Shown here in pieces: positions 1-64,000 of a stretch of 64,000 nt of DNA. This DNA is from Bacteroidia bacterium. GTDB taxonomy: Bacteria; Bacteroidota; Bacteroidia; NS11-12g; UBA9320. A model generated the notes under the pieces. That model made no database searches. It was given only the letters and a program-made list of their open reading frames with translations, and was not told where the DNA came from. The first letter of the stretch is position 1, and each line of letters begins with the position of its first letter. A program made the position numbers and the translations under genes. The stretch is taken from assembly GCA_020053795.1 (NCBI GenBank), contig JAGVMN010000007.1, forward strand, positions 31,248 through 95,247, in the 5' to 3' direction.

Positions 1-142
1 CGTACAGGGTGCTGTTGACAGGTACTGAAGTGATGGCACAACTGCCTCCTGAACAACCAACATAGTGGAAATAAAGGTATCCTCCAATGGCCCCAATTAT
101 AACCCCGAAAATCGTGATCAAATATTTTTTTATAAAGTTCAT
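1..142 (-). CDS. small membrane protein with GCSGGSC motif, 3' end lies outside the window; start overlaps the stop of the upstream MBL/rhodanese gene (ATGA)
   Basis: Reverse-strand translation gives MNFIKKYLITIFGVIIGAIGGYLYFHYVGCSGGSCAITSVPVNSTLY... There is one hydrophobic helix followed by a Cys-x-Gly-Gly-x-Cys motif. The start overlaps the upstream stop as ATGA. Confidence 0.35.
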   Translation of the reverse strand, partial: MNFIKKYLITIFGVIIGAIGGYLYFHYVGCSGGSCAITSVPVNSTLY

Positions 143-1494
143 TTCTGAAATGATTTTACTGCTTCACTTAAATCAAATACTTCAATATTGTCTTTCATCG
201 CGGCTTTGATGATACTGCTTCCCGCAGCACTTCTGTAGCCTCCGGCACAATGTACTAAAATAGGTTTATGGGTGGGCAATTCGGCGGTTCGTTCCCTCAG
301 TTCATGCAGGGGTATGTGGATGGTGTCTGCAAAAATTCTATTGACTTTTGCCTCCGAATGATGGCGTATATCAATGATAGAGAAGGCATCTTGGTTATTT
401 TTCAAAGATGCTGTATCAAAAAAATTCATTTCCGTATCGCCATAATGGAGAACGAAGGCCATTTCAATCTGAGATTCGTAACCAATCTTTGCACTCCGAT
501 CAATCAGTTCTGATAATACAAGATCATTTTCGGCCAACAGATAGAATTTTTCATTTGGTGCAACAATGCTTCCAAGCCAGGTTTCAAATCTGAGGTCATT
601 CATCAGGTTGATAGAATTTTTCAAATGTGATTTCTTAAAAACGGCTTGCGGTCTGCTGTCAATAATCAATATATCCGGATTCAATGCTCTTGCACATCCT
701 TCGCATTTGACCGGTTCACGCCGTCTTACTTTTGAAACACTGGTTTCATATTTGAGGGCTCCTTTTTTATTGAGCCCTACATTGAATGTAAAATACTTTG
801 GTATAAAAGGTTGATCAGATAAAAGTTCATCAACAAAGTCCTTTTCAGTCATATTCTGCAAACTCCAGTTGCTTATTTTTTCTGCTCCGATGCTGCTGCT
901 TTTCTGTTCGCTCAACCCTTTGCCGCAAAGGCTTCCGGCACCATGGGCCGGGAATAACAGCACATCGTCTGGCAGGGTCATCAGCTTAATGCGTAGTGAA
1001 TGATACATTTGCTTTGCCAGTTCTTCTCTTGAAGCAGTAATTGCTCCGGCTTGTTCTCTCAGGTCCGGTCGGCCACAATCTCCAATGAACAAAGTGTCGC
1101 CGCTGAAAACGGCTATTTCTTTACCGCTTTCGTTAATAGCAACGATGCTGATACTGTCGGGAGAGTGACCTGGTGTATTGAGGGCTTTTAAGGTGATATT
1201 CCCCAACACAATGGCATCTCCTTCATCGAAAGTCTGATGTTCATATTCGGCATCAAGCAATTGGCTGACATATAGGGTGGCTCCCGTGGTTTCGTGAATT
1301 TCTTTGTGGCTGCTGACAAAGTCGGCATGCGGATGCGTTTCAATTACAGTTGTAATTTTGACTTTCTGATCTTTTGCCAGATCATAATATGCCTTCGGAT
1401 TTCTTGACGGGTCAACTAAAGCCATCTCACCATTACTGATGATTGCATAGGAGTAATGGGACAGATTTTTATCTTCAAATTGTTTGATTTTCAC
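139..1494 (-). CDS. MBL-fold metallo-hydrolase (persulfide-dioxygenase-like) fused to rhodanese domains
   Basis: HPHADFVSSH metal-binding motif (HxHxDH) is in the N-terminal half. The C-terminal half has two rhodanese-like segments, and the last carries the active-site loop CAGGYRSAAG. Confidence 0.7.
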   Translation of the reverse strand: MKIKQFEDKNLSHYSYAIISNGEMALVDPSRNPKAYYDLAKDQKVKITTVIETHPHADFVSSHKEIHETTGATLYVSQLLDAEYEHQTFDEGDAIVLGNITLKALNTPGHSPDSISIVAINESGKEIAVFSGDTLFIGDCGRPDLREQAGAITASREELAKQMYHSLRIKLMTLPDDVLLFPAHGAGSLCGKGLSEQKSSSIGAEKISNWSLQNMTEKDFVDELLSDQPFIPKYFTFNVGLNKKGALKYETSVSKVRRREPVKCEGCARALNPDILIIDSRPQAVFKKSHLKNSINLMNDLRFETWLGSIVAPNEKFYLLAENDLVLSELIDRSAKIGYESQIEMAFVLHYGDTEMNFFDTASLKNNQDAFSIIDIRHHSEAKVNRIFADTIHIPLHELRERTAELPTHKPILVHCAGGYRSAAGSSIIKAAMKDNIEVFDLSEAVKSFQK

Positions 1495-1566
1495 TTCTCT
1501 TTATTTTTATAGTACAAAGGTCGTATGAGGATTTTAGCATGATGGTTACAAAAGTTACACAGGCCA

Positions 1567-2166
1567 TTATTTTTCCGTCATCCCAACAAATCTGATAACA
1601 TTAGCCAAGCCTTGATGGTATGCTCCTTCATTAAGGATTATCGTTTTTGTTTCAAGAAGTTTTACGTGCATGCCTTTGAAGTCGGCTTGTAACATCTCAA
1701 CAGTGTAAAGCATGTTCAAGTCTTTAGGACCGCCGGATGTGTTGTAAATCTGAAGCGGGTTGAATGCTTCCAGTATCATTAGGCCGCCGGGTTTTAACCA
1801 CTTCATTATTTTCTGATGTACGGTTGATCTTATCTTCATTGGGAAATGGGCATAAATCAAAGCAGCCGCATCAAAGGTGTTGGCCGGATAATCAATGTTG
1901 GCCGCATCGGCAATTTTATATGAAATGTCCACGTCATTAAGTTTAGCCAATCTCAGGGCTTTTTTCATTCCTTCTTCACTAAGATCAAAAGCTTCGGTCT
2001 CCCAGCCCTGCAAACCGGCATACACAGAGTTGCGGCCTTCTCCATCGCAGGGAAATATAATTTTTCCTAAGGGAAGATTCTGAAGTTGCCCGGCAAGGAA
2101 TTGATTAGGTTCCTTTCCATAAACAAATTCATCCTGACTGTATCTTTCGTTCCAAAAGTTGTTCAT
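1567..2166 (-). CDS. class I SAM-dependent methyltransferase (TehB/TPMT-like)
   Basis: Gly-rich SAM motif IIFPCDGEGRNSVYAGLQGWE is followed by an acidic beta-2 end (FDLS). Size is about 200 aa. Confidence 0.6.
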   Translation of the reverse strand: MNNFWNERYSQDEFVYGKEPNQFLAGQLQNLPLGKIIFPCDGEGRNSVYAGLQGWETEAFDLSEEGMKKALRLAKLNDVDISYKIADAANIDYPANTFDAAALIYAHFPMKIRSTVHQKIMKWLKPGGLMILEAFNPLQIYNTSGGPKDLNMLYTVEMLQADFKGMHVKLLETKTIILNEGAYHQGLANVIRFVGMTEK

Positions 2167-2239
2167 TGGTGGAATTTGTTTTTTTATACTCTTGTCTGAA
2201 CCATCAATTCAAATGATTTGAATACATTGGTCTTTCGGA

Positions 2240-2446
2240 TTATTTCTGTTTTCTTTTAGTTGAAATTCCGAAGGGTAAATACAATGGGCAGATGCCAATA
2301 AAACTTGTTGCAACCAACAGCACCGCAACAATGAGCAGGATAATAGCCGTGGTTCCTGAAATTTGACTGATAAAGTACAACACGGTGATGATTATTACAG
2401 CGAGGATTCTCATAACATTGTCTGCCATTCCAATATTTGTTTTCAT
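2240..2446 (-). CDS. DUF2892 (YgaP-like) small membrane protein
   Basis: 68 aa with two TM helices and the C-terminal ICPLY motif typical of DUF2892. Family members are often linked to rhodanese genes. Confidence 0.55.
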   Translation of the reverse strand: MKTNIGMADNVMRILAVIIITVLYFISQISGTTAIILLIVAVLLVATSFIGICPLYLPFGISTKRKQK

Positions 2447-2473
2447 GAGTTTGTATTTTTAAACGATTTGGTT

Positions 2474-2860
2474 TTAAAGGCTTTCGATGACTTTGTTTAG
2501 CTTTTCTCTCACCTGCCCGGCCACATTTCCTAAAGAATTATTTTTAATGGCCATCATGGACGCAACCGGGTCCACAGCGGTTACTTCCACTTTCCCGTTT
2601 TCGTGCTCCTGAACAATGATATTGCAGGGAAGCATGGTGCCTATTTTGTCTTCAGATTGTATGGCCTTATATGCAAAATGCGGATTGCAGGCTCCCAGAA
2701 TGCGGTATTTCCTAAAATCAATGTCAAGTTTCTTTTTAAAAGTATCCTGCACATCAATTTCAGTGAGGACACCGAAACCTTCTTTTTTAAGTTCTTCTGT
2801 AACTTTGCCAATTGCTGTGTCAAAGTCATAACTGACGGTTTTTGAAAAATGATAGCTCAT
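2474..2860 (-). CDS. DUF302 domain protein
   Basis: 128 aa. The N-terminal pattern YDFDTAIGKVTEELKKEGFGVLTEIDV matches DUF302. Confidence 0.55.
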   Translation of the reverse strand: MSYHFSKTVSYDFDTAIGKVTEELKKEGFGVLTEIDVQDTFKKKLDIDFRKYRILGACNPHFAYKAIQSEDKIGTMLPCNIIVQEHENGKVEVTAVDPVASMMAIKNNSLGNVAGQVREKLNKVIESL

Positions 2861-2934
2861 GTTGTTAGCGGTTTTTTTTTGATTTATTAGACCGCAAAAC
2901 TCCGTTATAAAAAATTAATGTTTGGTGACTTTTG

Positions 2935-3555
2935 TCACATAAGGTTAATTTTATTCCTACCCAGTTTCACCAACCCTTCATCTTCCATTTGTTTGAGCAG
3001 GCGGGAGACAACCACGCGTGCCGTTCCGAGTTCATTGGCTAATTGCTCATGAGTTACAATCAGGGTATGGCTTTTGGTCATTTCGCATTTCTTTTTGATG
3101 AAATTCAGCAATCTTTCATCCATTTTTTTGAAGGCAACCGCGTTTACCACTTCCAGAAGTTCCTCGAAGCGTTTGTGGTAGAGACGGAAAATGTAATCGA
3201 GCCATTGGGGATATTCCTTAATGAGCAGGGTGACCTTTTCAATGGGGATAAAGAGTATTTCGGTGTCTTCCTCGGCAATGGCTTTCACCTTGCTGGTATC
3301 GGAGTGCATGCCGCCCAAAAAAGACATGATACAACTTTCCCCGGCTTTTATGTAATAGAGCAAAATCTCCCTGCCGTCTTCATCTGTCCTTAGCACCCGA
3401 ACACTTCCTTTAGTCACAATGGGTATGGATTTGATGTAGGCATGCTCGTTCAGAATCACATCTCCCTCGGAAAAGCTTTTGGTGATACCGTATTCAGCGA
3501 GTTTTTCCCTGACATCGGGTGAAGATTTGAATTCCGCCAATTTGTCTAATTCCAT
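2935..3555 (-). CDS. Crp/Fnr family transcriptional regulator
   Basis: N-terminal cNMP-binding beta-roll. C-terminal HTH ELANELGTARVVVSRLLKQMEDEGLV. Confidence 0.75.
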   Translation of the reverse strand: MELDKLAEFKSSPDVREKLAEYGITKSFSEGDVILNEHAYIKSIPIVTKGSVRVLRTDEDGREILLYYIKAGESCIMSFLGGMHSDTSKVKAIAEEDTEILFIPIEKVTLLIKEYPQWLDYIFRLYHKRFEELLEVVNAVAFKKMDERLLNFIKKKCEMTKSHTLIVTHEQLANELGTARVVVSRLLKQMEDEGLVKLGRNKINLM

Positions 3556-3755
3556 GCCGCAAAGGTAAAGAGATAAACCTTCAAAAGGTAATATGTGCCT
3601 GATTTGGTGTGAGTAAGAAATATGCTTTGATAAATATTGATCTCGTCAAATGACTTCAAAATAGCGATCAGGTGGCCATCCGTTCACGTTTCTATTTCCT
3701 TATGGTGCTAAAAATTTGTCACCCGTTAATCGGAAATCATTATTAAAAAAAATAA

Positions 3756-3780
3756 AAAAAGCACGGAATTTCCGTGCCTG
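3756..3780 (-). terminator. rho-independent terminator downstream of the first GT4 gene
   Basis: Perfect 8-bp stem GCACGGAA/TTCCGTGC, followed on the minus strand by a long T-run (forward aaaaaaaataaaaaaa). Confidence 0.6.
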
Positions 3781-3799
3781 TTTCAAATGATAGATTATC

Positions 3800-4978
3800 T
3801 TATCTGCTGAACTTTTCGAACAGCGATTTCAAAATCAAGACCTGTCTCTTATGGCCAAAAAAAGTCTCGCAAACTTGTCTTCCCTTTTTGCCAACAGCAT
3901 CAAACCTTTCATAATCCTTGTATCTCTCTGATATTATAGTGCAGAGTGATTCGACATTCCCTGCCTCAACCAAAAAACCGGTTTCGCCGTCTTTGATGAA
4001 TTTTGGGATATCGCCAACATTGGCTGAAATCATTGGTCTTCCCGTCGCCATGTATTCGGCCAGTTTTGTCGGTAAACCGAATTCCGAATAGTCTTCGGCA
4101 GTCTTGTTGATAATCAAAAGGTCACATTCAGCCAACAATTCCGGAATGTCATCGTAGGTAACGGCACCGGTTTTTTCAACCGCCTCCTTATTAACTCCGC
4201 TTTGGGCAAGCAGGGTTTCATAAAATTTCATGTAAGGATTGTAACCGATCAAACGCAACTTCAGGTCTTTGTTTGTTTCAGAGGCTTTTGCGAATGCCTC
4301 GATAATTCCGATAACATTATCTTTTGGTGCAAACGAACCGAGATAACCAATGCGGTTGGTTCGGGTATCCGGGGGATCTTTAAATCGGGAAAAGTCAACA
4401 ATGGCAGGGATGATGGTAACGCGGTCTTGACCGTATCCTGAAACAAATACGGCCTTCATTCTTTCAGAGATAACCACCAAATGTCGGGTGAAAAAGGGGA
4501 GGAGCAACAGGTTGATTCTGTGCAGGAAAATGGAGCATCGCTCTTTTATATTCTTTGGGATAAAAGCGGGTTCGTATTCAGTTTTCTCAGCAATCAGGGG
4601 TTTTCCGGACAGGGCCTGGTAAAGATATACAGGTAAAAACTCGGGTAAGCCTGGCTGATAAACATACATCAAGTCAAATCCTTTTCCTTTGCAAAGCAAA
4701 AAACAAAAGCAACGAAACAAGTTGGAGATTTTTTTTAAATTTCTGATCACCGGATTTCCCGATCTGACGTTAGAGCCGCAAAGGTATTGATAATATGTTC
4801 CATCTTTTATCCCCTTCAGTTGGGCATTCATTCCGGTTTCATTGAATTTGGTTGGAGCCAAAGTAAAAAAAGAAGCATCCACATCAAGTTCCTTCAAACC
4901 CTTAGCATAGGCTCTGAGTCGGGAGGTGGCGGCATTTCCTTCAACAAAATCGGAGCATGAGAAAAAGGCAACTTTCAT
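3800..4978 (-). CDS. glycosyltransferase family 4
   Basis: C-terminal EX7E-like region FGLPTKLAEYMATGRPMISANVGDIPKFIKDGETGFLV. Confidence 0.75.
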   Translation of the reverse strand: MKVAFFSCSDFVEGNAATSRLRAYAKGLKELDVDASFFTLAPTKFNETGMNAQLKGIKDGTYYQYLCGSNVRSGNPVIRNLKKISNLFRCFCFLLCKGKGFDLMYVYQPGLPEFLPVYLYQALSGKPLIAEKTEYEPAFIPKNIKERCSIFLHRINLLLLPFFTRHLVVISERMKAVFVSGYGQDRVTIIPAIVDFSRFKDPPDTRTNRIGYLGSFAPKDNVIGIIEAFAKASETNKDLKLRLIGYNPYMKFYETLLAQSGVNKEAVEKTGAVTYDDIPELLAECDLLIINKTAEDYSEFGLPTKLAEYMATGRPMISANVGDIPKFIKDGETGFLVEAGNVESLCTIISERYKDYERFDAVGKKGRQVCETFFGHKRQVLILKSLFEKFSR

Positions 4979-5042
4979 TCAAAGAAGGGTCGCACGGAGA
5001 CATGGAGAATTAACTCAGTGAACTCCGGGCCTCCGTGCGAAA

Positions 5043-6140
5043 TTAAACCTGTTTATCTGAAGCTGCGTAAATCCGCTCGATAATCTCCACCACTTTGGTG
5101 CCTTCAAGGGCATTGGCTGTTATCTCACCGGTTCCCCTGAGGGTTTCAATCACATTGTCTATCATCAAATGGTGATTGGCCGCACTGCCGCTGTATGGCC
5201 CATAGCTGTTAGCCTGATTGGTTTCTGATAAAACCGGCATGTCATAGTTTTCAATATGGCAATATTCCACTGTATTCATGTATTGCCCGCCGATTTTTAA
5301 ACTGCCTTTAGAACCTATAACTGTCATGGAACTCTCCATGTTTTTATCCCAAACAGAAGTGGAGAAATTAATAACCCCAAGACCGCCTTTTTCAAATTCA
5401 AAAATACTGTTGCCTGTATCGGCAAAAGCGGTGGTCTCCTGATGATTGAAACTCGTCGTGTTGGTTTTAATATTTCGGATATCGCCAAATACCCAGTACA
5501 TGATATCAATAAAATGACTGAATTGCGTGAACAAAACCCCGCCATCTAGTTCTATGCTGCCTTTCCATGGGTGTAAACCTTTAGCGATTCTTAATTTCAT
5601 GATGTCTGTCTGGGTTTTGTTTTCAAAATTCCCTTCTAAGGTCAACTGCCCGGGTACCCGGTAATACCTTTCATCGCGGTTCCAATAACAGTTTATCTGA
5701 ACCATGAATATTTCGCCAAGGGTTTTTGTTTCCGCCAGATTTTTAAGCCAGACACTTGGCGGACTATATCGGTTTTGTTTGACAACGAATACCTGTTTGT
5801 TCGACTGCATAGATTGATGTATCACTGCCTCGCAGGAGGATTTTGTCAGACCCATGGGTTTTTCTATCACCACATGTTTACCTCGTTTCAAACATTGAAT
5901 GGCCTGTGAGGTGTGCAGACCGTTGGGGGTGCAAATACAGACCACATCCGTCGAAGTATCGTTCTCTAAAAACGTCACAAGAGAAGAGTAAAATGGAATG
6001 CCGGCCGGAATATCCAAATCAGTTCTGAAATCAATCACAGCGGTCAGTTCAGCACCATCATCTGCCTGGATAACAGATGCGTGACGCTTACCAATATGCC
6101 CGTATCCACAAACAGCAAAACGAATGAATTTTGAATTCAC
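5043..6140 (-). CDS. Gfo/Idh/MocA family NAD(P)-dependent oxidoreductase (WbpB-like sugar dehydrogenase candidate)
   Basis: N-terminal Rossmann motif FAVCGYGHIGKRHASV. Size is 365 aa and it sits in a polysaccharide locus. Confidence 0.65.
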   Translation of the reverse strand: MNSKFIRFAVCGYGHIGKRHASVIQADDGAELTAVIDFRTDLDIPAGIPFYSSLVTFLENDTSTDVVCICTPNGLHTSQAIQCLKRGKHVVIEKPMGLTKSSCEAVIHQSMQSNKQVFVVKQNRYSPPSVWLKNLAETKTLGEIFMVQINCYWNRDERYYRVPGQLTLEGNFENKTQTDIMKLRIAKGLHPWKGSIELDGGVLFTQFSHFIDIMYWVFGDIRNIKTNTTSFNHQETTAFADTGNSIFEFEKGGLGVINFSTSVWDKNMESSMTVIGSKGSLKIGGQYMNTVEYCHIENYDMPVLSETNQANSYGPYSGSAANHHLMIDNVIETLRGTGEITANALEGTKVVEIIERIYAASDKQV

Positions 6141-6150
6141 TGATTAATTA

Positions 6151-7380
6151 TCAATTGGAATGTGGTGTCCGCGAGTGCTCGAAAAGTGAAACAAGTTTGT
6201 AAACGTTCTTTTTAAGATAATATTCGTTGTTGACAAGGGATCTTGCGTTTTCAATAATGGTTGCTCTCAAATCGTTGTTGTAAAGCAGTTCAACGATGGC
6301 ATTGGCAATTTCGCGATGGTCTTCCGGCTGTACTAATAATCCGGTGATTCGGTGTTTTACAATATCAGGAATTCCGGCAAAGTTGGATGCAATCACAGGT
6401 GTGCCACTTGCCATAGCTTCAATGATAACTGTTGGCAATCCATCTCTCGTAGATCTCGACGGAAGTCGGCTGGGCATTATCAGCATGTCGGAGTCTGCTA
6501 TTTTTTTAATGATGGATTCCGCTTTTCTAAATCCTCTTATTTCCACCTGATCGTTCAGCGACAAACTCAAAATCAGATGTTCAAGTTTTTTTCTTTCAGG
6601 GCCCTCGCCAAAAATTCCGCAACTAAAATTTATTCCATAATCCCTCAGTTTTGAACAGGCAAATATCAGCGTGTCAAATCCTTTTTTGTCGTATAAAGCT
6701 CCAACAGCTATCAGGTTCAAACGGCTTTCGATATTGACAATGGGATTGAAAACAAACTCTGCCGGGTCTATACCGTTCGTAATATGATGAAACTTGCTTT
6801 TATCTTGCAGAAGCAAATTGAAATGAGGTTCGATCTCGCTGGAAATGGTTCGCAAAAAGACGGCTTTTGATAAGATGTTTTTCAGGAGACTCTCGGAGTA
6901 AAGACAAGAAAGGGTATGCAGTGTCAGACTGTAAGTGGCAGAATGTAATTTTGCAAACTGATAACAGGCATAGGTGGAGAGAAACAGGTGATGGCTGTGG
7001 AGATGGTTGAAAGGTTGGCGGGAATATTTGGTTCTGTAACTCAGATTGTCAATACAAAAACCCGAGAAAAGTATTTTGAAGAGACTCTTTTTTGAAAGCA
7101 AAGAGGGCAAGCTTCTGAAAAATTCAAGCGTCAGGAAAACAGATTTCCCATGAAGCAGTAAGAAAATGGTACTCACAAGATAGCTGAACGGATTCGAAGA
7201 AGGATAGATCACCTCTACTTCACCTGTAATGTAATTCAGCGATTGATTTTTTTGGAGGAGTTTAGGGCGAAGACATAAGACCCTGACGGTATGCCCGTTG
7301 TCAAGCAATTCTTTTATTTCCCGATAGATAAATACCTCGGGAGTGCTGGGGTAGGTACTCAGAACGTAATCAATTTTCAC
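6151..7380 (-). CDS. glycosyltransferase family 4
   Basis: EAMASGTPVIASNFAGIPDIVKHRITGLLVQPED motif. Confidence 0.7.
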   Translation of the reverse strand: MKIDYVLSTYPSTPEVFIYREIKELLDNGHTVRVLCLRPKLLQKNQSLNYITGEVEVIYPSSNPFSYLVSTIFLLLHGKSVFLTLEFFRSLPSLLSKKSLFKILFSGFCIDNLSYRTKYSRQPFNHLHSHHLFLSTYACYQFAKLHSATYSLTLHTLSCLYSESLLKNILSKAVFLRTISSEIEPHFNLLLQDKSKFHHITNGIDPAEFVFNPIVNIESRLNLIAVGALYDKKGFDTLIFACSKLRDYGINFSCGIFGEGPERKKLEHLILSLSLNDQVEIRGFRKAESIIKKIADSDMLIMPSRLPSRSTRDGLPTVIIEAMASGTPVIASNFAGIPDIVKHRITGLLVQPEDHREIANAIVELLYNNDLRATIIENARSLVNNEYYLKKNVYKLVSLFEHSRTPHSN

Positions 7381-7970
7381 GGTTTAAAGATTTTTCTCAG
7401 GGTGAACCAAATGATTTTCAAATCAAGCAAAAAACTGCCATTGTCTATGTATTCACTGTTTATTTTCAATTTATCAGGCATCACCACTTCTACATACAAT
7501 TTTTCGGGTTGAGTTGATTTGGCCAGAAGTTCATTTTCATTGATGTATTTGATCGAAGCCCAGTCGGTAATTCCAGGTTTAACAGTCAGGACTTTTCTTT
7601 GTTCATTGGTGTACATCTCAACATAATATTCGACCTCGGGCCTTGGGCCAACAATGCTCATTTCACCTTTGAGAACGTTTATCAATTGTGGTATTTCATC
7701 CAACTTATATTTTCTAATAAACGCACCCGTTTTGGTGATTCTTTGATCATTGTTTCCTATGGTGATCAACCCATGTTTATCAGCGTTCAGAAACATACTC
7801 CGGAACTTAAACAGCCTGAAAACCAACCCGTCCTTCCCTACTCTTTTTTGACTGAAAAACACCGGTCCCCTGGATTCAGATTTGATCAGAAATGAAATAA
7901 GTAACATTAGCGGAGACAGTATCACAAGCCCGCTTAGACTGACCAAAAAATCAAAAAGACGTTTTGCCAA
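7377..7970 (-). CDS. undecaprenyl-phosphate sugar phosphotransferase (bacterial sugar transferase, PglC/WbaP C-terminal type)
   Basis: One N-terminal TM helix, then KRVGKDGLVFRLFKFRSM and DEIPQLINVLKGEMSIVGPRP signature motifs. Confidence 0.8.
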   Translation of the reverse strand: MAKRLFDFLVSLSGLVILSPLMLLISFLIKSESRGPVFFSQKRVGKDGLVFRLFKFRSMFLNADKHGLITIGNNDQRITKTGAFIRKYKLDEIPQLINVLKGEMSIVGPRPEVEYYVEMYTNEQRKVLTVKPGITDWASIKYINENELLAKSTQPEKLYVEVVMPDKLKINSEYIDNGSFLLDLKIIWFTLRKIFKP

Positions 7971-9192
7971 GGGTTAGTTCTTTTTCAACAGCATCGCTCA
8001 CAGAGTGGCAAATATATTCAAGATCGGAATCAGATAGTTGGGGGTAAACGGGGAGAGAAATTTCGCGGCTGTAGTTGTCGTATGCTTTGGGAAAGTTCTC
8101 AATATCAAATCCCATCTTCTTAAACAAAGTGAGCATCGGCAGCGGAATAAAATGCACATTAACCGAAACGCCCGTTTTGGAGATTTCATCCATGATCTTG
8201 TCACGTTGATTTTCTGCTATGCCTTTGATGATAAGCATATAGAGATGGCAGGAACTGGTTTGGTTTTCGCCCGTATAAGGTGGATTAATGGCCCACTTTT
8301 TATCAGAGAAATATTTTAGGTAATATTCAAAAACCCGTTTTCTTTCCTGTTGCAACTGATCATATTTTTTCAATTGGGCCAACCCGATAGCAGCACAAAC
8401 ATCTGGCATGTTCACCTTATGACCCAGGGCAATAATATCGTATTTCCAGGCTCCGGGACCCGACTGTGATTTGGTGAAGGCATCCTTGGTTTGACCATTG
8501 AGGCTGAAAATCTTCAGGTACTTTTTGGTTTCCTGCACCTCAAATACCTCGGGTAAATTGATGCAGATGGCACCTCCTTCGGCTGTGGTAAGATTCTTCA
8601 CGGCGTGAAAGGAATAAATAACAATGTCCGCATCGAAATTAAAATGCCTGCCTTTATAAATAGATCCGAAAGAATGAGCCGCATCGGCCAATACAAGTAT
8701 TCGCCCTAACTTTTTTTGAACGTCAGTGGCAGGTTTGAACAAATGTTTTTTGTTGGCAACCAAAGCTTTAATTGAATCATAATCTGCCAACCAGCCACCA
8801 ATATCAACCGGCATGATAACTTTTGTTTTTTCGGTGATTACCTGTGCTATTTTTTTAGGGTCAATAGTGAAATCATCTTTAACATCAACCAGAACCGGGG
8901 TTGCCCCGCAGTGTAAAACCGTTAAGGCCGTTGCACTGTATGTATAAGCGGGAACTATAACTTCATCGCCCGGCCCGACGCCAAACCACTTAAGCATCAA
9001 CAAAGCTCCGGAAGTCCAAGAATTGACACATATACAGGCAGCAGCACCGGTGTATTTCTCAACGGCTTCCTCAAGGGCTTTGACCTTTGGCCCGCTGGTA
9101 ATCCATCCGGATGAAAGTGATTCTTTTACTTCGGCATAAACGTCTTCGTCTATGAATGGTGGTGAGAATGGAATTGATTTCATGGCAATCAA
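7951..9192 (-). CDS. DegT/DnrJ/EryC1/StrS family PLP-dependent sugar aminotransferase
   Basis: ADAAHSFGS and the SFHAVKNLTTAEGGAI motif (PLP lysine). Confidence 0.75.
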   Translation of the reverse strand: MIAMKSIPFSPPFIDEDVYAEVKESLSSGWITSGPKVKALEEAVEKYTGAAACICVNSWTSGALLMLKWFGVGPGDEVIVPAYTYSATALTVLHCGATPVLVDVKDDFTIDPKKIAQVITEKTKVIMPVDIGGWLADYDSIKALVANKKHLFKPATDVQKKLGRILVLADAAHSFGSIYKGRHFNFDADIVIYSFHAVKNLTTAEGGAICINLPEVFEVQETKKYLKIFSLNGQTKDAFTKSQSGPGAWKYDIIALGHKVNMPDVCAAIGLAQLKKYDQLQQERKRVFEYYLKYFSDKKWAINPPYTGENQTSSCHLYMLIIKGIAENQRDKIMDEISKTGVSVNVHFIPLPMLTLFKKMGFDIENFPKAYDNYSREISLPVYPQLSDSDLEYICHSVSDAVEKELTLGKTSF

Positions 9193-9201
9193 AAATCAGT
9201 A

Positions 9202-10149
9202 TTAAAGTAGTTTCCGCAATCCTAATAGAAACCCCAGTCCATAACCTATATGAACGGTTAGGTAGGCTATAAATACCAGGAACATCAGTTTGATGCTCTT
9301 CGCACTTTTGATAGCAAAAAAGGCACAAAGAGCCAGATAAATTAAAAGTGGGAACTTAGACACCCAGCCCGGAATTAATATGCAAGCAATCAGATATAAG
9401 ACGAAAAGCGATGGTACTATATGTCTGAGGCGGATACCGGATTTTATTTTCCTAAGTACCATTGGCTTGTACAGACCATAATCGTAATACTGTTTAAACA
9501 AACCCGAAACTGTGTTTCTCGGATAATAGAAAAGTTTGATATCCGGATTCTGATAAATTTTGAATCCCAGACTCCTCGCCCGATAGTGAAACTCATCGTC
9601 CTGATTTCTTTTTTGCTTGACGTCAAAGAGGCCTGTCTTTTCGAAAATGCTTCTTTTCCAGCTTCCAAAAGTGACTGAATCGGTATATCCTTCAAAGGTT
9701 GTGTTGTGAACCGAACCATCACCCATCCCCAATGGTGTATTGAAAATATAGGCAACAGCTTCCTGAAACGGACTGTTTGATGCCGTTCGGGTCGGGCCAC
9801 CAACAATGTCTGCATCGGTAGTATCAAATGTCTTTAGAATTTGTTCGAAGTAGTCTTCCGCATAGTCAGTGTGGGCATCTAACCGAACGATATATTGTCC
9901 GGTACAAACCGGGATGGCCAGATTAAGGGCAAAAGGAACGGTTCTTTGAGGATTGCTGATGATCCGAATTTCGGGATTTGATGTTTGCCATTTTTTCAGA
10001 ATTTCAACCGTGCGATCCTTTGACATTCCGTCAATAAAGATAATCTCTTTGTTCGATGGAGAAGCCGTGGTAACAAATCGAAGTACCTTATCAAGGTAAT
10101 GCTCTTCGTTGTAAACCGGGCAGATAATTGAAATAACCGGATTGGTCAA
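9202..10149 (-). CDS. glycosyltransferase family 2 with C-terminal TM segments
   Basis: ISIICPVYNEE start and a DxD-containing GT-A core. The C-terminal section is hydrophobic. Confidence 0.7.
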   Translation of the reverse strand: MTNPVISIICPVYNEEHYLDKVLRFVTTASPSNKEIIFIDGMSKDRTVEILKKWQTSNPEIRIISNPQRTVPFALNLAIPVCTGQYIVRLDAHTDYAEDYFEQILKTFDTTDADIVGGPTRTASNSPFQEAVAYIFNTPLGMGDGSVHNTTFEGYTDSVTFGSWKRSIFEKTGLFDVKQKRNQDDEFHYRARSLGFKIYQNPDIKLFYYPRNTVSGLFKQYYDYGLYKPMVLRKIKSGIRLRHIVPSLFVLYLIACILIPGWVSKFPLLIYLALCAFFAIKSAKSIKLMFLVFIAYLTVHIGYGLGFLLGLRKLL

Positions 10150-10162
10150 ACTCAGATATTTG

Positions 10163-11137
10163 TTAGAGCGAATTCAGGCATTGATTCAACAACTCTTTCC
10201 TTCTTGCAATCGTAAAATTTTGGCCGATGTGATCGCTGATTTCATTCGGCGTATAAGGATAATCTGCAAGAGATTTAATCGCTTCAAGAATTCCGTCAAC
10301 GGAAAGTGATTTGATGACCAGGCCAAATTTACCAGTTACTTCTGGCAAGGCACCAATTGCTGTAACCACGGGAATGCATCCGGCCATCATCGCTTCCGCT
10401 ACACTCATCCCGAACCCTTCGTGCAGGGATGGTTGCAAGTATATTTTGCTTTTTTGATAGAGAGCCGTCAAGTCCTGATCTGTAACATAACCCAAAAATT
10501 CAAGGTTATTGGGGGCATTTTGTTTAAGGGTTTGGATGCTGTCGTCAATCCAGCGTCCGGCTTGCAGAAACCGATATTCCGGCATCAAAACGGCAGCCTC
10601 TGCAAATGGTTTAATTCCCTTTCGGTGCATGTTTTCCCGGCTTACGTTCCCGACATTTAATACGATATTCTCTTTGGGTTTTGGATTAAATTGTTTCGCA
10701 GGAATTCCGTGATAAATAACCCTGATCTTGTTTTGAAAACCATGGTTGATTCCGATCACTTCATTTTTAGTAAAATCGGAATTGCAAATGAGCAGATCAG
10801 CTTTTTTTAGATTCCAGTTCGTCACAAAACGACTGAACCACTTTCGCTGATTCCCGTAGCCGATTTCTTGCAGATTTGCGGTATCATACCCTCCGGTGAC
10901 TATGACCACAGGCTTTTTAAATAGTTTTGCCAGAAAAACAGGCAAAACCATGTGCCAGGAAGAAAACCAACCAAAGACAATATCGCAATCTCTGGCATTG
11001 CGAATGGTTTCAAATGGTCGAAGTTTCCATTTTGATCTGACATCCAATTCATGCACGTCAAACAATTCCCGAAGAATGTGGAGATCAATTCTGACGAATG
11101 CCGTCTGCCTGTTATGGACGAAAAGTAGTTTTTTCAA
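10163..11137 (-). CDS. glycosyltransferase family 4
   Basis: EGFGMSVAEAMMAGCIPVVTAIGALPEV motif. Confidence 0.7.
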   Translation of the reverse strand: MKKLLFVHNRQTAFVRIDLHILRELFDVHELDVRSKWKLRPFETIRNARDCDIVFGWFSSWHMVLPVFLAKLFKKPVVIVTGGYDTANLQEIGYGNQRKWFSRFVTNWNLKKADLLICNSDFTKNEVIGINHGFQNKIRVIYHGIPAKQFNPKPKENIVLNVGNVSRENMHRKGIKPFAEAAVLMPEYRFLQAGRWIDDSIQTLKQNAPNNLEFLGYVTDQDLTALYQKSKIYLQPSLHEGFGMSVAEAMMAGCIPVVTAIGALPEVTGKFGLVIKSLSVDGILEAIKSLADYPYTPNEISDHIGQNFTIARRKELLNQCLNSL

Positions 11138-12327
11138 TGGGAAACCATTTTATCAATTACTGTTTCAATGGATTTCCCGTAAATATCCAATCCATATCTC
11201 GTTTCCACCCAGGCTCTATTGTCATTTCCGCATTCATTTCGAAACGCAGTGTCTTCAAATCTATTAATAGCTTCCGTTATTTGAGATATGTTTTTATTCT
11301 CAAAAATAAGCGTTCCCGGGTTTCCCTTTACTGATTCGGCCAGTCCGGGTAAATTACTTACAGCCACCGGCAAACCTGCTGCCCATGCGGCGATAAGAGA
11401 AAGTGGCATCGTATCTTTTTCCACAGATGGGTAAATAAATACATCCATGGCCGCAAGGACTGATCCCAAATCTTCCCTGTTTCCGGTCATGATTACCTTT
11501 TCCTCCAAATGATGGTTTCGAATGTATTCACGAAGTGAATCTTCGTAACTCTTGTTTGTAAACAGGGCAGCACCGACAAGAATTAAATGACAGTTGGGGT
11601 TGGTCTCGGCATATTTTTTAAATGCTTCCAGCAACAGGTGCTGGCCTTTCCATGGAATCAAGCGGGCAGCGTGACCTATGACAAATGAATGCTCCGAAAT
11701 TTTGAATTCCTGACGGATTTTGATCCTATCCTCTGGTTTATAGAATGCATCCAGGTCTATTCCGTTGAGCACCACATCAGACTTCTTCTCGACCCTGGCA
11801 GGTAATTGTTCGATCATTGGTTGTTCACCCATGATTCTGTTGGGCAACGCAGCAGCAAGCAAGCCAAAAAACCATCTAAAAAACCCACCAAATCTGGGAC
11901 TGATCAAATCCTGAAGGTGCCAAACGGATGAGATTCCGGAAATTCTTGCCGCTAGAGATCCGCAAATATGTGCGTGAATACCTTTTGTGATGACGATGTC
12001 GGGATTATGAAGTTGAAATATTTTTCGGAAGTCTGCTATTTGCAATGGAATAATCAAAACATTCCATAAAAGCCCCGGAATGTTTGGAATCCTTATACGA
12101 TCCCTCATTACAGAAATGCTGCTTGAAACAAGGCTTCTTTTATGGTATAGCAAGACATTCATTTGGTGATCCACACACCTACGATAGAAGGGCCCATCAC
12201 CCGGAATTAAAAGGGTTGCCTCGATATTTTGATGCTTCAGAAAATAGGTGGCAAGATAAAAGGAGCTGAACTGAACACCGCCCATATCGCCGGCGTCTTC
12301 AACAATAAGGCAGCGAATTTTTGTCAT
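11134..12327 (-). CDS. glycosyltransferase family 4
   Basis: N-terminal GGVQ motif. C-terminal SLIAAWAAGLPVAVSNLPGLAESV. Confidence 0.7.
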   Translation of the reverse strand: MTKIRCLIVEDAGDMGGVQFSSFYLATYFLKHQNIEATLLIPGDGPFYRRCVDHQMNVLLYHKRSLVSSSISVMRDRIRIPNIPGLLWNVLIIPLQIADFRKIFQLHNPDIVITKGIHAHICGSLAARISGISSVWHLQDLISPRFGGFFRWFFGLLAAALPNRIMGEQPMIEQLPARVEKKSDVVLNGIDLDAFYKPEDRIKIRQEFKISEHSFVIGHAARLIPWKGQHLLLEAFKKYAETNPNCHLILVGAALFTNKSYEDSLREYIRNHHLEEKVIMTGNREDLGSVLAAMDVFIYPSVEKDTMPLSLIAAWAAGLPVAVSNLPGLAESVKGNPGTLIFENKNISQITEAINRFEDTAFRNECGNDNRAWVETRYGLDIYGKSIETVIDKMVSH

Positions 12328-13106
12328 TTACCAGAAGGACTTTTTCCTAAATTCAGTACTTCCATTTCTTTTAGTTTGGAATGCGAAAGAAAGTAATAGA
12401 AGGCGGTATATCTGGCCAGAAAAAAACCACGCCAACCATCTCTAAAACCTTGAAGATATAAGTAGCGATGCAGAAAAATAAGTAGCGGAAAAAATAGCCA
12501 TTTTAAATAACCGAACTTGCGGTTATTCTTTTTCAGTTCATCAGCTTCATATCTTGTGTACCGATCTAAATTCTTCAGTTGTTTTGAAATATCGGGCATT
12601 CCAAAGTGAAGGAGATGGCAGGGGAGCGTCTCTACTGTGCCGCTCACTTTGAAATTGGAGTGAACCTCCCTGTCGAACCATTGGCCTTTGTTTTTTCTGA
12701 AAAGCCTGTGTTCCCAGTCAGGGTAAATGCCCCCATATCTGACCCATTTGCCCAGCATGTGGTTTTTTCGAGCCATTCGAAAGCAGTCAATTTCAATGGT
12801 GGCATTTTCAATAGCATTTCTTATAATGTTTTCCGCATCAGGCTCAAGAACCTCGTCGGAGTCTATTTGGAAAACCCACTCGTGGGAGCATGATGGAAGT
12901 GCCCAATTCTTTTGTTTAGCAGAATTGAGGTATTCATGTTGAAGAATCTGAACCTTGTATTCATTGGCGATGTCGAGGGTATTGTCGGTACTATAGGAAT
13001 CAACAATCACAATTTCATCTGCCCACTTAACAGACTCAAGTGCAGCTCTGATGGAACTACCGCAATTATAAGTTGGCAGCAATATGCTCAGTTTTTTCCT
13101 GTTCAT
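12324..13106 (-). CDS. glycosyltransferase family 2
   Basis: LSILLPTYNCGSSI start, DSYSTDNT and DSDE motifs. Confidence 0.7.
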   Translation of the reverse strand: MNRKKLSILLPTYNCGSSIRAALESVKWADEIVIVDSYSTDNTLDIANEYKVQILQHEYLNSAKQKNWALPSCSHEWVFQIDSDEVLEPDAENIIRNAIENATIEIDCFRMARKNHMLGKWVRYGGIYPDWEHRLFRKNKGQWFDREVHSNFKVSGTVETLPCHLLHFGMPDISKQLKNLDRYTRYEADELKKNNRKFGYLKWLFFPLLIFLHRYLYLQGFRDGWRGFFLARYTAFYYFLSHSKLKEMEVLNLGKSPSGK

Positions 13107-14457
13107 TTAATTTGATTTGTGCGGAAATGAATCTTGTTCTCAGCCTCTTTCGAATCAACACAGTGTAATAATGCAGAAGTGCCCATAAAAAAAATAATGG
13201 AACACCGGATTGAGTTAAAATATAATTGTTGTTAATGACGAACATGTAAGCCACACATAAATTGCTTATCAGCAGAATCACAAGGCCATCCTTTTCATTT
13301 CTTTCGAGTCCGTTTTTTGTTGAAATATTATACCCATTCAAAAAAGTATAGAGAAAGGCAGCCGCATACAAAATGCCAAGTATCCAACCTCCGTTGGAGG
13401 CTATTTGAACAAAATCGGAATGTACCCAGCCTGAAACACCCCAACCAACTCCAAAAGGTTTGGCAAAGATAGTTTCCCATGCAATTCCCATCCGTTCCTG
13501 CCTTTTGAAACCACTGCTGTCTTTTGCATAATCAGCTTCGCCCTCAATGGCAATAAGACCGGATATAAAACGCTGAATGGCTTCATCAGAAATGAATTGA
13601 ATGGCAATAAAAGCGACCAATACGGCACTTAAAATTCCCAGAATGAGTTTGTTTGCTCCCAGATGAATTTTCTTATACCAAAAGAAATAGAGGAAAAAAA
13701 TCAGGAAAGTAATTATCCAATCGGCTCTGTTTCCGGCAATATAAAGTGCCCAAATATTGACAACCAATGAAAAATAGAAAAAGGCCGGCTTTTTCAAAAG
13801 ACCGATTTTATCTCTAACATAATATATAAGAGGGAAAGCACAAACGATGATATGACCAACAGTAACCGATCCCCAGTGGCTGAACCAGGCTCTCTCGAAC
13901 CCATCTTTAATAGCATATTCTTCATATTCGTAGTCGTTATAAAATCCAGCGAGAGCCGACCTCACTGACGGAAATTGAACCTCAACAACACCAAAAAAGG
14001 ACAAAGCAGTAATAACCAAAATATAGTAATAGGCTGCCTCAAGAAGATTTCGGTCATCTTTCAGATAAACACCGGTGACCAAAAAGACCGGAACAATTAA
14101 AAAGAAATTTTTAAAGTCAAACAACACTTCTACATCCGGTGGGTATTTGGCATAAATGCCTATCATCAGAGATATCAGGCTCATTGGAATAATTGCAATA
14201 AGCCATATTGGAATAGAAGCATTTTTGGTGATGCTGATTGCCTTGAAAAAAAGAAAAATTAACATAAAGTCAATTGGATGCACTTTGAATATCTTGACGA
14301 TTCCATATACCGTTTCCTCCCAAATGGCAAATGTTCTGTAACCAAGAAAAAAAAGGACAACCATCCACAAGACACCAGATTCCAAACCTTTTCGACCATC
14401 GAGAAAAATTCGGCTGTAGGCATAAACGGACAAGAGAATAACAATCAGGCTGAACAT
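13066..14457 (-). CDS. O-antigen ligase/polymerase family (Wzy_C) membrane protein
   Basis: 463 aa with about 10-12 TM helices and a large periplasmic loop. This architecture is typical of the WaaL/Wzy family. Confidence 0.55.
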   Translation of the reverse strand: MFSLIVILLSVYAYSRIFLDGRKGLESGVLWMVVLFFLGYRTFAIWEETVYGIVKIFKVHPIDFMLIFLFFKAISITKNASIPIWLIAIIPMSLISLMIGIYAKYPPDVEVLFDFKNFFLIVPVFLVTGVYLKDDRNLLEAAYYYILVITALSFFGVVEVQFPSVRSALAGFYNDYEYEEYAIKDGFERAWFSHWGSVTVGHIIVCAFPLIYYVRDKIGLLKKPAFFYFSLVVNIWALYIAGNRADWIITFLIFFLYFFWYKKIHLGANKLILGILSAVLVAFIAIQFISDEAIQRFISGLIAIEGEADYAKDSSGFKRQERMGIAWETIFAKPFGVGWGVSGWVHSDFVQIASNGGWILGILYAAAFLYTFLNGYNISTKNGLERNEKDGLVILLISNLCVAYMFVINNNYILTQSGVPLFFLWALLHYYTVLIRKRLRTRFISAQIKLNEQEKTEHIAANL

Positions 14458-14463
14458 TCTAAT

Positions 14464-15654
14464 TCAAATCTTTCGAATGCTAAATACATCCAAGTATGAA
14501 TTGATCATTTTTTCTACAGTAAAATTAGCTAATAAAGATTTTACCTGTTCCGTCGGAAGCTTAAACCCGTTTTCATATACAACACTAATAAGTGCAACTT
14601 TAAGTGTCGTAACATCAGGATTAATGAGAGTCACTGTATTGGAGCAAATTTCCGGTATGCCTCCGGTGTTGAATCCAATGAACGGCCTTTCACTGGCTAA
14701 GGCTTCAAGAACACTTATTCCGAAAGGTTCTATTCTTGAAGCCACAACATTACAAACGGCACCTTTACAATAGGCGGCAATCTCAATTTGACTGAGACGG
14801 CCGGTAAAAATAATTTTCCTTTGTAACCCTAATTCCTCTGACAATTTCTTTAATGCCTGTTCTTCAATGCCGGTTCCTGCTATAATTAAGCAAGGAAGGT
14901 CTTCTTTTCTATCTTTAATTAATCCGGCATAAGCATGTATTAAAATGTCAAATCCTTTGGCCGGTTCAAGTCTCCCAAATGAGAAGAAATACGCTGAATC
15001 ATAGGTCATCGGTTCAACTCGGTCAAAAACATTCAGGTTAACGGCGTTCCATATTACTTGTGTGTCTTGTTCGATTTCCGGACATATCCCAATGGTTTTT
15101 TCCTTCAGCCAGTTTGAACAAGTGGTCACCGTTGCCGATGCCTTCAATAGAGTCGTTTGATCAATAAATTGTTTGCTTGATCTGGCATTAATGGAAATTT
15201 GGTTGGAGACAAAGCCATTTTCTTTTTCGTACCATTTCAAAATCTCGTTTCCGTGAAGCGATGTTACAAGCCTGATGCCGGGGAAGCGGTCAATTAATTT
15301 AACGGCAAACTTGTTCTGATGATGGGGGAAATGAATATTAATCACATCTGGATTATATTGCCGGAGAATGGATTCGACTTTAGTCAATTGCCTTTTGAAC
15401 AATAAAAATCCCAAAACATTTAACAAAATTGATTTGGGTTCTTTTAAATTGATTTTTTGATTTCCCCAATGAATAAATCTGATGATGCGGTATTTTTGGG
15501 AGGTGTCTGATTTTGAAAGATTCGTAGGATATCTATTGGCAATAACCAATACCTCATGTCCTTTTTCAATAAGTCCATCCGCTAATTGCCTGGTAACTGT
15601 TTGGATACCGCCCATGACGGGGTAAAAAGAAGAACTCCAGATGACAATTCTCAA
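14464..15654 (-). CDS. glycosyltransferase family 4
   Basis: N-terminal FYPVMGGIQT motif. C-terminal E...E region with IEPFGISVLEALAS. Confidence 0.7.
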   Translation of the reverse strand: MRIVIWSSSFYPVMGGIQTVTRQLADGLIEKGHEVLVIANRYPTNLSKSDTSQKYRIIRFIHWGNQKINLKEPKSILLNVLGFLLFKRQLTKVESILRQYNPDVINIHFPHHQNKFAVKLIDRFPGIRLVTSLHGNEILKWYEKENGFVSNQISINARSSKQFIDQTTLLKASATVTTCSNWLKEKTIGICPEIEQDTQVIWNAVNLNVFDRVEPMTYDSAYFFSFGRLEPAKGFDILIHAYAGLIKDRKEDLPCLIIAGTGIEEQALKKLSEELGLQRKIIFTGRLSQIEIAAYCKGAVCNVVASRIEPFGISVLEALASERPFIGFNTGGIPEICSNTVTLINPDVTTLKVALISVVYENGFKLPTEQVKSLLANFTVEKMINSYLDVFSIRKI

Positions 15655-15663
15655 AAAATGAAA

Positions 15664-17613
15664 CTATTTCTGAACGAACAAGTGTATGGAAACCCCGGGT
15701 TTAGAGCATTTAATAAAACTTATCTTCTTCTTCCCTGTAAAGCGATAAATATAACCGGTTGAAGGGAGCCAACTGCCCGGAAAAGCGAGACTTGAAGATA
15801 GGAGCGGACGTTTGTGCCATTCAAAAACTCTTTGAGAGTTTTCGATTGAACGATTGGCAAATTTTCTGTAAACAACTTTCTCCGGAGCAAAACTGTATTC
15901 TGAAATAGTTCCATCGTCATAATGAATTTCAAGAATACCTGCCCCATTCTCATGGTCATTTGTTTCAAAAAAGTAATAAAAACCTACGTCTGAAATATCG
16001 GCATGAAAAGGGGACATTATTTGTCTCCATCCCAACAAAGTATCACCGGTTTTTAAAATTACAGGAAGTTCTAAATCCTGATATTTTATATTGAAATAAC
16101 GCGGAATGAAATATTGGGATTTTTGATTTGTTCTGACAAATCTAAAGCAGATCAAAGGGAAATAGGCATATGAATCATCGGCCCTGAAGCCATGGTTCTC
16201 AATTTCAGAAAAAAGAAAATTGATCCTTGAAAATCGTCGTTCAGAGCTTGTGCCGGTGTTCCACATTTGTTCCTTAGTTAAAACCTGATAGGCACGGTAA
16301 TCGCTTACCACGACTGAAATTGTATCAAATTTGTTCAGGATTTTCGCAACTTTGGTAGTATCATAAAAATTGACAATACTTTTAGGGTCAATTTTATCAT
16401 TGGCATAGAATTTAAAATTGTCTTCTGATCTGCCTTGAACCAAAACGACAGTGTTTTTATTATCAGCAATATCTGTAACCTTTACAACTTGGTTCCAGTT
16501 TTCTTTGGGAAATGTAATGGAAAAAGAGGTTCCATATCCAAGAAATGCAAGAAAAACCAATCTTGAACCCCATTTTACGAAAGCGGTTTTATAATAAATT
16601 ATTGGTACGGAAAGAATTACCAACCACGATATCAGAAACAAACCATGCTTGGCGATTAGTTGCGTTGATCCGGGAAGAGTCAAAGGTTCTAAAATGCAAA
16701 ACATCGTAATAAACGGTACAATGCTGGCAAATGCGAAATCCAGGATTGCACGGTGTTTCTGAATTTGATAAAACAAATACAAACCAAACGACAACAAAGC
16801 TATTGTTGAAATAAATAACAACACTACCCAGATATTCTCCAAAACGGTCATGTATTCCCCAAAGAGATACTGAAAGACAGAAACCGCCGGCTTTATAAAT
16901 GTAGCAACATTCCATCCGCGTATTTCACCCCCACCTAATTCATAACTGCTTCCAAGGTGCATAAACCACCTGAAAATATCCTGCCATTTGGCAAGAACGA
17001 TAGTTGCAATTAGAAGCATCACAGTTCCGAAAATGATTCGATTCTTTCGTCCAAGGCATATCCATTCTTTCCATATTATGTAGGTTGCCATCTGCCATGT
17101 CAACAAATAATGAATGGCCGGAGAAACCGCTAAAAGTGCATAGAAAAGACATCTTTTCTTTTCGAACGATTCATTATAAATAAGTATCACAAGATTGCAT
17201 ACGAAAGATACAAAAAGATAGAGCCCATAATAGCGAAAATATTGTTCCTGAAACAAAACAAAAGGACTCATGGTAAAAAACACGATATTCACAAGAAGGA
17301 ATTTCTTAATGTAATCTGCCAGGGTCTCTTTTTTGAGCAGGAAAAAAGTGATCAGATAAACGAATGAAACCCAGAATAACCCTACTTGCCGGTAATAAAC
17401 AAAATTATGGATGCTCACCTGCCCTAATATCTCTTTTAACAACATGACCAAAAGGTTGTTGGGTGTTCCAACCAGAACATAGTCATAGTAGGTGTACCAT
17501 TCATCTCCGCCCCATGGTATTTTCAATCCAAATAACAGAGATAAAATGCAATGAAATATCCATAATAAAGGAACGAAAAAGTGCGGAGGGACGGACAGTT
17601 TTAAAGTATTCAC
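15664..17613 (-). CDS. GT-C-like polytopic membrane glycosyltransferase (ArnT/PMT-like) with a C-terminal periplasmic domain
   Basis: About 370 aa containing roughly 11 TM helices. WGGDEWYTYY sits in the first loop, and about 280 aa of soluble C-terminal sequence follows. The assignment is by architecture only. Confidence 0.4.
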   Translation of the reverse strand: MNTLKLSVPPHFFVPLLWIFHCILSLLFGLKIPWGGDEWYTYYDYVLVGTPNNLLVMLLKEILGQVSIHNFVYYRQVGLFWVSFVYLITFFLLKKETLADYIKKFLLVNIVFFTMSPFVLFQEQYFRYYGLYLFVSFVCNLVILIYNESFEKKRCLFYALLAVSPAIHYLLTWQMATYIIWKEWICLGRKNRIIFGTVMLLIATIVLAKWQDIFRWFMHLGSSYELGGGEIRGWNVATFIKPAVSVFQYLFGEYMTVLENIWVVLLFISTIALLSFGLYLFYQIQKHRAILDFAFASIVPFITMFCILEPLTLPGSTQLIAKHGLFLISWLVILSVPIIYYKTAFVKWGSRLVFLAFLGYGTSFSITFPKENWNQVVKVTDIADNKNTVVLVQGRSEDNFKFYANDKIDPKSIVNFYDTTKVAKILNKFDTISVVVSDYRAYQVLTKEQMWNTGTSSERRFSRINFLFSEIENHGFRADDSYAYFPLICFRFVRTNQKSQYFIPRYFNIKYQDLELPVILKTGDTLLGWRQIMSPFHADISDVGFYYFFETNDHENGAGILEIHYDDGTISEYSFAPEKVVYRKFANRSIENSQRVFEWHKRPLLSSSLAFPGSWLPSTGYIYRFTGKKKISFIKCSKPGVSIHLFVQK

Positions 17614-17641
17614 TCTTGAGGAAAGGATATAATAACGGAAA

Positions 17642-18574
17642 TTAACAATTGAGTCGGTCTTTTATGATATATTGACCGGGTCGGCTTGAATTCATAAAAA
17701 GTCGGCCCAAATATTCACCTACAATGCCAAGGGAAATCAAAATCAGGCCCCCTAAAAAAAGGAGAACCAGTATTAAGGAAGCCCAACCTTCCACATGTTT
17801 ATTGTTGAAGAAAAACTCCAGGAAATAATAGATGGCAAGAAGGAAGCTGAAAATAGAAGAAACAAAACCGACAGCTGTCGCAATTCTCAAAGGGAAGACG
17901 GAGAAGTTTGTAGCCAGTTTAAGGAAGACCGTTACCGATTTAGCCAGATTGAAATTGCTTTTACCGGCATGTCGTAAATGGTGGTCGATATTTTCAATTT
18001 GACCCACATTTGAAGTTACCATAAACACCAAACCATCTACATAAGGATAAGGACCTTTATACTTTTGAATTTCCTCAACAACTTCAGCTCTGATGATTTT
18101 GAAGGGTGAAAGGTAAATATGTGGTGGTTTGTCAATCAGTATTTCGGCGATTACACCATTTAACCAGCTTCCAAGATTCTTCCATGTGGCATGTTTCTTC
18201 TTCTTAAATCTGGCAAATACAACGTCATATCCTTCCAGGATTTTTTGATACAGTTTTAAAATATCAAATGGCGAGTGTTGCAGATCGTCATCCATAATAA
18301 CAATATACTCACCGGTGGCACAACTGAAACCGGCCATCAAAGCATTATCCTGACCGCAATTTTTCCGCAAGTTAATTCCCAGAATTCGGTCGTTTCCGGT
18401 TGCCAATTTTTTAATCACTTCCCAACTTTTATCTAAACTTGCATCGTTTATAAAAACGATTTCGAATTTTTGTCCATTTAGGGCCTCATTAATTTTTTGA
18501 CAAAGCAGTTCCAAATTATCTTGGCTGTTGAACACAGGTATTACAAGGCTCAACACAGGTCTTTCTGGGTTCAT
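17642..18574 (-). CDS. GT2 polyprenyl-phosphate glycosyltransferase (ArnC/GtrB-like)
   Basis: LSLVIPVFNS start, DDDLQH motif and two C-terminal TM helices, the same layout as ArnC, GtrB and DPM synthases. Confidence 0.65.
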   Translation of the reverse strand: MNPERPVLSLVIPVFNSQDNLELLCQKINEALNGQKFEIVFINDASLDKSWEVIKKLATGNDRILGINLRKNCGQDNALMAGFSCATGEYIVIMDDDLQHSPFDILKLYQKILEGYDVVFARFKKKKHATWKNLGSWLNGVIAEILIDKPPHIYLSPFKIIRAEVVEEIQKYKGPYPYVDGLVFMVTSNVGQIENIDHHLRHAGKSNFNLAKSVTVFLKLATNFSVFPLRIATAVGFVSSIFSFLLAIYYFLEFFFNNKHVEGWASLILVLLFLGGLILISLGIVGEYLGRLFMNSSRPGQYIIKDRLNC

Positions 18575-19218
18575 ATCTTTTTTATTACGATTAGCATGTC
18601 TTTGCCCGTTTTTTGAACCTTGTATTCAAAATTCAAAGTTAGTCTGAGACGATCCAAAAGCCCTGTCAGGGTTGATTTATTGAATCTGAAACTTTCATTA
18701 CCATTGCCAACGCTTGTTAATTTTTTGGCCATAAATCCTAGCACGCCATCACTACCGGCCATATTTAACACAGGTTCAGAAATAAATATGAGATCGGCAG
18801 AATCAAGCATTTTCTCAAAAAGAATGTCGATTTTCGAATGAAAGTGATACAAGGATCCCATGATGACAATCACATCGGATTTTGGAAAAAAATCCATCGC
18901 TCTAATATCTGTTTTAGTGGCTTCGAATCCATGACTTATAGCCCGCCGAACAAATCCTGAGTTGAGGTCATAACCAGTCCATTTTATGTTTTGATTTTTA
19001 CAATACTGAGCTATTTTTAAATCTGCAAAACATAGTTCTAAAAGGGTTTTGGTTTGGCTTGGAATCAGCCCGATTACATCAGAAAACCTATTATTGTAGT
19101 GTCCAAAATAGAGCACTTGCATGATTGCTCTGTAAATAATGATGTTCTGATAAATAAGACTTGAATTTCCTGCCACAGCAGCTAGGGTCTTTTGAAGAAG
19201 TCGTAGATTGTTTGACAA
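18571..19218 (-). CDS. SAM-dependent methyltransferase-like protein
   Basis: 215 aa. The methyltransferase-fold segments (VIVIMGSLYHFH, LIFISEPV) are only weak motif evidence. Confidence 0.4.
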   Translation of the reverse strand: MSNNLRLLQKTLAAVAGNSSLIYQNIIIYRAIMQVLYFGHYNNRFSDVIGLIPSQTKTLLELCFADLKIAQYCKNQNIKWTGYDLNSGFVRRAISHGFEATKTDIRAMDFFPKSDVIVIMGSLYHFHSKIDILFEKMLDSADLIFISEPVLNMAGSDGVLGFMAKKLTSVGNGNESFRFNKSTLTGLLDRLRLTLNFEYKVQKTGKDMLIVIKKI

Positions 19219-20315
19219 ATGAAAGAGACTTGATCCAGTGTCAATTCATAGTAAAAAGGTAACCTTAACAAGGTGTCACTGTAATGATCGGTCATGGTTA
19301 GTTCTCTACCATCGTGTTTGCTGCCATAAAACGGACTTTTGTGCAATGAAAGGTAATGAAAAACAGAAAGTATGCCCGCCTCTTTCAAATGGAGAATCAA
19401 TGCTGATCTCTCGTCTAAGGAACTGCAGATTACATAGAACATGTGAGCATTGTTGGATGCATAAGAGGGTATTCTGGGTAATTTTAGAATGCCCTGTTCT
19501 TCTAAAGGTTTGAGCGTTTCTTCATATAAGTTCCATATTTTTTTTCTCCGGTATTCAATATCTTCAAGATTCTCCAATTGTGCGTATAAAAATGCCGCAA
19601 TAATTTCAGAAGGAAGGAAAGACGAACCGATATCTGCCCATCCATATTTATCAACCTCACCTCTGAAAAAGGCTGACCTGTTGGTACCCTTTTCCCAAAT
19701 AATCTCTGCTCTTTCGGCAAACTGGGGGTCGTTCACAACCAACATTCCTCCCTCACCGGAGATGATATTCTTCGTTTCGTGAAAGGAGAAAGCAGCCAAA
19801 TGGCCCAAACTTCCCAATGGTTTATCTTTATAATAGGAATCGATAGCCTGAGCAGCATCTTCAACTATGAAAATACCATGCTTCTCGGCAATCATATTTA
19901 TTTTAAACATATCACAAGCCACCCCTGCATAATGAACGGGTACGATGGCTTTTGTTTTTGGCGTAATCAGTTCTTCAATTTTATCTTCGTCAATACCCGG
20001 GTGGTCAGAACGACTATCGGCAAAGACAATTTTAGCTCCCCTCAAAACAAATGCGTTTGCTGTTGAAACGAAAGTGTATGCAGGGATAATAACCTCATCA
20101 CCCGGTTTGATATTCAACAATATGGCTGCCATTTCAAGAGCGTCAGTGCAGGAAGTTGTCAGAAGACACTTGTTGAATCCGTATTTTTCGCCAAAAAAGG
20201 ATTGACATTTTTGGGTATAAAGGCCATTGCCTGAAATTTTACCGGAATAAACTGCCTGATAAATGTAGTGAGCTTCTTTACCAGTTAGAAAGGGTTTATT
20301 GAAGGGGATGTTCAT
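19182..20315 (-). CDS. DegT family aminotransferase (WecE / dTDP-4-amino-4,6-dideoxy-sugar transaminase-like)
   Basis: FSFHETKNIISGEGGML lysine motif is characteristic of the WecE/FdtB subgroup. Confidence 0.7.
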   Translation of the reverse strand: MNIPFNKPFLTGKEAHYIYQAVYSGKISGNGLYTQKCQSFFGEKYGFNKCLLTTSCTDALEMAAILLNIKPGDEVIIPAYTFVSTANAFVLRGAKIVFADSRSDHPGIDEDKIEELITPKTKAIVPVHYAGVACDMFKINMIAEKHGIFIVEDAAQAIDSYYKDKPLGSLGHLAAFSFHETKNIISGEGGMLVVNDPQFAERAEIIWEKGTNRSAFFRGEVDKYGWADIGSSFLPSEIIAAFLYAQLENLEDIEYRRKKIWNLYEETLKPLEEQGILKLPRIPSYASNNAHMFYVICSSLDERSALILHLKEAGILSVFHYLSLHKSPFYGSKHDGRELTMTDHYSDTLLRLPFYYELTLDQVSFICQTIYDFFKRP

Positions 20316-21415
20316 ATATTGAATGATGATTGATTGACTTTTGTAGAGCGGGTTAAATCTTCAATAAAGTGTTTAAAAAATCCTTTATGACTAAGGTATT
20401 CTTGCCAGACTCTTCTGCACTCATATTGTCTTTCAAGAAAATCTTTCTCTTTAATGCCGGCATGAAAATCTAAGACCGCTTTTCCAATGTATTTCTCGTC
20501 TTTTTCCTCTACCCAAAGCACCAAATCCTTCCATGCTATCTTGTTTTCAAATGGCAAAACACAATCGGTATTCAAAAAAAGAGGAATTCTTCCCAGGCAC
20601 ATCACCTCATACAACCGCATCGAATAATTAGCTGCTCCCCGAATACACAAAGTATAATCAGAATTCAGAATGTTGTTGACGAATTCTAATTTAGCTTTCG
20701 AATTATTTTCACTTACCCCGAATGCGAAAGATGATCTTCTGTAAAAACTCGTTTCAATTTCAGGAATGTTCTCTAATTTTTTTAAAATTTGATTCCTTTT
20801 TACTAAAAGAGGAATGATGGGTGGCGGGTGAAATGTGTCAAATTTTAATTGAAACTTTAACCATTTGTAAAGGTTTTTAGCTGTTAATCCAAATAGCCTT
20901 AGTGTGGGATATGATGCAAGTCCACAGAAGCCCACTATGGGTTTTTCTTGTTTTGATCTTAGCTGAACCTGCCCACTGCAAAAGGAATTTAGAAGATCGG
21001 TTTTAAGGTCTCCATTGCGAATTATTTCATTTTGGTGGTATAATGAATGATAACTGGCGTTTTTAAGAAAAACAGCATTCTCGAATTCTAAATTAACATC
21101 ATAATCGCCATCAATCCAGATATAGGTTTTTAGGCCATTTGAGGAAGCGAAAGAACACAAGTCATTTACGAAATTCAATTTCCTTTGGGCAATGTAATAA
21201 TTCAATGTCATGGGAAGGAAGGCACATTCAGCAGAATTGATAGTGCTTGTTGGATTGAAATAAGGCTCATAAAATCGAAAATCAGATTCATGATCGGACC
21301 AATTGGCTGTTCCATCACCCCAAAATGCTTTGAGCGGGTGGATGAGGTATCGCAGCCAAAACTCGGTTTCCGCGTGACCTTCAGGTACAAAAATATTGAT
21401 TCGCTCTGCTGTCAT
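20312..21415 (-). CDS. exostosin-like (GT47-like) glycosyltransferase
   Basis: C-terminal TLCIRGAANYSMRLYEVMCLGRIPLFLNTDCVLPFENKIAWKDLVLWV matches the exostosin core pattern (FCLxPxG...SxRLxEAxxxGCIPVxx...LPF...W). Confidence 0.5.
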   Translation of the reverse strand: MTAERINIFVPEGHAETEFWLRYLIHPLKAFWGDGTANWSDHESDFRFYEPYFNPTSTINSAECAFLPMTLNYYIAQRKLNFVNDLCSFASSNGLKTYIWIDGDYDVNLEFENAVFLKNASYHSLYHQNEIIRNGDLKTDLLNSFCSGQVQLRSKQEKPIVGFCGLASYPTLRLFGLTAKNLYKWLKFQLKFDTFHPPPIIPLLVKRNQILKKLENIPEIETSFYRRSSFAFGVSENNSKAKLEFVNNILNSDYTLCIRGAANYSMRLYEVMCLGRIPLFLNTDCVLPFENKIAWKDLVLWVEEKDEKYIGKAVLDFHAGIKEKDFLERQYECRRVWQEYLSHKGFFKHFIEDLTRSTKVNQSSFNI

Positions 21416-22317
21416 TTTTTATCGTTTGGTTTTGCCAGCATTTGTATAAACAATCCAAATATCCAGTAATAACTGATGGCGGTGATGATGGGGAATGCGA
21501 CAATTTTTGAAAAAAAGCCGTTGACTTCGCCTGATTTCTCGAAGGCATTTCGAAATGGTGAAACCAAAAAATAGCAACCCTTCATCCATTGACGAAAACT
21601 TTTCAGCTGATGAGGATAAGCACAGTACATTTCAGCCCACTTTTTTCTGACCAGAAAGTAGGCTCTGCCGTACATGTGGTGTTGCCTGAAGAGGCCTTTC
21701 CAAGTAGATCGGTGTACATGATGCACTTTTATTTCGGGAACATATAAAACATCCCAACCGGCTTGAATCGCCCTCCAGTTATAGTCAACATCTTCTCCTC
21801 TGAAAAGGGTGATATCCTGTTCACCAATTTGTTCGATAACTTCTTTCTTGTAACTACAATTAACACCCGGAACACTTCGCGTTCTTTGCAAATTTTTATA
21901 CCTGGGAAATACCGTGATATCTGCAATTTGGGCCAGCAGCGTATCTCCCGAAGCATCAATTACTTCTCCACCGATAACGCCCGCTTTCGGGTACTTTTCG
22001 TGGTTTGATTTCATTTTACTAACCCAATCAGGGAAAGGTCGGGCGTCATCATCAGTCATTAATATTAAATCTCCCGTACAATTTCTCAAACCGATATTTC
22101 GACTGTACGCCAAATTGATATTCGCGGTTTTTATTACTTTAACAGATTTATGTTTGGTGCTCCACAAGTCAAGGGTCTCAGAGCAATCGTTTTCTCCCCC
22201 TCCATTCACAACGACTATTTCTGTTGCTTTTTCTTCCTGCAGTTCCAGCAAAGCATTTAAGGTGTCATGAATCAAATTGCCACGGTTAAAGGTGCAAATC
22301 AAAACAGATATTTTCAA
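21412..22317 (-). CDS. glycosyltransferase family 2
   Basis: ISVLICTFNRG start and DDDA motif. Confidence 0.7.
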   Translation of the reverse strand: MKISVLICTFNRGNLIHDTLNALLELQEEKATEIVVVNGGGENDCSETLDLWSTKHKSVKVIKTANINLAYSRNIGLRNCTGDLILMTDDDARPFPDWVSKMKSNHEKYPKAGVIGGEVIDASGDTLLAQIADITVFPRYKNLQRTRSVPGVNCSYKKEVIEQIGEQDITLFRGEDVDYNWRAIQAGWDVLYVPEIKVHHVHRSTWKGLFRQHHMYGRAYFLVRKKWAEMYCAYPHQLKSFRQWMKGCYFLVSPFRNAFEKSGEVNGFFSKIVAFPIITAISYYWIFGLFIQMLAKPNDKK

Positions 22318-22357
22318 AGGAAGACAAACATTAAAGATAATATGATGCCGAAAATAT

Positions 22358-23443
22358 TTATGAAATGGCTGTTACAAAACTTTCTGAGATGGCTTCCCAA
22401 CTCAGATGTTCTATGACATGTTTGCGGTTTGTATGTCCCATTTCAAGGCGAAGTTTTTCATTTTTTGCTAAATGAGAGATGGCCTCAACGATAGATTCTG
22501 TTTTGTTTTGATCAACAAAAATGGCTCCATCAGGAGGCAGACTTTCAGCGTATCCACCGTCATTTGAAACAATAAGAGGAAGAGCGGAACTCATGGCCTC
22601 TATGCTTGCCACAGAATTGGCTTCGCTGTCCGGAACCATGATGAAAATATCCGCCATCTGATAGTAACGTTCTAACTCAGAGGTAGTCCCGGCGAAGATA
22701 ACTTTTGATGCCAAATAATATTTTTGAACCATTTCCATGAGCATTGCCTGATCCGGACCACTGCCAAGAATGACATATTTCACGGGAATATTTTCCAGAA
22801 ATCTTAAAGCCTCAATAACCCTGTGCACTCCTTTCCTTTCTTCGAGTGCTCCAACATGAAGTAAAACAAACTCCTCATCTGATAAACGAAATTGTTTTCG
22901 CATTTTTATCCGGGTAGCCACGTCAGGTTTAAATCTATCTGGATTTGTTCCAACAGGAACTACCTTAACAATACGCCCAAACAACTCAGCCGCTTCAGTG
23001 GCGATCCAATCGGCATCAGCCAAAATAGTGTTTATAGAAGTTCGCCATCCTGCTTTGATCATGCTGTTGTACCTGTGAGGTACGGATGAATAGGGGTAGC
23101 ATAAATAAAGGACGGTATTAAGTTTTTTGAATTTACCTACAAACTTCAATGTTTCTTCTTCTCCAAAATCTGCAAAAAAGACAATAATTCGGTCATAACT
23201 ATTCAATAGGAAATGGCAGCAAAAAAAAGGTACGGCCAGCTTTTTTTCATAATATCTGCTTCCCGGACTTTTTACTATTCTGATACCTTTATCAGGTGCA
23301 ATGAGGGGCTCAATGGTTTGACTGCCGGAGACGATGGTTACCTCATGCCCCTTTTGATTTAATTCGTTGGAAAGACTCAACACAAGGGTTTCAATTCCTC
23401 TCGGGAGTTTAAAAGTGTGAAAATGGAAAAATGCAATTTTCAA
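22358..23443 (-). CDS. glycosyltransferase family 4
   Basis: GT-B fold motifs and a C-terminal E-rich segment. It lies inside the GT array. Confidence 0.65.
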   Translation of the reverse strand: MKIAFFHFHTFKLPRGIETLVLSLSNELNQKGHEVTIVSGSQTIEPLIAPDKGIRIVKSPGSRYYEKKLAVPFFCCHFLLNSYDRIIVFFADFGEEETLKFVGKFKKLNTVLYLCYPYSSVPHRYNSMIKAGWRTSINTILADADWIATEAAELFGRIVKVVPVGTNPDRFKPDVATRIKMRKQFRLSDEEFVLLHVGALEERKGVHRVIEALRFLENIPVKYVILGSGPDQAMLMEMVQKYYLASKVIFAGTTSELERYYQMADIFIMVPDSEANSVASIEAMSSALPLIVSNDGGYAESLPPDGAIFVDQNKTESIVEAISHLAKNEKLRLEMGHTNRKHVIEHLSWEAISESFVTAIS

Positions 23444-23453
23444 ATCTTTATGC

Positions 23454-24668
23454 CTAAGAAAGGAGGTTCTGATAGTATTGCTTATAGATTGGACTAAGGG
23501 CTGGGATCCCGAATTTTTCAGACTGTTCTAAAACATACTTGCCAGATTCTTTAAGCAGCACCGGATTCAAAATAAATTTTTCAAAAAGCTTGGTTATCTG
23601 TGCCGAATTACCGGCTTCAAAGATGTATTCCTTATTTTTTGGCCCTAGTGTTTCCGGCATTCCCCCAATATTTGATGCAATGACCGGCACTCCGCAGGCC
23701 ATGGCTTGTGCTACGGTATAAGAAAATGATTCATATATTTCTGAAGGAACAATAACCAGATCAGAAGTGGCATAATATTCAGGAAGTTTTTCATAAGAAA
23801 TAAACCCTCCAAAAGTTACCCTATACTCAAGATTGAATTCCGAGACGAGTTTTTTGCAGATTTCAAATGCATTACCCCTCGGTGGACCAATGTTGATGAG
23901 ATGTGCCTGAGGGTATTTTTGAGCAAGTTCAATAAAAGACTTGATTAAAGTGATTACACCTTTTGCCCTTTCGAATCGGCCTACATGAAGAATAATAAAT
24001 TTATCTGATACTTTGACGGGTTTTGGCAATGGTCGAAAATGAGCAGTGTCAAGTATATTCGGAATCACGGTTATTTTTTCTTCCGGAAGATTGTAGTACT
24101 GTATGAGGTGGGATTTAAGGTCTTCGCTGGGCGTCGTGATGGCATCGCATTTTTGAAAACAGAATTTTTCCCTTTGAACGGCCCACCAACCGTCTAATCC
24201 ACGTATTTCTTCTTCCAGATAGGTGCTTCGAAGTATGCCCCATGGGGTGTGAGCTCTGATGACCACTTTGTTATTCCGCTTTGGATTTCGCTGCAAATAA
24301 GCATAAGCTTCGCTATGTATATCCATGAATTCAATGACATCTTTATGATCTTTTTCAAGTGCAATGGCGAGTTTTAGTGCATACTTCAGGTCCGTCCAAT
24401 ACCTAAGCCCATTCCTTAAACCACTTGTTTTGGCGAGTTGGTGTAATCGGGTATAATGACTGTGAGCGGAAATACTTCTCATGGGAATTTTAAGTTGATC
24501 ATAAAATTGAGAATTAATCTCAGATGCCGACGTATAGATCGTCATTTCAAACTCATCTTTCAAAGCAGCCACCAGATACCCACTGTGCATAGCGATGCCA
24601 CCCTGATGTTCCGGATAAAACCATCTTGAACAGATGGCGAATTTTAATCTGTCTTTTGAAATACCCAT
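23454..24668 (-). CDS. glycosyltransferase family 4
   Basis: QGGIAMHSGYL N-terminal motif. C-terminal AQAMACGVPVIASNIGGMPE. Confidence 0.7.
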   Translation of the reverse strand: MGISKDRLKFAICSRWFYPEHQGGIAMHSGYLVAALKDEFEMTIYTSASEINSQFYDQLKIPMRSISAHSHYTRLHQLAKTSGLRNGLRYWTDLKYALKLAIALEKDHKDVIEFMDIHSEAYAYLQRNPKRNNKVVIRAHTPWGILRSTYLEEEIRGLDGWWAVQREKFCFQKCDAITTPSEDLKSHLIQYYNLPEEKITVIPNILDTAHFRPLPKPVKVSDKFIILHVGRFERAKGVITLIKSFIELAQKYPQAHLINIGPPRGNAFEICKKLVSEFNLEYRVTFGGFISYEKLPEYYATSDLVIVPSEIYESFSYTVAQAMACGVPVIASNIGGMPETLGPKNKEYIFEAGNSAQITKLFEKFILNPVLLKESGKYVLEQSEKFGIPALSPIYKQYYQNLLS

Positions 24669-26389
24669 TGAATTTCAACAAATTGAAGTGCAAATTTTTT
24701 GATTAACCGGTCTGCATGACTCGGATTGTTTTTGTTTTGAAGTGCAGCATTGACTTTCCTTGTGAGGTAGGTTGACATTATATTATCAAGCTTTTTAAGG
24801 CGATATTTCTTCCAGTCGTGCCAAACTATATAGCTGTTTGTTGAGATCAGGTACCACATGCTTTCTATCTCTTTATAATAATTTTTTGTGTTATTAACGT
24901 CCCAAAAATCACCACTTCGGAACACAAAGAACGACTTATGGGTAATATCAGTGAAGGCGGCAATTGAAAATGCATGAGGCACGTGAACGTGTATTTTCCC
25001 TTTTGATTTAAGTATTCTTCGGCACTCCGAAAAAATACGCTGAATATTGTCTAATGAAAAATGCTCAACAACATGCCTTAAATAGATATGATCAAAAGAT
25101 CCATCTCTAAAAGGATAGGGAAAATCCAAAAGGTCATGCACCACATCCACTTCATCTAACACGGCGTTGTCCATACCTATTGCATCCTCGACCTTGTTCG
25201 TTCCGCACCCCAAATCGAGAATATCAAATTCACCGATTAACCGAATTCTCCTTTCAGTGTTGAAATCAAGGTTAATCAAAGCTAAAATCCTTTTTCTGGC
25301 TGCTTGCCCCATGGCAAAATGTTCTTGCTCCAAAACGAGATAAATGGCCTTTAGAAATTTATCCTTAAAATCATCAATATCACGTGGTTTAAATAAAAAT
25401 CCACATTCATTATTTCCGATCAGTTCAGGAATTCCACCAACGGCACTGGCAACTATTATTTTTCCGGCACCCATAGCTTCATAAACGGTATTGGGAGAAT
25501 TATCGAAATAAGATGGGATAACACAAATATCAGCCGATTTATAAGCCTCTAACAATACCTCTTTTGGTACGAACTTGTGCTGTTCGAGAAAATTCAGGTT
25601 GGAGACGTCCTGAACAGGTTCATAGCCGTAAAACTTCACTTCAATGAAGTCCTTAAGGGATGCGGGAATTTGTTTTAATGCATCTATCAAAAACTCACCA
25701 CCTTTAACAGGATCATTCCTTGATGCAAAGAAAATAATGACCTTTTCTTTGCGTACAATTTTTTGCTCTTCAGGTTCATGATTAATTTGTTTTTCATCGA
25801 TGGGATAAGGAATTACCTCGCTATTATCAAATGTTTCACCCATTTCATCTTCTACCAGCTTAATCATGGCATTACACGGTGAGATGACATATTTTGCACG
25901 TTTAATGAAATAATGCTCCACTTTTCGTGCGATCCAGTCCGAGAGATTTACAGTCTGACCTGAATTCTTTTTAAATGTATAGGCCGAACCATGCAGATGA
26001 ACAAAATAATCGAATTTTTTGAAAATGGCGTTCCAGAAATCTCCGCCTTCGCTGTATTCAACAACGTTAATTTTTCTTTTTCGATTGATTTCGATGAGTT
26101 TTTTATAAATGATCCATCCGGCTTCCAATTGTTTGATTAATGGAGCGAATACACTTAGAAATGGGATTTTACTTATGTAATAATGAATAGGTCCATTATG
26201 TATGCAAGCAAAAATCCGGATACCATCATCATTATATTCGGCATTTTTGTTGCCCATTTGGCCACAAATTACCGAAACCTTAACGCCTCTTCTTATCAAT
26301 TGTTTTCCAAAAAGTTGCACATAGGTACCGGCACCGCCAACCTGACCTGAAGCTCTTGGATATCCTGTTTCTACAAAAACTACATGCAT
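24644..26389 (-). CDS. bifunctional GT4 glycosyltransferase / class I SAM methyltransferase fusion
   Basis: N-terminal GT4 (GGAGTYV...EAMGAGKIIVASAVGGIPE). C-terminal about 180 aa with ILDLGCGTNK motif I and the acidic DxxD motifs of Methyltransf_11. Confidence 0.65.
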   Translation of the reverse strand: MHVVFVETGYPRASGQVGGAGTYVQLFGKQLIRRGVKVSVICGQMGNKNAEYNDDGIRIFACIHNGPIHYYISKIPFLSVFAPLIKQLEAGWIIYKKLIEINRKRKINVVEYSEGGDFWNAIFKKFDYFVHLHGSAYTFKKNSGQTVNLSDWIARKVEHYFIKRAKYVISPCNAMIKLVEDEMGETFDNSEVIPYPIDEKQINHEPEEQKIVRKEKVIIFFASRNDPVKGGEFLIDALKQIPASLKDFIEVKFYGYEPVQDVSNLNFLEQHKFVPKEVLLEAYKSADICVIPSYFDNSPNTVYEAMGAGKIIVASAVGGIPELIGNNECGFLFKPRDIDDFKDKFLKAIYLVLEQEHFAMGQAARKRILALINLDFNTERRIRLIGEFDILDLGCGTNKVEDAIGMDNAVLDEVDVVHDLLDFPYPFRDGSFDHIYLRHVVEHFSLDNIQRIFSECRRILKSKGKIHVHVPHAFSIAAFTDITHKSFFVFRSGDFWDVNNTKNYYKEIESMWYLISTNSYIVWHDWKKYRLKKLDNIMSTYLTRKVNAALQNKNNPSHADRLIKKFALQFVEIQWVFQKTD

Positions 26390-26392
26390 AGT

Positions 26393-27655
26393 TTAATCAG
26401 TAAAAACCGTTTCTTTAAAACGCCCGAAAGCGGCCTCCCAATTCCAATAAGTCATCACACTTTCCTTGCCGGCTTTGGCTATTTCTTCTCTTTTGGTATC
26501 GTTGTCAATAAGAAATTCAACGGCTTTCCCAAATTCTTTGGATTGTCGTTGAACCAATAAACCGGTCTTTTCGTGAATTATAGATTCCCGTGGTCCACCC
26601 TCACAAACAGCAATTACCGGAACGCCGAACGCCATCGCCTCCAGTGGGGTTAATCCAAAGGGCTCAAGAAATGGCGAATAAAGAAAAATGGATGATTCCT
26701 GAAATTTCGCGGTCAACTCAATTTCACTCAAATCAACGCAAATCTCAATTTCTACATTTAATTGTTCGGCCATATTTATCAAATATCTTTCATAGGCTGA
26801 ATTTGAGGAATTGCCAACCACGATTAGCCTGGGTCTTTTAGATATGGGAACAAAAGACAGCGATTCAACTAAAAAATGATATCCCTTCATGGGCCCGATA
26901 GCTCCAACTGACAAGACGTATTTTCGCGGTGTGGTTTTTTTAGGTAACTCTTCAGGAAGGTTCGTTCCAAGATAAACAACAGAAGCATTGACACCATAAG
27001 CAGCCAACAAGTTTTCCTTAGAGAAATTAGAATTCGTCAGCACCAAATCTGTAAATTGAATATTTTTAAAATCGTATGATTGGCGGTATAAACGTTCTAT
27101 GTTGATAAACGGCTTATCCCAAATATTGACAATCGGAGAATAGAATTTGAGCAATAATGGCTTGATTCCGTATGTTTTCTCATGTGTAATCTTTTCAAGT
27201 TTCTCTATTTGATTGAAGAAACCCTTTTCGTAGAATTCTCTTTGAGTTTCTGCACAATAGTATACGGTTCTGCAGTTTAGATATCTCAAAATAAACGGAC
27301 TCTGAACCAGGTCTTTGCTATGGTGAATAAAAGCAATGTCGTAGTTGCCCGAATTTATCTTGGCAGCCAGCCTTTTTGATGATTTTTTAATTCTTTTGAT
27401 ATTGATGAAGAAAAAAACAAGGTAAATAATTGATTTCAAGAAAGGCAAAGGCCAAGTGAATCTTTTTAGGAGTATGTATCCATCAACAGTGCATGAACTG
27501 ACTTTTTTATCCAAAGGGAGAAATTTTTCAACCCCGATGTCATGTATAAATAAATCTACCGTCCATGCTTCCCTTATGAAACGCACGCAAAATTCATAAA
27601 GTTCCTTCTTGCTCCCCCCTGATGTCAGGTTATGATATATAGCGATTCTTTTCAT
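26393..27655 (-). CDS. glycosyltransferase family 4
   Basis: LEAMAFGVPVIAVCEGGPRESIIHEKTGLLV motif. Confidence 0.7.
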   Translation of the reverse strand: MKRIAIYHNLTSGGSKKELYEFCVRFIREAWTVDLFIHDIGVEKFLPLDKKVSSCTVDGYILLKRFTWPLPFLKSIIYLVFFFINIKRIKKSSKRLAAKINSGNYDIAFIHHSKDLVQSPFILRYLNCRTVYYCAETQREFYEKGFFNQIEKLEKITHEKTYGIKPLLLKFYSPIVNIWDKPFINIERLYRQSYDFKNIQFTDLVLTNSNFSKENLLAAYGVNASVVYLGTNLPEELPKKTTPRKYVLSVGAIGPMKGYHFLVESLSFVPISKRPRLIVVGNSSNSAYERYLINMAEQLNVEIEICVDLSEIELTAKFQESSIFLYSPFLEPFGLTPLEAMAFGVPVIAVCEGGPRESIIHEKTGLLVQRQSKEFGKAVEFLIDNDTKREEIAKAGKESVMTYWNWEAAFGRFKETVFTD

Positions 27656-27723
27656 TTAAGAAATTGAATAGATTAAAGATTCGAAGATATTCTTGCATAG
27701 TGGAAAGTAAACGGTAATGGTCA

Positions 27724-28662
27724 TTAACTGCGTTTCGAATCATTTAACAAAATCAATTTGCCGTAATAAAGATGTTTTTTAGGCTCCATGATGATTGCCT
27801 TGGGATAAATAAAAATGGCCCTGCACAAAAACTTTAAACCGTCAATGGCAGATGCTCGATGATTAATGGCAACTGATATATAAAGATTGTGAATATGCCG
27901 AAAGATGTATTTTTTATTCCCTTTTTGGGTGTCTTGCAATATCTTTTTTGCAACAGATATTCGATTCAAAAGCCATTTCTTTGGATTCATTACACTGGTG
28001 ATTCCGTCAGGATGTTGCCTGTAAACTGACATTATATCATTTAGAAATCCAATTTTACCTCTTAAGGCTAAAAGAATTTGAACGGTGTGGTCTCCAGATA
28101 TGGCTTCTGACAAGTAATCTGGAAATGGAAATATGATTGATTTGCGGAACAACATGGAAGATGTCAATGGACCCGATTGCAAAATATCCTCAATGCCATA
28201 TTCATTGGTTTTCGTGTTTTTTGGTTTAGGATATGGTTTAAAAGGCTGTATGTGTTCTCCGTACAATAAATACCCTTCGTGAAAGGAAAGTGCTAAATCG
28301 TTTTTGGTAATATGATCGAATTGTTTTTGAAGTTTTAACTCATCAACCCAGTAATCATCTCCATCGCACATAGCTATTAAGTCTGCTTTACATTGGGTAA
28401 GGGTATCTAGGCTATTTGGCATCATACCCAGATTTTCTGCTCTTTCAAGTATTCTTATTATATCCGGGTATTTATTTTGATATTCTTTACAAATAGCTAA
28501 AGTATTATCAATACTTTTATCTTCGCCAATAACAAGTTCAAATGAAAAATTTGTTTTCTGCATTAATACACCTTCGATAGCCTTGGCTATGAAGTTTTCG
28601 TGGTCGTACGTTATCATACAAACACTTACTGATGGAACGGAATCATTAAAGGCCGAAGTCAT
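27724..28662 (-). CDS. glycosyltransferase family 2 (tandem paralog A)
   Basis: VSVCMITYDHENFIAKAIEGVLMQKT...GEDKSIDNT. Confidence 0.7.
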   Translation of the reverse strand: MTSAFNDSVPSVSVCMITYDHENFIAKAIEGVLMQKTNFSFELVIGEDKSIDNTLAICKEYQNKYPDIIRILERAENLGMMPNSLDTLTQCKADLIAMCDGDDYWVDELKLQKQFDHITKNDLALSFHEGYLLYGEHIQPFKPYPKPKNTKTNEYGIEDILQSGPLTSSMLFRKSIIFPFPDYLSEAISGDHTVQILLALRGKIGFLNDIMSVYRQHPDGITSVMNPKKWLLNRISVAKKILQDTQKGNKKYIFRHIHNLYISVAINHRASAIDGLKFLCRAIFIYPKAIIMEPKKHLYYGKLILLNDSKRS

Positions 28663-28664
28663 AC

Positions 28665-29594
28665 TTAGATGGTTGCAAAGGATTTTCTGATTTCATAAAA
28701 CATTAATCTGATTCTGGCCCAGGTCCATTCCCTGTTTGTCATTAAACCTTTTAAGATATGGTTACATTTCGTAGCAAAATTTGTGGTTTGAACCATAGCA
28801 AAATGAAAATGCAATTTTGAAACAGCGGTCATCAATAGCCTTCTTTTTTTGTAGTCGTTATATTTGATCAGACCTTTTAAAGATTCTATCCGGTTCAAAA
28901 TCCAGGATGCACTATTGGTCGTTGCGGTGACGCCTGAATCCAGTACCACATGGTTACACCAATATTCATTGATCAAACCAATATCACCTTTTGAGGCAAT
29001 AATCAGCATTTGAATTTGGTCGCCTGAAAATGTGGTGTGAAATATTTCGGGAAGCGGGAGTGAAGCATTTTTCTCAAAGAATATGGACGCAGTTAGTGGC
29101 CATACTTTCAAGAGCGTTTCAAAATCCCATTTTTCTACAGTCAACTTACTTTGGGGTCCTGTCAATTCCCCTGCAGGATTTACCCAATGACCCTGATGAA
29201 AGTTCATAACCAGATTATTGGCTTCGAGATGTTCTTTTTGTTTTTGAAGTTTTAAAGGATATGTCCAATAGTCGTCACCTTCGCAAAGGGCAACATACTT
29301 ACCCCTGCAATTCTGAAAAGTATCAATAAAATTAGTAATCATGCCCATGTTTCGTTCTCTTTTCAAAACACGAATGATGTTTGGATATTTTGCTTCGTAC
29401 TCGCAACAAATGGCGTATGTGTTGTCCGTTCCACGGTCTTCACCAATTACTAATTCAATCGGAAATTCGGTTTGTTGCATCATCACCCCTTCTATTGCTT
29501 TAGCGATGAACCTGTCATGATTGTAAGTGATCATACATACACTTACCAATGGCCGATCTTCATGTGTATTCAAGTTGATTATGTTTTTTTGCAA
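28665..29594 (-). CDS. glycosyltransferase family 2 (tandem paralog B)
   Basis: VSVCMITYNHDRFIAKAIEGVMMQQT...GEDRGTDNT. It is co-linear with the neighbouring GT2 and 2 nt away. Confidence 0.7.
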   Translation of the reverse strand: MQKNIINLNTHEDRPLVSVCMITYNHDRFIAKAIEGVMMQQTEFPIELVIGEDRGTDNTYAICCEYEAKYPNIIRVLKRERNMGMITNFIDTFQNCRGKYVALCEGDDYWTYPLKLQKQKEHLEANNLVMNFHQGHWVNPAGELTGPQSKLTVEKWDFETLLKVWPLTASIFFEKNASLPLPEIFHTTFSGDQIQMLIIASKGDIGLINEYWCNHVVLDSGVTATTNSASWILNRIESLKGLIKYNDYKKRRLLMTAVSKLHFHFAMVQTTNFATKCNHILKGLMTNREWTWARIRLMFYEIRKSFATI

Positions 29595-30111
29595 TTAAGG
29601 TATAATGCATGGGCATTAAATTTCTCAAGGGTGTTTCAATTGCATTTAATTCCAGAATTTGAAAGTTACTAAAAAGAGAACGTAAACCATACTCAGTAAA
29701 TCTCCAACAATCGGGTAGGGGGCCATGTATTCTAAAATTAAAAGGAACAGATACGAAAATAAGACCTTCTGGTTTTAAGACTCTTCGAAGTTCGTTCACT
29801 GCATCAAAAGGTCTCAAAGTATGCTCTAAAACCTCTGTGCAAAGAATATAATCAAAATGATTATCTGGAATAGTTTTGTCGTTTGATTCACAAATGTCTG
29901 CGATATAATCACTATCCGATAGGGGATTAATATCTAGAGTATAAATAGATGACAAATGGAAAAACTATTTGGCCCCTAAATGTTCTTGCGGAGCAATATC
30001 CAAAAGTGATGTCCCGGTTTTGTCATATTTTCCACTACAATCCTTTATGAAATTAGAGACATTGGCTCTGATTAATTGTAAATGTTTAATATCAAGTTCG
30101 CTAACCATCAT
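29560..30111 (-). pseudogene. class I methyltransferase-like gene interrupted by an in-frame TAG (49-codon N-terminal piece plus 131-aa C-terminal piece, same frame)
   Basis: Minus-strand reading gives MMVSELDIKHLQLIRANVSNFIKDCSGKYDKTGTSLLDIAPQEHLGAK-TAG-FFH-L(TTG)-SSIYTLDIN... The downstream piece has methyltransferase post-I motifs (ILCTEVLEHT, LKPEGLIFVS) but no Gly-rich motif I of its own. Confidence 0.4.
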
Positions 30112-30177
30112 TTTATGCTGAGAAATAAAATAATGACCTTACTTGTTCACTCTGCCAAAAGCGGGCATTGAGGGTGG

Positions 30178-31452
30178 TCAAACTTTCCAAACAAGCAGAG
30201 ATTCAATAGCATCTAAGCCAAAAACCGGGATATGCAATTCATCAAATACCTCTTTTCGCTCGGCAAACGAATCGTCAATAAGAATGGCACTTTTACCATC
30301 TATTAATGAACTCTTTTTCTGATCCTTGCCAACTAATTTGATTTCATTGAAGAGCATTTCACTAATAGCAAATTTCGCAAGTGTTTTAGAAATTTCACTC
30401 TTATGTCTGGATAAAAGGACTATGCGTTTACCCATATTGCGTGCCTGATAAAGAAATTTAATAACCTCAGTATTGACCTCGTTATTCACTATGATGGTAT
30501 CGTCAAGGTCTATATATACATCTGAGAATTGCTCCTTAATCCAGAATCTGGCAAATAAGGCACGATCAATTTCAATATCCAGTTTGTTATCCAGAATTTC
30601 CACCTTAATTCCCATTCGGTCAAACAGACTTAATTGTATAAAATTTATTCCCGAAACCCTGAATAGACCCATTGTACCTGCTATTCGCGGAGCAATTTCC
30701 ATCAATACCAGTTCACCATTTGTCCGTTCTTTGACTTGAAAGAACCAAACACCCTGAAACGAAAGAGTCTGATTTATTATTTCGGCCAATTCCTGAAATT
30801 TAGAATTTACAGTAAGTTTAGAGTTAACACTAATGCCATTGTAAATCCTCTTTCTTTCTCTTCCTTCTGCAAACAAAAGAGTACCATTTCTATTAGTAAA
30901 GCAGTCAACGGTATATTCTTTCCCTGGCAGGTATTCCAGGGCAAGAAGGGTTGGGTCTTTCTTGAAATAGAAGTCAACTTCATCCTTTGTGGTTATTTTG
31001 TAGGTACCTTTTGAGCCTTTTCCTTTATCTGGTTTCATGAAAATAGGAAAATTCATTTTTTCAGGCAATTCATAAACTCTGGGAGTTGGTATGAGTGGTT
31101 TGAATAATTCATAAGTTTTTCTTTTTGACCGGCAAACTTGACAGGTTTCGGCACTTGACGTTATAACTGTAGCTTTGATCTTACTTTGATGTTCGGCCAT
31201 TTTCAGGACAACTGAATCATCAGCCGGTATTACAAAATCAATAAGATTTTCAAGAATAATTTTATTTAATTCATCAATGAAATTTGGTTCTTCAATATAT
31301 GGGATACCTCCTATGTAGTTTTTAAAAACAAATTTACCATGGTCGTCAACACTGCTTCCACCATATAGATTGAAATGGATAGAATGGGCCAATGCCCGAT
31401 TAATTTCTAAACCGATTTCAGAACCACAAGGAAAGATCAAGACATTTTTCAC
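30178..31452 (-). CDS. ATP-grasp domain protein fused to a C-terminal HAD-like hydrolase domain
   Basis: N-terminal about 300 aa has the ATP-grasp (carboxylate-amine ligase) pattern. The C-terminus has HAD motif I DLDDTI and a K...DD motif (KSAILIDD). Confidence 0.5.
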   Translation of the reverse strand: MKNVLIFPCGSEIGLEINRALAHSIHFNLYGGSSVDDHGKFVFKNYIGGIPYIEEPNFIDELNKIILENLIDFVIPADDSVVLKMAEHQSKIKATVITSSAETCQVCRSKRKTYELFKPLIPTPRVYELPEKMNFPIFMKPDKGKGSKGTYKITTKDEVDFYFKKDPTLLALEYLPGKEYTVDCFTNRNGTLLFAEGRERKRIYNGISVNSKLTVNSKFQELAEIINQTLSFQGVWFFQVKERTNGELVLMEIAPRIAGTMGLFRVSGINFIQLSLFDRMGIKVEILDNKLDIEIDRALFARFWIKEQFSDVYIDLDDTIIVNNEVNTEVIKFLYQARNMGKRIVLLSRHKSEISKTLAKFAISEMLFNEIKLVGKDQKKSSLIDGKSAILIDDSFAERKEVFDELHIPVFGLDAIESLLVWKV

Positions 31453-31475
31453 GCAGTTAAAAATTTTATTTTAGC

Positions 31476-32135
31476 TCAATAAACATCGATACTCAGCTTG
31501 CCTTCGCTTTTTTTTGCCGGGTTCCCAATATAAACACCCCATTCTTCTGTATTCTTTGTAATACTGGCTCCCATGGCCACCAAGGTTCCTTTAGCCAAAT
31601 GGGTAAAATCTCTTACCGTAGCGTTTACACCAAGAAAACAATAAGGCTCTACAATACAATGCCCTGATAAAACAACATGAGAGGTAAAGAACACATGATC
31701 CATAATTATTCCGTGATGACCAATATGATTACCGCTCCAGAGAACTACATTGTTGCCTATTGTTGTAAATGGTTGAATGGTGTTATCCTCCAAAATAAAG
31801 CAATTATCTCCTATCAATGCGTCGCTAAGTACCGTGGCCTTTGAACTAATATAAGAAATGAGTTCATAACCTTTTTGCTTGGCACTTAAATAGATTTTTT
31901 CTCTCAGGGTATTCATTTTTCTTCCTGTCATCGGGGCAAAGAACTTATAATCTTCTGGCGGAAATATAGTCTCAACATCTTCAAATGCTACGACCGGAAG
32001 TCCCTTAAAATCAGTTATAGTCATGTACTCCCTGTTAACCGTAAATGCCACCACTTCATGCTCGGTGTCATGTGTCAGATAGAAATGAGCCAATTCAGCC
32101 GTATCCAGAATACCAAAAATGATAATCTTAGCCAT
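31476..32135 (-). CDS. NeuD/PglD/WbpD-like hexapeptide-repeat sugar N-acetyltransferase
   Basis: N-terminal Rossmann-like IIFGILDTAELAHFYL. The C-terminal hexapeptide repeats form a left-handed beta-helix. Confidence 0.7.
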   Translation of the reverse strand: MAKIIIFGILDTAELAHFYLTHDTEHEVVAFTVNREYMTITDFKGLPVVAFEDVETIFPPEDYKFFAPMTGRKMNTLREKIYLSAKQKGYELISYISSKATVLSDALIGDNCFILEDNTIQPFTTIGNNVVLWSGNHIGHHGIIMDHVFFTSHVVLSGHCIVEPYCFLGVNATVRDFTHLAKGTLVAMGASITKNTEEWGVYIGNPAKKSEGKLSIDVY

Positions 32136-32834
32136 TTATATGAGATTGTATTTGCCCAAAAGTACTTTAGTATCTGCCGGGCTGTTAAACATCAGTACGT
32201 CTATCATCGAAAGCCCGGAGACAAAATCATTGTTGAATTGCTTGTACTCAATGGGCCCTGTTTTAAGAAAATAAAGTTCTATTTGTTTGGTTGCAAATTG
32301 CTCCTTTGTATATAACTGAATTCCTCCAATGGGGTTGACACACACATTTGCTTTCAAGGTTTGACATATTGTAGCCATTCGATCCCAATTTCTCAAATCT
32401 TTTATATAGCCAAAAGCAGAACTGAGATAGATCACCGGTTTAATTTGCAAATAGTCGAGAACCCTGATGATACTCATGGTTGTGAGGTCTAGCAAGCGGG
32501 TTCGGCGGCTGTCTATTATTTCATGAATTAATTCAATGGTTTTAAGGTAATAAGGGGCCTTTTTATACGAGGCTTCTAAAGTTTTATAGAATTTATTTTT
32601 CCAGCGATCGTCAATAGCATGTTGAAGATCAGAAATTTGATGATTTTGAGACGCATTGTGAACGGGTACTGTAAATAGATGCTTCTGCCCGTTCACTAAA
32701 ATATTATTTCTGTTAATCCAACCACGATTAATGTAACTGGCATCATCAAGTATAACAAAACAATCACAAGCCATAAATAATTGATAATAGCCAATATAGG
32801 GAAAGAAATAAGGCTGCATGATCGTGGCTTTCAT
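32136..32834 (-). CDS. WbqC-like family protein
   Basis: MKATIMQPYFFPYIGYYQL... is the hallmark WbqC N-terminus. Confidence 0.7.
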   Translation of the reverse strand: MKATIMQPYFFPYIGYYQLFMACDCFVILDDASYINRGWINRNNILVNGQKHLFTVPVHNASQNHQISDLQHAIDDRWKNKFYKTLEASYKKAPYYLKTIELIHEIIDSRRTRLLDLTTMSIIRVLDYLQIKPVIYLSSAFGYIKDLRNWDRMATICQTLKANVCVNPIGGIQLYTKEQFATKQIELYFLKTGPIEYKQFNNDFVSGLSMIDVLMFNSPADTKVLLGKYNLI

Positions 32835-32835
32835 T

Positions 32836-33915
32836 CTAGTAATTTTGGGCTCTCAATAGAGTGCGGGCTATCATGTCTGTTTCCTCTATACTCAAATCAT
32901 GGAATATTGGTAGGCAAAGTATTCTTGAGGCTATTGAATCTGAAATTGGTGTACTTGATTTCCTCACATAATCCAGCAAAGACAATGAGGGATAGAAATA
33001 TCGTCTTGGAAAAATCTCTATCTTCTCCAGTTCTTTGATTGCCTTAATCACTGCACTTTCATTCTCGAACACAAATGGATAATAAGCAAAGTTATATTCT
33101 GAATCTTTTTGGACAATAATAGTATTACCCCTGAGGTTTTTTAATGCCTGGTCGTAATAATTGTGTTGTTCTTTTCGCCGACGAAGTATGGCATCAATTT
33201 GCTTTAAAACGCACAAACCCATAGCAGCATGAAATTCGGAATTTTTTGCATTGATTCCAACCCCATCAAATTTAGCAACACCATCATGACCAAAGTTTCG
33301 CATTAACCACATTCTTTTCAAAACATCGGGGTTCCGTGTAAAAACCGCCCCTCCTTCTATTGTATGAAAAAGCTTGGTGGCATGAAAACTTGAGGTGCTG
33401 ATATCGCCATAGTTGAAAATACTTTTTCCTTTGTACCTGGTACCGAAACAATGAGCAGCATCATAAATTACTTTAAGATGATGTTTTTTGGCTATGGAAT
33501 CTATTGCTTCTATATCACAGGAATTGCCAAAACAATGAGTGGCCAGAATTGCTGAAGTAGATGAAGTGATGGCCGATTCAATCTTTTTTGGATCAATATT
33601 GAATGTATTGGGGTCAATGTCAGTAAAAACAGGTGTGCAGCCTTCCCATACAATGGAACTGGTTGTGGCCACATAACTGAAAGGGGTTGTAATGATTTCG
33701 CCCTTAAGCCCTAATGCTTTTATGGCAATCTGAATGGCCAATGTGCCGTTACTTAAGAAAAGCAAATGAGGCACATCTAAATACTCTTTCAGTTTCAATT
33801 CCAACTCATTGACCAGGGGGCCATTATTCGTGAGCCAATTGCGTTGCCAGATTCCCTGCAGATAATACTGATATTGTTCGAATGGAGGTAAAAAGGGTTT
33901 AGTTACGGGTATCAT
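32836..33915 (-). CDS. DegT family aminotransferase (WbpE/PglE-like)
   Basis: YDAAHCFGT and SFHATKLFHTIEGGAV motifs. Confidence 0.75.
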   Translation of the reverse strand: MIPVTKPFLPPFEQYQYYLQGIWQRNWLTNNGPLVNELELKLKEYLDVPHLLFLSNGTLAIQIAIKALGLKGEIITTPFSYVATTSSIVWEGCTPVFTDIDPNTFNIDPKKIESAITSSTSAILATHCFGNSCDIEAIDSIAKKHHLKVIYDAAHCFGTRYKGKSIFNYGDISTSSFHATKLFHTIEGGAVFTRNPDVLKRMWLMRNFGHDGVAKFDGVGINAKNSEFHAAMGLCVLKQIDAILRRRKEQHNYYDQALKNLRGNTIIVQKDSEYNFAYYPFVFENESAVIKAIKELEKIEIFPRRYFYPSLSLLDYVRKSSTPISDSIASRILCLPIFHDLSIEETDMIARTLLRAQNY

Positions 33916-35188
33916 TTTGTGTTTGATTAATTTCCCATGAGACGTTGCTGAGTTTTAATACTCCTTCCTTGTTGCCCATCCAACCCAAAAGTCCATTTGG
34001 GGCCGGCAAAAGATCGAAAGAAATACTGTCTTTAACATCAATAAGTGCATGGCCTTTATTTAAAACAAGAAGTAAACGACTGACCGAGTATGTTCCTTCA
34101 TTGAGTACATTTCGAGGGAAAACAGAATGCATTTCAACAAACCCGCCACCAAGTTTTTCATGCTCTATAAAAGCCGAACTGCCTACATAAACCAAAGTTC
34201 CCATCTCATCAACGAGATGATAGGTGAGGTCTATTTGCTGACCGGGCTTTTTTATCCAGGCTGTTAGTTTGAAATGGATTTCGTCTGAAGTGTAAAACAC
34301 CTTAGAATTATCCTGCTTTCCGTTAGTAACAGTGGCCTCTAAAAATTTGTAGTCTTCATTGCCAGGAGCCTTTTCAAACTCCCAACTGATTCTGTTGTTG
34401 GATGAGAGATAGTTTTTCAGGTATTCGTGAACCATGTCATGTGTTTGGCCTTGTGCAACCAAATGGCCATGCTTTAAAATAATGGCTGATGTGCACAGGT
34501 TTTGGAGAGCCTCCATATTGTGACTGACAAAGAGAACGGTTCGGCCATGACCTGAAACATCCTGCATTTTACCCAGACATTTCTTCTGAAATTCCGCATC
34601 ACCTACTGCCAACACTTCGTCTATTACCAATATTTCAGGTTCCAGATGAGCCGCTACACTAAAGCCCAATCTTACATTCATTCCAGACGAATAGAATTTC
34701 ACCGGTGTGTCAATATGTTGTTCAACCCCGCTGAAGTCTATTATTTCATCAAGTTTTGAATCTATCTCGCGACGTGTCATCCCCAGAATGGTTCCGTTCA
34801 TATAAATGTTCTCCCTCCCGGTCAGTTCTTTATGAAAACCGGTACCTACTTCAAGCAATGCCGCAATTCTACCCTGAATGGTAATTTTACCCGAACTGGG
34901 TTCAGTAATTCTTGAAAGAATCTTAAGCAATGTGCTTTTGCCGGCTCCGTTGTGACCAATAATTCCAAGGACATCGCCTTGCTCAACTTCAAAATTTATA
35001 TCATTCAAAGCCCAGAATACCGAATCCTTTTCACTTTCAAGATTGGTAAGTGACATCAGGGTTTTAAAGTTTCTGACAGGGGCTCCCATTATGTAACCAA
35101 TTTGTCCAAACAGGGTGTCTTTTTTTACTTCACGTTTACCCAGACGGTAGCGTTTCGACAAATTTTCAACTTTGATTACAGACGTCAT
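33899..35188 (-). CDS. wzt: polysaccharide ABC transporter ATP-binding protein Wzt with C-terminal glycan-binding extension
   Basis: Walker A GHNGAGKST, signature YSSGMNVRLGFS, Walker B ILVIDEVLAVGD. An extra domain of about 190 aa follows the NBD. Confidence 0.8.
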   Translation of the reverse strand: MTSVIKVENLSKRYRLGKREVKKDTLFGQIGYIMGAPVRNFKTLMSLTNLESEKDSVFWALNDINFEVEQGDVLGIIGHNGAGKSTLLKILSRITEPSSGKITIQGRIAALLEVGTGFHKELTGRENIYMNGTILGMTRREIDSKLDEIIDFSGVEQHIDTPVKFYSSGMNVRLGFSVAAHLEPEILVIDEVLAVGDAEFQKKCLGKMQDVSGHGRTVLFVSHNMEALQNLCTSAIILKHGHLVAQGQTHDMVHEYLKNYLSSNNRISWEFEKAPGNEDYKFLEATVTNGKQDNSKVFYTSDEIHFKLTAWIKKPGQQIDLTYHLVDEMGTLVYVGSSAFIEHEKLGGGFVEMHSVFPRNVLNEGTYSVSRLLLVLNKGHALIDVKDSISFDLLPAPNGLLGWMGNKEGVLKLSNVSWEINQTQNDTRN

Positions 35189-35224
35189 AAATTAACTGAT
35201 TCTATTGAAGAGGTGTTTATCGTA

Positions 35225-36070
35225 TTAGGCCACATCGGCAAATATTTTTTCCATTCGCTTAAAATAGAAAGCCCCGAAAACGAAGATAATAACCGAAATG
35301 ACTCCACCGGTTAGTATCCAATCCCAGGGCATCGGTTGCGTTGAAAGAAACATGGAACGGAATCCTTCAATAACACCTACCATGGGATTAAGACTATACC
35401 AAAACTGATACTTTACTGGGATGGATGAGGATGCATACACGACCGGTGCAGCATACAAAAGGATTTGAACCAAAAAACCAATGGCATGTTTTACATCGCG
35501 ATATTGCACTGCCATAGCCGAAAGTATCATTCCCAAGCCAAGCGAAAACATGATCATTATTATCATCAAAATTGGCAGGAAGACTACCTCCCACGAGGGT
35601 GTTAGGCCAAAGTAAAATAAAAGAGCAATGAGCAGTAAAAACGCGATGGCAAAGTCCAACAGCTTTGCAAATGCTGCTGAGATAGGTAAAATCAATCTTG
35701 GGAAATAAACTTTGGTGATCATGTTTGAATTTGAAACCAGACTATTGGCGGCTTCAGTCAGGGTATTCGAAAAATAACTCCAGGGCAACATGGCCGCAAA
35801 ACTGAAAATAAGGTAGGGTGCACCATCTGAACTTATCTGAGCAACGTTCCCAAAAACAATTGTAAAGATGAGGGTTGTGAAAAGTGGTTGAATAATCGCC
35901 CAACTAATACCCAATATGGATTGGGCATACCGGGCCTTTATTCCTCTGACGACCATGTAGTACAACAAATCCTGGTATCGGATCAACTCACGCCAGTCTA
36001 TTAATTGCCATCCTTTTGAGGGCTCGATTACCTGAATTTTTGTGGCTGGTGTGTTCATGCTGATTTCCAA
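35225..36070 (-). CDS. wzm: ABC-2 type polysaccharide export permease Wzm
   Basis: 281 aa, 6 TM helices, next to wzt with ABC-2 topology. Confidence 0.8.
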   Translation of the reverse strand: MEISMNTPATKIQVIEPSKGWQLIDWRELIRYQDLLYYMVVRGIKARYAQSILGISWAIIQPLFTTLIFTIVFGNVAQISSDGAPYLIFSFAAMLPWSYFSNTLTEAANSLVSNSNMITKVYFPRLILPISAAFAKLLDFAIAFLLLIALLFYFGLTPSWEVVFLPILMIIMIMFSLGLGMILSAMAVQYRDVKHAIGFLVQILLYAAPVVYASSSIPVKYQFWYSLNPMVGVIEGFRSMFLSTQPMPWDWILTGGVISVIIFVFGAFYFKRMEKIFADVA

Positions 36071-36582
36071 AGGAGTAGTAAGGGTTGTGGTTCCTGATTT
36101 ATTTTGTTGAGGTCTTCCATGGCATAGGTCACGTATCGAATTTTTCTGCTGATTAACTTTTCAGCTTTTTCGACAAGCTGGCTGAGGTATTGGCGGTCTA
36201 TATTCCCGACAAGAATGATGTCTATAATATTGCTGTCGGAACCTTTGGCAAAGCTGCCACTCAGATAAACCAACTCAAGATTGCCCAGATTTTCGATTAC
36301 ATTCTCAACAACCTTATCAATGCCTACATGTTTCAGCAGTATATTATTGATGTCTTTGAACAACGGGTGTTTAGTATTGGCTTTGAAAAGTTTTTTGTTT
36401 CCCTCTAACTCCGTCGTCAGCAGACCCGCATCTTCAAAGCGATTTAGCTCAACCCGAATGGCATTGCTCGATTCCCCAAATTCCTCTTCAAGCCCGCGTA
36501 AATAAGAGGTGGTCTTACTGTTTAAGAAGAATTTAAGCAGCAGTTTTACTCTTGTTTTTGATGTGATGAGTGTGTCGAGCAA
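36055..36582 (-). CDS. winged-HTH / nucleotidyltransferase-domain fusion protein
   Basis: N-terminal wHTH (TSKTRVKLLLKFF...YLRGLEEEFGESSNAIRVELNRFEDAGLL). C-terminal minimal NTase motif GSFAKGSDSNIIDIILVG. It overlaps the wzm start by 16 nt. Confidence 0.5.
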   Translation of the reverse strand: MLDTLITSKTRVKLLLKFFLNSKTTSYLRGLEEEFGESSNAIRVELNRFEDAGLLTTELEGNKKLFKANTKHPLFKDINNILLKHVGIDKVVENVIENLGNLELVYLSGSFAKGSDSNIIDIILVGNIDRQYLSQLVEKAEKLISRKIRYVTYAMEDLNKINQEPQPLLLLWKSA

Positions 36583-36721
36583 TGGGTTGTTGGTGAATGA
36601 GGCTACGAGGAGTGCAACTTTTGGGGCGATAAACTATCAATCGTAAACAAATATGGTTGAAAGAATGCACTTCCCAAGTTTCGGTTTGGCTATTGATTTT
36701 GGGTGCTGTTAGCGTTAGTTT

Positions 36722-37063
36722 TTATTCTTTCCCGAGGACTTCAGAAATTTGCTCGAACAGTTCAGGAATTTTATTTTTAACAACGTCCCAAACTATTAAG
36801 TAGTTTACTCCCATGTAGTCGTGAATTAATCTGTCTCTCATTCCTGCAATATTTTTCCATGTAATTGAACTCCATTTAACTTTGAAATCTGCAGGAATCT
36901 TTTTTGATGCTTCTCCAATAATCTCAAGGCTTCTTACAACAGCTCTCTTTAAGGTCTCATCTTGCAAAAACTTCTCTTTTGAAACTTTAGAGTCAATAAC
37001 CGACAAAACAAAAGAGCATTCATCCCGAATGTGTTTGACATATTCGAGTGGGTCCTTAGGCAT
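36722..37063 (-). CDS. hepT: HepT (HEPN-domain) toxin of a HepT/MntA type VII TA pair
   Basis: Rx4HxY motif RDRLIHDY. Size is 113 aa and it overlaps the NTase partner by 8 nt. Confidence 0.75.
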   Translation of the reverse strand: MPKDPLEYVKHIRDECSFVLSVIDSKVSKEKFLQDETLKRAVVRSLEIIGEASKKIPADFKVKWSSITWKNIAGMRDRLIHDYMGVNYLIVWDVVKNKIPELFEQISEVLGKE

Positions 37064-37370
37064 AAATTACTTCGTTCAAAATTTTTGGCCCGATATAAGG
37101 GCTTAAACCATTCCTCGTAACAACCTCAACTCTTTCATGTTTGAACAAGTTCTCAAAAAGGTCGCATACGGCCATATAATTGTCGAAACTCTCTTTCCCA
37201 GGGTGGAAGTCAATTAATAAATCAATATCACTCTTGACCGACTGTTCGTTTCTCAGATAGGAGCCAAATAATCCAACATTAGAAATCCCAAGCCGTGACA
37301 GTTCAGATTTGTGAATTTTAATTTGTTCCAAAATATTCTCCTTCGTTGTCATGCTCAAACTGCGAATCAA
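37056..37370 (-). CDS. mntA: MntA nucleotidyltransferase antitoxin
   Basis: GSYLRNEQSVKSDIDLLIDF matches the GSx9-13DxD motif of minimal NTases. Size is 104 aa. Confidence 0.75.
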   Translation of the reverse strand: MIRSLSMTTKENILEQIKIHKSELSRLGISNVGLFGSYLRNEQSVKSDIDLLIDFHPGKESFDNYMAVCDLFENLFKHERVEVVTRNGLSPYIGPKILNEVIYA

Positions 37371-37508
37371 AATTACAAAATTTGCTTAAAAGATGTTGTG
37401 GTCAAGGGTTCGGGGGTTTGCTATGGCAGGGAGTTTTAACACTAAACTTCATTCGGAGAACTGAACTTCCACCTTGAACTAATGTGTCTGCGAAACACGG
37501 AACCCCAG

Positions 37509-38135
37509 CTATTGCAAACCCCTTGTTAGCAGCAGTAATTCATTCAATAATTGTGAATTACCGAAATCTGTTTCTGTTATTTCATTTGTCTGAATGTCTA
37601 ATGTTTTCCATAGCCCAATTTTTTTTCCATTGAAGTAAACTCCCTTTTCAAAAGTTAATCGATCACATTGAAGATATGTCGCAATCCCTATATGTTGATC
37701 TTTATATTTAAGTCCTCGGTAAGTATGTAAAGCCCCCTTTTTAACTAACTCAATATTTTTTATTGGACAAGTTTCTCCATTAGCCATGTACTCAGTGGAT
37801 GGAGATTGATAGTAAAAGGCAACAGTATCTGATCTGTCTTTAGTAATTCCAATAGCTTTGACTCTTTCACCCTTAAAGTAGAAAAATTGATCAATGTATA
37901 TTTCTGTTGAATCTGTTGATATTGAATCATAGTCCAAAGCGTTAACCTCATTTATAGTTTTTATTCTTTGGTTTTTTGTCCAAACCTCTATCTCAGTATT
38001 GATTTCCAAATTATTGATTCCAATTGGATTTAAATCTTCTTCAGCTGGTGTGATAATCGCTTTGGTTTCATTATAACTTTGACAAGAAGCAAGAAATACT
38101 AGGATGCTAATCGTGATTGAAAGTTTCATTCTCAT
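37509..38135 (-). CDS. hypothetical lipoprotein
   Basis: Signal peptide ending LASC (lipobox). No recognisable catalytic motif. Confidence 0.5.
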   Translation of the reverse strand: MRMKLSITISILVFLASCQSYNETKAIITPAEEDLNPIGINNLEINTEIEVWTKNQRIKTINEVNALDYDSISTDSTEIYIDQFFYFKGERVKAIGITKDRSDTVAFYYQSPSTEYMANGETCPIKNIELVKKGALHTYRGLKYKDQHIGIATYLQCDRLTFEKGVYFNGKKIGLWKTLDIQTNEITETDFGNSQLLNELLLLTRGLQ

Positions 38136-38221
38136 TTTTGCTAACTTGTTTATTTCAGTAACTACAGCCTCAAAAACTTCTCCAATCCCACAATATCAAA
38201 AGGAATTGGAGAAAGTGTGCT

Positions 38222-39571
38222 TCAGACCACAAGTCTTTTTTTCTTAAACCTATCCGAAAAATCTATTTGTTCTTTGATCTGAATTTTCGCCGGAATTTTA
38301 TAGCGGTCAAGACGTTCGGAACAATGTTTTTTGATAACCGATTTTATGGTTAAAGGGTCAATACCCTTTTCCAACGAAACGTTAACAGCCACAATTTGTC
38401 CGGTTATTGAATTTGGCAGCCCGAAAGCTATACAGTCTGTTACTCCATCTATTTCCATCACCACTGATTCAACCTCGGCAGGTAATACTTTTTCTCCGCC
38501 AACGTTGATGAGTTCTTTGGCCCGACCGGTGATTTTTAAAAATCCGTCTTCAGATTCTTCTACCAAATCGCCGGTTTTAAACCAGCCATCCTCAGTAAAA
38601 CTGTCCATATTATGGTTGAGGTAACCCATGATCTGTGTTTTACTTCTCAGCCATAGTTCGCCGTTCACAATTTGAAATTCCTGGTCGGGATCGTCAAATT
38701 TCAAAGAGGTGCTCTCTGACGATTTTGACTGGGTTTTGATGATTCCCGTTTCACTTGTTCCAAAAGTTTGCAAAAACTTTACCCTCAGAAAGGTGTCTTT
38801 CAGCTTTAATAAAAGACTGGCCGGCATCGGTTCTGTGCCATATGTTATCATTCTCAGACTGCTCAGATCATAAGTTTCCTGGCATTTGGCCATCAAAAGA
38901 AGATTCAGGAAAGTAGGGGAGGCCGGCAATACATTCACCTTGTATTTTTCAATCAACTGAGAAACCTTTTCAGGATTTCTGCTGGACGGCAATACTATTG
39001 TGGCACCCATTGCCAGACAATTTAGCAGCGTATTCAGCCCGCCAATATGATCAAACATCAGGAAAACAACGAATACAAGTGATTTGCTTTTCAGGTCCAG
39101 ATATGATTCTACCAAATTGTCGAGATCGTGAACCATGGCTTTTGGTTTTCCCGTGCTTCCACTGCTGAATAGAATCAACCCTGATCGGTTTCTTTGTCTT
39201 ATGGCATGTATAATCGCATGAACCTGATCGGGGAGAAACGTTTCCTTTTTATCGTTTCTCATATCATAGCATAGCGTTGCACCTGAAGCTTCTATTCTTT
39301 CTTTAATCTCCGCCTCATTTGTTGTCGTAATAGGGACACAGATTAATCCCCTTTTAAACATGGAAAGAAAAAAGGCGATGCTCTGAAAACTGTAATCACC
39401 TTTGAGAAAAGTGATGGTTCCGGGTGCAACCTGATCTTGTACCAATACTGAATCAAAATGTTGAATCTGTTCAAGAAGGTCTTTGTAGGTATATGAATTG
39501 TGATTTTCAATCAGAGAAATCTGATTGTCGTGATTTTTGAGGAGTTCTAATAGCCGTAGTGCTTCCCTCAT
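38222..39571 (-). CDS. AMP-dependent synthetase/ligase (acyl-AMP / acyl-carrier ligase)
   Basis: FSSGSTGKPK core motif, TYGTEP, GDL and GRAKELINVGGEKV motifs. Confidence 0.75.
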   Translation of the reverse strand: MREALRLLELLKNHDNQISLIENHNSYTYKDLLEQIQHFDSVLVQDQVAPGTITFLKGDYSFQSIAFFLSMFKRGLICVPITTTNEAEIKERIEASGATLCYDMRNDKKETFLPDQVHAIIHAIRQRNRSGLILFSSGSTGKPKAMVHDLDNLVESYLDLKSKSLVFVVFLMFDHIGGLNTLLNCLAMGATIVLPSSRNPEKVSQLIEKYKVNVLPASPTFLNLLLMAKCQETYDLSSLRMITYGTEPMPASLLLKLKDTFLRVKFLQTFGTSETGIIKTQSKSSESTSLKFDDPDQEFQIVNGELWLRSKTQIMGYLNHNMDSFTEDGWFKTGDLVEESEDGFLKITGRAKELINVGGEKVLPAEVESVVMEIDGVTDCIAFGLPNSITGQIVAVNVSLEKGIDPLTIKSVIKKHCSERLDRYKIPAKIQIKEQIDFSDRFKKKRLVV

Positions 39572-39572
39572 G

Positions 39573-40265
39573 CTAAAATACCCCGCCCAAATAAATCACC
39601 TGGCCGGTTATAAAACCGGATTCGGGTCTGATAAAAAACTCTATAGTGTTCAGTATATCGTCAAAGGTTCCTGGTCTTTTTATCGCCTGGCGATCAATCA
39701 ATTCGTTTATTTTGCCCTTGGGAATGGCTTTAATCAAATCGGTATCCGTTGGTGTGGGGCCAATGGCATTTACGGTAATTCCCAGTTTGCCTACCTCAGT
39801 TGCCATCACTCTTGTCAGAGATTCTACCGCCGATTTACTTGCTGCATAAACAGCTTCTCCTTCAAGGTTCAAGGGCACCGCGACAGTAGAAAAATTGATA
39901 ATTCGCCCCTGCTTTTTTTGCATCATTAGTTTGGCAGCTTCTCTGGAACACAAAAAGGTTCCTTTGAAATTGGTGTCGAACAATTTTGATACGGTACTTC
40001 CCGGAGTGAGTAACAAGTGATTCATTGACGCCATCCCTGCATTGTTGATCAGTACATCGAGTTCTTCTGTGTTTTTTCGAATTTTAGTAAACATGGCTTT
40101 AACCTGCATTTCATCGGCCACATCAGCTGTGAAATGGGTGTAGTTGTGATGAACAAGATCACTTTCAGAACGGCTACAGCCAAATACGACATGACCCTGA
40201 GACAAAAAATGTTCTGCCAGAAATCTGCCAATACCCTTTCTCGATCCGGTAATCAGAATGTTCAT
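39573..40265 (-). CDS. short-chain dehydrogenase/reductase (SDR)
   Basis: TGSRKGIGR Rossmann motif, NNAG motif and YAASKSAVESL catalytic YxxxK. Confidence 0.75.
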   Translation of the reverse strand: MNILITGSRKGIGRFLAEHFLSQGHVVFGCSRSESDLVHHNYTHFTADVADEMQVKAMFTKIRKNTEELDVLINNAGMASMNHLLLTPGSTVSKLFDTNFKGTFLCSREAAKLMMQKKQGRIINFSTVAVPLNLEGEAVYAASKSAVESLTRVMATEVGKLGITVNAIGPTPTDTDLIKAIPKGKINELIDRQAIKRPGTFDDILNTIEFFIRPESGFITGQVIYLGGVF

Positions 40266-40663
40266 TTTTCTGTCAGGTATGCAAATGATTGAGGTGGAAA
40301 TAATTTAAAGTCCGCTCTCAAACATTTTGGTTTTTTATACTTTATGGTATTCCTTATTTTAATAGCAAAACCTTGGTCTTTGTCTGCAAAGTATTTGTAG
40401 TAATAGTCTTCTGATATACCTGAATGTTCTTGTGTCAATGTCCAAAGAGTTTGCAGGTCATAGTTTAAAATATCTTCAATTTCAAACTCGCCAATAACTT
40501 GTTGAACCGGTGATGAAGCATAAACGATTACCGATTTGACGTTCTCGTTCTTGAATATTGATTTTCTAAACTCAAATTTCTTTGAGCCATCAAATATTTT
40601 AAAGGCAAATTCCGGTTTTATTGATAAAACTACTTTCATATTATTTTGTCCTGTTGTAAGCAA
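40262..40663 (-). CDS. ASCH (PUA-like) domain protein
   Basis: GSKKFEFR equals the GxKxxExR ASCH signature. Size is 133 aa. The upstream PIN-GNAT ORF overlaps its start by 23 nt. Confidence 0.6.
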   Translation of the reverse strand: MLTTGQNNMKVVLSIKPEFAFKIFDGSKKFEFRKSIFKNENVKSVIVYASSPVQQVIGEFEIEDILNYDLQTLWTLTQEHSGISEDYYYKYFADKDQGFAIKIRNTIKYKKPKCLRADFKLFPPQSFAYLTEK

Positions 40664-42167
40664 AATTGATTAAGTCGTCAAACTGCTTTGAAGTCAATTT
40701 TGCAAATCCTTTTGGTAAACTCATTGAGTCTGCGAATATGCCTAAGTTTATTAAATCATTCAATGTCGGTTTAGGTGTTGGTAAAGAATGTGCATAAAGG
40801 AAATTGATAATAAATGGCTTGTATTTTGGGAACTTGTTCCACCATTTGTCAAGCAAGTCTTCTTTGGGAATCATTGTTCTGCGATTGCAATTATTAAAAA
40901 AGTCATCAAAGTCTTTGAAACCATCTTTAATACTTTCAACTATGCAAATTGTAGTTAATGTGCTCGAATACTTTTTTGGTGCTGTTTCCCCAATTCTATA
41001 TATGAGAACAATGTCACCTGATTTTAAATTTCTGTCGGGTGAGTGAGAAATATACACCTTGCTAATTCTGTTTCTATGAGGTTCATTTTCGGTATATTTC
41101 GCCTTATCTTCTCTTGTATTTATACTGTCTGGGAATAATTCTGTGTGATATTGAGGTTCAATTCTAATGAGGTATTTATCTGTCTCCCTTGAGAAGAATG
41201 GGAATGTCAATTTTGGATTTTCGATGTTAACGGGTAAGTTCTTACCGAACTCTCTAACATAAACCAATTCTTCGCCATTTTTAGATGTTTTAATGCCATG
41301 CTGGTAAAAACCCCATTCTTCGAGCATCTCTATTAATTGTTCTTGCTCTGGTCGTTTATTAAAAATAGTGACGTAAATTTCTTCAACTCTAAAAAGTAAA
41401 GCATTATCAAAAACAGTTTTTAAAAATCGTTCGCCAATTTTATATCCATTGCTTGAAACCTTAAGAGTTCCAATTTTTAATCGTTTTTTTGGTTTAAATA
41501 CAGGCGTTATATCAGAATAATCTTCTTCTCCCGGTTTCTCAATTTTAATGTATAAAAAAGCCGTTAATTGATTGTCACTATAGCAAAGGTAACAAGGATG
41601 TTCCGCTTTGCTATTGAACCACTTGTCAAACTCTTGATAGTCGAGGCGAAAACTGTCGAAAAAACTGTCTTTCAAATCAACTTCGCCAAAGTCGACCTTT
41701 TTAACAGCCAAAACTTTGTGTGAAATAAGGTCAGGGTTCTCTGCGGTTACCTTTTCTAAGAAACTTTGAATTCTATAAACTCTGCCACCTATTCCAAGAA
41801 GATGAGCTTTAGTGTGTATTTTCTTATCTTCAGAAATTAAAAGGTCAATTCTGTTTTCAAATACTTCATTTAGGATTTGAGTATCGTTCAGATCATTCGG
41901 TGTATTGTCAACTTGTTGGCTAATTTGTTTGATTGTCTCGCTTAATGGTGCCTGATGTTTGAGTTGATTGTAACTTTCTATCTTGATATTCATTGACTTT
42001 AAAGAGTTCTGGTCTTTATACCTGTTTAACTCAATGATTGTCAAAGGATGAATGTATTTGTTGTATTTAAGTTTGTCGAGCCAATAGAATAGCTGTCCGA
42101 TGTCAAGTTTGTAAATCTTGTCAGCTTCCCTGTGAATTATAATATTGGTGTCGAGTAATACTTTCAC
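40641..42167 (-). CDS. multidomain PIN / GNAT-like / unknown C-terminal domain protein
   Basis: PIN: LLDTNIIIH (Asp1), IIELNRY (Glu), NDLNDTQ and IDLLISEDKKI (Asp3/4). The middle region resembles the GNAT acetyl-CoA site (KIGTLKVSSNGYKIGERFLK...NKRPEQEQLIEMLEEWGFYQHG). The C-terminal 170 aa match nothing I recognise. Confidence 0.45.
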   Translation of the reverse strand: MKVLLDTNIIIHREADKIYKLDIGQLFYWLDKLKYNKYIHPLTIIELNRYKDQNSLKSMNIKIESYNQLKHQAPLSETIKQISQQVDNTPNDLNDTQILNEVFENRIDLLISEDKKIHTKAHLLGIGGRVYRIQSFLEKVTAENPDLISHKVLAVKKVDFGEVDLKDSFFDSFRLDYQEFDKWFNSKAEHPCYLCYSDNQLTAFLYIKIEKPGEEDYSDITPVFKPKKRLKIGTLKVSSNGYKIGERFLKTVFDNALLFRVEEIYVTIFNKRPEQEQLIEMLEEWGFYQHGIKTSKNGEELVYVREFGKNLPVNIENPKLTFPFFSRETDKYLIRIEPQYHTELFPDSINTREDKAKYTENEPHRNRISKVYISHSPDRNLKSGDIVLIYRIGETAPKKYSSTLTTICIVESIKDGFKDFDDFFNNCNRRTMIPKEDLLDKWWNKFPKYKPFIINFLYAHSLPTPKPTLNDLINLGIFADSMSLPKGFAKLTSKQFDDLINFAYNRTK

Positions 42168-42178
42168 CTAATTCTGTT

Positions 42179-42502
42179 TCAAGTTTTGGTGTCGTCCTTT
42201 TGCATAGCACATAACTCCTCAATATATTCAACGAGTAACCCAACACTTGCAAAAGGACTTACGCGTCTGGACATGGCTTTCTCATCTGCCAGCACTATGG
42301 AAATTCCAAATTCATCTTCTATGGCTTCTTCAATACTGACTACCAGAGAAACAAGATCTATTGAGTCAAGGCCCGCGTCACCTCCAAAAAGGCGGGTGGC
42401 ATTGCCATTCTTTAAATCGATCTTGTTTTCTATTTCTTCATTGAACTGCAGGATTGTGTTGGTAACTACCTGATAAATCCGTTCTTTGGTATTCTGACTC
42501 AT
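42179..42502 (-). CDS. acyl carrier protein
   Basis: Phosphopantetheine attachment motif GLDSIDLV. Size is 107 aa. Confidence 0.7.
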   Translation of the reverse strand: MSQNTKERIYQVVTNTILQFNEEIENKIDLKNGNATRLFGGDAGLDSIDLVSLVVSIEEAIEDEFGISIVLADEKAMSRRVSPFASVGLLVEYIEELCAMQKDDTKT

Positions 42503-42531
42503 TTGGTGATGCTTTTAATATAGATGATGCT

Positions 42532-43065
42532 TTATCTGATTAAGATTCTCATGTATTTATTCAGCTTTTCCCGGAAGACCGATTTTTGCAATACGCCTTT
42601 GACGACGGATTTGTTCTCGGTATCATTAATCTCAAAGCCGAGGGATTTGTTAAACCTAATGGCAGGCATGTTGCTCGACAAAATGCTACATGAAACCGTT
42701 TCAAGATTCAGTTGTTCAAAACCGAATTCAAGTAAAGAAAAAACAGCTTTTGACGTATAGGCACTTCCCTGAGATTTCTCTCCGAACATAAATATGCCAT
42801 ATTCGGCAGTTTTCTTTTCATAATCAACATCTTTCAAGTCAACCAGTCCAATATTGCCCAAACCTGTTGTCTGAATCACAAAGTAGTAGTTGGCCCGGTT
42901 GTTTACCTTCTCAAACCAATGTGCCTGATCGTTTTCTGAAATTTCTGATTGATACACCATGAAGTTTTTAACCGAGCTGGAGTTTCTCCAATATCTCACT
43001 TCCTCCAAATGTTCAGCCTTCAGTCTGCTAAGTACGACGCCATAATTGGCAATTTCCATGATCAT
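42532..43065 (-). CDS. GNAT family N-acyltransferase (PseH-like size)
   Basis: 177 aa with GNAT fold motifs (YGIFMFGEKSQGSAYTSKAV...LGFE). Confidence 0.6.
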   Translation of the reverse strand: MIMEIANYGVVLSRLKAEHLEEVRYWRNSSSVKNFMVYQSEISENDQAHWFEKVNNRANYYFVIQTTGLGNIGLVDLKDVDYEKKTAEYGIFMFGEKSQGSAYTSKAVFSLLEFGFEQLNLETVSCSILSSNMPAIRFNKSLGFEINDTENKSVVKGVLQKSVFREKLNKYMRILIR

Positions 43066-43083
43066 GTTAATGAAAAATACATA

Positions 43084-44364
43084 TTAAAGCCTGCAGTCGA
43101 CCATTTCTTCGGTGAAGAATCCTTTAACATCGTAAACCAGGCCTTTAGCAGTCAATAGTTCCCTTGGGTTGATATGTTTGAACTCATTGTGCCCAACGGT
43201 CAGTACGACAACGTCATAAGCAGATGGTTCCATTTTAGTAACCAATTCAAGCCCGAACTCTGATTTAATTTCTTCGTTGTTTGCCCATGGATCGTAAACA
43301 GAAATAGCAATGGAATAGGCCATCAGTTCCCTGATTACGTCGATGACTTTAGTGTTTCTGATGTCTGTGCAGTTTTCCTTAAATGTGATCCCAAGTATCA
43401 GTGCTTTAGCAGCCTTTATATTGGTACCTTTTTTTATCATCTGCTTAACCACTTCGCCCGCAATGTAGGCTCCCATGCCATCGTTTGTGCGTCTGCCTGC
43501 CAAAATCAATTCAGGGTGATAACCCATCTCTTCTGCTTTTTGAGCCAGATAATAAGGATCCACACCGATGCAATGTCCGCCAACCAATCCCGGTTTAAAG
43601 GGTAAAAAGTTCCATTTTGTTCCCGCAGCTTCCAGCACAGCGTTGGTGTCTATATCCAACTTGTTGAATATTTTAGCGAGTTCGTTGACAAAAGCAATAT
43701 TGATGTCGCGTTGTGTATTCTCAATCACTTTTGCTGCTTCGGCAACTTTGATTGATGGGGCCCTGTGTGTGCCGGCGGTTATTACCGAAGCGTAAAGATC
43801 ATCAACACGTTCAGCGATTTCAGACGTAGAACCGGAAGTCACCTTTTTAACCCGTTCCACAGTGTGTAGCTTATCTCCTGGGTTTACCCTTTCAGGAGAA
43901 TAGCCCGCGAAAAAATCAATATTGTAACGAAGTCCGGAGCTTTTTTCCACCACTGGGATGCACTCTTCTTCTGTTGCACCCGGATATACGGTTGACTCGT
44001 AGATCACCAGGTCGCCCTTTGATAAAACCTTTCCAACAGTTTCGCTGGCAGCAACCAAATAACTGAGATCGGGAATATTCCTGAAATCAACTGGTGTAGG
44101 AACCGTAATGATATAAATATTGCATCCGGCAATGTCCTCGGTATCACAGCTAATGAAAAATCCGGGCTGACTCAGGTCAAGATTTTTTTTCAGTACCTGA
44201 TTCAGATTTTCGTCGGTAACTTCTAAAGTTAAATCGTTGCCGTTATTTAACTCATTGACCCGTTTCTGACTTATATCAAAACCAACAACGGGGTATTTCT
44301 TTGCAAAAGCAATGGCGAGTGGAAGCCCAACGTAGCCGAGGCCTATCATGCAGATTTTATTCAT
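43084..44364 (-). CDS. UDP-N-acetyl-D-glucosamine / nucleotide-sugar 6-dehydrogenase (WbpA/TviB-like), first gene of the locus
   Basis: N-terminal ICMIGLGYVGLPLAIAF NAD-binding motif. Central GGHCIGVDPYY (catalytic Cys). Size is 426 aa. Confidence 0.8.
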   Translation of the reverse strand: MNKICMIGLGYVGLPLAIAFAKKYPVVGFDISQKRVNELNNGNDLTLEVTDENLNQVLKKNLDLSQPGFFISCDTEDIAGCNIYIITVPTPVDFRNIPDLSYLVAASETVGKVLSKGDLVIYESTVYPGATEEECIPVVEKSSGLRYNIDFFAGYSPERVNPGDKLHTVERVKKVTSGSTSEIAERVDDLYASVITAGTHRAPSIKVAEAAKVIENTQRDINIAFVNELAKIFNKLDIDTNAVLEAAGTKWNFLPFKPGLVGGHCIGVDPYYLAQKAEEMGYHPELILAGRRTNDGMGAYIAGEVVKQMIKKGTNIKAAKALILGITFKENCTDIRNTKVIDVIRELMAYSIAISVYDPWANNEEIKSEFGLELVTKMEPSAYDVVVLTVGHNEFKHINPRELLTAKGLVYDVKGFFTEEMVDCRL

Positions 44365-44463
44365 TTGACTCTGATTTTTTTAGAAATCGTTTTTTCTGTC
44401 ATTTTCACAGCTCCGCTCCTTCAGTCACATTCAGACTTTGCACTTATTGAGTAATAAAAGTAC

Positions 44464-44473
44464 TCAAAATTAC
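44464..44473 (-). promoter_or_regulatory. candidate Bacteroidetes -7 element (TAATTTTG, reverse strand) about 100 nt upstream of the dehydrogenase start
   Basis: Forward caaaatta at 44466-44473 reads TAATTTTG on the minus strand, matching the TAnnTTTG consensus. Confidence 0.25.
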
Positions 44474-44802
44474 CTAAAATTTTGATGAAAACTACCTTAA
44501 ATCAACTTATTAGCTCCTATTGAATTATTCACAGATAGTTGATTAAGAGGCGGACTGTATCCCACTTTTGGATATTGTGAAAAGCAAAAAGTCACGGAAG
44601 TCAATTGCAGCAGGCAACACACTACTTCAGGTAATTAAATTCAAGAATGTCTTTAGATTTGGACTGATGGTTTTCTATGTGGGTTAAGTTGCCGGAGCAG
44701 CATGAGTAAACAACCCTGTCTGAAAACAACGACCGGATATTTTGTAGGGTTGATAGATGTATAGGTTGTAGGGTTGAAAAGTTGAAGGGTCTAATTTATT
44801 AA

Positions 44803-44844
44803 CCTGAAACCTGAGACCTGAAACCTGAAACTTGGGACTTGTAA
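44803..44844. repeat. degenerate tandem heptamer array (CCTGAAA-like, 6 units)
   Basis: cctgaaa cctgaga cctgaaa cctgaaa cttggga cttgtaa. It is preceded by two copies of TGTAGGGTTGA at 44743 and 44767. Confidence 0.6.
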
Positions 44845-44947
44845 TTTGAGCGTAGGGCCTTGTTGCGTTTGGTGTCTTCTGTGCTTCTATTTTCGCAGAT
44901 GACATAGGATATACGAGTGAACCCAAGTTCTTCCCATCGGTGTTAAT

Positions 44948-44988
44948 ACGGATACGCCATCCGTAATAACACGGATACCCGCATCCGT
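44948..44988. promoter_or_regulatory. two tandem near-identical small palindromes (ACGGATACGCCATCCGT / ACGGATACCCGCATCCGT)
   Basis: Each has ACGGAT...ATCCGT arms. The centres are 23 bp apart, about 135-175 bp upstream of the plus-strand gene at 45122. Confidence 0.35.
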
Positions 44989-45121
44989 GTAAACACTGAT
45001 ATTTACAAATCATTAGTTATATTGGAATTTTGTTTTATACGTTTGTCAGTAATTCTACCAGCCGTTAAGCATAAAGAAATATAATAACCTATCAACTAAT
45101 CAACCAAGTAACCCACCCACC

Positions 45122-46312
45122 ATGCCCATAAAAAGCAATATTCTCGAAATTCTGATCTCGCTAACCCTGATCTATGCCTTTCTCAGTATTCTGGTTTCCG
45201 TATTGCTGGAATGGTTCAACCACTGGCAAAAGAGCCGGGCAAAAATGTTGCACGACACCATCGAGCAAATGCTCCTGGACCCAGTCAACCTGTCGTATGG
45301 TCATCTGTTTTTCAACCATCCTATGATCAGCGGCATGCGGGGTAAAGCCAATGACCGGCCGCCATCTTATATTTCATCTTCCATGTTTGCCGATGTGCTG
45401 ATAGATGTAATCGCTGCCCAAAGTCGCCATGGACAAAAACTGGAACCCGTGAAAGACGATAAGGGGAATGTGACCGGCTACCAAAAAGTCGGGAGTGTAC
45501 CGGTATCGGTCAGAACACTTTTTAATGAATCACTGGTTAATATGAATGCCAGTCCGCTGAACGACCTGATTGCCGGGATGTGGGAAAAGGCCGAAGGCGA
45601 TCTGGACAAACTGAAACTGCATATTGAAGGCTGGTTTAACAACCAGATGGACAGGGCCAGCGGTTGGTACAAAACCAAACAAAGAAGCAAACTGCTGATC
45701 TTCGGATTTGCGGTGGCCATTTTGCTGAACGTAGATACCCTTCATATTGTCAAGGTGCTGAGCATAGACGAAGGTACCCGCACCAAATTGGTTGATGTCT
45801 CCATGAACGTAGCCGAGAACTATGAGAAACTGAGTGACGACGCGAAAAAGGATGATGCCGCCCTTTGGGAAGTTCTGAAAGCTTCGGTTCCCGATTCTCT
45901 GAAAAGCGATACTTCATTACTCAAAAAACACATGGGTAGGGTTAAAGACTCCTTGTCACTCGAATATCTCCTAAAAGCCGATAGTGTGCTTGGTCTCGCT
46001 GCCGGACTCAACATGCCCATTGGCTGGAACATGGAATCGGCCCCTAAAAGCTGGGATTTGAAATGCCTCTTTTGTAGCAGGTGTTGCCCACCTGAAAGAC
46101 ATCCCAAACGCAGCACAGGCCTGATAGCATACAACCAACACCGAAATGAATGCAGCACCTGGGGCAATCTCCTGATGTATTTGCTCGGTATCACCATCAG
46201 CGGCATCTCCCTTAGTTTCGGAGCACCGTTTTGGTTTGAGTTGCTGGTGAAGTTTGTGAATATCAGGAAGGCGGGGGTCAAGCCAAAGGTTGCTAAGAAG
46301 GAAAAGAAATGA
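45122..46312 (+). CDS. hypothetical membrane protein (N-terminal TM, large soluble region, two C-terminal TM helices)
   Basis: 396-aa ORF with hydrophobic segments ILEILISLTLIYAFLSILVSVLL, LLIFGFAVAILL and LLGITISGISLSFGAPFWF. No known motif. Confidence 0.5.
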   Translation: MPIKSNILEILISLTLIYAFLSILVSVLLEWFNHWQKSRAKMLHDTIEQMLLDPVNLSYGHLFFNHPMISGMRGKANDRPPSYISSSMFADVLIDVIAAQSRHGQKLEPVKDDKGNVTGYQKVGSVPVSVRTLFNESLVNMNASPLNDLIAGMWEKAEGDLDKLKLHIEGWFNNQMDRASGWYKTKQRSKLLIFGFAVAILLNVDTLHIVKVLSIDEGTRTKLVDVSMNVAENYEKLSDDAKKDDAALWEVLKASVPDSLKSDTSLLKKHMGRVKDSLSLEYLLKADSVLGLAAGLNMPIGWNMESAPKSWDLKCLFCSRCCPPERHPKRSTGLIAYNQHRNECSTWGNLLMYLLGITISGISLSFGAPFWFELLVKFVNIRKAGVKPKVAKKEKK

Positions 46313-46459
46313 AAGTGTGGGGGTGGAAGGGTTGAATGGTGGAAAGGTTTAAAAGTTGATTTTCCTGTATTACGGAATATAGAATAGCCCCGTACTTTAG
46401 TGCGGGGAAAGAAGAAAGAAGGTTAAAATAGATTTGATTTGATTGTATAAAATGAGAAT

Positions 46460-46600
46460 ATGAAATACGCATTTGAGAATCTGGAGGTATGGCAAAAGTC
46501 AAGGGGGTTGGTTAAAAGTGTTTACCAATTAACCGGCACTTTTCCACCCGAAGAGAAATTCGGATTAACAAGTCAACTCAGGCGGGCCAGTATTTGGACC
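46460..46600 (+). pseudogene. N-terminal fragment of a four-helix-bundle protein (TIGR02436 / 23S rRNA IVS-protein family)
   Basis: MKYAFENLEVWQKSRGLVKSVYQLTGTFPPEEKFGLTSQLRRASI matches the family N-terminus. After that the reading frame departs from the conserved SIPSNIAEG continuation. Confidence 0.5.
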
Positions 46601-46642
46601 GTGGCCATCAGACTTCAGGACAAATTGCCTGCCCAAATAATA

Positions 46643-47023
46643 ATGCCCGTGAAAAGATTCAGGATATTTTTCTTCATACCTCTGGTCTATATTGCTTTGA
46701 TCATGTTATTCGCCGGCTATGTCTTTTTTAACGACATTAGCCGTTTTGGCCAGCCCAGTCGAGTGCAACTCGGTGGCCTCATCGGACTCATTTTACCTGT
46801 TCATTTGTTCGCTGTGTTTTGCATTCTGCACACACTCTATTTTGTAGCAAAAAGTCTCAAAACAGCCGAGCAACAAAAGGTAGTAAGAGTGTCAGACTTT
46901 GCTGGTGACTTTGCCCTGCTTTGGCTGTTCCCGATTGGAATATGGTTTATACAGCCAAGAATTAACCAATTGTTCGATCCATCTCTGAACCCATCTGATG
47001 TTACGGATCATATGGTGAATTAA
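46643..47023 (+). CDS. small hypothetical membrane protein (3 TM), in frame with the four-helix-bundle fragment
   Basis: MPVKRFRIFFFIPLVYIALIMLFAGYVFF... Hydrophobic helices. The start is an internal Met of the 187-aa track ORF. Confidence 0.35.
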   Translation: MPVKRFRIFFFIPLVYIALIMLFAGYVFFNDISRFGQPSRVQLGGLIGLILPVHLFAVFCILHTLYFVAKSLKTAEQQKVVRVSDFAGDFALLWLFPIGIWFIQPRINQLFDPSLNPSDVTDHMVN

Positions 47024-47286
47024 AGTTAAAAGTGAAGAGTTGCTGAGTGCTTTTTTACTTTTAGTTTTTTGATGTGCTGTTGGGTTTACTGGCCTGACAA
47101 TCTACTTCCGATTGTGAATCAATCCGATCAACCGACTTCCCTTTCAAAAGGCATTGAATGAGAATCGTGTCATTTGAGCCTATCAATGCTAATATTGTAT
47201 GGACTTCTAAAAGCAAAACACGACCATAATAAAGAGCTACACTGACTTTGAAAGAAAATTGAATCGCAAACTGGAAGAGAACTAAC

Positions 47287-47781
47287 ATGATCAAACAAAT
47301 TGCTTTTTACTTGTTGTTGGTTGGCTGCAATGCCAATGTTTCAAAACCGAAAGCTCAGGTTGAATTCGCCAAACTACAAGGGGAACTAAAAGTAACAAAA
47401 GTGATAGATGGGGACACTTTTTGGATCATTGACGAAGAATTAAAGAAAGCAAAAATCAGGTTGATAGGGGTAGATGCCCCGGAATCGAGAAACGCTTTTA
47501 AAAAGAAAATCGGCCCATACGGCAAGGAGTCTAAGCAGTACCTGAAAAATTTGATTTTGGACAAAAAGGTAAGATTGGCGTACGATGTTGACAGCACAGA
47601 CCAATATGGCAGAACCTTGGCTTATGTGTATTTGGAGGATGGAACCTTTGTAAATGCAGAACTTGTTAAGAACGGTTATGCTATGCTGATGACCATTCCA
47701 CCCAATGTAAAATTTGCAGATGTGTTTGTGAAACTGCAACAAGAGGCCAGGGAGAACAATAGGGGGCTTTGGAAACAATAG
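47287..47781 (+). CDS. secreted thermonuclease (SNase / staphylococcal nuclease-like) lipoprotein
   Basis: Signal peptide plus Cys (LLLVGC). SNase motifs: GDTFWII, IRLIGVDAPES, YGRTLAYVY. Confidence 0.75.
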   Translation: MIKQIAFYLLLVGCNANVSKPKAQVEFAKLQGELKVTKVIDGDTFWIIDEELKKAKIRLIGVDAPESRNAFKKKIGPYGKESKQYLKNLILDKKVRLAYDVDSTDQYGRTLAYVYLEDGTFVNAELVKNGYAMLMTIPPNVKFADVFVKLQQEARENNRGLWKQ

Positions 47782-48106
47782 GTCTTTGATCAATAACGTC
47801 CAAAACGATTTCTGATGATCATTCAATTATATTGAAGGAATTCGGTTTTGCTGGGATGATTGTCTTTGGGGGGTTATTTTTACTCTTGTTGGTTCTTTCA
47901 TTTTTTTGCTTGACCAAAAAAACGAAACAAAAAAAGTCAAGAACGAAAACCAACCTGATTTTTTCTTTAACACATGCCCTCCGCCTCTCAGCCGAAAAAA
48001 TAGGTTCGCACTTTTCGTTCACACCAAATCCGCACCGCTTATCACCGATGATTTACGGAAAATAATTTGGAAACTACTGGTCATTGATTATCATCGGAGG
48101 TCTATG

Positions 48107-49733
48107 TCAGCCTTTTTGTATTTCCTTTATTCTTTCATGAATCCACTCCAACTTGTCAAGCACTTGAGTAACCATCAAATCTATAATCGTTTGCACATCG
48201 GCTCCTGTGATGGGTTGATGATACATTTTTTTCAGGTAGGGAATTTGTCCGTTATAATGGCTCAATACAAATCCGTACCAGTGAGCATCCTGGATAAAAC
48301 TGAGATTGAGATTTAGATCAAAATTCTCGGTTCCGGCTTTTTTGAACCCTCTCAATTGATAGTTAAAATTCAATTCCTTCAAGCCTCTTAGGTTGTCCTC
48401 GATTACCCAAAATGCATGTACATCGTCAATATGGTTAACTATTTGTCCATTGAGGTTCCAACTTTTTGTTTCCGTCAAATATGCTTCGTGAAATTCCTCA
48501 TGGAGTTTGTGAAGAATTTTCTGATAGAGAGGTGCGAGTCCTTCATTAAACAGATTCTGCAAGATTTGATAGGTTGCAGGCGTTCTCAATTCGTCTGCTT
48601 CTATGCTTTTAAGTTTGTCTTTTATTGCTTTCAGTCGTGCATCTACCGGGTTTTGATTTTCTTTAAACTCCTCATCCATTCTTTGCTCGATTTCCTCAAT
48701 ACTTGGTAGTTCCCCCTTAATGTCTTCAGGGAGTATTTGTGCAATGTTATATTGAGCAATGCCTATGGGTTTGCTGGTATCCCTTAGAGCATATTCCGCC
48801 ACAATCCTGTTATTGGTTTTACAAAGGATTAGTCCAATGGAAGTCTCATCACCTTCTCCTTTTAAGGTATCATCTGCCAAACCAAGATAAAGGTTCATTT
48901 TACTTACAAACTCGGCCTCAAATTCGCCGATCTTAAGATCAATGATAATGTATCGGTGCAGTTTGGTATGGTAAAATAAAAGATCGATGAAAAACTCTTT
49001 GCCTCCGGCTTCAAACTTTTTTTATCTGCCCATAAATGCAAATCCTTCTCCCAATTCAAGCAGTAATTTGGTTATTTGGGTCATCAAGGCATTCTCCAAG
49101 TCCCTTTCTTTGGCTTCTTCACTAAGCATGATAAAGTCCAGGTGATATGGGTCTTTAAAGTTGGACTGCAAATTCGGATTCATATTTGGGTAGTGTTACT
49201 TCAAAGTTGTTGGTGAGTGCCCCCTGTCGTTTGTGCAATTGGCTTTCAATCTGGTTTAGCAGCATATCTCTGGACCAACCGTTTTGAACTGCTTTTTGTG
49301 CATAAAAAAGCCTTTTATCCGTCTCTTTGAGTTTATCCAGCAATACGCAATTTTGGCCCCATGGTAATTGTGCAACAAGCCGTTGCATTAATTTAAGTTC
49401 TTCATTTTCAATACCTGGTAATTGTGCAACAGCTTGTTGCACAATTGTAAAATCAGGATATACCTCAGCAAAAGCCCTCATGTATTTGATATTTCTTAAG
49501 GATAGGCCTTTCATATCGGGAAACTCTGATTTTAGGTCAGCAGCCAACCTATCAATGACCTTGGCTCCCCAACCCTCATTCTTTTGCTGTCGCAAAATTG
49601 TATCACCAATTTCCCAATATACCTGCAACAGTTCTTTGTTCACAGCAAGCGTAGCCTTCAGTCTTGCCTGCTGTATTCTGAGTTTCAGACTTTGTAAAAC
49701 TTCTCCGTAATTCTTACCTAATTCAGAAATCAT
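48107..49733 (-). pseudogene. YhcG/DUF1016-family PD-(D/E)xK nuclease, disrupted by a frameshift near 49155 and an in-frame TAA near 49022
   Basis: N-terminal piece (49155..49733) is the YhcG N-domain (LAVNKELLQVYWEIGDTI...GWGAKVIDRLAADLKSEFPDMKGLSLRNIKYMRAF). The core continues in another frame as DLENALMTQITKLLLELGEGFAFMGR-TAA-KKFEAGGKEFFIDLLFYHTKLHRYIIIDLKIGEFEAEFVSKMNLYLGLADD and runs into the 48107..48898 ORF. Confidence 0.6.
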
Positions 49734-49839
49734 AATCGATTTTTAAAGTAGTCAAAGATAGGATTTTCAGGATATCAATTAAATCAAAATCTCCTTCTGG
49801 TAGGCAGCTTGTTTGTTTCCGATAAGTAACAATGCCCCT

Positions 49840-50982
49840 CTAAACCGCCAAACTATTTTGAAGAATTTGCCGCAGTTTCCCAACCGCGTAATCAATTTCT
49901 TTTGTTGTATTGGTTTTGTTAAAGGAGAATCGAAGGGCCACTCTGTCATCCGGCACTTTCAAAGCTTCTAACACATGAGAACCTTTGGCCGCACCACTGT
50001 TGCATGCCGATCCTCCGGAAACACAAACGCCTTCTAAATCAAGCATAAAAAGCAACATTTCATTCAAATCATTTGGTGGGATTGAAACACTCAATACGGT
50101 GTAAAGACTTTTTTCCGGAATGATGTTTCCATTGAAAGAAATATCGGAAATATTCTTCTGCACTTGTTCAATGAGGTAATTCTTAAGAAACTGAATTTTT
50201 GCGTGATCATCGGCCATGTTTCGGTTGGCAATTTCCATGGCCTTTGCCAAACCGACTATTCCATAAATGTTCTCCGTTCCTGCCCGGGTATTTCGCTCCT
50301 GACCACCACCCGTAATTATGGCGTGAATTTTCAGATGGTTGGCCATAAACAAAAAACCTGTTCCCTTGGGGCCATTAAATTTATGGGCCGAACAGGACAA
50401 AAAATCTATTCCAAACGTTTTAACATCAATATTGAGATGCCCCATCGTTTGTACGGTATCAGAATGAAAAAGGCATTTATGGCTCTTCGAAATAATCCCG
50501 ATTTTTTCCAGATCATTCAAAGTCCCGATTTCGTTGTTGGCATGCATCAGGCTGATCAGACTTCCCGGGTTTGCTGTTGCCAGGTCGTCCAGATGCAACA
50601 GATTAACACTACCGTCGGGATTCAAATCTACCATGAGACATTTAACCGAACCCTGTTTTTCCAGTTCTTTAGCGGTTTCTAAAACTGCCTTGTGTTCTAT
50701 AGGTGAGGTGATAATGGTCTTCACACCCAGGTCTTTAACCGCACACCTGACGGCCATATTGTCGGCCTCGGTTCCGCCACTGGTAAAGTATATTTCCGAA
50801 GCTTTGGCGTTGATGAAACCTGCCACCTGTTTTCGGCAATTTTCTATGACTCCCTTTGCAGCCCTTCCAAGTGAATGACTGGCCGATGGATTCCCATAGA
50901 CCTCACGCATGGTTGTGGTCATGGCCATGATCACCTCTTCTTCCATAGGTGCAGTGGCGGCGTTGTCGAAGTACACTCTCAT
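49840..50982 (-). CDS. cysteine desulfurase (class V aminotransferase, IscS/NifS family)
   Basis: FHSDTVQTMGH... and SGGSACNSG (catalytic Cys loop), 380 aa. The PLP-binding Lys region is in the middle of the protein. Confidence 0.75.
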   Translation of the reverse strand: MRVYFDNAATAPMEEEVIMAMTTTMREVYGNPSASHSLGRAAKGVIENCRKQVAGFINAKASEIYFTSGGTEADNMAVRCAVKDLGVKTIITSPIEHKAVLETAKELEKQGSVKCLMVDLNPDGSVNLLHLDDLATANPGSLISLMHANNEIGTLNDLEKIGIISKSHKCLFHSDTVQTMGHLNIDVKTFGIDFLSCSAHKFNGPKGTGFLFMANHLKIHAIITGGGQERNTRAGTENIYGIVGLAKAMEIANRNMADDHAKIQFLKNYLIEQVQKNISDISFNGNIIPEKSLYTVLSVSIPPNDLNEMLLFMLDLEGVCVSGGSACNSGAAKGSHVLEALKVPDDRVALRFSFNKTNTTKEIDYAVGKLRQILQNSLAV

Positions 50983-50998
50983 TTGAATATGATCCGAG

Positions 50999-51913
50999 TC
51001 AATTGAAACAATATTTTTTTCGAAATGTAGGATTCAGGCTAAGGTAACCCAACATCCGGTAGAGTAATTTGGCCAGTGTAAACTCTGAAATAATGCCATC
51101 AGGTTTTGGGGCAACTTCTACGATGTCGAAACCAACCACCTCTTTTTGCAGACAAACTTTTTTCAGCAATTCCTGCGTCTCGAACCAAAGAAGTCCGCCC
51201 GGTTCAGGGGTTCCCACGTTCGGTATAACAGACGGATCAAACCCGTCAGCATCAATGGTGATGTAAACTTTGTTACCGAGGGTTTTGACTATCTGATCTT
51301 GCCAATTGGGGTTTGAGCGAATTTGATGGGCATACCATGTATGGATATTAGATGAAGTTTTTATCAGTTCTGATTCTTCTATGCATTGTGCCCTGATTCC
51401 GGCCTGGCAAATCAGTGGCTTGTGATCATTGATTCTGGCCATAACCGAGGCATGAGAATATGGGTTGCCTTTATATGAAGCTCTAAGATCGCTATGTGCA
51501 TCTATTTGAAGAACTGATATATCCGGATATTTTTCATAAAATGCCTTAAAGAAACCATAGGTAACGGTGTGTTCGGCCCCAATTGATATGACAAATTTTT
51601 CATTGTCAATATGGGTTCGGGTCTCGCGTTCAATCAGGTCAATCGCGGCTTTATCAAAAACACCTTCAAAGCCAATGGGTTCAAGCGTACAAATACCGGT
51701 GCGTTTATAGGTTTCCTGATCCAGTTCTTCGTCATAAAACTCAACATAATGGGAGGATTCTAAAATGGCTTCCGGTCCTTTTTCAGAACCCATTGCATAG
51801 GACGATGTATGCTCGTAAGGAACACTTTGAATGACGACTTTACTGCCGGAATAACTATGCAGTTCAGGTTCTGTTATTCCGAGAAAATTGGATTCTGACT
51901 TAAGGAAATTCAT
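50999..51913 (-). CDS. arginase family protein (agmatinase/formiminoglutamase-like)
   Basis: Mn-binding motifs IGAEHTVT, DAHSDL and ITIDADGFDPS. Confidence 0.7.
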   Translation of the reverse strand: MNFLKSESNFLGITEPELHSYSGSKVVIQSVPYEHTSSYAMGSEKGPEAILESSHYVEFYDEELDQETYKRTGICTLEPIGFEGVFDKAAIDLIERETRTHIDNEKFVISIGAEHTVTYGFFKAFYEKYPDISVLQIDAHSDLRASYKGNPYSHASVMARINDHKPLICQAGIRAQCIEESELIKTSSNIHTWYAHQIRSNPNWQDQIVKTLGNKVYITIDADGFDPSVIPNVGTPEPGGLLWFETQELLKKVCLQKEVVGFDIVEVAPKPDGIISEFTLAKLLYRMLGYLSLNPTFRKKYCFN

Positions 51914-52091
51914 CTTTAAAGCTTGTTAAGACTATTTAGAAGTAGGTTGAATGCTTATTTAAAGCATCCGCCAGGTTTTTCTATTTGGAGTTAAATATAT
52001 TGCGGTATTAATCCCTTCTAAAATCATAATTCGTTGATCATTATTCGTAATTCGTTTTTCTATTTAATCAGTTTTCAGAAATGAATTAGCG

Positions 52092-52655
52092 TCAAGACTT
52101 CACCCTTTCAACATACTCACCCGTGCGGGTATCAACTCTGATTTTTTCTCCCTGCTCCACAAAAAGTGGAATCATCAGCGTAGCCCCTCCTTCTAAAGTG
52201 GCGGGTTTAAGCGGACTGTTGGCAGTGTCCCCTTTTACTCCCGGTTCCGAATAAACAACCTCTAAAACTACATGAGTTGGTATTTGAACACTCACCGGAT
52301 TTTCGCTTTCGAGCGAAATCAAAACAGCCATGCCTTCCTGTAAAAACTTAATTTGCTCTCCAAACAAAATTCGAGGTACGTTGATTTGTTCATAGGTTTC
52401 ATTGTCCATACACACATAGCTGTTTCCATCCTGATAGAGGTATTGGTATTCCTTCACCTCAACTCTCAATATTTCTACATCTTCGTCTGGAGAGAAACGG
52501 TACTCGGCCAGTTTGCCGGTTTTCAAAATCCGAAACTTGCCCTGATAAAAAGCTCTCAGGTTTCCTGGAGTGCGGTGCTGAAATTCTATGACCTGTGCCA
52601 GTTCTCCATTCCATTTGATGAAATTACCTACCGAAACCTGTGATGCTTTCGCCAT
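52092..52655 (-). CDS. efp: translation elongation factor P
   Basis: MAKASQVSVGNFIKWNGELAQVIEFQH...KPGKG-like loop (TPGNLRAF) and three OB-like domains. The 187-aa length fits EF-P. The track ORF extends 6 codons further upstream to 52673. Confidence 0.8.
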   Translation of the reverse strand: MAKASQVSVGNFIKWNGELAQVIEFQHRTPGNLRAFYQGKFRILKTGKLAEYRFSPDEDVEILRVEVKEYQYLYQDGNSYVCMDNETYEQINVPRILFGEQIKFLQEGMAVLISLESENPVSVQIPTHVVLEVVYSEPGVKGDTANSPLKPATLEGGATLMIPLFVEQGEKIRVDTRTGEYVERVKS

Positions 52656-53254
52656 GCTGTTTAATTTTGGCAAAGATAGGTTTGAAACCGAAAATTCTAA
52701 TTTCTAATTGATCAAATTTCCAATGTGGTTCCAAAATAGTGTTCTTAACAAAATGCTCATTCATTGAGGTGTGTTTGGTCATGATTATTCTTTTATTGCC
52801 TAAAACTTCATATACAGATTCATATTCGACACCATCGTGCGAGGGGTCTGGCTCCGATAGCGTAAAGATGTTAGAAATGGCATAGAATTCATTTTTAATA
52901 TTGGCAATAAACACCAGCATTTTTCAAAGTCTTTTATTCTGACTAATAATGTCCGCATATCCTTAAAATTATTACTTCGCAGAGGCTGCAGCGTGAGGTT
53001 ATTGGTTTGAAGAATAAGGACCTATGAACCGGATAAATTTTATCTACCCATTCCGCTACAAGCTAAAGATAATCAAAGAGCAACGTTATGTTACTGTCAT
53101 GGCTGAGTCAACCCATTAGAAGATTTAAACACCTGAAAACAAAGCCGACAAATCCGAAACTTTAAATCCGATACCTGTCGGATGAAGGTTTTGGACAATC
53201 ACTACTCAGGTGTAATCAACAAGACAATTACCAAGAAAATGGATTAAGCATGTA

Positions 53255-53560
53255 TTGTTTTCAACGACAGAAGCACCGGCTATTTGGACATTGCAGAACT
53301 TACAGAAGTGCATATCACAGAGAAATAAACTGCCGCAACTGCTAAAACAACATTGCAGTGGGTTCACATGGCCATCAGCCATGCAAAAAGAACACTGCCG
53401 GGCATCACAAAATCAAAGGCCGTTATTTACAGTCATACCTGAATGAATACTGCTATAAAATCAACCGAAGATATTTTAAAAAACACCTCTTTGATGGCCT
53501 AACTTTGGCCTCGCTATTATCTACCGGTAAACTAAAGGAAATACGGTCAATTAATGGTTG
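53255..53560 (+). mobile_element. IS1595-family transposase C-terminal remnant (frameshifted)
   Basis: WVHMAISHAKRTLPG... then in another frame HKIKGRYLQSYLNEYCYKINRRYFKKHLFD. This matches the conserved IS1595 transposase C-terminus (HLQ.YL.EF.FRFNRR). Confidence 0.5.
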
Positions 53561-53703
53561 CAAACCAAACGAAATACGAATTCTTTTTGCAGGAGTACTT
53601 GAATTTCCCGCTCATGTTTCAAAAATAATTAATATTTTAAGCGTGTGAAAAACCCAGCACTTGACCAACAGTTTAATGGACGATGAATTGGTGTACAACA
53701 TTT

Positions 53704-54387
53704 TTAATCCAGGCTAATATATTTCAAAAACTCAGCTCTGGTGGCTTCATTCAGGAATTGACCGTGAATGGAGGCAGTGATGGTTGAACAGTTTACATCT
53801 TCAACCCCGCGAGAAGCTACGCACATGTGAACAGCATCTATGACAACAGCAACATCTTTGGTTTTTAATGCCTTTTTCAATTCTTCAGAAATCTGTCTTG
53901 TCAACCTTTCCTGAACCTGTGGTCTCTTGCAATAGTATTTGACTATCCTGTTAATCTTAGAAAGACCTATTACTTCACCGTTGGAGATGTAAGCCACATG
54001 AGCTTTTCCTATTATTGGCACTAAATGATGCTCGCAAATTGAATACACATTAATGTTCTTTTCTACCAACATTTGGTTGTAGCGATATTTGTTTTCGAAC
54101 AGGGTTATTTTAGGTTTATTGGCCGGGTTCAAACCTGAAAATATTTCTTTGACATACATCTTTGCTACCCGATGTGGTGTACGTTTCAAGCTGTCATCCG
54201 TCAAATCGAGACCAAGAATGTCTAAGATTTGTTCGAAATGAACAGCAATTTTGGCTATCTTTTCATCATCCGGTAGCTCAAAGGCATCGCTCCTAATGGG
54301 TGTCTCCACAGCACTTGTTATATGATCTTCACCCAAGAAATCAAGCTCATTTTCCAGAGTATTCAACAAAGTTTTTTTCGGTTTCAT
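53704..54387 (-). CDS. folE: GTP cyclohydrolase I
   Basis: CEHHLVPIIGKAHVAYI zinc/catalytic motif. C-terminal QERLT...HMCVASRGV. Confidence 0.85.
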   Translation of the reverse strand: MKPKKTLLNTLENELDFLGEDHITSAVETPIRSDAFELPDDEKIAKIAVHFEQILDILGLDLTDDSLKRTPHRVAKMYVKEIFSGLNPANKPKITLFENKYRYNQMLVEKNINVYSICEHHLVPIIGKAHVAYISNGEVIGLSKINRIVKYYCKRPQVQERLTRQISEELKKALKTKDVAVVIDAVHMCVASRGVEDVNCSTITASIHGQFLNEATRAEFLKYISLD

Positions 54388-54757
54388 ATAAGGTTATAGA
54401 GAGGGCAAATTTCAATTCTATTTTTTCGCGGAGGATATTCCAAATTACAAATGCAATATTCTCTACCGTGGTATTCAGGTTTTTGAACTCAACAATATCG
54501 AGATTTAGATTTCGGTGATCAAACCTGTCAGTGACATTGGTTCTTACAATGGTTTTCAAAGATTTCAAATCCAAAAGAAATCCTGTTTCATGGTCCACCT
54601 CTCCGGTTATTTTTACAATCAGTTCATAGTTGTGTCCATGATAATTCCGGTTGTTACATAGGCCAAAAATGGCTTTGTTCTTTGCATCATCCCAATTAGG
54701 ATTGTGCAAACGATGTGCTGCGTTAAAATATTCTTTTCTAGATACCGAAATTATCAT
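54347..54757 (-). CDS. queD: 6-carboxy-5,6,7,8-tetrahydropterin synthase / 6-pyruvoyl-tetrahydropterin synthase family
   Basis: NAAHRL...HGHNYEL zinc-binding His triad pattern. Size is 136 aa. It overlaps folE. Confidence 0.75.
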   Translation of the reverse strand: MIISVSRKEYFNAAHRLHNPNWDDAKNKAIFGLCNNRNYHGHNYELIVKITGEVDHETGFLLDLKSLKTIVRTNVTDRFDHRNLNLDIVEFKNLNTTVENIAFVIWNILREKIELKFALSITLYETEKNFVEYSGK

Positions 54758-55176
54758 TCAGGAAGCAAAAATCAAACCTACGATTTTTTTTGAAAGCAAC
54801 AGTTCAATTTTACAATGGTTCATTTGAATTTCGGACAAAAGACGTTTATAAATAAACTGACAATTGGCAACTGTATGCAACGAATGTTCATCCATTTGGC
54901 ATCTATGATTCAACAAATTTATATTGAATTGTCTGATTTAGGTCAGATTTTACTGACAGAAGAAATAATAAGTTTCGATAAATGGTTGATACCAAAGGAT
55001 TGATTAAAAGAATAAAGCGGCATTATTGACAAATAGGAAATTGATATGACAAAAGTCTTATTTTATACCAAAATAGAAACCTAATTTTGTTGAACAAAAA
55101 TAAGAAAAGGATAAACGAGAAAGCAGTTATCCTTATAGAGTAAAAACAAAAGCAACTATATTTAAAACAAGAAACC

Positions 55177-55719
55177 ATGACACTACCTGAATTCAATCAC
55201 AAAGTAACCCGAGAGGCAAAACCCTTGAGGCACTATGCTATGCAACTGACAAAAAATGAAGAAGATGCAAACGATCTGGTGCAAGAGACCATGTTAAAGG
55301 CTTTTACTTATCAGAGTAAGTTTAGAGAGGGTACTAACCTGAAGGGTTGGTTATATACGATAATGAAGAACAGCTTCATCAATAATTATCGCCGAATTTC
55401 GAGAAGAAACACCTTTATTGATACCACTGAAAACACCTTTTATATAGACTCAAAGGATTTGGTAACCGAAAATCAGGGCGAGATAAAGTTTTTGAGAAAG
55501 GATTTGGAAGCTGCCATTGATTTGTTGCAGCCTGACCTTAAAATAACTTTCAATCTTAATATGTTGGGCTATAAATATCATGAGATAGCTGAGGAGTTGC
55601 ATATTCCGATTGGTACAGTCAAAACAAGAATATTTGTTGCCAGGCGAAAACTTAGGGATCGCCTGAAGTCTTATGCCGAGTTTTACGGACTCAGCAATAA
55701 AGTAACAGACGAGGATTAA
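55177..55719 (+). CDS. RNA polymerase ECF-type sigma-70 factor
   Basis: Region 2 LVQETMLKAFTYQSKF...GWLYTIMKNSFINNYRR. Region 4 HTH YHEIAEELHIPIGTVKTRIFVARRKLR. Confidence 0.8.
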   Translation: MTLPEFNHKVTREAKPLRHYAMQLTKNEEDANDLVQETMLKAFTYQSKFREGTNLKGWLYTIMKNSFINNYRRISRRNTFIDTTENTFYIDSKDLVTENQGEIKFLRKDLEAAIDLLQPDLKITFNLNMLGYKYHEIAEELHIPIGTVKTRIFVARRKLRDRLKSYAEFYGLSNKVTDED

Positions 55720-55812
55720 TAAATTGTAGCCAACAAGTCGGTACGGTGAACAGGGCAACAAGCATTAAAAATTGCACAAAAAATGCAACACATTAAAGGG
55801 GAGTGTAGGTAA

Positions 55813-56570
55813 ACTCTAAACATTGGCATTAGCACTCAGGGAAAAATAGTAAGTATAGACAGTAAGACTGTTCGGGGTTCCAAAGATGAAGGCCATGGAA
55901 AATATGCCATTCACCTGGACAGGATCTGGTGCTATTTCAATAGCATTACCTTAGTACAAATCAAAAAAGAAAGCAAGTCAAATGAAATACTAGCGGGAAA
56001 GGAATTATTAGATGATTGTCTGTGGATGATGCGATAATCACAGCAGATGCAATAAGTTGCCAAAGAAAAATTGCAGCACAGATTATAGACAGAAATCCAG
56101 ATTACATTTTAGCCGTCAATGAAAATCGGCCTGGCCTTCCGGAAGAAATAGAAGACCTTTTCAAATACCTGAGTTCAGAACAGACATTTACCCAAATTCA
56201 GGAAGAACATGGGAGAAAGAAACCCGCGATCAGTATTATTATCAATAAGCTCGAGGAACTTCATAAAAAGGAGGACTTGAAGAATATGAAGACCATTATA
56301 AAAATTGATGTTACCAGAGTAATTAAAGAGAAAAAAACTCATCATACCCGATACTACTTATCCGGTTGCAAGCAAACTCCCGAAACCTTTAATACTGATA
56401 ACAAAACCCATAGGTCAATTGAAAACTCTTGTCACCTGGTATTGGATGCACTGTTCAATGAGGACAAAAGTCGAAAACGAAAAGACGAAGCAGATGAAAA
56501 CATTGCTGTCATTCGAAAAATAGCGTTGAATCTTCTTAAGAACAAGCCATACAAACGCTTTGGAGTTTAG
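55813..56570 (+). mobile_element. ISAs1-family transposase remnant (N-terminal domain missing, frameshift near 56010)
   Basis: Frame 1 reads ...IDSKTVRGSKDEGHGKYAIHLDRIWCYFNSITLVQIKKESKSNEILAGKELLD. The next frame reads ADAISCQRKIAAQIIDRNPDYILAVNENRPGL ... HRSIENSCHLVLDALFNEDKSRKRKDEADENIAVIRKIALNLLK. Both are colinear with the ISAs1 DDE transposase C-terminal two thirds. Confidence 0.55.
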
Positions 56571-56709
56571 AACAAATGACTTTTCAGCTTCTTGAAATCA
56601 TGATTTCCTTCTTTCCCTAATAATTTAATCGCGTGTTGCCCTGTTATCGTGAAGCGGTGATTCATTATTGAAAGGAAAATAGACTACTTTTGCGGCCTTC
56701 AAATAAAAC

Positions 56710-57657
56710 ATGCTCACAAGAAGGCTCATTAGGATTAAGGTTTTTCAAGAATTGTATGCCCATCTTCAATCAAAAAATACCAGTACACAAAGTAGTCTAA
56801 ACTACCTCAAGAAATCCCTAACCGGAATCAGAGATACCTTCAATTTGGTCGTTACTTTCCCAATTGAACTTTTCCATTATGTTAAAATTCACTTTAACCC
56901 TTCCGACCGCTATTTAAACAATGAAAGCAACGGCAAACAATTTGAATTATTGACGGCCAATCGGCCATTAGAAATTCTGAAACAACATGAAGACATTAGG
57001 GATTCTATGGCAAAACCCCGCTACAATTGGTTTTTAGATTCTGACTTCCTGGCAATTATTTATAAGAAGATAGTTGCCAGCGAAAAGTTTGCCCGTTTCG
57101 TTAGCACTGATTCCACAGGTTTCAAAGAACAACAGGAATTTCTGCTTTGGCTGTATGAATTCCTCATGCGTGAATCGGAAGATTTCGATCTGAAAATGGA
57201 GGACCTTGAATTGCATTGGGGTGATGAAAAATATGCTTTGTTTCAGGGCATTAAAAAGACCGTTGAATCACTCCATGAAGATGCTAAACCTGAAGAAATT
57301 GAAATTCCTGTTTTGTCGCGAGACATTGAAGATGATCTTGAATTTGCAAGGACTCTCTTAAATACCTGTATATCAAAAGCCACGGAGTATGAAGATTTGA
57401 TTGCTTCGAAAACACCCGGCTGGGAAAGCGAAAGAATAGCCCGTCCCGATTTGATTTTAATGATTATGGCTATATGTGAATTTTTGGAATTTCCGCAAAT
57501 ACCCGTCAAAGTTACCATTAATGAATACCTCGAATTGGCGAAATTATACAGTACACCTCAAAGTTCTAAGTTCATCAATGGTATTTTAGATCGGCTTCTG
57601 AAAGATATGACTGAAGCTAAACTGATAGTTAAAAAAGGACGGGGGTTGACAGGATAA
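56710..57657 (+). CDS. nusB: transcription antitermination factor NusB (long Bacteroidetes form)
   Basis: N-terminal RRLIRIKVFQELYA. C-terminal INEYLELAKLYSTPQSSKFINGILDRL. Confidence 0.8.
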   Translation: MLTRRLIRIKVFQELYAHLQSKNTSTQSSLNYLKKSLTGIRDTFNLVVTFPIELFHYVKIHFNPSDRYLNNESNGKQFELLTANRPLEILKQHEDIRDSMAKPRYNWFLDSDFLAIIYKKIVASEKFARFVSTDSTGFKEQQEFLLWLYEFLMRESEDFDLKMEDLELHWGDEKYALFQGIKKTVESLHEDAKPEEIEIPVLSRDIEDDLEFARTLLNTCISKATEYEDLIASKTPGWESERIARPDLILMIMAICEFLEFPQIPVKVTINEYLELAKLYSTPQSSKFINGILDRLLKDMTEAKLIVKKGRGLTG

Positions 57658-57685
57658 TGTTTTAGAATGTAAATTTGCCTGATAA

Positions 57686-58213
57686 ATGTGTACAACAATG
57701 AAAAATATATTATTCATCACATCAATTTTTGCAGTTTTTGCATGCAACCAAAAAGGATCTGACAATTCCGGATCTTCAGTTTCTAATGATGCCACCGAAC
57801 AGGTTTCCATCAATGAGGGAAGTGAGGGACAAAATATTGATCCTGACGTAATAACAAACAAAGAATCGGCATCCGGTCATAAAGGAAAACCTGCTGAACC
57901 CGTTTTTAAGTTTGAAGAAGAAGAATGGGATTTTGGAACGATTACCGAAGGTGCAAAAGTGAGTCATACTTTTCGGTTTAAAAATGTTGGCAATGCACCA
58001 TTGGTTATTCAAAGTGCAACAGCCTCTTGTGGATGCACCATTCCGAAATTTTCAAAAGAACCGATTGCACCGGGAGAAGAGGGTAAAATACCGGTCGAAT
58101 TTGACAGCAAGGGAAAAGAATCACAAATAACCAAGGACATAAACATCATTGCCAATACCAATCCGGTACAAAAAATCATACGTATTAAAGTAAACGTAGT
58201 TCCAAAAAAATAA
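57686..58213 (+). CDS. DUF1573 domain lipoprotein
   Basis: Lipoprotein signal (FAVFAC) and the ASCGCT motif typical of DUF1573. It sits at the conserved position between nusB and yajC. Confidence 0.7.
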   Translation: MCTTMKNILFITSIFAVFACNQKGSDNSGSSVSNDATEQVSINEGSEGQNIDPDVITNKESASGHKGKPAEPVFKFEEEEWDFGTITEGAKVSHTFRFKNVGNAPLVIQSATASCGCTIPKFSKEPIAPGEEGKIPVEFDSKGKESQITKDINIIANTNPVQKIIRIKVNVVPKK

Positions 58214-58217
58214 ACCC

Positions 58218-58526
58218 ATGACAAATTACACAATTCTTCTGCAAACAGGAGGCCTTAACCCCATGTACATGATAGTCCTGATGATTGTTGTGTTCTATTT
58301 TTTCATGATTCTTCCCCAGGTAAGGAGAAACAAGGCACAAAAGAAATTCAGGGAAGAGTTGTCAAAGGGGACGCATATCATTACTTCAGGGGGTATTCAC
58401 GGAAAAATTATTGAAATGAAGGAAACCACTGTGATCATAGAAACCGAAGAAGGTGGTAAGCTGAAAATTGAGAAAACAGCTATCAGTCCTGAAGCAACAC
58501 AAGCCATGAATAATCCTAAAAAATAA
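58218..58526 (+). CDS. yajC: preprotein translocase subunit YajC
   Basis: Single TM followed by ILPQVRRNKAQKKFREELSKG...GGIHGKII. Confidence 0.8.
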   Translation: MTNYTILLQTGGLNPMYMIVLMIVVFYFFMILPQVRRNKAQKKFREELSKGTHIITSGGIHGKIIEMKETTVIIETEEGGKLKIEKTAISPEATQAMNNPKK

Positions 58527-58570
58527 ACAATAAGTTACACTGTTACCAGAGGGATTTGCATGTATAAGCA

Positions 58571-59176
58571 ATGCACATAAGGATTGGAATTACAGGTGGA
58601 ATTGGGGTTGGAAAGAGTACAGTATGCTCTATTTTCAGGCAATTGGGGGTGCCAATTTACTATGCCGATGTGCGAGCCAAATTGCTGATGAATGAAGACA
58701 CTGATCTTAAGAAAAAAATTAAACAGGCATTTGGGTGGGATACTTATGACAAGCAAGAGAATCTCAACAGGTCATACCTGTCAAAAATTGTTTTCAATGA
58801 CCCTGCTCAACTCAACCTGCTAAATTCTATTGTTCACCCGGCGGTTTTTGATGATTACCACAATTGGGTTGATGCAAAGGCCAAAGCCGGACACGCTTAT
58901 TCAATAAAAGAGGCAGCCCTGATGTTTGAAACTGACAGCCACAAAGACATGAATAAAATAATAGTGGTTACCGCACCAATCAATGATCGGTTGGAACGCA
59001 TCATGAGACGCGATCATATAAAAAAAGATGATGTGCTTAAACGCATTGAAAGCCAGTTGTCCGACAAAGAACGATTAGAAAGGGCTGACTTTGTGATACG
59101 GAATGCAGGAAAGGATTCGGTTATTTTGCAAAGTCTGGAAATACATAAAAAAATTGTAGCTTTGACTGTCGCATAA
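58571..59176 (+). CDS. coaE: dephospho-CoA kinase
   Basis: P-loop GITGGIGVGKST. Size is about 200 aa. Confidence 0.85.
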   Translation: MHIRIGITGGIGVGKSTVCSIFRQLGVPIYYADVRAKLLMNEDTDLKKKIKQAFGWDTYDKQENLNRSYLSKIVFNDPAQLNLLNSIVHPAVFDDYHNWVDAKAKAGHAYSIKEAALMFETDSHKDMNKIIVVTAPINDRLERIMRRDHIKKDDVLKRIESQLSDKERLERADFVIRNAGKDSVILQSLEIHKKIVALTVA

Positions 59177-59177
59177 T

Positions 59178-59693
59178 GTGAATACGCCTTTGGAACAGAA
59201 AACACCCATATTAAACCATCAGGAAGTGATTCATAAAATCACTCGAATGGCCTGGCAGATTTACGAACATTACAGCCATGAAAGCGAATTGGCGGTTGGT
59301 GGCATACAAGGCAGGGGTTTGACTTTGTCCAATTTGTTGGCCGAAGAATTAATAAAAATATCCGAATTGAAGATCATGCGGTTTGAGATTTTACTGGATA
59401 AGAACAACAAGCTTCCAGGATCAGCTAAGTTGGTTTCAACGGTGTCTTTACAGAACAAACATCTGGTTTTGGTAGATGATGTTTTAAACAGCGGAAAAAC
59501 CTTTTTCATGGCATTGTTGGCTATGGCACAATTGGGTCCTGCAAGCATTAAGACTGTAGTGCTGGCCGACAGAAATCACAAGCGTTTTCCTGTTTCAGCC
59601 GATATTGTAGGCATTTCACTATCTACCACCCTGCAGGAACACATCTCGTTCAACATAAAAGAAAATGGGGAGATGTCAGTTTGGTTGAGCTAG
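59178..59693 (+). CDS. pyrR: PyrR-type phosphoribosyltransferase (pyrimidine operon regulator / uracil PRTase)
   Basis: LVLVDDVLNSGKT PRPP motif and VLADRNHKRFPVSADIVG. Size is 171 aa. Confidence 0.7.
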   Translation: MNTPLEQKTPILNHQEVIHKITRMAWQIYEHYSHESELAVGGIQGRGLTLSNLLAEELIKISELKIMRFEILLDKNNKLPGSAKLVSTVSLQNKHLVLVDDVLNSGKTFFMALLAMAQLGPASIKTVVLADRNHKRFPVSADIVGISLSTTLQEHISFNIKENGEMSVWLS

Positions 59694-59906
59694 TTTCTTA
59701 AACATAGTTCTTCGCACTTTGTGGCAGAAAATAAATTGAATGGTATTAGTCGCTGTTTCCATTTGTTACTACTTTTTTTGTGATCAAGGGTAATAACATC
59801 CTTACCAAATGAAGATACCCATCAAAAGTCAAACTAACGCCTTTTGAATCTCTTATGACTTGGAAATAAATAGTATAAGACTCTTACAAGTCAGAATAAT
59901 AGTTGG

Positions 59907-62900
59907 CTAACGCAGAAGATTTATTACACCACCGTATTTGTATTCAATACCGGTTTTACTCACTACATTTATCTGATAAACATAAATACCCGGTAAGCAG
60001 ATTTCGCCGTTGGCAGTTCCATCCCATTCTTCATTGATATCTCTACTGCTATAAACGATCTCACCCCAACGATTTACGACTGTAATTTGGAATTTGCTTA
60101 TGTTACTGCCAATTATTTTGTAAGAATTATTGGCAAAAGGTCCTTTCTTATCCGGGCTGAATGCATTCGGAATATGTATGGTCAAATCCGAACCGATCGT
60201 CAGCCATTTTGAAAACTTGTCAGAACAATTAAATTCATTAGTTGCTGATAATGTAACCATGAAATTTCCGGTATCTCCGGGATAAGTGAAAATAGGAGCG
60301 ACTTCTCTCGAAACACCTGAACTTAGGTTGGAACCAAAATCCCAGTAATATGACTTTGCCCCAATAGACTTATTGATAAAATGAAAAGTTGGATTTTTCA
60401 TTGAAACAAATTCGTCCGGCATTGTCTCAAATAATGCAGATGGTATTGGATGCACTTTAACTATTTTGGGAAATTCATAAAAGAAGGTACATCCTTCAAT
60501 GGTTCCTATACTTAATTCTGGCGAAAAGTTCCCTTCAATCTCGTAAAGATGTTTTGGATGAGACATGCCGGAAACGTTTAACAAACCACTCAAAGAATCA
60601 CCAAAATTCCATCGATAACTTGAAATCCTTCCATTGGAGGGGTCCGCATTATGGCTAAAATATGCCCTAAAAGGTTTACACCCAACCAATGGAGATTCAA
60701 ATTCGAACTTTGGCTTTTGATGAATTTTTATCCGGTATTCTCGGTTAAACTCATAGCACAGATGCTCTGCCGGAACATTGGCTTTCAATATTACCCCCCT
60801 ATTCATTATTTCTGAGGCAGACGGTTTGTAAAATATTATTTTATTAAGAGCAGAATCTGTTTCAATACTGCCCGAACCAAAACTTACATAACCATTATGC
60901 GATTTAGAAACCAACCCTGACAAATCAATTTTATCCCCTTCACAAATCTGATCCACCAAATAATTAAATCCTGTGAAAGGACTGTCAATAACAGTTACTG
61001 TAAAACTTTTAGACTTGAAACACGCAGAACTTTTAATTTCATAATTAAGATCAAATTGGCCTTTCAATCCTTTGGGATTAAATTGTTTTCCTGAAACCCC
61101 AAGCCCGACCCACACGCCGTCAGTTGGTTCGGCTTTTAAGATGATTGGATCGTAATTTTCACAAATGGTGTCAAACTTTGTAATGAAAGTGATTTCGGGA
61201 ATACAATCGACAAAGAAATTCGCTGATTTTTTGTCATAACAGGAAAAATTGTCGTAAGTGTAGGAAAGGTCTATTTTACCACAAGCTTTTGATGAGAGTT
61301 GATTATTCAGAATCCATTGAGGCTCGTTTGAACAATACCATCCCCCGCCTTTAGGATTCACTTTTAATAATTCATTCAAATTAAGTTCGGTTCCACCACA
61401 GAAAATCACCGAAGTATCAAACGAAATCTCAACCTCATCCATAATTGTCAAATATGCCGAATCCCTCAAAATACATCCATTTGATAAAGAATTGGTCATA
61501 AATATTTTGTAAACCCCATTGGATAATAATGAGGTATTAAGGTTAAAGCGGCCAACGCCTGGATCGTATAAGGGTAAAACGCCAGTACTTTCGACATTCC
61601 AGCTAATATTTCTTGCTGCCAATGCACCTGGTTTTTCAATTATATTGTCAAGCCAAAATACACCCGCACCTTTGCATACAACTGCATCTTTGGCCACTAA
61701 CTCAGGCATTGCTTTGGCAGTTAGGCATCTGTTAATTGCTGACGTACATCCAGTGACATTATCCTCAAATGAATACTTAAAGCACAAAATCTGATTTATA
61801 TTCCTTATTAGCTTTGACTGGTCTATCATGTCCGATTCGGAAATAACATCTGCATTGTTTGACGTCCAAATACCACCGGTGGGTTCTATCTGAAACATCT
61901 TGTTTAGTCCATCTGATAATTGACAAAACTCAGGATCGGTGATTCCGCTTAACTTCGGTTTTGGGTTGATCAGAACATTAATCAAAATGGAATCAATGCA
62001 ATTCAGGCCTTCCTTGATTCCGCCTACGAATAAAGTAAAAAGTCCGGAATGAACGATTAAATCAGATTTAACTTTTAGCTCATTTTTGTCAGAGATAATT
62101 GTACCATCCTTCTTCCATGCGAATGAACTCAACTCATAACCATTGTTAATGCCTGATGAAAGCATCAACGTATCACCCTCACAAATAGCTGTTTTGCCCA
62201 ATACGCTGATTTCAAACGCCTTGAAATCTGAATAATTGAGAGTGATAGAATCAATAAACTCCCGAAAACAATTTAACGAATTCGTTACGCGAAGGGATAT
62301 ATAATATTTTCCAATACCGTTCAATCGGAACATTGGTCTTTCATCTTTTGAAGTTTCGTTATATGTATTTTCCGAATATTTTATTACCGTCCAAACATGT
62401 TCTTTGATATCATTTTGCTTTAAAACATTCTCTAAGGTTATCCATCCGCAGTCCTTTTTTACAATATTAATTTTGGCCTTGGGTGCAGGTTTCACATAAA
62501 TTTCAAAACTTCTGGAAGTAATGGCGTTTAATGGGCAATTGCCATCATTGGCAAAAACCGTAAACCGATAAGGCAGTTGTTTAGCTTCTCCCAACTTTGG
62601 TGTCCAGGAAAACTTAGCCTTAAAATTCGAATCATTGAATCTTGGCACAACAGAGAATTTTGCATCGGAAATATTCTCACTCCATGTAATCTTTAATGAA
62701 TCGTGTGTTGCAAAAGTACTGTCCAAAAACTGATAAGGGATATCCTTGACATCAATTTCAAATTGCAATTCTTCGCCCTCGCATGCTGTCATTTTCGAAT
62801 TGCTTATGGAAATCACCGGTGAATTATTCTGACCAAAATTATTTACAATATATTGCAAATCTCGCCTGACAATTCCCATGATTTCATAGGTGCCTTTAAT

Positions 62901-63755
62901 CTTTCGCCATTTAGTTACCTGAAGAACAAGTACAGCATTTTGACCGCATTTCACGGGTGTAAAAACTAAATCGCCATTTGTTGGGTTCAGAAAAATACCC
63001 TGTGGTGGATTTGAAGTCTGGTCTGGGGTACAATCTCCAACGCAATAGACGTTCAAAGGTTTCTTTCCGCTAAAGCCAGACTTGTAACTTACGGATTTGT
63101 TATAATCTGCCAATGCTGAGACTAACTCGTATGACAACGAATCTCCGTCGGGGTCCAAAGCCGACAAATTATAATAGAGTGGTTGCTGACAAAACAAAAT
63201 AGGTTGTGAAGTATTGGTCAAGATTGGAGAGCTATTTGTTTCCCAGGGATTTATTCGTGCGTAATTATAAAATGTCTGATCGCTATTTATGGTAGAAATT
63301 TCATTTGTACGCCATGAGATATTTGTGTAGAAATCAAAACTACAACCTTTATAGGATGTGTAATTTGAAAAATCGGCTTCTCCTTCAAAAACATGGGCCT
63401 CTACACCATAAGGCAAAGTGCCGCCTTTTGCACATTTAGTGGTAAAACCATTGCAAACAGTCAATATTTCTTTGATTGAAACTCTGGATAATGAGATTTT
63501 TTCAAGATCAACCCTTCCACAACTGGAATTGGGTGAAGTTGCCAGTATCAAACTGAAAGTACCGCAATCACTTGTGCTATCCCCTCCACCAGCACCCATG
63601 AGTTTACACCCGTTGCAATCTCTGAAGATAGTAACAATTACTTTGTATTTTAAACTTTGAATATGCTTATAAGTTATCTCCCCACCCATAATGTGAGATG
63701 CCCGAATTAAATTCGGGCATACAAACAGAAATAATATCAGTAAAATTTTCTTCAA
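59907..63755 (-). CDS. large secreted cell-surface protein with PKD-like repeats and a T9SS type-B (gliding-motility CHU_C) C-terminal sorting domain
   Basis: Signal peptide MKKILLILFLFVCPNLIRAS. An internal PKD-like motif (YRWNFGDSLSG). The C-terminus has NAFSPDKKG...VVNRWGEIVYSS...WDGTANGEICLPGIYVYQI. Confidence 0.8.
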   Translation of the reverse strand: MKKILLILFLFVCPNLIRASHIMGGEITYKHIQSLKYKVIVTIFRDCNGCKLMGAGGGDSTSDCGTFSLILATSPNSSCGRVDLEKISLSRVSIKEILTVCNGFTTKCAKGGTLPYGVEAHVFEGEADFSNYTSYKGCSFDFYTNISWRTNEISTINSDQTFYNYARINPWETNSSPILTNTSQPILFCQQPLYYNLSALDPDGDSLSYELVSALADYNKSVSYKSGFSGKKPLNVYCVGDCTPDQTSNPPQGIFLNPTNGDLVFTPVKCGQNAVLVLQVTKWRKIKGTYEIMGIVRRDLQYIVNNFGQNNSPVISISNSKMTACEGEELQFEIDVKDIPYQFLDSTFATHDSLKITWSENISDAKFSVVPRFNDSNFKAKFSWTPKLGEAKQLPYRFTVFANDGNCPLNAITSRSFEIYVKPAPKAKINIVKKDCGWITLENVLKQNDIKEHVWTVIKYSENTYNETSKDERPMFRLNGIGKYYISLRVTNSLNCFREFIDSITLNYSDFKAFEISVLGKTAICEGDTLMLSSGINNGYELSSFAWKKDGTIISDKNELKVKSDLIVHSGLFTLFVGGIKEGLNCIDSILINVLINPKPKLSGITDPEFCQLSDGLNKMFQIEPTGGIWTSNNADVISESDMIDQSKLIRNINQILCFKYSFEDNVTGCTSAINRCLTAKAMPELVAKDAVVCKGAGVFWLDNIIEKPGALAARNISWNVESTGVLPLYDPGVGRFNLNTSLLSNGVYKIFMTNSLSNGCILRDSAYLTIMDEVEISFDTSVIFCGGTELNLNELLKVNPKGGGWYCSNEPQWILNNQLSSKACGKIDLSYTYDNFSCYDKKSANFFVDCIPEITFITKFDTICENYDPIILKAEPTDGVWVGLGVSGKQFNPKGLKGQFDLNYEIKSSACFKSKSFTVTVIDSPFTGFNYLVDQICEGDKIDLSGLVSKSHNGYVSFGSGSIETDSALNKIIFYKPSASEIMNRGVILKANVPAEHLCYEFNREYRIKIHQKPKFEFESPLVGCKPFRAYFSHNADPSNGRISSYRWNFGDSLSGLLNVSGMSHPKHLYEIEGNFSPELSIGTIEGCTFFYEFPKIVKVHPIPSALFETMPDEFVSMKNPTFHFINKSIGAKSYYWDFGSNLSSGVSREVAPIFTYPGDTGNFMVTLSATNEFNCSDKFSKWLTIGSDLTIHIPNAFSPDKKGPFANNSYKIIGSNISKFQITVVNRWGEIVYSSRDINEEWDGTANGEICLPGIYVYQINVVSKTGIEYKYGGVINLLR

Positions 63756-63790
63756 TTTATTTTGCCTTTAAATCACAACACATTTTCATT

Positions 63791-63830
63791 AAACCGCAGA
63801 TATCAATGAAGTTATCTGCGGTTTTGGTTT
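63791..63830. terminator. bidirectional hairpin terminator between two convergent-end T9SS genes
   Basis: ACCGCAGATA-tcaatgaagt-TATCTGCGGT forms a perfect 10-bp stem, flanked by TTTTGGTTT on the plus strand and by an A/T-rich stretch on the minus strand. Confidence 0.6.
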
Positions 63831-63846
63831 ATTGATTTAAATTTAC

Positions 63847-64000
63847 CTCAACAGGGTCACCGTTCCATCGTATTTGTAAACCTTGTTGTCCATACTGGTA
63901 ACAATCACATGGTAGGCATATACATCCTGTTGGCAGATAACTCCTTTGTAGGTTCCATTCCAACCTATTCTAATATCATCGCTCTCGAACAATATCTCTC
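63847..64000 (-). CDS. C-terminal end of a second T9SS type-B sorting-domain protein, running off the right window edge
   Basis: Reverse translation ends ...IRIGWNGTYKGVICQQDVYAYHVIVTSMDNKVYKYDGTVTLLR*. This is a canonical CHU_C / T9SS type-B C-terminus. Confidence 0.65.

Follow-up and report, generated by a model that had tools for sequence, protein, structure and literature searches.

Operons that encode a (PIN)-GNAT-EVE protein together with an ASCH protein were described computationally by Bell et al. (2020, BMC Biol 18:159; PMC7641849), who credit Iyer et al. (2013, NAR 41:7635) with first noting them. PADLOC lists PDC-M11, a phage-defence candidate defined by guilt-by-embedding, which was picked up through its embedding in BREX, DISARM or type I R-M systems (Payne et al., 2024 preprint, 10.1101/2024.01.29.577857). 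PDC-M11 is a candidate only, and membership does not establish function. A GevT toxin and a GevA antitoxin are annotated in Escherichia phage PhiR47_2 (PV340567.1), a lambdoid phage record of 2025, where the pair occupies the immunity region between cI and kil. The GevT and GevA names are database annotations for which no supporting publication was found in the searchable literature; nor did that literature yield an experimental study of toxicity, antitoxicity or phage defence for the PDC-M11, GNAT-EVE or GevT/GevA family.

The window, which is the whole stretch of 64,000 nucleotides analysed here, carries two adjacent genes, A and B, that correspond to this family. The initial annotation had placed a 508-aa ORF followed by an ASCH ORF, and both are present on the minus strand at the positions it gave (Table 1). 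The novelty implied by its description of the module as uncharacterised does not stand, as the pair matches the operon of Bell et al., PDC-M11 and GevT/GevA. Judging by sequence, genes A and B form an already catalogued candidate toxin-antitoxin (TA) or phage-defence system rather than a new kind of system.

Gene A matches PADLOC profile PDLC04422 (PDC-M11A) with an E value of 1.7e-203, residues 1-505 aligning with positions 1-494 of the 501 in the profile. Gene B matches PDLC04425 (PDC-M11B; E 2.7e-51), the profile aligning from residue 9 of the 133-aa ORF. Both proteins match end to end, the genes are direct neighbours on one strand, and no structural difference from PDC-M11 is observed. Features shared with the operons of Bell et al. 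include the order of domains in the large protein (PIN, GNAT, PUA-like/EVE), a separate ASCH gene in the same operon, and associations with phages, plasmids and defence islands, which are likewise seen. In contrast, the window copy is located inside a glycan operon, with no type I R-M or CRISPR alongside, and the gene A C-terminus does not reach significance with Pfam EVE, the assignment being made by fold. The optional AAA_17 P-loop gene, which is present in 29 of 80 loci of gene A relatives, is also missing: a tblastn search with the kinase-like protein gave no matches in the window. This gene being optional, membership is unaffected.

GevT/GevA and A/B have the same gene order and are tightly linked in each case. 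GevA is 47% identical to the gene B product over its full length (E 2e-43), each protein having 125 aa. GevT is 36% identical to gene A residues 160-503 (E 4e-59) but lacks the N-terminal PIN domain, and is 357 aa long versus 508 aa for gene A. Gene A homologs number 4411, and 1733 clusters (50% identity) match at E<=0.001.

Table 1 Features of the A/B cassette and of the neighbouring genes in the window.
Feature	Position	Strand	Remarks
HepT/MntA	36722..37370		
AMP-ligase	38222..39571		After SDR
FabG-like SDR	39573..40265	-	Downstream host gene, outside the cassette; Pfam adh_short E 1.6e-46
Downstream insertion junction	40262..40265	-	Gene B stop overlaps SDR start codon (ATGA)
Gene B, ASCH protein (PDC-M11B; GevA homolog), 125 aa	40262..40639	-	GxKxxExR class; start revised to ATG 40639
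Gene A, PIN-GNAT-EVE protein (PDC-M11A), 508 aa	40641..42167	-	GTG start; stop codon 40641-40643
Gene A, PUA-like (EVE/ASCH/YTH-type) modified-base-reader fold	40644..41234	-	Residues ~312-508; C-terminal, pI 9.1
Gene A, GNAT acetyltransferase-fold domain	41235..41720	-	Residues ~150-311
Gene A, PIN (VapC-like) nuclease domain	41733..42167	-	Residues ~1-145
Upstream insertion junction	42168..42178	-	11-nt spacer, ACP stop (TGA) to gene A GTG
ACP-like gene	42179..42502	-	Sugar N-acylation module; upstream host gene, outside the cassette; Pfam and NCBIfam ACP matches
PseH-like GNAT	42532..43065		

Domains and conserved residues of the two proteins

The sequence motifs quoted in the initial annotation were all found: LLDTNIIIH (residue 4), IIELNRY (44), IDLLISEDKKI (107), KIGTLKVSSNGYKIGERFLK (231) and EEWGFYQHG (283) in gene A, and GSKKFEFR in gene B. 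The PIN, GNAT and ASCH folds that had been guessed from them are confirmed by the AlphaFold model of gene A (mean pLDDT 81.8) and by the match of gene B, in a sequence search, to the solved ZmASCH structure (E about 1e-12 to 5e-13). Pfam alone offers weak support for the PIN and ASCH folds, as PIN_4 on gene A (E 0.0019) falls under its cutoff and ASCH on gene B, at 21.4 bits, barely exceeds the cutoff of 21.2.

Gene A begins with a PIN fold whose acidic active-site residues D6, E46, D95 and D114 do not vary among 54 sequences. The central region has a GNAT fold with a variant CoA-pyrophosphate loop, N240-G241-x3-G245-E246-R247, located between the strand 229-237 and the helix 241-258. Because this loop is atypical, the catalytic competence of the GNAT domain is not assured. 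The C-terminal segment, of which the initial annotation gave the extent (about 170 aa) but not the nature, is by its fold a second PUA-like (EVE-type) reader domain. Its structural neighbours include the reader domains of the restriction enzymes McrB, VcaM4I and PD-T4-3. Its likeness to gene B is at the level of the fold only, since hhalign gives a probability of 0.2% for kinship in sequence. At one conserved Flavobacterium site, identity is 88% in the PIN, 68% in the GNAT and 42% in the C-terminal domain, gene B being 99% and the flanks 93-96% identical. The C-terminal domain is, from such alignments of relatives, the most variable part of gene A, and this fast evolution suggests that the reader is the likely specificity determinant.

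The longest ORF of gene B (40262..40663) starts with a TTG at 40663. Most homologs align only from residue 9 and begin with MKVVLSIKPEF at an ATG, and the A/B junction in the window reads ...AAA TAA T ATG AAA GTA.... The start codon is most likely the ATG at 40639, and the upstream TTG is probably unused. The 23-nt overlap of the two genes reported in the initial annotation depends on the TTG and is lost with the favoured ATG. The junction most likely consists of a stop codon, 1 nt and a start codon, so that the genes are still tightly coupled.

Six gene B residues (G18, K20, E23, R25, Y40 and S118) are each shared by 95% or more of 76 sequences, and the four of the GxKxxExR motif are kept in 75 of them. 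The protein is basic (pI 9.0). It does not belong to the YqfB-type N4-acetylcytidine amidohydrolases (GK[T/S]R class, GxKxx[T/S]xR), which are defined as small acidic proteins acting on the free nucleoside, with Thr or Ser as the fifth specified residue of their octapeptide. The sole biochemically studied member of the gene B subfamily is ZmASCH (ZMO0922; PDB 5GUQ, 5GUS, 5Y6B, 5Y6C), which matches the PDC-M11B profile with an E value of 3e-29. ZmASCH is a basic nucleic-acid-binding protein that shares the GxKxxExR motif with gene B. Its Tyr47 and Ser128 correspond to Y40 and S118, while Lys53 is replaced by Q46 in gene B. ZmASCH is not part of a canonical pair, as its 375-aa upstream neighbour in Zymomonas shows no similarity to gene A and has no PADLOC matches.

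ZmASCH was first reported as an RNase that binds nucleic acids and cleaves ssRNA in a Mg-dependent manner (PMC5615036). In another study, it acted on ac4C in tRNA in vitro as a deacetylase but showed no activity towards free ac4C, and the ac4C level of tRNA in vivo was not reduced by it. Deacetylation of ac4C in tRNA is known for ASCH proteins of all domains of life, and the Lys and Glu of GxKxxExR are essential for this reaction in TthASCH, EOLA1 and TRIP4 (preprint, 10.64898/2026.02.27.708502). For the ASCH partner of the operon, Bell et al. (PMC7641849) favoured a DNA-binding regulatory role. In view of the differing reports on ZmASCH and of this regulatory view, the biochemical role of gene B is ambiguous.

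Linkage of the genes and insertion into a sugar operon

The linkage of A and B is obligate. An ASCH gene lies directly downstream of the A homolog in 75 of 80 loci, and the remaining 5 end at contig edges. Natural fusions occur in both orders, ASCH-PIN-GNAT-EVE (P0252) and PIN-GNAT-EVE-ASCH (P0244), which argues that A and B act as one unit.

The surrounding ACP, GNAT, SDR, ligase and HepT/MntA genes are as initially described. That the pair was acquired horizontally and inserted in the short ACP-SDR spacer of a sugar N-acylation operon is strongly supported. In related ACP-SDR-ligase modules, which come from distant relatives (48-57% identity) rather than near-isogenic genomes, gene order is conserved and ACP and SDR are at most 120 nt apart in 66 of 69 cases; none of 80 such modules contains A or B. 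Reciprocally, the ACP, PseH-GNAT, ligase and UDP-sugar dehydrogenase genes of the window were found in none of 80 loci of A homologs. These comparisons agree with the initial annotation, which had proposed an insertion into the locus, thought a sugar-pathway enzyme unlikely and asked whether the pair travels jointly outside polysaccharide loci. It had reserved a biosynthetic role for the case that the folds were missing or that homologs were always embedded in glycan loci; the folds are present, and the homologs are not tied to such loci.

The GC content of the pair is 0.33 versus about 0.41 in the surroundings (flanks 0.39-0.43), and GC3 is 0.29-0.33 versus 0.40-0.47. The closest relatives, which are 93% and 89% identical, reside in unrelated gene contexts, and homologs occur in phages and on plasmids. 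Among 150 ORFs flanking homologs, no family was seen more than 4 times. The flanks of homologs are too heterogeneous for a quantitative measure of defence-gene enrichment, and the contexts are best called variable; some, such as that in Niabella soli, are clear defence islands. The window cassette itself is outside any classical defence island. Elsewhere, the same ACP-SDR gap hosts other selfish genes, namely a YhcG nuclease and an ORF6N protein. The locus is a clean example of a defence/TA cassette seated seamlessly inside a biosynthetic operon, at a junction used by other selfish genes.

Around the cassette, the search for insertion scars gave only short direct and inverted repeats at chance level, with no att or TIR signature. 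The Bacteroidota-type -7 motif is absent from the 11-nt spacer upstream of gene A, and the only sites found lie within gene A and ahead of the UDP-sugar dehydrogenase gene. Counts from sigma-70 promoter and terminator scans, which are ill-suited to Bacteroidota, were near chance expectation. The pair is probably co-transcribed with the host operon, although the -7 motif scan is suggestive but weak.

Proposed modes of action

We consider it probable that this known (PIN)-GNAT-EVE + ASCH module, horizontally acquired and residing in a sugar operon, acts in a TA or defence manner and plays no role in sugar synthesis. For the substrate, the direction of A/B antagonism and the trigger, we infer the following scheme. 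Gene A would be a three-part effector, in which the basic, fast-evolving PUA-like/EVE domain selects the nucleic-acid target, probably one specific RNA or DNA base, with or without a modification. The GNAT domain may acetylate the target or a bound moiety, for instance the amine of a nucleobase or, on a charged tRNA, the aminoacyl group, and the PIN domain, with its acidic active site intact, would cut RNA. The basic ASCH protein encoded by gene B, which keeps the Lys/Glu pair that is catalytic in other GxKxxExR ASCH deacetylases, would restrain A by erasing the acetyl mark, as DarG does for DarT, by occupying the same nucleic acid or by binding A. Infection or stress that upsets the A/B balance might then stop translation and growth, resulting in abortive-infection-type defence or addiction.

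In DarT/DarG, the mark that the toxin places on nucleic acid is taken off again by the antitoxin, an enzyme. The logic proposed for A/B would be alike, with the GNAT domain of A as a writer and the ASCH protein as an amidohydrolase, and both systems are mobile and defence-linked. In contrast, DarTG uses ADP-ribosylation rather than acetylation, the folds are unrelated, and the writer and eraser activities of A/B are hypothetical. In its most specific form, as an acetylation counterpart of DarTG, the hypervariable EVE-like domain would recognise a specific base of phage or host nucleic acid, GNAT would N-acetylate a base of RNA or DNA (e.g., at cytosine N4), PIN would cut the marked RNA, and ASCH, as a dedicated deacetylase, would let the cell survive until infection. 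We regard this form as speculative and rather unlikely. If true, nucleic-acid acetylation would for the first time be seen to serve in an immune effector, and a bacterial GKER-class ASCH deacetylase would gain its first physiological role. Such a concrete writer/eraser hypothesis has become testable with the 2026 finding that ASCH proteins deacetylate ac4C.

A role of the pair in the glycan pathway, with GNAT transferring an ACP-borne acyl group to an amino sugar and ASCH editing or deacylating the product, is effectively refuted by the reciprocal neighbourhood comparisons. The tight embedding would suit it: 11 nt separate the ACP stop from the start of A, the stop codon of B and the start codon of SDR overlap, and the pair, which has no separate promoter motif, shares the strand of the operon; superficially, acyl-ACP, GNAT and hydrolase chemistry fits as well. 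However, a PseH-like GNAT is already encoded in the locus, the PIN and PUA-like domains are modules of nucleic-acid proteins, the pair has a GC content foreign to its surroundings and homologs in phages, and other selfish genes enter the same gap. Scarcely more credible is a housekeeping writer/eraser pair that tunes tRNA or rRNA acetylation such as ac4C. This reading draws on the tRNA deacetylation by ASCH proteins mentioned above and on GNAT being an acetyl-writer fold, but the pair is mobile, patchily distributed and of foreign GC content, and a fused PIN nuclease and carriage by phages and plasmids fit it poorly. The known bacterial ac4C writer, TmcA, has a helicase-type ATPase module alongside its GNAT domain, an architecture unlike that of gene A. 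A pure addiction or selfish TA module, or a phage-derived counter-defence pair of no anti-phage benefit to the host, is improbable to a lesser degree. PIN-less GNAT-EVE + ASCH pairs are found in temperate phages, in lambdoid ones between cI and kil, and the pair inserts into unrelated operons; prophage genes next to cI, such as lambda rexAB, however, commonly act in superinfection exclusion. Bell et al. (PMC7641849) speculated that phage GNAT-EVE proteins shield phages from host restriction. Against a selfish nature are the recovery of PDC-M11 within BREX, DISARM or type I R-M systems and the hypervariable reader at a fixed chromosomal site, which resembles a host-sensor arms race.

B may instead be a co-effector or sensor, A and B together forming a system that targets nucleic acids according to their modification and comprises two PUA-like readers, a PIN RNase and possibly RNase activity of B, nearer to type IV restriction of RNA or modified phage DNA than to TA. 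We hold this to be unlikely, though less so than a selfish pair. It is in keeping with the Mg-dependent ssRNA nuclease activity reported for ZmASCH, whose Tyr47 and Ser128 have their equivalents in B (Y40 and S118), with the restriction-enzyme readers that are structural neighbours of the gene A C-terminus, and with the single-polypeptide fusions, which are unusual for a classical TA pair. Bell et al. (PMC7641849) also noted that PIN-GNAT-EVE is closely associated with type I R-M systems and that an ASCH-HsdS fusion exists. Conversely, the phage record labels the pair toxin and antitoxin, PIN domains are typically RNases and not DNases, no function is offered for the GNAT domain, which is universally conserved, and the invariant Lys/Glu dyad of B fits a deacetylase active site. 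Nor do A and B qualify as type IV restriction proper, in which a PUA-like reader is joined to a DNA endonuclease (HNH, PD-(D/E)xK, GIY-YIG) or to a GTPase/AAA motor: the reader fold is present, but a VapC-like PIN serves as nuclease, and a DNase domain was not found.

Under the favoured TA/defence-type action, gene A may be compared with the GNAT toxins of TacAT, AtaRT and KacAT and the PIN toxins of VapBC, whose folds it shares. Aminoacyl-tRNA is the substrate that GNAT toxins acetylate; VapC toxins cut tRNA or rRNA. Both activities are also cited by Bell et al. (PMC7641849). In contrast to these systems, in which the antitoxins are small DNA-binding proteins (e.g., RHH or AbrB), the partner of gene A is an ASCH protein, and PIN and GNAT are both fused to a PUA-like reader in one polypeptide. 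Gene A is not a member of the VapBC type, where a stand-alone PIN toxin has a small DNA-binding antitoxin (VapB) encoded upstream, its PIN being fused to GNAT and EVE, its upstream gene encoding an ACP and its partner being the downstream ASCH gene. The window copy is one more instance of a widespread catalogued candidate system and matters little as an instance; the family as such unites two enzymatic domains of toxin type and two PUA-like domains.

Organization of the locus and start sites

The genes encoding the PIN-GNAT-EVE protein (A) and its ASCH partner (B) map to the minus strand of the window. Because same-strand genes occur on both sides of the pair, with the glycan locus continuing downstream to at least about 22 kb, the cassette is embedded within a long co-directional glycan locus. 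The motifs quoted in the initial annotation were all found at the expected places in A and B, and its description of the neighbourhood was matched by the ACP, PseH-like GNAT, SDR, AMP-ligase and HepT/MntA genes. The spacer between the ACP stop codon and the A start is only 11 nt long, and the B stop codon overlaps the SDR start codon (ATGA).

Features of the glycan locus around the A-B cassette (window positions)
Feature	Coordinates	Strand	Remarks
UDP-sugar dehydrogenase	43084..44364
PseH-like GNAT	42532..43065
ACP-like gene	42179..42502
A	40641..42167	minus	ORF, 508 aa, GTG start
B as longest ORF	40262..40663	minus	133 aa, TTG start
FabG-like SDR	39573..40265
AMP-ligase	38222..39571
Lipoprotein-like gene	37509-38135		208 aa, between HepT/MntA and AMP-ligase
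HepT/MntA pair	36722..37370	minus
175-aa protein	36055-36582	minus	between ABC exporter and HepT/MntA
Further downstream same-strand genes			DegT aminotransferase, WbqC, hexapeptide acyltransferase, ATP-grasp enzyme, GT2 and GT4 glycosyltransferases, ABC exporter

A and B had been described as translationally coupled through a 23-nt overlap. The coupling is indeed tight, but the overlap is probably an artefact of picking the longest ORF. Since alignments with most B homologs, and likewise with the PADLOC profile, begin only at residue 9 of the 133-aa ORF, the N-terminus of B homologs is MKVVLSIKPEF with an ATG start, and the A-B junction reads AAA-TAA-T-ATG-AAA, the likeliest start of B is at 40639, which gives a protein of 125 aa and lies 1 nt past the A stop codon. 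The GTG start of A at 42167 is backed by full-length homologs. The sole database protein 100% identical to A (P0005, from JGI) has 450 aa, a coverage of 89% of A; in the source annotation an internal Met was apparently chosen as the start, removing the first PIN strand and D6 (window 41994-42167, the first 58 codons).

A Bacteroidota-type -7 motif (TAnnTTTG) is found on the minus strand at about 44465-44472, just upstream of the UDP-sugar dehydrogenase gene. A scan of the 40.2-44.7 kb interval revealed no other TAnnTTTG upstream of the cassette, and one more inside A, at 41591. Judged by motif match alone, these positions fit joint transcription of cassette and glycan genes.

Domain folds and family assignment

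Pfam evidence for the folds is by itself marginal, as PIN_4 matched A under threshold (E 0.0019) and the ASCH score of B is just at threshold. An AlphaFold model of A, obtained from an alignment of 54 homologs (48-90% identity), has a mean pLDDT of 81.8 and a pTM of 0.71. The C-terminal domain matches true EVE proteins (2AR1, 11.1; PH1033, 10.4; THYN1 with 5mC DNA, 10.3; Rpa0253, 10.1). The last 170-200 residues of A, a stretch of about 170 aa left as unrecognised in the initial annotation, are therefore assigned to the PUA-like modified-base-reader fold. No sequence relation between this domain and B was detected by hhalign (probability 0.2%); both are basic, with pI values of 9.1 and 9.0, respectively.

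The active sites of A look intact. The PIN residues D6, E46, D95 and D114 are invariant in all 54 aligned sequences. The GNAT domain features an invariant N-G-x3-G-E-R loop between strand 229-237 and helix 241-258, which is the site where GNAT enzymes bind the CoA pyrophosphate. In B, the GxKxxExR octapeptide (G18, K20, E23 and R25) is conserved in 75/76 family members, the exception being a 4-residue fragment. B matches in sequence the solved protein of its subfamily, ZmASCH (E about 1e-12), which in turn matches the PADLOC profile PDC-M11B (E 3e-29). B also matches the C-terminal “unknown domain” (profile positions 190-310; E 1.5e-14) of NCBIfam NF008917, titled “50S ribosomal protein L22/unknown domain fusion protein”. 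Some organisms therefore carry an ASCH domain of this subfamily joined to a ribosomal protein, which hints at a connection with the ribosome or translation.

A and B match over their full length the PADLOC phage-defence candidate profiles PDC-M11A (E 1.7e-203) and PDC-M11B (E 2.7e-51), respectively. The PDC sets comprise 145 candidates, picked out because their genes lie inside BREX, DISARM and type I R-M systems (preprint 10.1101/2024.01.29.577857). Bell et al., who credit the first description to Iyer et al. 2013, linked PIN-GNAT-EVE proteins to type I R-M and other defence systems and placed PIN-less GNAT-EVE proteins in prophages; almost all of their operons encode an ASCH protein, many also encode an AAA_17 ATPase, and none of the modules had been experimentally characterised at the time of writing (PMC7641849). 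In a 2025 GenBank record of Escherichia phage PhiR47_2 (PV340567.1), the members of a pair located between cI and kil are named “GevT toxin” and “GevA antitoxin”. GevA is 47% identical to B over its full length and GevT is 36% identical to A residues 160-503; unlike A, the phage pair lacks the PIN domain. A literature search retrieved neither a paper behind these names nor experimental work on the PIN-GNAT-EVE plus ASCH family. The cassette is thus an ordinary member of an already described and catalogued candidate family.

Distribution and insertion into the sugar operon

The A family includes 4411 proteins at E<=1e-5 in an indexed search and 1733 clusters at 50% identity in an exhaustive one, with lengths clustering around 500, 350 (no PIN) and 620 aa. 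We analysed 80 reference-genome loci holding A homologs, mostly from Bacteroidota with a few from other phyla. In this check of gene neighbourhoods, which the initial annotation had proposed, the two genes travel together outside glycan loci: an ASCH gene is found directly downstream of A in 75/80 loci, and the other five end at the contig end. Homologs of the ACP, PseH-like GNAT, AMP-ligase and UDP-sugar dehydrogenase genes of the window were found in none of the 80 loci.

Annotated neighbourhoods are wholly unlike one another. For instance, the Niabella soli locus is a clear defence island (R-M system, SLFN-like helicase, MazG-like, DUF4365 and Fic genes), esterases and MntA/HepT pairs are found nearby in a Marinilabiliales contig, and the Flavobacterium gyeonganense homolog lies in a housekeeping region near suf genes. 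The two nearest relatives (93% and 89% identical) are also in unrelated contexts. A set of 150 flanking ORFs, drawn from 50 loci (two representatives for Flavobacterium and the remaining loci), matched 151 Pfam families, none more than four times; integrases, HNH nucleases, Dnd genes, methyltransferases and other PADLOC candidates are scattered among them. Homologs also occur in 16 phage records, 33 plasmid records and PHROG families. Methanothermobacter phage psiM100 (AF301375.1 / NC_002628.3) carries at 8233-9417 a PIN-bearing homolog, 29% identical over residues 1-391, so that the module extends to archaeal viruses; this homolog sits in a feature annotated “inserted fragment IFa”, and is thus again marked as an insertion.

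Insertion of the pair into the sugar N-acylation module, as proposed from the sequence, was borne out by a comparison with 80 metagenomic loci from distant genomes, related to the AMP-ligase of the window (48-57% identity). Neither A nor B was found in any of them. ACP and SDR homologs are both present in 69/80 loci, and in 66 of these the gap between the two genes is <=120 nt (median 29). In the window the gap is about 1.9 kb and contains exactly A and B, which have a GC content of 0.33 and a GC3 of 0.29-0.33, versus 0.39-0.43 and 0.40-0.47 in five neighbouring genes. In the three exceptional loci, the gap is filled by other selfish-type genes (L152/L159 6266-7306; L138 6716-7288), encoding a YhcG/DUF1016 PD-(D/E)xK nuclease and an ORF6N-domain protein. 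The ACP-SDR junction seems to have served repeatedly as a landing site. Boundary repeats were searched for around the cassette and none were found.

Downstream of the cassette, at a distance of about 2.9 kb, is the HepT/MntA toxin-antitoxin pair (HEPN RNase and nucleotidyltransferase), whose MntA matches PADLOC candidate PDC-S09 (E 7e-32). The 175-aa protein, which features winged-helix and Pol-beta-type nucleotidyltransferase regions, matches candidate PDC-M05A (E 1.2e-26). Together with PDC-M11, the glycan locus therefore houses three toxin-antitoxin or defence-candidate modules.

Accessory genes, fusions and proposed mechanism

An AAA_17/AAA_18 adenylate-kinase-like P-loop gene flanks the cassette in 29/80 A-homolog loci (e.g., L084 7480-8004). 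In loci with called genes it is upstream of A and translationally coupled, and it follows B in L071 and L073; its product weakly matches the PADLOC VakA profile (E 9e-8). In 13/80 loci (L029 11494-12441, L063 11491-12474 and 11 more), a third gene between A and B encodes a protein of about 315-327 aa whose C-terminal segment is hydrophobic; this protein matched nothing in Pfam or PADLOC and may serve as an accessory or effector anchored in the membrane. Neither gene is present in the window.

Natural fusions occur in both orders, ASCH-PIN-GNAT-EVE (P0252, 620 aa) and PIN-GNAT-EVE-ASCH (P0244, 632 aa), and argue strongly for joint action of A and B. In the exhaustive search, about a dozen representatives of ~620 aa suggest that N-terminal ASCH fusions form a recurrent subfamily. 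In many Flavobacterium species (L012-L023, L032-L039, L044, L080; about 9500-12800), the cassette occupies one conserved chromosomal site beside a beta-lactamase-family gene and SufS, in the order kinase-A-(middle gene)-B. Between L012 and L035, B is 99% and the flanking genes 93-96% identical, whereas A is a mosaic (PIN 88%, GNAT 68% and C-terminal reader domain 42% identical), a pattern that swapping or diversifying selection would be expected to leave in a specificity or sensor module.

The present analysis itself shows the three folds, intact motifs in PIN and ASCH, an obligate linkage of A with B, their fusions and their mobility. The initial observation was confirmed, and its interpretation held up in every check proposed with it; we are highly confident of the identity of the pair and of its reading as a mobile toxin-antitoxin or defence-type module rather than a sugar enzyme. 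A biosynthetic role in the glycan pathway is effectively excluded, as A-homolog loci lack the sugar genes and sugar modules lack A and B.

Because of the folds, the linkage, the fusions, the ASCH literature and the Flavobacterium mosaic, we favour a model in which the reader domain of A would select a nucleic-acid target, the GNAT domain would acetylate it and the PIN domain would cut RNA. B would antagonise A, most economically via deacetylation, else by competition or direct binding, and an imbalance between the two would result in growth arrest. In the GxKxxExR-class proteins TthASCH, EOLA1 and TRIP4, the Lys and Glu residues are essential for N4-acetylcytidine removal from tRNA; ZmASCH removes ac4C from tRNA in vitro, does not act on the free nucleoside and has no significant effect in vivo (preprint 10.64898/2026.02.27.708502). 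ZmASCH is also a nucleic-acid-binding protein that cuts ssRNA; Tyr47 contributes to both activities and Ser128 to binding (PMC5615036). The two residues are kept in B as Y40 and S118. As a specific mechanism, the writer/eraser model is tentative and rather doubtful. Its main rival, in which B is not an antidote but a co-effector or co-sensor, seems unlikely. The interest of the pair lies in its family, an attractive system in which to test whether acetylation of nucleic acids serves immunity or toxicity, rather than in this locus.

In Neorhizobium sp. DT-125 (L169 2280-4902), the gene for a 721-aa protein, with weak GNAT matches only and none to PDC-M11A, overlaps at its end with an ASCH gene of the PDC-M11B type. 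Type ISP restriction, reverse transcriptase, integrase and Prim-Pol genes are located nearby. From this locus, the GNAT-ASCH partnership seems broader than the PDC-M11A family.
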